Source: Fidelibacterota bacterium (GTDB taxonomy: Bacteria > Fidelibacterota > Marinisomatia > Marinisomatales > TCS56). Taken from it: DNA of 37,860 bases. The stretch is taken from positions 1 through 37,860 of the forward strand of contig JBDRBK010000162.1 of assembly GCA_043822705.1 (NCBI GenBank). Direction: 5' to 3'. Each line of letters starts with the position of its first letter. Position 1 is the stretch's first letter. Positions 1-37,860 of the stretch are shown here, one piece after another. The notes below the pieces were generated by a model. It saw nothing but the letters and a program-made list of their open reading frames with translations. It did not search any database and was not told where the DNA came from. The position numbers and the translations under genes were made by a program.

Positions 1-610
1 GCTTGAAGGTCTGGGGTGATTGCGGCAGGGCATAAAATTTACCTTTGTGAATCCGGCTGGGCACCAGGTAGTCGCGGGCCCCTTCCGGGGTGGATTTCAT
101 CAGCACCGGCGTCTCGATCTCGATAAAATTATTCGCTGCCAGATGATTGCGCACTACCTGGTAGGTGCGATGCCGCAGCTCCAGATATTTCTGCAGTTCC
201 TCGGTGCGCAGTTCCAGGTAGCGGTATTTCAGCCGCAGGTCTTCCAGCGCGCTGGCGCGGTCGGTGATGATGAATGGCAGCGGCGCCGCTTCATTGAGGA
301 TGATCATTTCAGCAACGACCACCTCGATTTCGCCGGTCGGCAGATCATGATTGATCGCTTCCGTCGCCCGCGGTTGGACCACGCCACGGACGCTGATCTC
401 ATCTTCCAGGGAAAGCTTCTTGACCTGCTCGACTGAGCCGCTATAGGTATCGGTATTGAAGACCAGTTGGGTCTTGCCGTAACGGTCGCGCAGGTCCACG
501 AACACGACTTGCCCATGGAGCCGGACGGTGTTGACCCAGCCGTTCAGGCTGACTTTAGATTCGCTGTCGGTTTTTCGTAATTCGCCACAGGTATGCGTAC
601 GTTTGAACAT
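1..610 (-). CDS. aspS: Aspartate--tRNA ligase, 5' part (runs off the window edge)
   Basis: Not in the ORF track because no stop lies in the window. Manual translation from ATG 610: MFKRTHTCGELR...LNGWVNTVRLHGQVVFVDLRDRYG...LKYRYLELR...EIETPVLMKSTPEGARDYLVPSR...FYALPQSPQTFK. These are the OB-fold and motif 1 signatures of AspRS. Confidence 0.97.
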   Translation of the reverse strand, partial: MFKRTHTCGELRKTDSESKVSLNGWVNTVRLHGQVVFVDLRDRYGKTQLVFNTDTYSGSVEQVKKLSLEDEISVRGVVQPRATEAINHDLPTGEIEVVVAEMIILNEAAPLPFIITDRASALEDLRLKYRYLELRTEELQKYLELRHRTYQVVRNHLAANNFIEIETPVLMKSTPEGARDYLVPSRIHKGKFYALPQSPQTFK

Positions 611-628
611 GCTTTTCCTTTAAACATC

Positions 629-698
629 TGTCACCCTGAGCCGGTCGAAGGGTGATAATTCAATTTACCGGTCATGCTTCGACGGGCTCAGCATAACA
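629..698. repeat. Inverted doublet of REP-like palindromic units
   Basis: TGTCACCCTGAGCCGGTCGAAGGGTGA (629-655) and an inverted variant GTCATGCTTCGACGGGCTCAGCATAACA (671-698; reverse complement TGTTATGCTGAGCCCGTCGAAGCATGAC). Confidence 0.8.
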
Positions 699-741
699 TT
701 AATAATGATTTAATTTCAAAAATACAGGCTGAATTTATTGG

Positions 742-800
742 ATAGTTGGGGATTATGCGCAGGGAAACCATTGACGGCGACTCAAACCGTTTGACCGGTT
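742..800. repeat. Degenerate REP arm immediately downstream of tnpA
   Basis: ATAG...AGGG (742-764), a 20-nt spacer, then AACCGTTTGACCGGTT (785-800). Same layout as the arm at 4990-5052. Ends 2 nt from the tnpA stop. Confidence 0.55.
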
Positions 801-802
801 GC

Positions 803-1231
803 TCATTTTAATCCATATTTCTCCAAAAACAGATCGACCTCCTCCTGGTAGCTGCGTTTCCGGTGATGTTCGATCTGCTGGCGGATATATTCCTCCACCG
901 TGTCAACCTGCGATTCACTAACCGAAAAGGCAGCATACCCGGTCTGCCAGGCGAAATTCGATTCAATCAGATCCTGACGGTTAATCCAATTGGCTGTTTC
1001 AGCTTTCACCAGTTTGATCAATTCCGCCAGCGATTTTTCCGGCGTCAACTGGAATAAGACATGTACATGATCGGCGGTACCGTTGATAATCATTACCGGG
1101 CTATTCCGTTTTTCGAAATTTTCCACGATCCGCCGATGGATATTTTCACTGTATTCTGTTTCAATCAGGGGTTGCCGGTCCTTGGTGCCGAATATGATAT
1201 GAATCCAGATTCTGGATAATGAATGCGACAT
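803..1231 (-). mobile_element. tnpA: IS200/IS605-family HUH (Y1) transposase TnpA, possibly REP-associated
   Basis: 142 aa; N-terminal WIHIIFGTKDR, HUH motif DHVHVL, FAWQTGYAAFSVS, and catalytic Tyr in VEEYIRQQIEHH. No tnpB adjacent. Confidence 0.92.
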
Positions 1232-1330
1232 TTGACCATCCGAATAATTAATGATTGCATGAATCTATAAACAATTTACTAACGATCAATTCAATAAATT
1301 CAGCTTTAAAAACAACCGGAATTTTAAATA

Positions 1331-1831
1331 ATGATCATTCGCGAAGAAACGCCTGCCGATATTGATGCGATAACTGCGGTCACGATCGCGGCCTTCAGAA
1401 CCCTCCCGATCAGCAATAACACCGAGCATTTTATCATCCATGCCCTGCGGACGGCTGGGGTCCTGACGCTCTCAATGGTGGCCGAACGGGACGATATAGT
1501 CGTCGGCCATATCGCCTTTTCGCCGGTTACCATATCGGATGGTACGAGAAACTGGTACGGCCTCGGGCCGGTGGCCGTATTGCCGGAATTACATAAACAG
1601 GGTATCGGAACGGCCCAGATCAACGAAGGTCTGGCGCGGCTGCAGGCGCTGGGCGGCCACGGCTGCCAGCTGGTGGGCGATCCCAATTATTACCGGCGCT
1701 TTGGTTTCAATAATTACCCGCAACTGGTGCATGAGGGCATCCCGCCGGAGGTTTTCATGGGCATGCCGTTTACCGATTCGATCCCGGTGGGGACCGTTAA
1801 TTTTCACGAGGCCTTTTTGGCGACAGAATAA
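1331..1831 (+). CDS. GNAT family N-acetyltransferase (YhbS-like)
   Basis: MIIREETPADIDAI, VGHIAFSPV, GLGPVAVLPELHKQGIG (acetyl-CoA motif A), LVGDPNYYRRFGF. Confidence 0.92.
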   Translation: MIIREETPADIDAITAVTIAAFRTLPISNNTEHFIIHALRTAGVLTLSMVAERDDIVVGHIAFSPVTISDGTRNWYGLGPVAVLPELHKQGIGTAQINEGLARLQALGGHGCQLVGDPNYYRRFGFNNYPQLVHEGIPPEVFMGMPFTDSIPVGTVNFHEAFLATE

Positions 1832-1858
1832 AACCCAATTAATTCTTTTAACCAGCTC

Positions 1859-1911
1859 AAACCGTTAATACGGTTTCGCCTTTATCTTTGCACCTGAAAC
1901 CCGCGACTAAA
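1859..1911. repeat. REP arm with truncated inner hairpin (left junction of cargo)
   Basis: Palindrome AAACCGTTAATACGGTTT (1859-1876), a ~22-nt spacer, then ACCCGCGACTAAA (1899-1911). The latter is the left half of the hairpin seen complete at 4922-4946. Confidence 0.7.
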
Positions 1912-1943
1912 ATTGAATGACGGTGTCAGTCAGGTGCCGGGTA

Positions 1944-1975
1944 ACCTTCCAGGTCTACTTTGCGACCTGGAAGGT
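1944..1975. repeat. Palindromic element with perfect 12-bp arms
   Basis: ACCTTCCAGGTC-N8-GACCTGGAAGGT. Confidence 0.8.
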
Positions 1976-1996
1976 CGCTCAGTTGGGTTGGAATTT

Positions 1997-2024
1997 GTAG
2001 GGACAAGACCTGTCTTGTCCCTAC
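1997..2024. repeat. GTAG-type REP-like palindrome, copy 1
   Basis: GTAGGGACAAGAC-CT-GTCTTGTCCCTAC; related copy at 36272-36299. Confidence 0.85.
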
Positions 2025-2179
2025 CCCGCCATGCATAAATACCTTGATTTAATTACACCAGGCGCCCTAAACTTATGTCGCCGAACCGGATACGGGAATC
2101 CTCGCCTGCTGATTTTTATTGTCTATCGTCCCTGGATGAAATACTAACCTAAAAATTTTAACAAATACGAGTAAGTACT

Positions 2180-2953
2180 ATGGTTCTATATGCAATAGCA
2201 TTTGATTTTGATTGTCCATTTTCCTTTAAAAAGGTAAAGCTTCATTTTGGAGGTTATGAGTTTGTTTTTCATTATGGAGGTAATCAAAATGTAGATGTTA
2301 TTGAAACAATTCTAAAAGATAATAATGAAACCGAGCAGTTTGCACAAACTGCTATTGATTTTTGCCAAAGAATTGTAAAAGCAAATGAAACTTGCAGTTT
2401 TAGATATGTTATCGAATTTATAATTGGAGGAATAAAAACACCAATTGATTTAATAGATAAAGAACCTGCAATTCGTATTAAAAGAAGATCCAATAATCTT
2501 ATGGCAGATGTAAATGAAATTGGTGAATTTTTATCGGAAGAACAGAAAATTGTCACATCATTGATTAACGATGCTCAAAATACAAAAAATCCTTTTTTCA
2601 AATTTCTTTGTTATTGGAAAATATTAGAGATACCAGTTGACTCAAAATATGGGAACGCAAGGAAATGGATTAACAATATCTTAAAAGGAGATCAAGCTGA
2701 TTTTAAATTTAATAATAATATATTAGATATGCTCGAAAAGAAGATTGATATTGGACAATATTTTCAAGAAAACTATAGAAATGCTATTGCCCATATTACA
2801 AGACCACCCTTCTTATCAACACATAATTATTCTCATTTTAAAAAGGTTTCCCTTGCCTGTACGGATATAAAGATTTTTGTTGATTATTACCTTAGACACG
2901 TTGTTGGTTGGTATAATCCTCCAATCAAAAACAAGATAGTAAAAATAATCTAA
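2180..2953 (+). CDS. Hypothetical protein with C-terminal HEPN-like RxxxxH motif (MauJ/ApeA-like)
   Basis: 257 aa, visibly very AT-rich relative to neighbours. Helical C-terminal half with FKFLCYWKILE and YRNAIAH (R-x4-H). The ORF is secure; the family is inferred from motifs. Confidence 0.65.
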   Translation: MVLYAIAFDFDCPFSFKKVKLHFGGYEFVFHYGGNQNVDVIETILKDNNETEQFAQTAIDFCQRIVKANETCSFRYVIEFIIGGIKTPIDLIDKEPAIRIKRRSNNLMADVNEIGEFLSEEQKIVTSLINDAQNTKNPFFKFLCYWKILEIPVDSKYGNARKWINNILKGDQADFKFNNNILDMLEKKIDIGQYFQENYRNAIAHITRPPFLSTHNYSHFKKVSLACTDIKIFVDYYLRHVVGWYNPPIKNKIVKII

Positions 2954-3045
2954 TTATTAATACAAATTCTCTCCTCTTGATTAGGAATACATATGGATAG
3001 TAATTGACATTTAATGGCAATATTAAATGCTAACCGTTTATTGGT

Positions 3046-3186
3046 CTAAAAATCACCCCAGGTTGTTTCTCGGGCCAACCACAAATGGAGCATCACCCGC
3101 TTGACCGCCATTTCCGCCCGGGACAGGTCCAAATCGGGGGCGTGCTCATTGATGCGCCGGCGGGCGCGCTCCAAAGCCCACCGCAT
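3046..3186 (-). pseudogene. Diverged duplicate of the atpC 3' end (epsilon C-terminal helices), 46-codon frame
   Basis: Translates MRWALERARRRINEHAPDLDLSRAEMAVKRVMLHLWLARETTWGDF*, aligning without gaps to AtpC RQALERAKNRIGEHGPDLDLARAEMSIRRALIRLRVV. Confidence 0.88.
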
Positions 3187-3258
3187 TATTTAATACTACC
3201 ATTTCTTTTACCGCTAAAACAACCATACTGCCAATCCACAACAAAATAAACTAAATAC

Positions 3259-3287
3259 TGTCGCGAATATATACTATATTTGCGACA
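3259..3287. promoter_or_regulatory. Inverted-repeat operator upstream of abiEi
   Basis: TGTCGCGAATATA-TAC-TATATTTGCGACA (12/13 arm match), 16 nt before the ATG. AbiE antitoxins are known to autorepress via promoter inverted repeats. Confidence 0.7.
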
Positions 3288-3303
3288 CTAACGGAGACTT
3301 TTC

Positions 3304-3918
3304 ATGCCTGTAAACATAGAGATACAAATACTTACTAAATTCAGAAAGGCCGGGCGGGGTCGGCTCTTTTTCATCGAAAATTTTCTATCGTTTGGTAATT
3401 CAAAAGCCGTAAGTAAAACATTGGAACGTTTGATACAAAAGGGTGAACTTGTGCGTGTCGCGACAGGAATTTATGTCCGGCCCAAAAAAGATGAGGCCAT
3501 AGGTTACCTTACACCTGGAATTGAAGAAATCGCCAAAGCCATTGCCAAAAGAGACCGGGCCAGGATCGTTCCTACCGGCATCTATGCTCTGAATAAACTG
3601 GGTCTTTCTACCCAGGTGCCATTGAATATTATATATCTAACGGATGGGGCCGCCCGTAAAATCAAAGTTGGAAAACATACCATTGTTTTAAAAAAAACAA
3701 CCCCTAAAAATTTAGCTGCCATCGGTGATATAAGCCGATTGGCTATCCAGGCTTTACGCACCTTAGGCAAAGAAAATGTCACATCTGAAGAAATAAAAAA
3801 AATTCAGCAATTACTAAAAAAAGAAAAAATCACGCGCCTACAACATGATATCCGCTTAGCCCCGGCATGGATTCGCGATATAATGAAACCGGTATTGGAA
3901 AACAGAGCCGATGAATAA
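3304..3918 (+). CDS. AbiEi-like antitoxin (DUF6088-type, N-terminal winged HTH)
   Basis: AVSKTLERLIQKGELVRVATGIYVRP, ALNKLGLSTQVP, YLTDGAARKI. GGAG RBS; overlaps the next gene by 8 nt. Confidence 0.85.
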   Translation: MPVNIEIQILTKFRKAGRGRLFFIENFLSFGNSKAVSKTLERLIQKGELVRVATGIYVRPKKDEAIGYLTPGIEEIAKAIAKRDRARIVPTGIYALNKLGLSTQVPLNIIYLTDGAARKIKVGKHTIVLKKTTPKNLAAIGDISRLAIQALRTLGKENVTSEEIKKIQQLLKKEKITRLQHDIRLAPAWIRDIMKPVLENRADE

Positions 3919-4933
3919 ACACTCAATCCAAGAATGGCTTAAACTGTCAGACAGAACAAAAATATATATTTTCACCGAAACCAGTACAAAAACCGGTCTG
4001 CCTGCTATTGCTATTGAAAAAGACTGGTGGGTAGTCAAAACTCTGGAAGTTATTTTTAATACGGAAATTGCGGACCACACAGTTTTTAAGGGCGGAACTT
4101 CTTTAAGCAAAGCATGGGGGTTGATTGAGAGATTTTCGGAAGACATTGATTTAGCTCTGGACAGGAAATTTCTTGGCTTCGATCAAGAAATGACCACATC
4201 TCAGGTAAAAAAACTACGGAAGGATTCCTTCCGATTTATTTCAGAAAAATATTATCCTGCACTGGAACAGGCATTCCATGAGTATGGCTTACGCGATGTG
4301 AAGCTGGAATTAGCAGATACTACTGCAAATGACCAGGATCCATTAATAATCATAGTGCATTACACCGGACTTATTGAAAAATCGGAATACATTCAATCAC
4401 GTATTTTAATCGAAATTGGAAGTCGCTCTTTGAGGGAACCGTTTACAGTGATGCACTTTCGGACATTAGTAGGTGAGCATTTCCCGGGTAAACCATTTAC
4501 GGATAATTTGATTAGTATTCCAACCGTAAATCCGGAAAGGACATTTCTTGAAAAAATATTCTTATTGCACGAAGAGTTTCAAAAACCGAATAATAAGATT
4601 AAAGTGAATCGCTTAAGTCGGCATTTATACGATGTGGAAAAAATGATGGATACAAAATATGCCAGAAAAGCATTATCTGGAAAAACTTTATATCAACATA
4701 TAGTGGAGCATAGAAGAACAATTACGCCAATTAGAGGGATAAATTACGAAAATCACAATTCTGATAAAATAAATCCTATTCCACCTGAAAGTATATGGAA
4801 TGACTGGAAGCAGGATTACAATAAAATGCAACGAAACATGATATATGGTGATTCGCTATCATTTAACGAACTGATTGATCGGATTCGACAACTGAAAGAA
4901 AAAATCAATAATTTACCCCTGACCCACGACTAA
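3911..4933 (+). CDS. Nucleotidyltransferase AbiEii/AbiGii family toxin (type IV TA / abortive infection)
   Basis: IEKDWWV, VFKGGTSLSK, IERFSEDIDL, PERTFLEKIFLLHE, SRHLYDV motifs. Confidence 0.93.
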   Translation: MNKHSIQEWLKLSDRTKIYIFTETSTKTGLPAIAIEKDWWVVKTLEVIFNTEIADHTVFKGGTSLSKAWGLIERFSEDIDLALDRKFLGFDQEMTTSQVKKLRKDSFRFISEKYYPALEQAFHEYGLRDVKLELADTTANDQDPLIIIVHYTGLIEKSEYIQSRILIEIGSRSLREPFTVMHFRTLVGEHFPGKPFTDNLISIPTVNPERTFLEKIFLLHEEFQKPNNKIKVNRLSRHLYDVEKMMDTKYARKALSGKTLYQHIVEHRRTITPIRGINYENHNSDKINPIPPESIWNDWKQDYNKMQRNMIYGDSLSFNELIDRIRQLKEKINNLPLTHD

Positions 4934-5052
4934 AGTCGTGTGCTATTAATGATCCATTATAATTATTTCAAATCTGTATTTATTTGTAAATAGCCCAAGG
5001 TTTTAACCGTAGGGAAAAGAATACAAAAAATGAATTAACCGGTTTTACGGTT
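4922..5052. repeat. REP composite between the convergent abiEii and atpC
   Basis: ACCCACGACTAAAGTCGTGTGCTAT (4922-4946), an AT-rich centre, inverted ATAGCCCAAGGTTTTAACCGTAGGG (4990-5014), a 22-nt spacer, then AACCGGTTTTACGGTT (5037-5052). Confidence 0.8.
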
Positions 5053-5060
5053 CAGAAATA

Positions 5061-5467
5061 TCAGGATAGGATACGGTTGACGACCCGCAGACGGATCAGG
5101 GCGCGCCTGATTGACATTTCCGCCCGCGCCAAATCCAGATCGGGACCATGTTCACCGATCCGGTTCTTCGCCCGTTCCAGGGCCTGGCGGGCGCGATCGG
5201 GATCAATCTCGGCGGCGTGCTCGGCCGTTTCCACCAGCAGGCGCACCGTGTCTCCGGTGATCTCGGCAAAGCCGCCCCGCGTCGCCAGGTACACCGTTTC
5301 CTTATCGGAAACGACTTTGATCTCACCTTCCGCCAGGGCGAACATGGCGTTGGTATGGCGCGCCAGGATACCGAACTGGCCGTCGCTGCCGGGGCAGCGC
5401 AGGTAGCTGACTTCACCCTTATCGATGACCCTGGTGGGCGTTACGATTTCCAGCCGGAAAGTGCTCA

Positions 5468-5468
<1 letters not shown>
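5061..5468 (-). CDS. atpC: ATP synthase F1 epsilon subunit
   Basis: FRLEIVTP, PGSDGQFGILARH, GGFAEI; last gene of the operon. Confidence 0.97.
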
Positions 5469-6868
<1,400 letters not shown>

Positions 6869-6874
6869 CTATCC

Positions 6875-7747
6875 TTATGCCTTTAGCTGCGCGTCTGCTC
6901 CAGAAACGATCTCCAGTAGTTCTTTGGTGATCGCCGCCTGACGCGCTTTATTGTAATCTAATGTTAAGGTTGAAATCATATCCGAGGCGTTTTCGGTGGC
7001 GCTGCTCATGGCGTTCATCCGGGCGGCTTGCTCGGCGGCGTTGGATTCCAGCAACGCCTGCCAGACCTGCACATTCAAATGCCGCGGTACCAGCGTATTG
7101 ACAATTTTCTCTTCCGACGGTTCGAACAGAAATTCACCGATTTCCGTCCGGGATTCAGCTTCCGCCGGCTCCGATAATACCAACGGCAGGAATTGCTGGG
7201 TGATCACTTCCTGGCGCATGACATTTTTGAATTCGTTGTAGATCAGGATAACCTTGTCCAGGTTGTCTTCCAGATAGAGGCGCGTAACTTGGGCGACGAT
7301 ACCGGCGGCGTGAGAAAAATTCAGTTCACCCCAGAAATCGGTATATTTGCCGATCACGTTGTAGCCGCGTTTGCTAAAGTGATTGTGACCTTTTTTACCG
7401 ACACAAATCAGGGCTGCATCGTCCTTACCGTATTCTTCGATCAGGGCGGCGGCGGTGCGGATGATATTGGAATTGAAACCGCCGCACAGACCGCGGTCGG
7501 CGGTGATAATTACGAAACCGGTCTGCTCCGGTTCGCGGACTTCCAGCAGCGGATTCAGCGAACGGTCGATGACGGGCAGCAGGTGATCCAGTACCTCGTC
7601 GATCCGCCGGGCATAGGGCCGCGCCTGTTCCATATTCTGCTGCGATTTACGCAGCCGGGCGGCCGCCACCATTTTCATGGCGTTGGTCACCTTCTGAATA
7701 TTCTTAACGGCGCGGATGCGCTGCCGGATGTCCTTCAGACTTGCCAT
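6875..7747 (-). CDS. atpG: ATP synthase F1 gamma subunit
   Basis: IQKVTNAMKMVAAARL, DRGLCGGFNSNI, YNKARQAAITKELLEI. Confidence 0.99.
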   Translation of the reverse strand: MASLKDIRQRIRAVKNIQKVTNAMKMVAAARLRKSQQNMEQARPYARRIDEVLDHLLPVIDRSLNPLLEVREPEQTGFVIITADRGLCGGFNSNIIRTAAALIEEYGKDDAALICVGKKGHNHFSKRGYNVIGKYTDFWGELNFSHAAGIVAQVTRLYLEDNLDKVILIYNEFKNVMRQEVITQQFLPLVLSEPAEAESRTEIGEFLFEPSEEKIVNTLVPRHLNVQVWQALLESNAAEQAARMNAMSSATENASDMISTLTLDYNKARQAAITKELLEIVSGADAQLKA

Positions 7748-7759
7748 CGCTGATCCCGG

Positions 7760-9286
7760 TTAACGGTTTTTGAATCCGGCGATAAAATCCTGCAGCAGAC
7801 CGCGCAGGCCGGTTTTAATATTGTCGGTTAACTCCCGCTGATCAGCAATTTCCTGTAAAACACTATTGCCGGAAGTCTCTACATAATTCAATAATTCCTT
7901 GGAAAAAACCTTGGTTTGATCGATGGTCAATTCGTCCAGGTAGCCCTCGACGCCGGCGAAAATCACGGCGATCTGCTGTTCCACCCGCAACGGTTCGAAC
8001 TGGCTCTGGTTGAGTACTTCCACGAGCCGGTAGCCACGGTTCAGTTGTTTCTTGGTAGCGGCGTCCATATCGGAACCGAATTTGGCAAATGCTTCCAGTT
8101 CGCGGAACTGGGCCAGATCGAGTTTTAGGGAACCGGCCACCTGTTTCATGGCCTTGATCTGGGCGTTGCCGCCGACACGGGAAACGGAGATACCGACGTT
8201 GATAGCCGGCCGGACGCCGGAATAGAACAGGTTGCCTTCCAGAAATATCTGGCCGTCGGTAATCGAAATCACATTGGTGGGAATATAGGCCGAAACATCG
8301 CCATCCTGGGTTTCGATGATCGGCAGGGCCGTCAGCGATCCGCCGCCCAGATCGGCGCTCAGTTTGGAGGCCCGTTCCAGCAGCCGGCTGTGCAGGTTGA
8401 AAATATCGCCGGGATAGGCTTCGCGCCCCGGAGGTCGGCGCAACAGCAGCGAAACCTGACGATAGGCTACGGCGTGTTTGGAAAGGTCGTCGTACACAAT
8501 CAGGGCATGCTGGCCGTTGTCGCGGAAATATTCGCCCATGGTAGCACCGGCGTAAGGGGCAATGAACTGCATCGGAGCCGGATCGGAAGCGTTGGCGGCC
8601 ACCACGATCGTGTACTCCATGGCGCCGTTGGCTTCCAGTTCCCCCACCACCCGCGCCACGGTCGACGCTTTCTGGCCGATGGCGACATAGATACAGAAGA
8701 CCGGTTTGTCGGTCTTGTGGGTATCCTTCTGGTTGATAATGGTGTCGATGGCGATGGCGGTCTTGCCGGTCTGACGGTCGCCCAGGATCAGCTCACGCTG
8801 TCCACGGCCGATCGGGATCATGCTGTCGATCGCTTTGAGACCGGTCTGGAGTGGTTCCTTTACCGGGGAGCGTTGCAGCACGCCCAGCGCTTTGCGCTCA
8901 ATGCGGCGTTTTTCCTTGGGCTCGATCGTGCCTTTGCCGTCAATGGCGATGCCCAGGGGATTGACCACCCGGCCCATCATTTCCGGCCCGACCCCGCATT
9001 CGACCACGGCGCCGGTCCGTTTTGCCAGATCGCCTTCCTTCACCAGGTGGCTTTCACCAAACAATACCAGACCGACGTTGTCCTCTTCCAGGTTCAGGGC
9101 CATGCCGAACACATCGTTGGGCAATTCCACCAGCTCGGAGGACATCACGTTTTCCAGGCCGGAGCAGCGGGCGATACCGTCGCCAACTTCAATAACTTCG
9201 CCGACTTCCGAGACATCGACGGTAACATCGAATTTGTCGATCTGCTCGCGCAGTAATGAGCGAATTTCTTCTGTTCTGATTTCCAT
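7760..9286 (-). CDS. atpA: ATP synthase F1 alpha subunit
   Basis: [27 protein letters not shown]. Confidence 0.99.
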
Positions 9287-9300
9287 AATTCTCTACAAAG

Positions 9301-9840
9301 TTATGATTGCAGCAGGTCGTGCCGCAGCCGTTTCAGACGGGTCGCAAGCGATCCGTCCACAAACAGGTTCCCGATCCGTAATTTGAGTCCCCCCAGCAGC
9401 TCCGGCTCGATCACGGTGGCGAAATCCACCGGCTTATCCAGCCGTGCCTTCAGGACCTTTTCAATCGCTGCGACCGCCGCCGAATCCAGTTCGCTGGCGC
9501 TGTAAGCGGTCACGGTGATCACATCCAGGGTGGCGCGCTGGATCACCTGATAGGCCCGCAGGGTGGGAACCAGCAGTTTCCATTCCTTGCGCTCCGACAG
9601 CAGGGCGAAAAATTCGGCCACGATGGCATGGCAGTGACCCTGCAGAATTTTTCCCAGCACGGCCACTTTGTCCACCGGTTTGATACGCGGCGTCTGGAAA
9701 AACACCTTGAACAACGCGTCCTTTTTCAGCAGATAGGCTACCACCAGCAGCGAATCGCGGACCGCCAGAATGCTGTCGGTCCGCCGGGCCACATTGAACA
9801 GGGCCTGGGCATAATGCCGGGCGTGTTTATCAGGCCTCAT
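9301..9840 (-). CDS. atpH: ATP synthase F1 delta subunit
   Basis: ARHYAQALF, PELLGGLKLRIGNLFVDGSL; operon position. Confidence 0.97.
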   Translation of the reverse strand: MRPDKHARHYAQALFNVARRTDSILAVRDSLLVVAYLLKKDALFKVFFQTPRIKPVDKVAVLGKILQGHCHAIVAEFFALLSERKEWKLLVPTLRAYQVIQRATLDVITVTAYSASELDSAAVAAIEKVLKARLDKPVDFATVIEPELLGGLKLRIGNLFVDGSLATRLKRLRHDLLQS

Positions 9841-10336
9841 TACGCTTCCGGATCGAATCGACCGTTTCGTCGATCAAAACCTGATTGTCGGCCGGGGACA
9901 GATTTTTCCGGATCAGCTTGCCGGCCACTTGCAGCGACAGGTCGACTACTTCGCGCTTGATCTCGGAAATAGCCTTTTCCTTCTCGGCCTGAATCTGTTT
10001 TTCGGCATTCTTGAGTAGCACGCCGGCCTGTTGCCGGGCGGTTTCCAGGGTCTCGGTCTTGAGTTTTTCACCGGCGACCTTGCCCTCGGCCACGATATTC
10101 CGGGCTTCGTCGCGGGCCTGGGCGATCAGCTCTTCCGATTTCCGCTGGAGTTGTTCCAGTTCGGCACGAGCCTTTTCCGCATTGTCCAGAGAGTCGCGGA
10201 TGGTCTTTTCCCGTTTATCCAGCAGGGCCAGCAGCGGCTTCCAGGCAAACCTGGACAGCAATCCCAGCAGGATCAGGAAGACCAGGATCGTCCAGATGAA
10301 CAGACCCGGATCGGGTTGAACAAGAGGATTATTCAT
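9830..10336 (-). CDS. atpF: ATP synthase Fo b subunit
   Basis: PDPGLFIWTILVFLILL transmembrane segment, FAWKPLL..LDKRE, long coiled coil. Confidence 0.97.
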   Translation of the reverse strand: MNNPLVQPDPGLFIWTILVFLILLGLLSRFAWKPLLALLDKREKTIRDSLDNAEKARAELEQLQRKSEELIAQARDEARNIVAEGKVAGEKLKTETLETARQQAGVLLKNAEKQIQAEKEKAISEIKREVVDLSLQVAGKLIRKNLSPADNQVLIDETVDSIRKRNEA

Positions 10337-10433
10337 GTTTTGGTCTTTAATTGACCGGACATTCAGTCAAACGCGGGCTCAACCGGCGTTTAGGGCCGGA
10401 AATTTCCGCAGCTGGTATTGACCGACAGCCGAT

Positions 10434-10745
10434 TTATTTCATCAATACGATTAACAGCACGAACACTTCCGCCAGAATCGCGACCCCTTCCAGCAGGAAG
10501 AGCGGCAGGTTGATGGCGCCGGTGATCTGGGCGGCGGCTTCGGGCTGACGGGCGATGCTTTCGGCGGCAGCGGCGGTGAATTTGCTGATCCCAAGGGCGG
10601 CACCGATCACGATGATACCCAGTCCGATGGCGGCGCCGAAATAGTGCAGATTCAGGCTGCCTTCGGCGGCCAGAAGCGGTGCGACCGCCGGCATTACAAA
10701 CAGCACCAGCCAGGTCACAATCGTGTATTTTCCAGTACGTGTCAT
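10434..10745 (-). CDS. atpE: ATP synthase Fo c subunit with signal-peptide-like N-terminal extension
   Basis: ESIARQPE loop and LLEGVA carboxylate. Start moved from 10775 to ATG 10745, which follows a GGAGG RBS. Confidence 0.95.
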   Translation of the reverse strand: MTRTGKYTIVTWLVLFVMPAVAPLLAAEGSLNLHYFGAAIGLGIIVIGAALGISKFTAAAAESIARQPEAAAQITGAINLPLFLLEGVAILAEVFVLLIVLMK

Positions 10746-10761
10746 TTCAAATAACCTCCGA

Positions 10762-11679
10762 TTAATGGTGTACATTGATGGCCATGCCGATGAAAACCGA
10801 TGTCAGCATGGTGAAAACATAAGCTTGAACCAGAATAACAATGATTTCCAGAGCCGAGATGCCCACCGCCAACGGGACCGACACCAACAGCCCGGCACCG
10901 ATTCCGGCGATCGCTGTTTTGAACAGCGACGTGAAAATGAATACGAACGACAGAATCGCCAGAATCGCGATATGTCCGCCGGTCATATTGGCCGCCAGTC
11001 GCATAGTCAGAGCGAAGGGTTTGACCAGCATCCCGATGATCTCGATCGGGATCAGCAAAATGTAGATCGGCCAGGCCAGTCCATGGGGCACCAGGTTCTT
11101 CCAGTGATTGATAAATCCGTGGGCCTTGCTGCCGGCGATGATGATGCTGAAAAAGGTGATGATCGCCAGGGCGGCGGTGACGTTGTAATTTCCGGTGGCG
11201 GTGACTCCGCCGGGGAGTACGCGGTTGATCAGCGATTCGGGACCGGTGTGCAGGATGAAGCGGTCGATGGCGCCTAAAAGATCGAAAATCGGGACCAGTC
11301 CGATGGCATTGGCGGCGAGGATGAAACAAAAGAAGGTCAGGATCAGGGGCGCCCAGGTATTGGTGAATTTTTCACCGACATTAGGCCGGATGATCGAATC
11401 CCGGATAAACTGAACCACCGCTTCCAGGGCGTTCATGAAACCGCTGGGGACCGGTTTTTCCTGCTTGATGTATTTACGGACGGCCCAGGTGATCACGGTG
11501 AACACGATGGCCGCCACCAGCCAGATCATCAGCACATGCTTGGAGATCGACAGATTGATACCAAAGATGGTTGGTAATTCCAGGATCGGATGATCAGGAG
11601 AACTGTTGGATACGTGATGAAGGATTACTTCGCCAGCATCGAACTCGCCCGTGCCGCTTCCGTGTTCCGTTGCGCTCAT
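10762..11679 (-). CDS. atpB: ATP synthase Fo a subunit
   Basis: KPFALTMRLAANMTGGH (essential Arg), LEIIVILVQAYVFTML. Confidence 0.98.
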   Translation of the reverse strand: MSATEHGSGTGEFDAGEVILHHVSNSSPDHPILELPTIFGINLSISKHVLMIWLVAAIVFTVITWAVRKYIKQEKPVPSGFMNALEAVVQFIRDSIIRPNVGEKFTNTWAPLILTFFCFILAANAIGLVPIFDLLGAIDRFILHTGPESLINRVLPGGVTATGNYNVTAALAIITFFSIIIAGSKAHGFINHWKNLVPHGLAWPIYILLIPIEIIGMLVKPFALTMRLAANMTGGHIAILAILSFVFIFTSLFKTAIAGIGAGLLVSVPLAVGISALEIIVILVQAYVFTMLTSVFIGMAINVHH

Positions 11680-11696
11680 TAATTCATATTCTCGTT

Positions 11697-12056
11697 TTAA
11701 GGCTTTTTCGGCTTAAATATGGCTTGGAAGTATAAGGCTTCGATGATATGCAGAACAATAAAATAGACCGTGAAACTGACGATGAAACTGATCTTTGGCA
11801 ACTCGGTCAGGATGACCAGCAGGCTGATGTAAAGCGCATAGAAAATCATCTTCCCGAGGAATGCTTTCAGCATCAGTGGTGTCAGCGTTTCCGGGTCTTT
11901 TGCATACGTCCGTCGGACCAAGATCAAGGTGGTACAACCAATTAGCCAGGGGCCCAGCATGCCCCAGAAAACGGCGGCGGTGGCGCCCGGGATCAGGCCC
12001 GCGACCAACCCCCAGGAGCCAAAGCTGAACAAAGTGAGATAGATTAATATTTTCAC
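11697..12056 (-). CDS. ATP synthase protein I-like membrane protein (about 4 TM)
   Basis: Hydrophobic 119-aa ORF directly upstream of atpB, the canonical atpI position; GTG start. Confidence 0.7.
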   Translation of the reverse strand: MKILIYLTLFSFGSWGLVAGLIPGATAAVFWGMLGPWLIGCTTLILVRRTYAKDPETLTPLMLKAFLGKMIFYALYISLLVILTELPKISFIVSFTVYFIVLHIIEALYFQAIFKPKKP

Positions 12057-12104
12057 CGGATGCTATACCTTGCAGTTAATAAATCGGCAGCGATCGCAAA
12101 TACT

Positions 12105-12500
12105 TTAGTGATTTATGAAAAAACTGGTCTGCTGGTTCCGGGCCATAACAGCCAGGCGTTCCCGCAACCAGTGTTTGAAAAAGAACCGCGTCCCGGGAAA
12201 CAGCAACAGCAACCCCAGAATATCAGTCAGCAGGCCCGGTGTCAGCAGGACGATCCCGCCCACCAGGATCAGCAGACCGTCCAGCAGCTTTTCCGCCGGC
12301 ATCTGCCCCATGGACAAATCACGCTGGATGTCGTACCAGATCGTGAGTCCGTAGAGCTTAGCCAGGTAGGCGCCGGCCACGCCGGTGCCGATCACCAGTA
12401 AAATGGTATTCCAGAAACCCAGCACCTCACCCAGCTTGATCAGGATCAGGATTTCCACCAGCGGTACGCCGATAAATAATAACAAAAGTCTGCTGAACAT
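12105..12500 (-). CDS. fxsA: FxsA family membrane protein
   Basis: LFIGVPLVEILILI, GGIVLLTPGLLTDILGLLLLFP signature. Confidence 0.93.
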   Translation of the reverse strand: MFSRLLLLFIGVPLVEILILIKLGEVLGFWNTILLVIGTGVAGAYLAKLYGLTIWYDIQRDLSMGQMPAEKLLDGLLILVGGIVLLTPGLLTDILGLLLLFPGTRFFFKHWLRERLAVMARNQQTSFFINH

Positions 12501-12729
12501 AGGTCACTCCAATGCGACAAATTACAAAAGGTTTCCGGCTGCGATTTAAGATTAAAACTGCGAATTGCAGATTGCCGCAGAGACACGGAGGACACAAAGG
12601 AATATTTAAAATAGGAGATTGGAAATTTCTCCTCTGCTCCTCTAACCCTCAACTTACACACAAGTCAACGCTCTCTGCTCTTCGCTCCTTGCTTCATCCG
12701 TAAATTCACCCATCTGTTAAAGGACCCAA

Positions 12730-13032
12730 ATGAAAGTAATCGCTGATTTCTGCATCGTGCCGCTGGGAGTGGGTGTCTCAGTATCCAAATATGTAGCGGA
12801 ATGTGAAAAAATTCTGGCGGCGGCGGGACTGGAATTCAAGCTGCATTCCTATGGCACTGATATCGAAGGTGAATGGGACGCGGTTTTCGCCGCAATTAAA
12901 CGTTGCCACGAAAAAGTTCATGCCATGGGCGCACCGCGGATCACCTCCACCCTGCGCTTCGGCACCCGCACCGACCGCGACCAGACCATGCGGGACAAAC
13001 TGGACAGCGTGCGGGACAGACTGAATGAATAA
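12730..13032 (+). CDS. MTH1187/YkoF family (thiamine-binding) protein
   Basis: ADFCIVPLGVGVSVSKYVA, HSYGTDIEGEWD, GAPRITSTLRFGTRTD; AAGGA RBS. Confidence 0.9.
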   Translation: MKVIADFCIVPLGVGVSVSKYVAECEKILAAAGLEFKLHSYGTDIEGEWDAVFAAIKRCHEKVHAMGAPRITSTLRFGTRTDRDQTMRDKLDSVRDRLNE

Positions 13033-13168
13033 ACCGGCGGCTTTTCTGGTTTCACCGCCGGGTAAACGCATCCTGATTGCGCTGGTTATTTTCCTGATCG
13101 GCCTGCGCTTCGATATATTCCTGGTCCTGATCCCCTTCGTCTTGTGGCCCAGGAAACGCACAAAATAA
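13025..13168 (+). CDS. Small membrane protein, 47 aa (below ORF-track cutoff)
   Basis: MNKPAAFLVSPPGKRILIALVIFLIGLRFDIFLVLIPFVLWPRKRTK*; start overlaps the upstream stop (ATGAATAA); host-like codons. Confidence 0.65.
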   Translation: MNKPAAFLVSPPGKRILIALVIFLIGLRFDIFLVLIPFVLWPRKRTK

Positions 13169-13212
13169 AAGGGGCCGCTTTTCCTGTCGAATTAATTTTA
13201 CAATTTATCTGT

Positions 13213-13257
13213 TTGCACGATTAATCGTCCGGTCGTAATTTCGACCAGTGAGTCGAA
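13213..13257 (+). promoter_or_regulatory. Putative promoter and TetR operator
   Basis: TTGCAC (13213-13218), 17 nt, TAATTT; overlapped or followed by the palindrome TTCGAC-CAGTGA-GTCGAA (13240-13257), upstream of tetR. Confidence 0.6.
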
Positions 13258-13279
13258 TAACGGAATATACAGTCCGACA

Positions 13280-13885
13280 ATGCTAACCAACCGTAAAATA
13301 GAAGAACGGCAGGCCCGCAAGCAGCGGATTCTTCAGGGTGCCCTGGAAGTATTCCGGGAAAAAGGCGTCGAGGGCGCCACCATGGATGAAATCGCCCAGA
13401 TGGCGGGATTCGGCAAAAGCACCCTCTACTACTACTTCCCTTCTAAGGAAGATGTCTTCACGGCGATCATGGTCGACGGCTGGGAACACCTGTGGCTCAG
13501 CATCGAAGATATTATCCACGCCGACTATCCGCCAAAAGAAACCTTTCTGAAAATCCTGAAAGCGCTGGCAGAGATAGTCGACCATAACCGGGCCCGCTAT
13601 GAATTTCTGTTCAACGCTGCCAAGATGCTCAGTCAGCATACCAACGAACCGGCCTGGCGACCCTTCCAGCAACGCCTGTACGCCACCCTGCTGGCGATAC
13701 TTAAGGATGGCGTTGCGGCCGGGGAATTCGCCGATATTCAGCCGGAGCTGATGCTCCAGGCGATCGGGGGAATCTTCCATCAGATGGTCTTCACACGGCG
13801 CGACCGCAGTGAAGTGACCGAAGCGGAAATTGAAGACGTTGTTACCCGACTCCTGCTGAAATTCACCGAAACCACTCCCCACTGA
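13280..13885 (+). CDS. TetR/AcrR family transcriptional regulator
   Basis: ILQGALEVFREKG..ATMDEIAQMAGFGKSTLYYYFPSKEDVF HTH. Confidence 0.96.
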   Translation: MLTNRKIEERQARKQRILQGALEVFREKGVEGATMDEIAQMAGFGKSTLYYYFPSKEDVFTAIMVDGWEHLWLSIEDIIHADYPPKETFLKILKALAEIVDHNRARYEFLFNAAKMLSQHTNEPAWRPFQQRLYATLLAILKDGVAAGEFADIQPELMLQAIGGIFHQMVFTRRDRSEVTEAEIEDVVTRLLLKFTETTPH

Positions 13886-13914
13886 TCTTTGACAAACTGC
13901 TAATTCAAACACTG

Positions 13915-16101
13915 ATGCCGTATCTGCAGATTTTACGACCAGTCCTGATTTTACTGATCGGAGCCGGCACCCTGTCCGCCGCCGAAATCAGCGGCCGCGT
14001 GATCGATGCCGCTTCCGGCCAGCCGGTCATCAATGCCAACGTAGTGGTCGAAAAAATGAACACCGGCGCCGCCACCGATCTGGACGGCTATTTTACCATC
14101 GGCGGTCTGCCGACGGGTACCTATGCAATCTTTGTTTCCCATATCGCTTACGAGAATAAGCGATTATCTGTTAAAGCTGAACATGGCGATCCACTGATCA
14201 TCAAATTATCGGAGACGTTTTTTCAGCTTGGCGAAGTGGTAGTTACCGGGACAAGGACCGAAAAAATCCACCAGAATGTCCCGGTGACTACCGAAATTAT
14301 TTCCAGGAAAGATATCGATGACAGCGGCACCCTCGATCTGGGCGAGCTGCTGAACCAGCGCGCCGGTGTGGCCACTACCGCTTCCGTAGAGGGTGGTGCG
14401 GTAGTCAATCTAATGGGCATCGACTCTCGCTATATTTTAATTCTGGTCGACGGTCAGCCGATCACCGGTAAATTCAACAATCGTGTTTCCTTGGAACAGG
14501 TACCTACCTCGGTCATCGAAAAAATCGAAATCATCAAAGGACCCAATTCCTCGCTCTACGGCAGTGAGGCCATGGGCGGTGTAATCAATGTAATTACCAG
14601 CAAGCAGGTCAGCGGAATAAAAGTATCAGCGCGATTGCGGCAATCCGGTGATATGACGACAATGCTGGTTAATAATGAAGAACAATTCTTTGGCCCAGAA
14701 TATGGAAAACAGACCAACCTGCAGACCAATCTGGGTTATGGCGATGCAGCGGTAACCGGGCGTTTAAACCTGGACTATACCTATTCCCTGCCCAACGATA
14801 TTGCCCCGCATATTTCCGTCGATGAAATCAATCGCTTCAGTCTTGGCAGTGAATTGACCTACAAAACCATACCGCAGTTAAAGCTGCATTCCAAATACGA
14901 CCTGTACCGCAGTCTTGAGGAAAGTCACTCTTCGGCGATGAATGCCGCCACCACGGTAAATCGCAATAATATACTGGCTGATGCCAGTTATAAACCGTTA
15001 GAATCATTGGAAATTCAAGTGATCGGCCGCTGGTCGGACTACTACCGGCTCTACGATCAGATCCGACCCTGGAATGTTGACACCGGAGAATATGAAAGCC
15101 GCGACACCACGACTGCCGATGATCTGGAAATGGAATTGATCGGTATTTATTCCATGGATAACTCCACTTTGAATATCGGTTTTGAACAGGGTGTGACCAA
15201 ATATGCCGGTGAGCGTCTGAATGAAGGTGAGCGCTCACTGACCACATCCAGTCTGTACGGACAGTATGAGTTCAGTCCGTTGCATAACACAACTTTAGTG
15301 ATCGGCACACGCTGGGACGATAACAATGAGATTGAACCGGTGATCAGTCCCCGGCTGGCAGTCATGTACGCCCTGGATCAACGCTGGAAACTGCGCGCTG
15401 CCTACGGTCGCGGTTATCGACAGCCTTCATTCATGGAGCGTTATATCGATTGGTACCATGCCGGTATCGGGTACTCGATCATCGGCAACCCGGATTTAAA
15501 ACCGGAACGTTCGAACGGCTGGAATATCGGTGTTGAATATTATCATCCAGGTGCTTATCAGGTCAGCCTGATGATTTATAGAACCAAATTTTATGATATG
15601 ATCGACGATTACATTTACGATGGTGATAACCAGACTTACCCCGGTACCGCCTTCAGTTATCGAAATATCAATGAAGTCCGTTTCACCGGTATTGAATTTC
15701 AGAACCGCTGGAAAATTTCCGATCAGTGGTTGGCCAGTTGGGGTTATAATTTCGTCGATAATCGTGATCTGGAGACCGACTCCCTGATTTCCAACACCCA
15801 ACCCCACACCGGCAATATCAGAATCAGCTACCAGAGCAAAAACAGTAGACTGTCGGGAAGTATCAAGGCCAAGCTGGTGGGTCCGTACTATCCCGAGGAT
15901 TTTGATACCGATCTCGATGATTTCATCCGGGCCACCACGAAGCGCGAAACATTCGGCATTTTCGATCTGGACCTGAAATACGCCCTGACCCGACACGCCA
16001 AACTGGCCGTCGGCAGCCAGAACATACTGGATTATACCGATGACCGCTACGGACCATTCATCGGGCGCCGGGTCTACGCCGAAATAACAACAGAATTTTA
16101 A
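13915..16101 (+). CDS. TonB-dependent receptor (HmuR/CirA-like) with N-terminal carboxypeptidase-regulatory-like domain
   Basis: Signal peptide; ISGRVIDAASGQPVINANV; EVVVTGTR; plug ILILVDGQP and IEKIEIIKGPNSSLYGSEAMGGVINVIT; YRQP...GNPDLKPE; terminal Phe. Confidence 0.95.
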   Translation: MPYLQILRPVLILLIGAGTLSAAEISGRVIDAASGQPVINANVVVEKMNTGAATDLDGYFTIGGLPTGTYAIFVSHIAYENKRLSVKAEHGDPLIIKLSETFFQLGEVVVTGTRTEKIHQNVPVTTEIISRKDIDDSGTLDLGELLNQRAGVATTASVEGGAVVNLMGIDSRYILILVDGQPITGKFNNRVSLEQVPTSVIEKIEIIKGPNSSLYGSEAMGGVINVITSKQVSGIKVSARLRQSGDMTTMLVNNEEQFFGPEYGKQTNLQTNLGYGDAAVTGRLNLDYTYSLPNDIAPHISVDEINRFSLGSELTYKTIPQLKLHSKYDLYRSLEESHSSAMNAATTVNRNNILADASYKPLESLEIQVIGRWSDYYRLYDQIRPWNVDTGEYESRDTTTADDLEMELIGIYSMDNSTLNIGFEQGVTKYAGERLNEGERSLTTSSLYGQYEFSPLHNTTLVIGTRWDDNNEIEPVISPRLAVMYALDQRWKLRAAYGRGYRQPSFMERYIDWYHAGIGYSIIGNPDLKPERSNGWNIGVEYYHPGAYQVSLMIYRTKFYDMIDDYIYDGDNQTYPGTAFSYRNINEVRFTGIEFQNRWKISDQWLASWGYNFVDNRDLETDSLISNTQPHTGNIRISYQSKNSRLSGSIKAKLVGPYYPEDFDTDLDDFIRATTKRETFGIFDLDLKYALTRHAKLAVGSQNILDYTDDRYGPFIGRRVYAEITTEF

Positions 16102-16117
16102 TTCAGGAGAATCCACC

Positions 16118-17041
16118 ATGAGAATAAAATGGTTAGCAATCACCCTTTCACTACTGATGTTTATTACTATTGGTTGTGAAGATAATAACAATGATATTGA
16201 TTTGATATCAGCCCATACCGGCAATATCGAGCTGTCGGCGCAACTGTTCTCATTCGAAAATAACGAATTTGTAGATACTTACGATCTGAAACTGGTTTAT
16301 GAAAATCAGAATTACCTGGTAAAGCTGAATTCATCGGCCCAGGTAGTCGCGGTTAAAGCCGATACTACTTTTGATCTGGCGACGTTACCTCCATACGGCT
16401 ATACTACCGATACTGACACTAATTATGCCATTGGTGACAGTTGGCAGGATAGCAGTACTTATAATTTCACGGATCACAGCATTCAGGGTAATGGTCAAGT
16501 GTACTTTGTCCGGGCCAGCAATTATGAATGGATCAAACTGGAAATTCTCTCCGGATCGCCTACTGGGATCAGTTTCAAATATGCCACTGCAACCACTGCC
16601 GCGCAAACGGTGAATTTGAGTTATGGTGCCGGCGATCCAGCCTTTTACAATTTTACTGCCGCCGATGAAATCAACCCAGAAGACTGGGAATTAGGCTTTG
16701 TTACCATCCCGGTATACACCGGGCCGACTATGGGCACGATCTACATGCCTTCGGTCATTTATAATATTGAAAATGGCATCGAGGTAATGGTAATTACCGA
16801 TGATATTTTTGATGATGTGAAAAGTATACCGGCCAACGCGACTTGGATTACCGCCACCCAGGAACTCGGCTATGAGGGTTCAGCGGAAGTACTGGTGTAT
16901 CATCCTGAGCCACCCTACAACCACCAAGTCATTGTAGAAAACGATAATTATGTCTACATATTCAAGACTGAAAACGGCAATTTTAAGGTTCAATTCAATG
17001 AATACGATGATGTAGTGATTTTCGATTTCACTGAATTATAA
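16118..17041 (+). CDS. Lipoprotein, probable tandem HmuY-like domains
   Basis: Lipobox-like ITIG-C followed by an acidic linker. Two repeats of [YW][DE]L...Y-x-x-[RK]...[IF]K[LV][EQ] (YDLKL/VYFVRASNYEWIKLEIL and WELGF/VYIFKTENGNFKVQF). AGGAG RBS. Confidence 0.7.
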   Translation: MRIKWLAITLSLLMFITIGCEDNNNDIDLISAHTGNIELSAQLFSFENNEFVDTYDLKLVYENQNYLVKLNSSAQVVAVKADTTFDLATLPPYGYTTDTDTNYAIGDSWQDSSTYNFTDHSIQGNGQVYFVRASNYEWIKLEILSGSPTGISFKYATATTAAQTVNLSYGAGDPAFYNFTAADEINPEDWELGFVTIPVYTGPTMGTIYMPSVIYNIENGIEVMVITDDIFDDVKSIPANATWITATQELGYEGSAEVLVYHPEPPYNHQVIVENDNYVYIFKTENGNFKVQFNEYDDVVIFDFTEL

Positions 17042-17063
17042 TTCGCGATCTGTATATATAAAT

Positions 17064-17101
17064 ATTGAAAAGCCCCCGGTTTTAACCGGTGGCTTTTCAA
17101 T
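17064..17101. terminator. Bidirectional terminator-like hairpin with REP-like core
   Basis: ATTGAAAAGCC-C-CCGGTT-TT-AACCGG-T-GGCTTTTCAAT between convergent genes. The core GGTTTTAACC matches the hairpin at 4990-5014. Confidence 0.8.
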
Positions 17102-19209
17102 TATATAATCCCCGCCTTCTTCAGATCGAACCCGCCGATCGGCAGCCGGTAAATCCGTTTGCCGGTGGCTGCAAAAATGGCGTTGGCCAGGGCCGGCGCT
17201 GTCGGCGGCACCGGCGGTTCACCGATACCGGTGGGCGGTTCGGTGCTGGGGACGATATATCCATCAACCTGCGGCGCATCCTTGATTGACAGCAATTTAT
17301 AATCGTGGAAATTGGATTGCCGAACCAACCCCTCGGCAAAACTGATTTCGCCGAACAGGGCCGCGGTCAATCCGAAGGTCACACCGCCTTCGATCTGCGC
17401 CCGTACGCCATCGGGATTGATCACCGTGCCGCAATCGACGGCGCAGACCATCCGGTGAATTTTAAGCAGTCCGGCTTTATCTACCGCTATTTCCGCGATC
17501 ACGGCGGCGTAGCTGCGGAAACAATAATGCACGGCCAGACCCTGAAAATGGTTCTTGGGCAATTTTTTACCCCAGCCGGCTTGCTCGGCCGCCAGTTCCA
17601 GCACGCCCCGGTGCCGGGGCTGGTCCGCCAGCAGTTTCAGCCGGTAGTCCAGGGGATTCTTGCCGGCCGCCGCCGCCAGTTCATCGATGAAACATTCGTT
17701 GACAAAAGCGTTGTGGGGATTGCCCACCGAGCGCCAGGCGCCGATTGCCACCGGGACATCGGCCATGACCAGATCGGTTTTAATGTTCGGGATCGCGTAG
17801 GCCAGATCGCCGGCTCCGCCGGTATGGATATCGGTCCAGCCGTCGGTCTGGGCGGCAATCCGGTGGGTCCAGACCGTCGGCAGTCCGGCCTTATCCAGAG
17901 CGCCCCGAGTTTTATGCACGGTTGCCGGCCGGTAGATGCCGTGCCGGATATCCTCTTCCCGGGTGCGGAATACCTTGACCGGTACACCCAGTTCCCTGGC
18001 TACCTCGACCGCATCGGCCACGAAATCCGATTGCAACCGCCGGCCGAAACCTCCACCGGAGCGCAGGGTATAAACCTTGATATTTTCATTGGCGTAACCG
18101 GTTATGTACCGGGCATGCCCGAAAGCGGCCCGGGGATTCTGGGTGGCGACCCACACTTCACAAATACCGTCGTGGATATAGGCGGTGCAATTGACCGGCT
18201 CCATCGGGGCGTGATCCAGGTAGGGAAATTCGTATTCGGCGCTGATGACCTTGGCGGCGGATTTGATGGCCTGGTCAGCATCACCGCTGGTTTCCACGGG
18301 CTGGGCTTCGCCGTCCAGGACCGACCGGAAGGCGGCGGTAATATCCGGTGAATTCAGACCGGCGTTGGGACCGGCCTCCCAGGTGACTTTCAATGCTCGA
18401 CGGCCTTCCAAGGCAGCCCAGGTGTTGGTGGCGACGACAGCGATACCGCTGCTGATGGGCACAACCTGTTTCACTCCCGGCACAGCCAGCGCCGGTTGCG
18501 GGTCGAACTCGCTCAGTGCGCCGCCACGGTAGGGAATCCGCTCCACCACCGCAATCAGCATTCCCGGCACGGTAAAATCGAGACCGAAGACGGCGCTGCC
18601 ATCGATCTTGATAGCGTGATCGACACTTTTAAAGGCCTGACCAATAATCTTGAAATCACGCGGATCTTTCAGCGGCACTTCGTCGGGAATCGGCAAGGTC
18701 CCGGCGACGGCCACCAGTTCACCGTAGCTCAGCTTTCGTCCGCTGGGCTGATGAATGATCGTATTGTTCTCCGCCCGGCATTCCGTGCGCGGCACCGACC
18801 AGGTTTGCGCCGCCGCAGTGATCAGCATTTCGCGGGCGGTGGCGCCGGCTTGGCGCAGTTTGTCGTAATTATCGCGAACGCTCATACTGCCGCCGGTGAC
18901 CTGAGAACCGTAGGCCGGATTGAAATCACCCTGAACGATTTTGATCCTGGTCCAGTCCGCTTCCAGTTCTTCGGCCACGATCTGCGGCAGGGCGGTCCAG
19001 ACCTTCTGGCCCAGTTCCGACTTATGCATCGTGATCGTCACCGTATCATCGGCGCTGATGCTGATCCACAGGTTGGGCTGGAAGGTTTCAGTCGGCGAAT
19101 CGGCCAGCAGCCGGGTGGCGCCACCGAAGTAGAAACCCAGTCCGAACAGCGTCCCGCCCGCCGACAGCTTGATAAAATCCCGCCGTGATATGGTCGTCGA
19201 CCTACTCAT
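17101..19209 (-). CDS. Xanthine-dehydrogenase-family molybdopterin subunit (isoquinoline 1-oxidoreductase beta-like), Tat-exported
   Basis: SRRDFIK Tat motif, [47 protein letters not shown]. Confidence 0.94.
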
Positions 19210-19669
19210 TGGTCACCTCCCCGGCAGCCCGGTGAATAGCCCGGCGCACCCGCTGGTAGGTACCGCAGCGGCACAGGTTGCGATTCATGGCACGGTCGAT
19301 ATCGGCATCGGCGGGATGAGGTATTTCCTTCAGCAGGGCAGCGGCATTCATGATCTGCCCCGGCTGACAATAACCACACTGCGAAACCTCCTCTTCCAGC
19401 CAGGCCTGCTGCAGCGGATGGTTTAAATTAGTGGAAAGGCCTTCTATGGTGGTGATTTCCTTACCGGCGGCCTTTTCCACGGTGGTAATGCAGGAACGGA
19501 CGGCCTTGCCGTCCATCAGCACCGTGCAGCAACCGCACAGGCCCTTGCCACAACTATATTTGGTGCCGGTCAGTCCCAAATCGTCGCGCAACGCCCACAG
19601 CAGCTTCATTTGCGGGTCGACCTCCAGGGTGCGCGCCTGACCGTTTACTACAAAACTGATTTTTGCCAT
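19202..19669 (-). CDS. (2Fe-2S)-binding subunit (IorA/CoxS-like)
   Basis: [35 protein letters not shown]. Start at ATG 19669, preceded by GGAGGT. Confidence 0.95.
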
Positions 19670-20110
19670 GCCGGTACCTCCCATAGTTGCGGATTGCTTT
19701 TACCCGCAGAGAATTTAAACGGTCTTTGGTTCTGGTACAAATTCATGTCGGTGAACGGTTAACAACTATAGAATAATGATTGACGATTTTGGAAGTGCGA
19801 AGTAGCGTATCGCTCTTAAAATCCCAAATCGTGAACCGGTGCTCTTACTTCAAGGAGCTTGCTTCAGCATTTGTTTTACTTCTTCCACCTAACGACAACA
19901 GGCTTATGTCACTGATACTGACTGGTGAGCAGATAAAATAATTATCGATTTTTAATGAGTGCTGGTACACAGACAGCCACCAATCCAGCGGAGATGAGCT
20001 CTTCTCCATGTGGACTCAACAATAATCCAGTTAAGGGACTGGGTCTCTAACTCATAGGTAAGTTTTGTACGGCTCATTTGGGTTGTTCATTAGATCACCA
20101 AGAATGTTTC

Positions 20111-20218
20111 CCGCATATCTGCGGAGATTAATCTGACTATTCTCCGCAAATAATGCGGCGAATATTTATTATTTAAAGAAATTAATTTGTATATTCATCG
20201 CAGAATCTGCGGAGAATA
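20111..20218. promoter_or_regulatory. Three operator-like inverted repeats upstream of fic
   Basis: CCGCA-TATC-TGCGG (20111-20124), TATTCTCCGCA-AATAA-TGCGGCGAATA (20138-20164), TATTCATCGCA-GAATC-TGCGGAGAATA (20192-20218, abutting the ATG). Confidence 0.75.
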
Positions 20219-21337
20219 ATGAAATACATATACCAACATGCTGATTGGCCGAATTTCACATGGGATGACGGGCGATTATTAACACTCCTTGGTCAAGTGA
20301 GAAATCTCCAGGGCAAGCTGATCGGGAAGATGGAAGCATTGGGATTTGAATTGCAAAGCGAGGCGGTTTTGCGGACCATGGCGCTGGAAGTTATTAAATC
20401 AACCGAAATTGAAGGCGAAATACTTAATCCCGAGCAGGTACGGTCTTCAGTAGCCCGACAATTAGGGATCGATATCTCCGGGTCAGTACCCTCTAACCAG
20501 AAAATCGACGGTGTTGTGGATATGCTGGCTGATGCGACACAGAATTTCAATCAGCCACTGACGAAACCAAGATTGTTTGGTTGGCACTGTGCCCTTTTTC
20601 CGACCGGACACAGTGGATTAAATAAAATCAGCGTGGGTAACTGGCGCGATGACGTAGCCGGACCGCTACAGGTTGTTTCGGGAGCCATTGGGAAAGAAAT
20701 ATTGCATTTTCAGGCGCCGGATGCAGCAGGGCTCGAATCAGAAATGGATTCATTTATCGCTTGGTTCAATAAGACAGATAACCTTGATCCTGTAATTAAG
20801 GCGGGGATCGCCCATTTATGGTTCGTTACCCTGCACCCTTTTGATGATGGCAACGGCAGGATTGCACGGGCGCTAGCAGATATGTTACTGGCACGCGCGG
20901 ATGGAATGCCGCAAAGATATTACAGCATGTCCGCGCAGATTCGAAAAGACCGCAACGGATACTATACTATCTTAGAAAATACCCAGAAAGGTACGCTCGA
21001 CATTACCGATTGGTTAGATTGGTTTCTGGGATGCCTATTGAATGCCCTGGAATCGTCCGGCCAAATACTTGCGACAGTGATTGATAAACACCGGTTCTGG
21101 AATAAAAACGCACCACAGATTCAAAACAACCGGCAAAAACTGTTGCTGAATAAATTATTGGACGGATTTGACGGGAAATTAACTTCGTCAAAATGGGCAA
21201 AAATTGCAAAATGCTCGCCCGACACCGCTCTACGCGATATTCAGGATTTAATAAATAAACAAATATTGCGAAAAGCCGAGGGTGGCGGCAGAAGCACATC
21301 TTATGAATTAATTGAGCCGGGTGATGTAAATTATTAA
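20219..21337 (+). CDS. Fic family protein (DUF4172-type N-terminus, Fic core, C-terminal HTH)
   Basis: YIYQHADWPNFTWD, STEIEGE inhibitory-type motif, canonical HPFDDGNGRIAR, KCSPDTALRDIQDL...GGRSTSY. Confidence 0.95.
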   Translation: MKYIYQHADWPNFTWDDGRLLTLLGQVRNLQGKLIGKMEALGFELQSEAVLRTMALEVIKSTEIEGEILNPEQVRSSVARQLGIDISGSVPSNQKIDGVVDMLADATQNFNQPLTKPRLFGWHCALFPTGHSGLNKISVGNWRDDVAGPLQVVSGAIGKEILHFQAPDAAGLESEMDSFIAWFNKTDNLDPVIKAGIAHLWFVTLHPFDDGNGRIARALADMLLARADGMPQRYYSMSAQIRKDRNGYYTILENTQKGTLDITDWLDWFLGCLLNALESSGQILATVIDKHRFWNKNAPQIQNNRQKLLLNKLLDGFDGKLTSSKWAKIAKCSPDTALRDIQDLINKQILRKAEGGGRSTSYELIEPGDVNY

Positions 21338-21436
21338 CATCAAGCGTTGCAACGAGGGCAGTCACTTTCGAAATTTGAATTAATCAGTGGAAGCCGTGTT
21401 TTTGTGTTATAACATCAGGATAATTGAATTGTACAT

Positions 21437-21625
21437 CTGGGATAAACCCTTCCCCAGGTGGACCAAACAATAATCCGGTTGGGGGAAAGGTTCCCCGAAG
21501 TGGGGGAAGCAATTATTTACCTGGGGGAAAGCTTCCCCAAGGTTGGGGAAAGAATAATCCACGTGCCCGAAACAATAAAATACATTGCCGGAGCAATAAT
21601 CCACCTGCCCGGTGTTGTCATAAGA
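21437..21625. repeat. Degenerate 21-bp tandem array (9 units, partial 42-bp higher-order period)
   Basis: Units start at 21437, 21458, 21479, 21500, 21521, 21542, 21563, 21584, 21605, e.g. TTGGGGGAAAGGTTCCCCGAA / GTGGGGGAAGCAATTATTTAC / CTGGGGGAAAGCTTCCCCAAG / GTTGGGGAAAGAATAATCCAC. Confidence 0.85.
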
Positions 21626-21626
21626 C

Positions 21627-22655
21627 TTACTGATCCGTGTCCAGCTTCAGAATAATCTTCCCCACGCTCCGGCCGCTTTCCATCAGTTCATGGGCGCGGG
21701 GGGCTTCATCGAAGCGGAAATAATGGCCCACCACCGGCCGGATTCCGGTCTCGCTCACATAGGCGGTGAGACTGTTCCACAATTCCTTCATCCGCGGCAG
21801 GTCGTTCAGCAGATAGCCCAGATGGGAGGCACCCACCGACCGGGATTTTTCGGCCATCTGCGATATATTCACCCGCGGGATGTCGCGCCAGGTCCAGTAC
21901 CAGGAGAACGGCTTCCACTTTTTCAGGTCAAGACTGGCAAAGCCCATCACCGCCACCCGCCCGAAAGGATTCAACAACTCCATACTGCGGCGGAAGATTT
22001 CACCACCCACCACTTCCAGGACAATGTCGACCCCCCGGCCGTTGTTCAGCCGGCGAACCTCGGCGGAAAAATCGCTCCGGCGATAATTGATGGCGCCATC
22101 GATGCCCAGTTGCCGCACCCGCTCCATTTTTTCATCGAAACCCACCGTGCCGAAAACCGTGCAGCCGTATTTCTTTGCCAGTTGCACTGCCGCTGTACCG
22201 ACACCGCCGGCGGCGGCCTGGATCAAAACAGTGTCGGTCGGTCGCGCCCGTGCCAGTTCGAACAGCGCCACCCAGGCTGTCATGTAATTCACGGCGAAAG
22301 CGGCATTTTCCTCAGCCGAAAATTCCGGCAGCGCCGGCAGTACCTGCTCCTGCGGCAGGACGATTTTCTCGGCATAAGTTCCATACTGGGTGGCGACGAT
22401 GACCCGGTCACCGCTGCGCCAGTCAGTGACCTCCGGCCCCAGCAGATCGATGCGGCCATAGGCTTCCATTCCCAGCACATAGGGCATTTTCGGGCTCCAG
22501 CCGTACAGCCCTTTGCGGGACTGAATCTCGGAATAATTGAGGCCGATCGCCTCGATCGCGATCCTGACCTGTCCCGGTCCCGGCTGCGGATCAGGAAGCT
22601 CTGATAACTGCAACGCTGCCGGTTTACCATGTTTTTGTAAAAGGTAGGCGCGCAT
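21627..22655 (-). CDS. MDR-family NADPH:quinone oxidoreductase (VAT-1/zeta-crystallin-like)
   Basis: PQPGPGQVRI, PYVLGMEAYG, VLIQAAAGGVGTAAVQLAK, AHELMESGRSVGKIIL; AGGAG RBS. Confidence 0.92.
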   Translation of the reverse strand: MRAYLLQKHGKPAALQLSELPDPQPGPGQVRIAIEAIGLNYSEIQSRKGLYGWSPKMPYVLGMEAYGRIDLLGPEVTDWRSGDRVIVATQYGTYAEKIVLPQEQVLPALPEFSAEENAAFAVNYMTAWVALFELARARPTDTVLIQAAAGGVGTAAVQLAKKYGCTVFGTVGFDEKMERVRQLGIDGAINYRRSDFSAEVRRLNNGRGVDIVLEVVGGEIFRRSMELLNPFGRVAVMGFASLDLKKWKPFSWYWTWRDIPRVNISQMAEKSRSVGASHLGYLLNDLPRMKELWNSLTAYVSETGIRPVVGHYFRFDEAPRAHELMESGRSVGKIILKLDTDQ

Positions 22656-22859
22656 ATCCGGTTTCTCCTATACTGCTGACTGATACGACAATTTGAATAT
22701 CTCGTCCACGATCGAGCTATTCCCCGGCGAAATATAATAGCGCCGGGCGCGATCGGCAATCGAATATACCGGCGATCAGGGCGGATTATTTCACTGACAA
22801 CATTTTTTATCCGGACTTGTCCAACTCTTTATAATAATCAGATTAAAAGGGGAAGCACG

Positions 22860-23570
22860 ATGCAGAATACAAAATCCGGTTTAGCGGTCATTGCCATTTT
22901 TATGCTGGGAACGATAGTCCTGGCTGATAATGGTGTCATCAGAGAAGAACGACAGGTTTCCGGTTTCAATAAAGTCTCTCTGGGTGGTTCAGGAACGGTT
23001 TACCTAACCCAGGGTAACACCGAATCATTAACCGTTGAAGCTCATGCCGATGTGCTGCCGTACATCGAGACGGTAGTACAAGGAAATACTCTTTCGCTGG
23101 GGATGAAACGTGGCTACCACTCGTGGGGAAGTACCGGACCAATACGTTATCATTTGACTATTAAGGATGTGAAACGGTTGAGTATCTCCGGCTCGGGAGA
23201 CATCAGTTCTGACAAGATTAAATCGGAAAATCTGTCGCTGCATATCAGCGGTTCCGGTGATATTACCTTGAAAGAGGTCAATTCCGACATAATCTCCGCC
23301 CAAATTTCCGGCTCCGGCGGGTGCGCTCTCGGCGGCAGTGCCGTCCAACAGGAAATCCACATTTCCGGTTCCGGCGAATACAAGGCACCCGACCTGAAAT
23401 GCGAACGGGTCGATGTATCGATCAGCGGATCAGGCGATGTAAAAGTCTGGGCCGAAGAAGAGCTGGATGTAAGTATCAGCGGCAGCGGTGATGTTGGCTA
23501 TTTTGGTCGCCCGGCAGTCTACAGTCATTCCAGCGGTTCCGGGCATACGTCCCATTTGGGTATGCGTTAA
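22860..23570 (+). CDS. Head GIN domain / DUF2807 secreted beta-helical protein
   Basis: Signal peptide, EERQVSGFNKVSLGGSG, repeated ISGSGD motifs. Confidence 0.9.
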   Translation: MQNTKSGLAVIAIFMLGTIVLADNGVIREERQVSGFNKVSLGGSGTVYLTQGNTESLTVEAHADVLPYIETVVQGNTLSLGMKRGYHSWGSTGPIRYHLTIKDVKRLSISGSGDISSDKIKSENLSLHISGSGDITLKEVNSDIISAQISGSGGCALGGSAVQQEIHISGSGEYKAPDLKCERVDVSISGSGDVKVWAEEELDVSISGSGDVGYFGRPAVYSHSSGSGHTSHLGMR

Positions 23571-23914
23571 TAGCGGCCGCGGAATTTCTCCCGGGGATAT
23601 TTCTCCCCGTTTTTGGCCATTTTCCGGCGAATGGCTGAGCTGATGTCGATCCCGTGGCGGTTGGCGAAGGCCAGGGCGTATACCAGGATATCGGCCAGTT
23701 CATCTTCGGTAGCATTGCGGACGGCGGCGTCATTCAAAGCTTCCCAGGCAGCTTCGCTGGTCTGCCATTTATAGATGTCCATCAGCTCGGCCGCCTCAAT
23801 CGCCAGCGCCATTGACAGATTCTTGGGACTGTGGAACTGTTCCCAGTCCCGGGCGGAAATGAAATCCTCCACCACCTGCTTGATTTCCTGAATCGTAGTC
23901 TGTTCGTCCATCAC
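23567..23914 (-). CDS. MazG-like nucleotide pyrophosphohydrolase (dCTP pyrophosphatase type)
   Basis: RDWEQFHSPKNLSMALAIEAAEL, DELADILVY, KMAKNGEKYP. Confidence 0.93.
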   Translation of the reverse strand: MMDEQTTIQEIKQVVEDFISARDWEQFHSPKNLSMALAIEAAELMDIYKWQTSEAAWEALNDAAVRNATEDELADILVYALAFANRHGIDISSAIRRKMAKNGEKYPREKFRGRY

Positions 23915-23920
23915 CAGTAA

Positions 23921-26104
23921 TTATTTCCTGAATATGCGGTTTAGAAAAGATGTTTTTCCGGTCGCTTGTGCGAGCCCCAGTTCCTGCAACAGTTCATCGG
24001 CGCCACTGAATTTCTCCGCGATCCACAGCACGTAGCGAATATCGACCGCGATCGAGCGGCTGTAGGCTTCATTCCAGGCAAAATCATTGATCGTAGCCTC
24101 GAACGCGCGATCAAAATTGACCCCCACCAGCTGCCCGCGGGCATTCAGTACGGCCGCACCGGAATTACCACCGGTGGTGTCCATGTTGTACAAGAGCGCC
24201 ACCGGTACGCTGTTAAGCCGCGGGTGGCGGTAGCGACCGAAATCCTTGGCAGTCTGCAACCGCACGATTTCTGGCGGCAGATTAAAGGGCGGCTCGCCGC
24301 TGTTCTTGCTGATCACGCCGTTGAGGGTGGTGATTGGCGCGTAGTACACGGCGTCGGCCGGGGCGTACCCGCGGACGTGGCCGTAAGTCAACCGCAGGGT
24401 GCTGTTGGCATCGGGAATAAAATCGGCTTCGTGGAATTGCCGCTGCACTTCCAGCAGGGCGGCATGGAGTACATCCAGCCGGCCGTCGCGCGCATCCTTG
24501 GCAGCGCGCTGTTCTTCGTAGGACGGATGCAGGGCGATCATGAATTGCAACAGCAGATCGTCCACCAGCGCCAGTTCGACCGGTGTTTTTCCCAGCAGTG
24601 ATTCCACGAACCGGGGATCGCCGAGCCGGGAATTTTCCAGGGCTGATTCAACGAAAGTCTGCAGCCCGTCATTATCCGTTGGCAAAGCGCTGATCGCCGG
24701 AATTTGGTACTCCTCCGGCAATTGCCGGCAGCGCCGCAGCAGATCCAGCAGCAGCACCTGATCGGTGGGCTGATAGAAATTATCCAGCTCATTGTACATT
24801 TTCGTGAAAGTCTCGTCCAGCCGGCGCTCGGTGAAGGCGGTTTCGCGCTCACTGTCCGGTTTCTGTTTTTCCGCCGCCGCGGTATAAATGACGTAAGCCG
24901 CATGGAGCAGAACCGAAGCATCCTTAAGATAGTTGAGACAGAATTCATAATCGGCCCGGTCACTGACCGCTCGATAAATTGCCCCGATTTCCGGTAAAAT
25001 CCGTCCATAATCCCGGTTCAGAATCGAATCGGCTGCGATGTACTGTTGCAGTTCGCGCTCCCCGGCCCAGCGTTTTTCCACCAGGTCCAGGCGACCTATT
25101 CCCAGCAGTTTGCCGCGGTAGTTCTTCAGCGAGTTGGACCGGTTTTTAATCCGGGAAACCTGCTTGAGGATCACGCTGCGATCATCACCGCCGATGGTTT
25201 CCATGATCGCGATCTGCCATTGGTACAGGTCGACGACCGCCGGCATCCGCAGGGAATATTCATAATCGAGATAGTACGAGGTGCGATGGCGATAGGTCCG
25301 CCCGGGATAGCCTAAAATGAAAACGAAATCTTCCTCATCGACACCTGCGATCGCGATTTCCAGCACTTTCCGCGGCTGGTATGGTATATTATCCGGGGAA
25401 TATTCGGCCGGTTTGCCGTCTGGTCCGACATAGGCGCGCAGAAAGGAAAAATCGCCGGTATGGCGGGGCCAGACCCAGTTATCGGTTTCGCCGCCGTAAT
25501 TGCCTATCGCCTGCGGCGGGGCATAGACCAGCCGCACATCCTTCAACTGTGTGGAAATGAACAGCACATAGGATTTGCCGGGGAACATCTCCGCCACCTC
25601 GGCCCGCGTACCCGGTTTTTCCGCCGCCGTCTCGATCTCATTAATTCGTTTTTCAATCGCCTGGGTCCGCTCGGCCGGCGTCATTTCCGCCGTCACTGCT
25701 GCCAACACCATACCGGATACATCGCGGTAGGACTCGGTAATTTTGACGGTATAGCCCTTGGCGATCACTTCCTCGTCCTTGGTCCGGGCCAGAAAACCCT
25801 GTTCCAGATAGTCCCGTTGCGGCGTGCTGGCATCCTGGATCGCCCGAAAGGCGCAGTGGTGATTGGTCAGAATCAAGCCCTGCTCCGACACGAACGAACC
25901 GGAACAGCCGTTGACCTTGCAGATACCATCGATCAGGCTGACGCCGTCGGGATTGTACAGATCGGCGGGCGCCAGTTCCAGTCCCGCGGCCTGCAGGTCA
26001 GTGATCGGCAAGTCGCTCAGCGGCCACATGCCTTCTTCGGCCGACAGGAGTGCAACAGTACAGAATAACAGGATAAAATAGCAGCGTGGGGGGCATTTTA
26101 ACAT
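23921..26104 (-). CDS. S46 family dipeptidyl peptidase (DPP11-like)
   Basis: AEEGMW, CSGSFVS..GLILTNHHC, NWVWPRHTGDFSFLR, DTTGGNSG, NFDR. Confidence 0.95.
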   Translation of the reverse strand: MLKCPPRCYFILLFCTVALLSAEEGMWPLSDLPITDLQAAGLELAPADLYNPDGVSLIDGICKVNGCSGSFVSEQGLILTNHHCAFRAIQDASTPQRDYLEQGFLARTKDEEVIAKGYTVKITESYRDVSGMVLAAVTAEMTPAERTQAIEKRINEIETAAEKPGTRAEVAEMFPGKSYVLFISTQLKDVRLVYAPPQAIGNYGGETDNWVWPRHTGDFSFLRAYVGPDGKPAEYSPDNIPYQPRKVLEIAIAGVDEEDFVFILGYPGRTYRHRTSYYLDYEYSLRMPAVVDLYQWQIAIMETIGGDDRSVILKQVSRIKNRSNSLKNYRGKLLGIGRLDLVEKRWAGERELQQYIAADSILNRDYGRILPEIGAIYRAVSDRADYEFCLNYLKDASVLLHAAYVIYTAAAEKQKPDSERETAFTERRLDETFTKMYNELDNFYQPTDQVLLLDLLRRCRQLPEEYQIPAISALPTDNDGLQTFVESALENSRLGDPRFVESLLGKTPVELALVDDLLLQFMIALHPSYEEQRAAKDARDGRLDVLHAALLEVQRQFHEADFIPDANSTLRLTYGHVRGYAPADAVYYAPITTLNGVISKNSGEPPFNLPPEIVRLQTAKDFGRYRHPRLNSVPVALLYNMDTTGGNSGAAVLNARGQLVGVNFDRAFEATINDFAWNEAYSRSIAVDIRYVLWIAEKFSGADELLQELGLAQATGKTSFLNRIFRK

Positions 26105-26214
26105 GATTCTTCCGGTTTATTTTTAACTGGAATTTATCCAATTTTAGTCTTGCCGCCCGGACCTTATTACCAGCGGACTGACATTCCGGAATCCGGTCTG
26201 CTCTTCCCTGGCGT

Positions 26215-26270
26215 CGGCCTTCAGGCCGGTGGTCAAAACCGACTACTGGGTGATGCCCTTTAGGGCATTA
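26215..26270. repeat. Two short REP-like hairpins
   Basis: CGGCC-TTCA-GGCCG (26215-26228) and ATGCCC-TTTA-GGGCAT (26253-26268). On the minus strand the loops read TGAA and TAAA, like the TAAA loop at 4931-4934. Confidence 0.5.
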
Positions 26271-26274
26271 TAAA

Positions 26275-27198
26275 TCAGAATTTCTTTTGATAAAAATGAC
26301 AGTAAGGCGTCGAATCCTTCTTGGTATAATAATCCTGGTGGTAATCCTCCGCCGGCCAGAATGTGCCGGCCGCCGTCACTTCGGTGACCACGTCATAGCC
26401 TTTAGCTTTCAGGATGCCGATCAGTTTTTCGGCGGTGGCCTTCTGCTGTTCATCCTGATAAAATATTGCCGAGCGGTACTGATGGCCTACATCCGGTCCC
26501 TGACGGTCAACCTGGGTCGGATCATGTGTCTCGAAAAACAGAATTGCCAGTTCCTCGTAGCTGACTTTGGATGGATCATAAAGCACCTCCACCGCCTCGG
26601 CGTGCCCGGTATCGGTATACGAAACCTGCTTGTAGGTCGGATTATCTTTGTTACCGCCGGTGTAACCAACAGTGGTAGCCAGCACGCCGGCGTTTTTCTG
26701 CAGGTGGTACTCAGTGCCCCAGAAACAGCCCGAAGCGAATATCGCCCGCGCCGGCCGGACCGGTTCCAACGCCTCAAAATTCAGCGACACGGAATTGACG
26801 CAGTGGCGGGTATTTTTTGCAGTATAGCCCTCCCCTGCAAACACATGGCCCAGGTGACCGTCACAGTTGGCGCAGAGAATTTCCGTTCGATGGCCGTCGG
26901 TATCGGGGACCCGTTTAACGGCACCTTCGATGGCATCGTCGAAACTGGGCCAGCCACAGTGGGAATCAAATTTATCGTCCGAGCGATAGAGCGGCGCGTT
27001 GCAACGCTTGCAGGTGTAAACACCCTGCTCATCGTAGTTGACAAATTCGCCTGACCAGGGCCGTTCGGTACCTTTGTGAACAATTACTCGTTCTTCTTCC
27101 TGTGTCAATTCATTGTACTGCATTTCGTTCTGTGCCATTCCCCCGCCGACGGTCAGTACGACCATCGACAGGTAGATTAATTTTCTTGTGCTTGTCAT
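26275..27198 (-). CDS. msrAB: Bifunctional methionine sulfoxide reductase MsrB-MsrA, with N-terminal signal/anchor
   Basis: MsrB: KGTERP, GWPSF, HLGHVF, RHCVNS. MsrA: GCFWG, GHAEAV, HDPTQ..RQGPDVG.QYRSAIF, AEDYHQDY. Confidence 0.97.
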   Translation of the reverse strand: MTSTRKLIYLSMVVLTVGGGMAQNEMQYNELTQEEERVIVHKGTERPWSGEFVNYDEQGVYTCKRCNAPLYRSDDKFDSHCGWPSFDDAIEGAVKRVPDTDGHRTEILCANCDGHLGHVFAGEGYTAKNTRHCVNSVSLNFEALEPVRPARAIFASGCFWGTEYHLQKNAGVLATTVGYTGGNKDNPTYKQVSYTDTGHAEAVEVLYDPSKVSYEELAILFFETHDPTQVDRQGPDVGHQYRSAIFYQDEQQKATAEKLIGILKAKGYDVVTEVTAAGTFWPAEDYHQDYYTKKDSTPYCHFYQKKF

Positions 27199-27509
27199 TT
27201 AATTGGCTCCCCGGGCAACCGGATCGCACCTAAGCAATTTACCCAATTCCCCGGTGCGGTGCAGCTCGGCCATGATATCATTACCGTTGATCTGCAATTG
27301 CCGGTTCAGAACACCGTGCATCAGTGATGCTGCTCCAGTATCGTCAATTCACAAAAAACGGCCGATTCAATTTCCACTTTCAAGTGGTGCCTGTCGTAGC
27401 AGTCCGCCAGCCGGTGCTCGTCAATATCCTGCCGGCCATTAATCCTGATTTGCGCCCCCGGAAAACTGTCTTTCAGGTTTGTCAGTACCTGCTGCAGATT
27501 GTTATCCAT
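27199..27509 (-). pseudogene. Frameshifted BolA-like gene fused to the C-terminus of a monothiol glutaredoxin
   Basis: Frame 1: LKDSFPGAQI...HHLKVEIESAVFCELTILEQH (BolA-like). After a one-base slip near 27325: LMHGVLNRQLQINGNDIMAELHRTGELGKLL...AN*. Its stop abuts the msrAB ATG. Confidence 0.7.
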
Positions 27510-27890
27510 TGCTATCCTTATTAAGATGCGTTCTCAATAATATGTCGAATCATAATTAAAGGTTCCTGAAAACTGAAAAATAATTATCGTGAATAAAATA
27601 ATGGTTTTAACTTATTTTGAGTATCAGTGGCATTACTTTAGTGGGGTCAATCTTACGGACTGTCTATTCAGAACTTTCTACTAAGGTCATATTCAATCCT
27701 TTCACTCTCCTGTAATTTACCAAAAAGTATCACCTTAGCTTTTACATCACACTTGTCCGGCTGATTAATAAACTACACAATATCTGCTTATCAGTACTTG
27801 TCCGCTTACCGACCTATTCGTTCACACTTTGGAAACAACTAATGATATTTTCCATCCGATTACTGACGACTTAGTTGTATTTTCAGCGCC

Positions 27891-28850
27891 ATGAATAATC
27901 CGCCAACTTACCAATCGGTTTTAGCGGCGCTGGAGCGGGTCCGACCGGTGGTGCATAACACACCCGTACTCACCTCGCGCACGCTGAACCAACGCTGCGG
28001 CGCCGAAATCTTCCTGAAATGCGAAAATTTCCAGCGCACCGGCGCCTTCAAGCTGCGCGGCGCCTATAATGCCATTTCCCAGTTGACCGTGGCCGAAAAG
28101 GCCCGGGGCATCCTCACCTATTCTTCCGGCAATCACGCCCAGGCCGTGGCGCTGGTGGGCCGGCTGCTGAACATCGCCGCCACCGTCGTAATGCCCGCCG
28201 ATGCCCCGCGGATCAAACGGGCGGCCACAGAAGGCTACGGCGCCCGGGTGATCGAATACGATCCGCGGCAGACCACTCGCGAACAACTGGTCAAGGAAAT
28301 TCAGGCGGCCGAAGGCCAGACCGTCATACCGCCCTACGACCACCCCGAAATCGTAGCCGGTCAGGGCACCGCCGCCCTGGAACTTTTTCAGGAAATTGCC
28401 GGACTGGAACGACTGCTGGCACCCTGCGGCGGGGCCGGTCTGCTCAGCGGTTCAGCGCTGGCCGCCAAGGGCAGCAATCCACGCTGCCGGGTAATCGGCG
28501 TGGAACCGGAACTGGCCGACGACGCCACCCGTTCCTTCAAAACCGGAAAACTGCACACCGTCAAAAATCCCCCGACGATCGCCGACGGCACGCGCACCCC
28601 TTCCCTGGGAGTCGTGACATTTCCACTGGTCCTGAAATATGTGGATGAAATGGTGACGGTGACCGAGGAAGCGATCAAAGAGGCGGTGCGCTTCCTGTTT
28701 CTGCGAATGAAGCTGGTGGTGGAACCATCCGGAGCGCTGGGTGTGGCCGCCCTGCTCAGCGGCGCAGTCGGCGGCAACGCCAAAACCGGAGTGATCATCA
28801 GCGGCGGCAATATCGACCCCGTCACCATGAGCGATATTTTAAATTCCTAA
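27891..28850 (+). CDS. PLP-dependent Ser/Thr dehydratase family (threo-3-hydroxyaspartate ammonia-lyase / serine racemase-like)
   Basis: FLKCENFQRTGAFKLRGA, SSGNHAQ, AGQGT, CGGAGLLSG, VVEPSGA, ISGGN; no ACT domain. Confidence 0.92.
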   Translation: MNNPPTYQSVLAALERVRPVVHNTPVLTSRTLNQRCGAEIFLKCENFQRTGAFKLRGAYNAISQLTVAEKARGILTYSSGNHAQAVALVGRLLNIAATVVMPADAPRIKRAATEGYGARVIEYDPRQTTREQLVKEIQAAEGQTVIPPYDHPEIVAGQGTAALELFQEIAGLERLLAPCGGAGLLSGSALAAKGSNPRCRVIGVEPELADDATRSFKTGKLHTVKNPPTIADGTRTPSLGVVTFPLVLKYVDEMVTVTEEAIKEAVRFLFLRMKLVVEPSGALGVAALLSGAVGGNAKTGVIISGGNIDPVTMSDILNS

Positions 28851-28920
28851 TTCAGTATTTTAATGTGAAATTTGCAGCGCTAACGGGCGGGATATTCAAC
28901 CCTATTTAACAGGAAAATCA

Positions 28921-29829
28921 ATGCAAGTCTATTTTAACGATCGTTTTATTCCAGTCGGCGCGGCGGCGGAGCTGCCACTGGACGCCAAATATTTTGTATC
29001 CAAGGAACAGGTGCGAATCTCGCCGGATGACCGCGGTTTCACTTTCGGCGATGGCGTGTACGAGGTTCTGCGCTCCTACTCCGGGCGGCTGTTCGAATTC
29101 GACCACCACATGCTGCGGCTGCAGAACAGTCTGGTCGGAATCCGGATTGCCGGCTGGAATACGCTTAGCTTCCGGCCGATTGTGGAACGACTGCTACTGG
29201 ATAATGACCTGCTCACCGAAGATGCCAAAATTTATATTCAGGTGACCCGCGGCGATGCCCCCCGCGATCACGCCTTTCCGCCCAACGGCACACCGTTGAC
29301 GATTTTCACCACCACCAGCACCATCCCGACCGCCGCCGATTCCCTGCCGGAAGCAGCCCCGGCGGTGTTGACCGAAGATTACCGCTGGACCCGCTGCGAT
29401 ATCAAACAGATCGGCCTGCTGCCCGGCGTTCTGGCCAACCAGCGCGCGCATGAAGTTGGCGCCTTCGAGGCGCTGTTCGTCCGCGACGGCAAGATCACCG
29501 AAGGCACGCACACCAATTTCTGCGCCATCATCGACGGCACCCTCCACACCCATCCGGCCAATAACCTGGTGCTGCCCGGCATCACGCGGGCGGTGGTGCT
29601 GGACATCTGCCGGGAATTGGGGATTCCGGTTGTGGAAGAGGCCCTGGTCGCCGCTGAACTAATGCAGAAAATCGGCGATAAAAAAGCAGCGGTGGAAGCG
29701 ATGGTGCTGGGCACGATTACCGAAATCAAGCCTATCGGCCGGATCGAAGATCAACTGATCGGTGACGGCCGGCCAGGCCCCCTGACCGGGAAAATCTTCG
29801 CTGCCTTCCGGAAAAAAACGCAGTCCTGA
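28921..29829 (+). CDS. Class IV aminotransferase, D-amino-acid transaminase-like
   Basis: DRGFTFGDGVYEVLR, IYIQVTRG.APRDHAFP, RWTRCDIK, ITEGTHTN, LPGITR. Confidence 0.9.
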   Translation: MQVYFNDRFIPVGAAAELPLDAKYFVSKEQVRISPDDRGFTFGDGVYEVLRSYSGRLFEFDHHMLRLQNSLVGIRIAGWNTLSFRPIVERLLLDNDLLTEDAKIYIQVTRGDAPRDHAFPPNGTPLTIFTTTSTIPTAADSLPEAAPAVLTEDYRWTRCDIKQIGLLPGVLANQRAHEVGAFEALFVRDGKITEGTHTNFCAIIDGTLHTHPANNLVLPGITRAVVLDICRELGIPVVEEALVAAELMQKIGDKKAAVEAMVLGTITEIKPIGRIEDQLIGDGRPGPLTGKIFAAFRKKTQS

Positions 29830-29869
29830 GGCGGTTTCCGGACAACAACCAAAACCAGGAACATATCGT

Positions 29870-30418
29870 ATGCGATCTGAAAAACACTGCCGGTTGAGCG
29901 GCCGCACTTTTCTGGTCCTGTTGTCCGTGACGCTGCTGCTGGTCCTGTCCATGAACCTGATCAACGCCCACCTCCAGACAACGGCGGCCCCGGGCGGCAT
30001 CGTCACCCTGGAATTCGCCGGTGACCTGGCGACGGTCAAGACCATCCTGCATTCCTGGCAGGATGACATGTTTTTCGCCGGATTGAGCCTCGGACTGGAT
30101 TTTCTGTTCCTGCTGGCCTATTCCATTACAATAGCCGTTGGCTGTTTGCTGCTGGCCGACAGACTGGAAAAGCGTCAATCGCTCGCGGCGCGAATCGGGC
30201 GCTGGCTGGCCGGCGGACAATTGCTGGCGGCCGGTCTGGATACAATCGAAAATCTGGCGCTGGTCCGGTTACTGGCCGGCAGCGAAGCGGCATTTCTGCC
30301 CCGTCTGGCAGCCTGGTGCGCCGCTCCCAAATTCCTGCTGGTCGGCCTGGGACTGGCCTACCTGCTAGCGGCCGTGCTGCTGCTACAGTTACGCCGGAAG
30401 CACCCGGTCGCAGCCTGA
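29870..30418 (+). CDS. Hypothetical membrane protein (about 4 TM)
   Basis: GIVTLEFAG, LDFLFLLAY, AAGLDTIEN, PKFLL; AGGA RBS. Confidence 0.8.
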   Translation: MRSEKHCRLSGRTFLVLLSVTLLLVLSMNLINAHLQTTAAPGGIVTLEFAGDLATVKTILHSWQDDMFFAGLSLGLDFLFLLAYSITIAVGCLLLADRLEKRQSLAARIGRWLAGGQLLAAGLDTIENLALVRLLAGSEAAFLPRLAAWCAAPKFLLVGLGLAYLLAAVLLLQLRRKHPVAA

Positions 30419-30490
30419 TTTCGAGCGCTAATTTTTATTTCCATTTATCGGCCGGCATTTGTAATCTGTAATCAGCATAAGGAGGATCGG

Positions 30491-31024
30491 ATGAAATCAA
30501 CCGGACGGGGGTCCAACGCCCTGGCACTGATACTGATAACCATCGGAATTCTATTTTTAGTGATGAATTTCCTGCCCGAGGCCGTATTTCACGATGCCTG
30601 GTGGCTGATTTTCATCCTGCTGGCCGCCGGCTTCTACCTGCCGGCCCTGGTCTGGCCGAAAGCCCGCCGCGAACTGGCCGCCCTGCTGATACCGGGCACG
30701 ATCCTGGCTGTCTTGGGACTGATTTTTATGTACTGCACCAGCAGCGGAAATTGGGAAGACTGGGATTTCCTGTGGACGCTGATCCCCGGATCGGTCGGTC
30801 TGGGCCTGTACCTGTCGGCCCGGGTTGGCCGCTGGGATGATGGCGCCGCCCGCGTCGGTCTGTGGCTATTGGCACTGAGTCTGACAGCCTTCCTCTTCTT
30901 CGCCGGCCGGCTGGTAAAGACCGTCGGTGCGGTCGTGTTGATACTGATCGGATTACGGATGCTGACCGATCGGAAAAAAAATGAACCCGAACCATCCGGG
31001 GATGAACCGGAAGCGGTGGAATAA
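30491..31024 (+). CDS. Hypothetical multi-pass membrane protein (LiaF-TM/DUF5668-like)
   Basis: ALILITIGILFLVMNF, LLIPGTIL, AVVLILIGL; AAGGAGG RBS. Confidence 0.8.
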   Translation: MKSTGRGSNALALILITIGILFLVMNFLPEAVFHDAWWLIFILLAAGFYLPALVWPKARRELAALLIPGTILAVLGLIFMYCTSSGNWEDWDFLWTLIPGSVGLGLYLSARVGRWDDGAARVGLWLLALSLTAFLFFAGRLVKTVGAVVLILIGLRMLTDRKKNEPEPSGDEPEAVE

Positions 31025-31108
31025 AGCGGTTCGAAGCGCTGCCCGACCGGATGATTTCAGGATATTGAAACCCGGCCGGGTAACGCAAATCGCCAATCCA
31101 GGAAATTA

Positions 31109-31672
31109 ATGATGAAAACTTTGATTCTGATCCTGACCGGCCTGCTGCTCTGGGGCTGCGCCGGGACTAAAATCGCCGATGGCATCAGCCCTGCTTACTA
31201 CCCGGATGGTGCTCTAAAATCAGAGGCCAATTATCTCAACGGCCGACTCGAGGGAATCACCAAAGAGTACTATGAAAACGGGCGATTGAAAACGGAAACT
31301 ACCTATTCCCGTGGTATTCAAAGCGGTGTGATGCGCCAGTATTTCAACGACCAGCAGAACAGTCCGCAGCTGGAGCAGTATTATCTGAATGGCTTGAAAC
31401 ACGGACCGGGGATCGAGTTCTACCCCAACGGTCAGCGTAAATGGGAAGGCAGCTATATCGAGGACAAGTTGGATGGACTGATCGTTTCTTATTTTGAAAA
31501 CGGCCGTAAAAAGGACGAGTTGAACTATCTGAAAGGTCAGAAACACGAGATCGTCCGAAGTTATTACGATAATGGCCGGATCAAGACCGAAGAATACTGG
31601 TCCAATAACCAGCGCAAAAAAATCAAAATGTTCAATCCCGACGGTTCGATCCGTCATACCCAGGAGTTTTAA
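31109..31672 (+). CDS. MORN-variant repeat lipoprotein (YwqK-like)
   Basis: LWG-C lipobox; repeats YYPDGALKSE, YYENGRLKTE, FYPNGQRKWE, YFENGRKKDE, YYDNGRIKTE. Confidence 0.9.
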   Translation: MMKTLILILTGLLLWGCAGTKIADGISPAYYPDGALKSEANYLNGRLEGITKEYYENGRLKTETTYSRGIQSGVMRQYFNDQQNSPQLEQYYLNGLKHGPGIEFYPNGQRKWEGSYIEDKLDGLIVSYFENGRKKDELNYLKGQKHEIVRSYYDNGRIKTEEYWSNNQRKKIKMFNPDGSIRHTQEF

Positions 31673-31727
31673 TCAGTCAGCCCCGCGAAACCAGGCAGGC
31701 TGATGCATAGTAAACAGCGAGTGCACC

Positions 31728-32117
31728 ATGAATCAATATATTTCCGTCTCCTCCCGGTCGCCCTATGAAATCCAGATCGGGTTTTCCCGGGCGGTCCGCC
31801 GCGGCCCGATAATCGCCGTATCCGGCACCGCGCCGATCCTGCCGGACGGCTCCACCGCCTATCCCGGCGATACTTACCAGCAAACCAGGTACTGCCTGGA
31901 AATCGTCCGAAAAGCCATCGAAGAAGCAGGCGGGAAATTCGAAAATGTCTATCGCACGCGGATCATGCTGAAAGATATTAACCAGTGGGAATTTGCCGGA
32001 AAGGCCCACGGGGAGATATTCTCGCAGATCAAGCCGGCCTCGACCTTCGTGGAGGTGAAAGGCTTCGTTCGCACGGACTGGCTGGTGGAAGTCGAAGCCG
32101 ATTGCTACGTCGGCTGA
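31728..32117 (+). CDS. Rid (YjgF/YER057c/UK114) family protein
   Basis: IGFSRAVR, VSGTAP, VYRTRI, KPASTFVEV, LVEVEAD. Confidence 0.92.
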   Translation: MNQYISVSSRSPYEIQIGFSRAVRRGPIIAVSGTAPILPDGSTAYPGDTYQQTRYCLEIVRKAIEEAGGKFENVYRTRIMLKDINQWEFAGKAHGEIFSQIKPASTFVEVKGFVRTDWLVEVEADCYVG

Positions 32118-32123
32118 TACCGC

Positions 32124-32483
32124 ATGACCGAACTTTCGGCCCTGCAGGACTACCTGTTATCCAAACCGGCCACCAGCCACGATCAGCCCTTCGGGCCCGA
32201 TGTGCTGGTCTTCCGGGTCGGCGGTAAAATATACGCCCTGGTGGCCTGGGAAAAACGGCCCTTGGAGGTTTCCCTGAAATGCGATCCCGACAATGCGCTC
32301 TTTCTGCGGTCACTCTATCCGACGGTCCGGCCAGGTTACCATCTGAACAAAAAACACTGGAATACGATCACGCTGGACGGCGGAATACCAGCGGGGGAAA
32401 TCCGAAAGATGATTGATGAATCCTACGATCTTATATTTTCGTCCCTGCACCGGGTCGATCGCGAACGGATCACCGGCTCCTGA
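32124..32483 (+). CDS. MmcQ/YjbR family DNA-binding protein
   Basis: PFGPDVLVFRVGGKIYA, LKCDPD, PGYHLNKKHWNTI, IDESYDL. Confidence 0.95.
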   Translation: MTELSALQDYLLSKPATSHDQPFGPDVLVFRVGGKIYALVAWEKRPLEVSLKCDPDNALFLRSLYPTVRPGYHLNKKHWNTITLDGGIPAGEIRKMIDESYDLIFSSLHRVDRERITGS

Positions 32484-32489
32484 CGCCGG

Positions 32490-34625
32490 CTACTGCCGGT
32501 GCAGGCGGCAGCGATTGGAAGGTTCCGTCCCGCGAATGAAAATTTCTTTCTGGATCGGACAGAATCTGGTCGGCTGATCCTTGGTGACCGCACAAACCTC
32601 ATAATCGATAATACCTTCCGGCCGTTCAAACTTTTCCCTGGTCAACTCACTCTTCAGTGAATCATAGGCGGTCCGCATAAAGCGCGCCCAGGTCGGCATG
32701 GCGGCCTTGCTGCCATCCTGGCCTTCCCCCAGACTGACCTGGGGATCGTCGACGCCGAACCAGACGCCGGCCACCAGTTGCGGAGTGAAGCCCAGGAACC
32801 AGGCATCGGTCCAGCCTTGGGTCGTGCCGGTCTTGCCGGCCGCCGGCGCATAGAAATGATGTCCCCAGCGGGCGCGGGCGCCGGTTCCGCTGTCCACCAC
32901 CGTCTGCATCAGACTGGTCATTAGGTAGGCTGTTTCGGCACTGAGGACCTCCTCCTGCTGCGGGCGGTATTCCTTGAGGGTGTTGCCGTAGCGGTCGACG
33001 ATCCTGGTGATCGGGAAGGGCATGGAATGGATACCCTTGTTGGCCAGGGTGGCATAAGCGGCGGCGGCTTCTATCAGATAGACCTCCGATGTCCCCAGCG
33101 CAATCGCGTCCACCGCCCGGATCGGTGTGGTCAGACCCAGCCGCCGGGCGGTCCGCGCCACTTCCACCGGCGGCGCCAGTTCCTGTACGATCCGCACCGC
33201 GATCAGATTCATCGACCAGCGCAGGCCTTCCCGCAGGGTGGTCTCGCCACCGGTGCTGCCATCATAATTCCGCGGCGACCATTTTTCCCAGACCCCATCA
33301 GAATTCTGCACATTCAATACCACCGGCTGATTCAACAGGGTCGTGGTAACCGGATAGCCATTATCAAGCGCGGTGATATAAATAAACGGTTTGAAGACCG
33401 AGCCGGGCTGCCGCGACGACTGTGCCGCGCGATTGTACTGGTCGGGATAATCAGGCCGGCCACCGATCATAGCCTTGATCGCGCCGGTTCTGGGATCCAT
33501 GGCAATGAAAGAACACTGCACCAGCAGTTTGTTGCGCAGGTCGGTATACATGGGCAACTCGCCGCGCATCATCATCTTGACCGAATCTTCCGGATAGATC
33601 GCCAGGTAAGCCAGCCGGGAGAATTCTTCTTCATCGTTAAACAGGCGCTGATTAAGTATTTTCTGGTTTTCATTCAGGGCGATGGTGATCATCGATTCGG
33701 CGATATCCTGCAGACGGTTATCGAGCGTGGTGTAAATCTTCAGGCCATCGCGATAAATATCAATGCCCAGCGCCTCGTCTTCCTGCTCGAGTATCCGGCG
33801 GACGTATTCGGTGAAATAGGGCGCCAGACCGAGGTTCTGTTCCGGCGTGACGCTGTTCAGCGACCGGGCCCGGGCTTCGGCATATTGATCCGGGGTAATC
33901 CGGCCCTGCTCGCGCATCAGCCGCAGGACCGTATTGCGCCGGGTGCGGGCGCGTTCGGGATTCTTGATCGGCGAATAATTGCCCGGTGACGGCAATATGC
34001 CCACCAGCAGGGCTGATTCGTCCAGGGTCAGGTCGGCGGCATCCTTGCTGAAATAGCGTTTAGCGGCTGCCTGCACGCCCCAAGTACCGTGTCCAAAATG
34101 AACGCTGTTCAAATACATTTCCAGGATTTCGTCTTTGGTATAGGTCCGTTCGATCTGGATCGCGGTAATGCCCTCTTTGATCTTGCGGATCAGGGTTTTC
34201 TTGAAGCCGATCGTGTCGTAAAGGTTGCGGGCCAATTGCTGGGAAATTGAACTGAAGCCGCTGCTGTAACGCATGGAAACCATATTCATGATAACGGCGC
34301 GGGCGAAATCCCGCATCGACACACCCCAGTGCGAGTCGAAGCGCTTGTCTTCGGAAGCAATCGTAGCCTCGCGCATGTGCCGGGGTATATTCTCCAGCTC
34401 GACGAAAACCCGTTTTTCATAAAACAATTCATCGAGGATAACGCCGTCGGCGGAATAGATTCTGGTGACCAGGTCGGGATCGTAATTTTCCAGTTGGTCC
34501 AGCGACGGCAGATCGCGGGCCAGAAACAGGATATAACCAAACAGTCCCGCCGCCAGGATCAGCAGGATCACCAGCGAATGCCAGACCGCCCGTCGCCAAG
34601 ATACCGGTTTGAAACGATTACCCAT
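32490..34625 (-). CDS. Class A penicillin-binding protein (PBP1A family)
   Basis: TM anchor; glycosyltransferase EDKRF, SSISQQLARN, RKIKE, KDEILEMYLN; transpeptidase GSVFK, SMN, KTGT. Confidence 0.96.
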   Translation of the reverse strand: MGNRFKPVSWRRAVWHSLVILLILAAGLFGYILFLARDLPSLDQLENYDPDLVTRIYSADGVILDELFYEKRVFVELENIPRHMREATIASEDKRFDSHWGVSMRDFARAVIMNMVSMRYSSGFSSISQQLARNLYDTIGFKKTLIRKIKEGITAIQIERTYTKDEILEMYLNSVHFGHGTWGVQAAAKRYFSKDAADLTLDESALLVGILPSPGNYSPIKNPERARTRRNTVLRLMREQGRITPDQYAEARARSLNSVTPEQNLGLAPYFTEYVRRILEQEDEALGIDIYRDGLKIYTTLDNRLQDIAESMITIALNENQKILNQRLFNDEEEFSRLAYLAIYPEDSVKMMMRGELPMYTDLRNKLLVQCSFIAMDPRTGAIKAMIGGRPDYPDQYNRAAQSSRQPGSVFKPFIYITALDNGYPVTTTLLNQPVVLNVQNSDGVWEKWSPRNYDGSTGGETTLREGLRWSMNLIAVRIVQELAPPVEVARTARRLGLTTPIRAVDAIALGTSEVYLIEAAAAYATLANKGIHSMPFPITRIVDRYGNTLKEYRPQQEEVLSAETAYLMTSLMQTVVDSGTGARARWGHHFYAPAAGKTGTTQGWTDAWFLGFTPQLVAGVWFGVDDPQVSLGEGQDGSKAAMPTWARFMRTAYDSLKSELTREKFERPEGIIDYEVCAVTKDQPTRFCPIQKEIFIRGTEPSNRCRLHRQ

Positions 34626-34832
34626 GGCAAAATTTAAGCAAAGATGGTGGTGTAAAGTAAACCCATGAATAGCATTAACTTCCCGGAAAGGTTAATGATC
34701 CCGGCAACCCTGGCGCGGCGGGGTACGGGAGCATTACCTGGTGCGCCGGACTTTTCCTTTCAAAATGACCGGATAACTCTGTAAAATCGCCCTACCGGTA
34801 ATTTGAAACGGGGAATGAACTACAGGCTAGAA

Positions 34833-35279
34833 ATGAAAAATCAAAACCCGATCATCGACAAACTGCTTGCGCCCTGTGGAATCAATTGCGCCCTGTGCAG
34901 CCGGTATCTGGCGGGCGTGCATAATCTGAAGCGTAGTCATTGCAGCGGTTGCCGGTCCAGAAATCAGCGTTGTACTTATTTATTTGCTAAATGCAGCGGA
35001 TTAAATCATGCGGTCCTGCCCGGTCAGGCTGATTTCTGTTTTGAATGTGATCAGTATCCCTGCAAGCAAATCGACCGGATCGAAAAAAGGTATACCACCT
35101 ATTATAACGTGAGTGTGAAGGATAATCTGGCTGTTATCAAAAATAAAGGGATTGACTCATTTATCGACGAGCAGTACCGGATATATCATTGCCCGAAGTG
35201 CAGCGGATTAATTTCGATGCATAACCGGAAATGCTTTCATTGCGACACCATATCAAGGTTGGTTGATAAAGAAAAGTAA
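34833..35279 (+). CDS. DUF3795-type Cys-rich protein
   Basis: LAPCGINCALC, CSGCR, FCFECDQYPC, CPKC...CFHC. Start uncertain (34803 TTG, 34815 or 34833 ATG). Confidence 0.85.
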   Translation: MKNQNPIIDKLLAPCGINCALCSRYLAGVHNLKRSHCSGCRSRNQRCTYLFAKCSGLNHAVLPGQADFCFECDQYPCKQIDRIEKRYTTYYNVSVKDNLAVIKNKGIDSFIDEQYRIYHCPKCSGLISMHNRKCFHCDTISRLVDKEK

Positions 35280-35472
35280 TTCGCGGCGGGGCTGGGGACT
35301 ATTCCTTTAAATTTCAGCGGATTTTTCCGTAAAATTCACTAAGCTAGTAAACAGGTAATAACGGGGCTTCTATATTGTGATTTGTGGGTTTTGCGAGTGC
35401 TAAACGTCCACTCAGCCCGACATTACACATAACCAATTGCTATAAATTGTAACCAAATCAGGATAACACATA

Positions 35473-36042
35473 ATGACAATGGGAAATAAAAAGGAGTTGT
35501 CACCAGAACAACGTGAAGAACTAATCAGAACATTAAAAGCCCGTTTTGAGAAAAACATGAACCGACATAAAGGTCTTGAATGGACTAAACTGCATGCAAA
35601 GCTGGAAGCCAATACTGAAAAACTATGGTCGCTCAATGAAATGGAAAGAACCGGCGGTGAACCAGATGTTGTCGGTCATGTTAAAAAGACGGGCGAATTC
35701 ATTTTTTATGATTGTTCGGTGGAAAGCCCTAAAGGCCGCAGAAGTGTTTGTTACGACCGTGAAGGTCAGGAATCAAGGAAAGACTATCAGCCAGAAAATA
35801 ACGCTGTTGATATGGCTGCTGCCATGGGCATTGAACTCTTAACGGAAGAACAATATCGAGTGTTGCAGAAACTTGGAAATTTCGATACGAAAACCTCGAG
35901 CTGGGTGAAAACACCTTCTGAGATCAGGAAACTTGGCGGTGCCATCTTTGCTGATTTCCGCTACGGCACGGTCTTTGTGTATCATAACAGTGCACCCTCT
36001 TACTATGGTGCCAGGGCGTTCCGCGGCTCGCTAAGGATCTAA
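35473..36042 (+). CDS. DUF4256 domain protein
   Basis: LKARFEKNMNRH, MERTGGEPDVV, ESPKGRRSVCYD, FDTKTSSWVKTP, RAFRGSLRI; more AT-rich than neighbours. Confidence 0.88.
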   Translation: MTMGNKKELSPEQREELIRTLKARFEKNMNRHKGLEWTKLHAKLEANTEKLWSLNEMERTGGEPDVVGHVKKTGEFIFYDCSVESPKGRRSVCYDREGQESRKDYQPENNAVDMAAAMGIELLTEEQYRVLQKLGNFDTKTSSWVKTPSEIRKLGGAIFADFRYGTVFVYHNSAPSYYGARAFRGSLRI

Positions 36043-36271
36043 ATTTTATGCAGACAGCTAAATTTGAAAACGGATCACCTGAGAAAGAATTTGCCGAAAG
36101 AATTGAAAGGCGGGACGAATGATTAACCAAAGCCCGGCTGCCAAAACATTGCATAGTGTATGCGGGTTTCAGTGGTTAGGCGAGGTTTGTAGCTCATAAA
36201 ATTAATCGGTGTAAATTGATAGGAAATTGCCACCCACCAACCGGTGAATGGTATCCATATAAAAATAATTC

Positions 36272-36299
36272 GTAGGGACAACTCATGAGTTGTCCCTAC
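36272..36299. repeat. GTAG-type REP-like perfect palindrome, copy 2 (may also terminate transcription)
   Basis: GTAGGGACAACTCA-TGAGTTGTCCCTAC, a perfect 28-bp palindrome between convergent genes; outer 10 bp identical to 1997-2024. Confidence 0.88.
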
Positions 36300-36308
36300 T
36301 ACAATAAA

Positions 36309-36887
36309 TTATATCCCAATCAATTCCCTGGCAACTTTATCGGAAGCGGTCTTGATCTTTTCGTGCAGCGAATTACCGTGGGAATCCATCGTCACCACGG
36401 CCGGGAAATCTTTCACTTCCAGCACCCACATCGCTTCGGGAACGCCGAACTCTTCCAGTTTGATCACATCCTTGACTTTGGTCACGGACTGAGCCAGCAA
36501 AGTGGCGGCACCGCCGATGGCATGCAGGTAAACGGCGCCGGATTCTTTCAGGCCGGCCAGCGTCTTGGCGCCCATTCCGCCTTTGCCGATCACGCCGCGC
36601 AGCTTAAATTCCTTGATCACATCCGCCTGGTAAGGTTCTTCCCGGATTGAAGTAGTCGGTCCCGCGGCGACAAATTTCCACTCGTCACCGGTCTTCGATA
36701 CTACCGGACCGCAGTGATAAATCACCGATCCTGCCAGCAGGTCGCGGACGTAATCGGGTTTTTCGGAGATCAGCCAGGAGTGCGCTTCATCGCGGCCGGT
36801 CACCATGATTCCGTTCAAAGCCACTTCATCGCCGACTTTCAGCCGGCGGGCGTCAGCTTCGCTGAGCGGTAGTTGCAGTCTAACCAT
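36309..36887 (-). CDS. Fe-S hydro-lyase beta subunit (class I fumarate hydratase / L-tartrate dehydratase type)
   Basis: LKVGDEV.LNG...TGRDEAH, YHCGP, AGPTTSIRE, GKGGM, MDSHGNSLH. Confidence 0.94.
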   Translation of the reverse strand: MVRLQLPLSEADARRLKVGDEVALNGIMVTGRDEAHSWLISEKPDYVRDLLAGSVIYHCGPVVSKTGDEWKFVAAGPTTSIREEPYQADVIKEFKLRGVIGKGGMGAKTLAGLKESGAVYLHAIGGAATLLAQSVTKVKDVIKLEEFGVPEAMWVLEVKDFPAVVTMDSHGNSLHEKIKTASDKVARELIGI

Positions 36888-37770
36888 AGATCACCTCGCT
36901 TTCCTTGAAGAGCATCTCCCGGCGGCGGTCAGCCCAGCACATGTAGGCGATCGACACGAAGAATGAAGCGGGCAGGCGGTGCAAGGCGCCGATTTTGACA
37001 CCCAGCACGGTGGTGTTGCCGCCGAATCCCAGCGGACCGATGCCCAGTTTGTTCAGATCGCTGAACAATTTCTGTTCCAACTGATCCAATTGCTGATCCG
37101 GGTTGACGTCGTCCAACCGCCGGAACAACTGTTTTTTGGCCGTCACCATGCCGGTGGCCCGGTCGCCACCAACTCCGATTCCGATCACACCGGGCGCGCA
37201 GCCCAGTCCCTGGGCTTTATTGACCGCATCCACGATGCATTTGTAAACGCCTTCCAGGTTGCGGCCGGCCTTTAATCCGGTGTCCGGCAGCTTGTACTGA
37301 GCCGAGACATTCTCACAGCCACCGCCTTTCAGCGCCAACTGGATTTTTATTGCCGGTTCGTCCCATTCTTCGAAATGGATATAGGGCGACATGACACCGG
37401 TGTTGTCACCGGAGTTTTTTCCGGAGATCGAGTCGACGGCATTGGGCCGCAGGTAGGCTTTTTCAGTGGCCAGGCGGGTAGCGGCGACAATGGCATTTTC
37501 GACTTTACGCAGCGAAACGCCTTCCGGAATCGTCACGAAATGAATATTGGTGCCGGTATCCTGGCAGATCGGCGTACTGCCGGTATCGGCCATTTCCACG
37601 TTGCGGAGCATGGAGCCCAGCACCGATTTGGCGGCACTACCTGGCGCCTCGCCGGCCATGGCTGTTTGCATGGCGGCGATAACGTCGGCCGGTAGTTTGG
37701 TCGACGTCCGCCGGATCAGCTCCAGAACGGCATCCCGGAGCTTGCCTTCGTCAAGTTTAAAACCTGTCAT
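36880..37770 (-). CDS. Fe-S hydro-lyase alpha subunit (class I fumarate hydratase / L-tartrate dehydratase type)
   Basis: PICQDTG, LRPNAV, KGGGCEN, GCAPG.IGIGVGG, GIGPLGFGG, HRLPAS, CWADRR; GGAGG RBS. Confidence 0.94.
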   Translation of the reverse strand: MTGFKLDEGKLRDAVLELIRRTSTKLPADVIAAMQTAMAGEAPGSAAKSVLGSMLRNVEMADTGSTPICQDTGTNIHFVTIPEGVSLRKVENAIVAATRLATEKAYLRPNAVDSISGKNSGDNTGVMSPYIHFEEWDEPAIKIQLALKGGGCENVSAQYKLPDTGLKAGRNLEGVYKCIVDAVNKAQGLGCAPGVIGIGVGGDRATGMVTAKKQLFRRLDDVNPDQQLDQLEQKLFSDLNKLGIGPLGFGGNTTVLGVKIGALHRLPASFFVSIAYMCWADRRREMLFKESEVIYG

Positions 37771-37860
37771 AATCCCTCCGTTATCATTATCTGTTTGATA
37801 CTGATCTTATTTAACGGTCCAAGTGTCACCGGAATTTAACAAATCGTGCAAATCGCCTAC

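Follow-up and report, generated by a model that had tools for sequence, protein, structure and literature searches.

Genes and repeats at the locus

The window, that is, the whole stretch of DNA analysed, comprises 37,860 nt from a Fidelibacterota bacterium (Marinisomatales; TCS56; assembly GCA_043822705.1, contig JBDRBK010000162.1, positions 1–37,860). From low to high coordinates it carries a family C REP, tnpA, a GNAT gene, a block that interrupts a REPIN, the REPIN and atpC. The family C REP (629–691), a doublet of a different family from the REPIN, lies between aspS and tnpA and has many matching sites in the bin. tnpA (803–1231, minus strand) encodes a stand-alone Y1 HUH protein of 142 aa (PF01797, E 1.6e-25). 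Directly past its stop codon is a decayed family D palindrome (785–800), the rest of this flanking REPIN having been lost. A GNAT acetyltransferase gene (1331–1831, plus strand) is a further insertion that separates tnpA from the REPIN and is missing at the equivalent locus in all eight relatives. The tnpA-side end of the REPIN (1860–1911, plus strand) consists of a palindrome (1860–1875), a 24-nt spacer and the left arm and loop of hairpin D1; the D1 right arm is absent.

The block begins with two host REPs, one of family B (1941–1979), whose cognate Y1 gene lies on contig C106, and one of family A (1997–2024); such B–A pairs are found repeatedly in the bin. These are followed by a gene for a MauJ-family protein (2180–2953, plus strand; PF17419, E 1e-13; GC 28%) with an RxxxxH (HEPN-type) motif. 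On the minus strand lie a relic of atpC (3046–3189), which covers roughly the final 45 codons of a second, diverged allele (GC about 64%), and a decayed second REPIN start (3010–3055) with the old atpC stop codon, a degenerate palindrome and a 22-nt spacer. An inverted repeat (3259–3287), presumably the abiEi autoregulatory operator, precedes abiEi (3304–3918, plus strand; DUF6088, E 5e-77; PADLOC AbiEi, E 2e-72) and abiEii (3911–4933, plus strand; PF08843; PADLOC AbiEii, E 5e-101), which encode an antitoxin and a nucleotidyltransferase toxin. The current REPIN (4922–5052, plus strand) has a full D1 hairpin (4923–4942) without its palindrome, an AT-rich centre, hairpin D2 (4994–5013), a 23-nt spacer and a palindrome (5037–5052) that sits past the stop codon of intact atpC (5061–5468, minus strand; PF02823, PF00401), the ATP synthase epsilon gene that ends the atp operon. 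A preliminary description of the block had the MauJ gene (as HEPN-like), the atpC fragment and abiEi-abiEii right but overlooked the two host REPs and the decayed REPIN start.

The same description had called the cargo defence genes. This holds for abiE by PADLOC and Pfam; abiEi and abiEii form an intact, overlapping pair of the AbiE type IV toxin-antitoxin kind with a predicted anti-phage role. For MauJ a defence role is suggested by RxxxxH, which is invariant in 8 of 8 aligned proteins, and PADLOC gave no match. MauJ was found only as itself among 301 phylum genomes (1/301) and at no confirmed locus in viral contigs; seven homologues were recovered as sequences without genomic context. The abiEii reading frame overlaps the hairpin arm by three codons and takes its stop codon from it, and the modal length of its homologues is 337 aa (41/119). 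DNA homology to other abiE loci is limited to 3259–4915, and their neighbours are not this repeat; eight other abiE loci in the phylum showed no likeness to it. At two of the loci compared (L157 and L158) the gene after abiEii is one we take to encode a type I restriction subunit.

In HMM searches that covered the whole bin, the contig gave no hit to a tyrosine recombinase or to an IS110 or IS1182 transposase, in agreement with the earlier claim that the locus lacks an integrase or DDE transposase, but the bin does hold other mobility enzymes: three tyrosine recombinases, two IS110, one IS1182-type and four more Y1 matches. The small hairpin repeat adjoining a domesticated transposase gene is indeed split by foreign, predicted anti-phage genes. 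The observation of an interrupted REP element was partly confirmed, and the interpretation given to it is partly supported.

TnpA, its REPIN and the empty allele

We found that TnpA carries the motifs DHVH, WQ and YxxxQxxHH. DHVH and YIRQQIEHH are kept in 5 of 5 TnpA orthologues, so that the HUH motif and the single catalytic tyrosine are present. In 6 of 8 family genomes the gene keeps its syntenic place after atpC, and it has a codon-position bias of 33–36/19–25/69–76. The synteny and the third-position excess suggest, at the level of sequence, that tnpA is inherited vertically at a fixed site under purifying selection. An identity as an IS200/IS605 insertion sequence was rejected, since there are no near-identical copies and the site is fixed in the family; the bin's other Y1 genes share 72% (from a second population) and 38% identity with TnpA, and the best plasmid match is 38%.

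TnpA scores above the cut-off of profile NF033573 and reaches 24.8 bits against NF047646, whose cut-off is 80. Matched by eye to Table 1 of PMC6006769 rather than with the HMM of its authors, the motifs DH[IV]H, WQ and YxxxQxxHH, the short length and the low copy number place TnpA in TnpA-Y1 subclass 1.2. It differs from class 2 RAYT/TnpA-REP in having YxxxQxxHH instead of YxxxNP and a repeat without a GTAG foot.

The repeat itself has two parts, a 16-bp palindrome and a 20-bp hairpin about 22 nt apart, and its doublets form the REPIN. Of 8 family relatives, 5 have an intact doublet in the atpC–tnpA interval, as does metagenome locus L152. These empty alleles, those of the relatives coming from other genera only, match the symmetric element that is rebuilt when the block is deleted on paper. 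Synteny and the pattern of presence in the family likewise bear out that the composite is a real repeat family linked to this TnpA clade: the repeat occurs in 7 of 9 family genomes and is missing from the two without tnpA at this locus. Inverted doublets flank the tnpA orthologues and are dispersed in the genome, the arrangement of a REPtron. The orthologues bear hairpin arms on both flanks; the window's tnpA, which had been thought to carry the same arm type, retains the decayed palindrome only and no hairpin arm.

Six relatives have 5–25 matches to the repeat per genome, and a 158/160 copy lies at a second site in G001. Copies are few (about 4 sites) and mostly decayed in the window's own bin. 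The repeat was found in 35 of 401 genomes of the phylum and also in records titled Ignavibacteria and Saprospiraceae. Six repeat-like stretches in viral contigs comprise two whole or nearly whole hairpins, one decayed and three chance-like. Folding of 4915–5058 as DNA gave a weak signal (z -2.1, 11/200 shuffles).

Ends, layers and contents of the interruption

The preliminary description had proposed that a 13-bp direct repeat bounds the block. The two 13-mers (1899–1911 and 4922–4934) are indeed identical at 12 of 13 positions, and the break does fall at the hairpin loop, the left copy ending exactly past it. CCTG, said to precede both copies, directly precedes the right copy, but the left copy follows CCTG plus two A. 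Unrelated arms of this type reach 12/13 identity in 390 of 990 pairs. Such identity is the usual likeness of the arm type. A 4-mer match like the shared CCTG occurs in 60 of 1980 unrelated spacer pairs (3% by chance), which hints at common descent. Decay is similar in the left end and the current REPIN and further advanced in the relic palindrome, an argument for pairing the left end with the current REPIN. The alternative named in the preliminary description, that 1899–1911 is an independently decayed REP, largely holds in that this arm may represent the far end of an older REPIN.

Hairpins that lack their palindrome are few (6/151), and a loop-broken end without a nearby partner is rarer. 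Both occur here and are complementary, as one insertion would give, which argues against a stepwise origin. A single insertion that did not involve TnpA would have placed a pre-assembled 3-kb piece into D1 and duplicated the arm and loop, either by a short-homology crossover or through a tyrosine or DDE enzyme that worked in trans or has disappeared, with the relic as a passenger. Consistent with this, the rebuilt allele has its arms in the same order as G001, elements with terminal inverted repeats (TIRs) demonstrably insert into the loop, an IS1182-type element in the bin duplicated a whole 18-bp hairpin, and insertion sequences are described that target REPs at fixed points (PMC1525189). 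However, the block has neither an enzyme gene nor terminal inverted repeats; neither of its ends corresponds to an IS end of the bin, and no terminal inverted repeats at the cargo ends appeared among the 25 longest inverted pairs listed or in comparison with the bin. An incoming circle would itself need a half-hairpin, and the inner relic still requires an earlier atpC event. We consider a single insertion rather unlikely.

The atpC relic matches intact atpC at 21 of 36 amino acids and the relatives at 17–20 of 36. It matches only this family (7/401 genomes), and apart from the relic itself the seven matches in this search for a donor are all ordinary family atpC at 49–58%; no atpC relic was found in 40 other genomes. 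Third positions differ at 17 of 36, within the between-genera range of 14–23 of 36, and there are extra first- and second-position changes. Together with the host-like GC of 64%, this divergence suggests that the relic is a diverged orthologue that subsequently decayed. The adjoining 3010–3055 could be aligned to seven post-atpC junctions with scores reached by 0–18 of 1000 shuffles. The relic is thus followed by the family's stop-to-palindrome junction; the hairpin of this second REPIN start is lost, and the spacer terminates at the hairpin foot. Since the relic has its own decayed REPIN start, the block is two-layered. A metagenome scan with atpC gave five loci, two of them family-level and none of the same species, and neither a donor nor an intermediate allele was found among the phylum genomes and metagenome loci.

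Two atpC ends on one contig could also come from two related populations joined by the assembler. The bin is mixed, with dozens of contig pairs at 85–96% identity and 6% contamination, and a second aspS-tnpA locus lies on contig C176. On the other hand, the relic is truncated with decay-type changes, and a 267-bp contig from run X1, which may be the source sample, spans 2971–3237 (the relic and both flanks) with no difference. Thirteen bp are also too short to mislead an assembler, which counts against a chimera. No contig bridging 1911/1912 or 4921/4922 was present among the matches listed. On balance a chimera appears very improbable.

The hairpin loop was confirmed as a recurrent insertion point in relatives, metagenome loci and a GTDB scan. 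The alternative gene cargoes that had been expected there did not appear: a duplicated arm with gene cargo was found in none of 162 units in relatives, these units being among the matches listed, with 28 other matches and some listed ones left out and with the small loop inserts L113, L192 and L195 excluded by the strict filter. Nor was it found in the 31 stretches of the GTDB loop-break scan or in 402 additional genomes, two scans in which intact units went uncounted. Three loop-broken loci (L131, L142 and L145) end within 200 bp. The identifiable contents of broken loops are mini-palindromes or TIR elements only, among them a MITE with a 4-bp duplication (L202) and an element with terminal inverted repeats (L138). 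L138 was rejected as a second split arm because its partner at +649 comes with a palindrome of its own and a TIR element makes up the insert; an apparent REPIN with a 760-bp insert (G010:C46) is really tnpA between two REPINs. In other genomes, TIR elements of the kind of REP-targeting insertion sequences occupy D-hairpin loops.

These searches bear on the earlier model, in which HUH TnpA nicks the single-stranded REPIN and joins gene-bearing pieces to it as integrase-free cassettes. The catalytic motifs are intact and conserved, E. coli TnpA-REP cleaves and recombines BIMEs in vitro and has been proposed to capture neighbouring genes (PMC3333891), abiEii ends flush with the hairpin foot as does the relic's spacer, and other REP-bracketed accessory genes occur in the bin. 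Yet this is a single case, without a like one in the 162 units or the wider scans, and the bracketed cases belong to other REP families. IS200/IS605 enzymes generate no direct repeats and their cleavage sites lie apart from the hairpin (PMC3333891); TnpA-REP cuts 5′ or 3′ of the REP. The repeat is also scarce and decayed in the bin, where no other cargo bounded by these hairpins was found; this is largely the outcome that the preliminary description had named as speaking against its model. An empty allele exists, but several gene cargoes at one break point were not seen, and no circular or junction joint appeared among the low-depth contigs listed (three sequencing runs, shares 0.10, 0.05 and 0.00). 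Given the lack of a second gene cargo, the two-layered block and the eight other abiE loci without the repeat, the idea of a TnpA-driven cassette system fared poorly, and we regard it as decidedly improbable.

Possible origins of the block and related systems

What the locus presents directly is an empty allele, two units of atpC end plus REPIN start, one far end, AT-rich foreign genes and internal host REPs. We somewhat favour the reading that the REPtron serves as a hot spot of accretion and was filled, over two or more steps, by recombination with atpC-end DNA of a related lineage. On this reading the locus is a REPtron: its domesticated Y1 tnpA, with REPINs on either side, has been retained by vertical descent between atpC and aspS, and the REPIN on the atpC side turned into a site of accretion in this lineage. 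In a first layer, REPs B and A and MauJ may have replaced the inside of the REPIN. A second layer may have come by recombination with DNA of a related lineage anchored at the end of the atp operon, with homology at one joint and a short or illegitimate junction at the other, leaving two tandem atpC ends with abiE between them. The 13-bp repeat would then be two separate D1 arms, each cut back, with no target duplication. The build-up of 3 kb in at least two steps is what we infer, and the order of events is a proposal. Related populations co-occur in the bin, so donors would be at hand. Retention of the cargo may reflect a neutral site, hairpins at the 3′ ends of genes and an addictive or protective abiE. 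TnpA probably spreads REPINs and would be unnecessary for the cargo. The conclusion that the hairpin loop collects several unrelated parasites and the REPtron flanks collect accessory genes stands.

A bolder idea is that domesticated HUH transposases here use REPs as capture ends for small toxin-antitoxin and defence genes, with abiE and MauJ at the D REPIN as one instance. A DUF6364-PIN toxin-antitoxin pair is bracketed by two similar B REPs, and an empty allele exists as well (C61 against C62), which keeps this idea alive; a DUF2971 gene lies between B REPs next to their cognate Y1 gene (C106), and a HipA module lies between A REPs (C123). REP capture is improbable; if true, it would be integrase-free gene acquisition and a host benefit that explains the persistence of RAYT-like genes. 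It would bear on what RAYTs do for the host, which the evidence here does not show. We found no description of REP-bounded defence cassettes in the literature.

The locus resembles RAYT-REPIN systems and E. coli TnpA-REP with its BIMEs in having one vertically inherited copy of a Y1 gene at a fixed site with flanking and scattered inverted doublets (PMC3333891, PMC8266576, bioRxiv 10.1101/2021.07.10.451892). As here, the E. coli REPtron is a site prone to toxin-antitoxin replacement, hicAB having replaced it in 24 strains (PMC3333891). In contrast to E. coli TnpA-REP, the profile score is IS200-like and the motif is YxxxQxxHH rather than YxxxNP; in contrast to E. coli REPs, the repeat has no GTAG foot and its palindrome and hairpin are about 22 nt apart. 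TnpA shares motifs, length (about 145 aa), low copy number and absence of tnpB with TnpA-Y1 subclass 1.2 (Quentin et al. 2018, PMC6006769), which Table 1 of that report lists without a REP and in Cyanobacteria and Bacteroidetes, whereas here a member in Fidelibacterota (Marinimicrobia) has a clear cognate REPIN. This well-defined two-part REPIN is a ready substrate on which to test the domestication of IS200-like enzymes. We found no description of a two-part REP for subclass 1.2 in the literature, whose supplements could hold the repeat. TnpA is possibly the IS200 Group 3 that Bertels et al. (2017, PMC5581495) tied to abundant 16-mers, and those 16-mers may be this repeat.

The fixed break in a palindrome resembles that made by REP-targeting insertion sequences (IS1397, ISPsy8, ISPpu9/10, ISRm22; PMC1525189) and by IS1272 of the IS1182 family (PMC4923244). 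Those elements have terminal repeats or a transposase, with a duplication of 0–6 bp in the cited cases, and the block has neither. An integrase island at a gene 3′ end was rejected, as there is no PF00589 on the contig and the relic edge is not identical to atpC. Genomic islands integrate at the 3′ ends of genes and leave a relic, and homology-facilitated illegitimate recombination is also known. As in such islands, the 3′ end of a conserved gene is present twice, one copy is decaying, and foreign genes lie in between; unlike them, the locus has no integrase and no identical core at the 5′ edge of the relic. Integron cassettes have attC sites and IntI. In MITE-flanked mobilisation units (IMU), accessory genes lie between small repeats and the enzyme is encoded elsewhere (PMC3184786). 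The locus is like both in having accessory genes between small repeats and a stop codon within the site. However, an IMU has two whole, identical ends and an integron has attC with IntI, whereas here one hairpin is half and the other whole, with no recurrent array.

The atpC-tnpA site in the window and in relatives

On the plus strand the window carries aspS, tnpA, GNAT, MauJ, an atpC fragment, abiEi, abiEii, atpC and the remaining atp operon. MauJ (28% GC), abiEi (41%) and abiEii (36%) lie in a bin of 53% GC, and atpC and its fragment are at 62-64%. The bin is 3.3 Mb, 93% complete and 6% contaminated. Related populations are mixed within it, including a second aspS-tnpA locus (C176:1-4446, L238; aspS 91% identical in amino acids over the shared part, tnpA 72%), and dozens of its contig pairs are 85-96% identical. 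We consider it very unlikely that the block (1912-4921) is an assembly chimera.

The family-D unit consists of a 16-bp palindrome, about 22 nt and a 20-bp hairpin, and two units face to face form the REPIN doublet. A strict pattern of the unit matched in seven of the nine family genomes, where the reversed pattern gave 0 matches, and in 35 of the 401 genomes of the phylum. Family D is scarce and decayed in the window's own bin.

We found a tnpA orthologue (48-71% identity) directly after atpC in six of eight family relatives, followed by aspS in four and by the contig end in two. The two relatives lacking tnpA run from atpC straight to aspS and lack the family-D repeat. GNAT, MauJ and abiE were absent from this site in all eight. 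Of the six relatives with tnpA, five have an intact doublet in the atpC-tnpA interval, and in one (G001) its arm order is that of the element rebuilt by removing the block. Metagenome loci also carry the doublet, with tnpA (L152) or without it (L151). The empty allele with an intact composite, which the preliminary description proposed to look for, is thus real, the comparison being one of elements and gene order rather than base by base since all family relatives belong to other genera. GNAT (1331-1831) is an additional insertion at this site, and the palindrome that stands just upstream of tnpA in relatives remains in the window as a half only (1290-1330). All three added gene blocks are oriented toward a family-D end.

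The two 13-mers said to bound the block are present (1899-1911 and 4922-4934) and differ at one base, the left one stopping at the hairpin loop. CCTG directly precedes the right copy as described, but not the left. Pairwise comparison of 45 distinct D1 units showed at least 12 of the 13 bases alike in 390 of 990 pairs; because such likeness is common, the repeat is weak evidence. Two REPINs of G001 (C113:11634-11788, L092; C147:619-773, L038) are identical at 158 of 160 bases including spacers, which suggests that the doublet was recently copied as a unit, provided that these contigs are not alleles.

Breaks in the family-D hairpin

We examined 162 distinct D units from 87 loci of relatives. 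Intact units numbered 154; four had loop inserts of 20-24 nt, one a MITE with a 4-bp duplication, two were noise- or decay-like and one lay at a contig edge. Genes accompanied by a duplicated arm were seen in none of the 162. Across all GTDB species, a search for D1 units whose loop is followed by the wrong base returned 31 stretches, mostly loop variants; the true breaks consisted of TIR elements or mini-palindromes, and three of these breaks are truncated where their contig stops. Applied to the other arm type in 201 + 201 genomes, this test turned up a single small insert and a single deletion, of one base. Other gene cargoes at split D arms, which the preliminary description had led us to expect, were found in none of these three sets. 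The D loop is a hot spot, though for other parasites.

Mini-elements of 15-24 nt and at least three kinds occupy D loops in different genomes (L036:2533, L084:4933, L095:5625, L091:6814, L113:6801, L192:3525, L195:2813, L133, L135, L270). TIR MITEs or IS remnants occur there as well (L131, L142, L138, L145 and L202:5211-5554, the last with a 4-bp duplication and further hairpins within the insert).

Among the 62 AT-rich ORFs of the bin, abiEii alone lies less than 400 bp from a whole D hairpin. A 545-aa AT-rich ORF lies near a solitary family-D palindrome (C122:1767-3776); the allele contig C140 ends before it. At C30:29900-34800 a tyrosine integrase linked to a tRNA, together with AT-rich genes, makes up an integrated element of ordinary type that has no connection with the REPIN finding.

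Layers of the block and its possible origin

The block consists of two layers. Of 36 amino acids compared, the atpC fragment (3046-3189) shares 21 with the intact gene and 17-20 with those of relatives, and it matches this family only. Its differences by codon position are 15, 8 and 17, compared with 6-10, 4-8 and 14-23 between intact atpC genes. Beyond its old stop, a degenerate palindrome and 22-nt spacer align with the post-atpC junction of relatives. Across seven comparisons, the score was reached by 0-18 of 1000 shuffled sequences and by 0-7 of 1000 control pieces rich in AT. The relic is followed by a REPIN start, and therefore an atpC end with a REPIN start behind it occurs twice in the window, the far end once; either of these two units could pair with the left half-hairpin. 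Host REPs of two non-D families, which co-occur elsewhere in the bin, make up the leftmost 120 bp of the block. An abiE gene was found in 7 of 400 other genomes, and DNA likeness to the two closest phylum loci (73% and 70% protein identity) is limited to 3259-4915. The family-D repeat had no match at any of eight abiE loci. By these limits, abiE is a module of its own.

We lean toward the block being the product of stepwise build-up by recombination, in an order of events that we infer. One insertion by a route other than TnpA is a more doubtful alternative. Enzymes able to act on hairpins are present in the bin: an IS1182-type element (C94:10989-12600, L239) has a copy of an 18-bp direct repeat, a whole hairpin, at each end and lies in a tandem array of ~170-bp repeats. 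The preliminary description suggested that REP composites may serve here as landing pads or mobilisation ends for cassettes, with the Y1 TnpA as the only mobility enzyme nearby. It is indeed uncommon for a hairpin to lack its palindrome (6 of 151). The abiEii gene, moreover, stops flush with the hairpin arm; its modal homologue (337 aa; 41 of 119) would place the stop at 4922-4924. However, IS200/IS605 enzymes leave no direct repeats, and their cut falls some distance away from the hairpin (PMC3333891); TnpA-REP cleaves 5' or 3' of the REP (PMC8266576). By analogy with these enzymes, a loop break with a duplicated arm would match neither, and we regard a cassette moved by TnpA as unlikely.

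REP-bracketed genes and REPtrons

A bolder reading, which we regard as unlikely, is that REPs capture genes, as proposed earlier for BIMEs (PMC3333891). A 918-bp insert with a DUF6364-PIN toxin-antitoxin pair (C61:5508-6426, L231) lies between two family-B REPs and is absent from a 91-94% identical allele (C62, L232). These REPs, which rank second in likeness among 78 pairs, are both missing from C62, which has no B REP. This pair of alleles is the best candidate for REP-bracketed gene movement. In a second REPtron (C106:8462-10035, L004) B REPs surround an AT-rich DUF2971 gene and their Y1 gene; each ORF overlaps a REP at one end, the DUF2971 stop lying within it. A HipA module (HTH, Couple_hipA, HipA_C; C123:6213-8590, L234) has family-A REPs on both sides and an IS21 helper gene upstream. 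These are single cases without matched control, and REPs and accessory genes may just share permissive intergenic sites. Two further B REPs stand 5.3 kb apart (C146:2098-7480, L233); the ArsR-led cluster between them includes an SBF-family transporter as well as an AT-rich HTH gene.

The window TnpA has the motifs DHVH, WQ and YxxxQxxHH, which are those of TnpA-Y1 subclass 1.2, for which Table 1 of PMC6006769 gives no REP. Compared with five orthologues, tnpA differs at 69-76 third codon positions and at 33-36 and 19-25 of the other two. The orthologues have a palindrome and hairpin on each side, whereas Y1 genes at 35-43% identity, from a protein search, do not; phylum loci here were selected for carrying the repeat, so that only the atpC-anchored loci are unbiased. 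The window tnpA retains a damaged palindrome only. The window locus behaves as a REPtron.

In the literature searched we found no account of a subclass 1.2 TnpA with a REPIN in two parts. IS200 Group 3 with abundant 16-mers (PMC5581495) may be the same system. Already known, from the portions consulted of PMC1525189, PMC4923244, PMC3184786, PMC3733652, bioRxiv 10.1101/2021.07.10.451892, PMC3390384 and PMC2884548, are REPtrons, the targeting of REPs by insertions, and REPtron sites with toxin-antitoxin genes. In 24 strains of E. coli, according to PMC3333891, hicAB takes the place of the REPtron.
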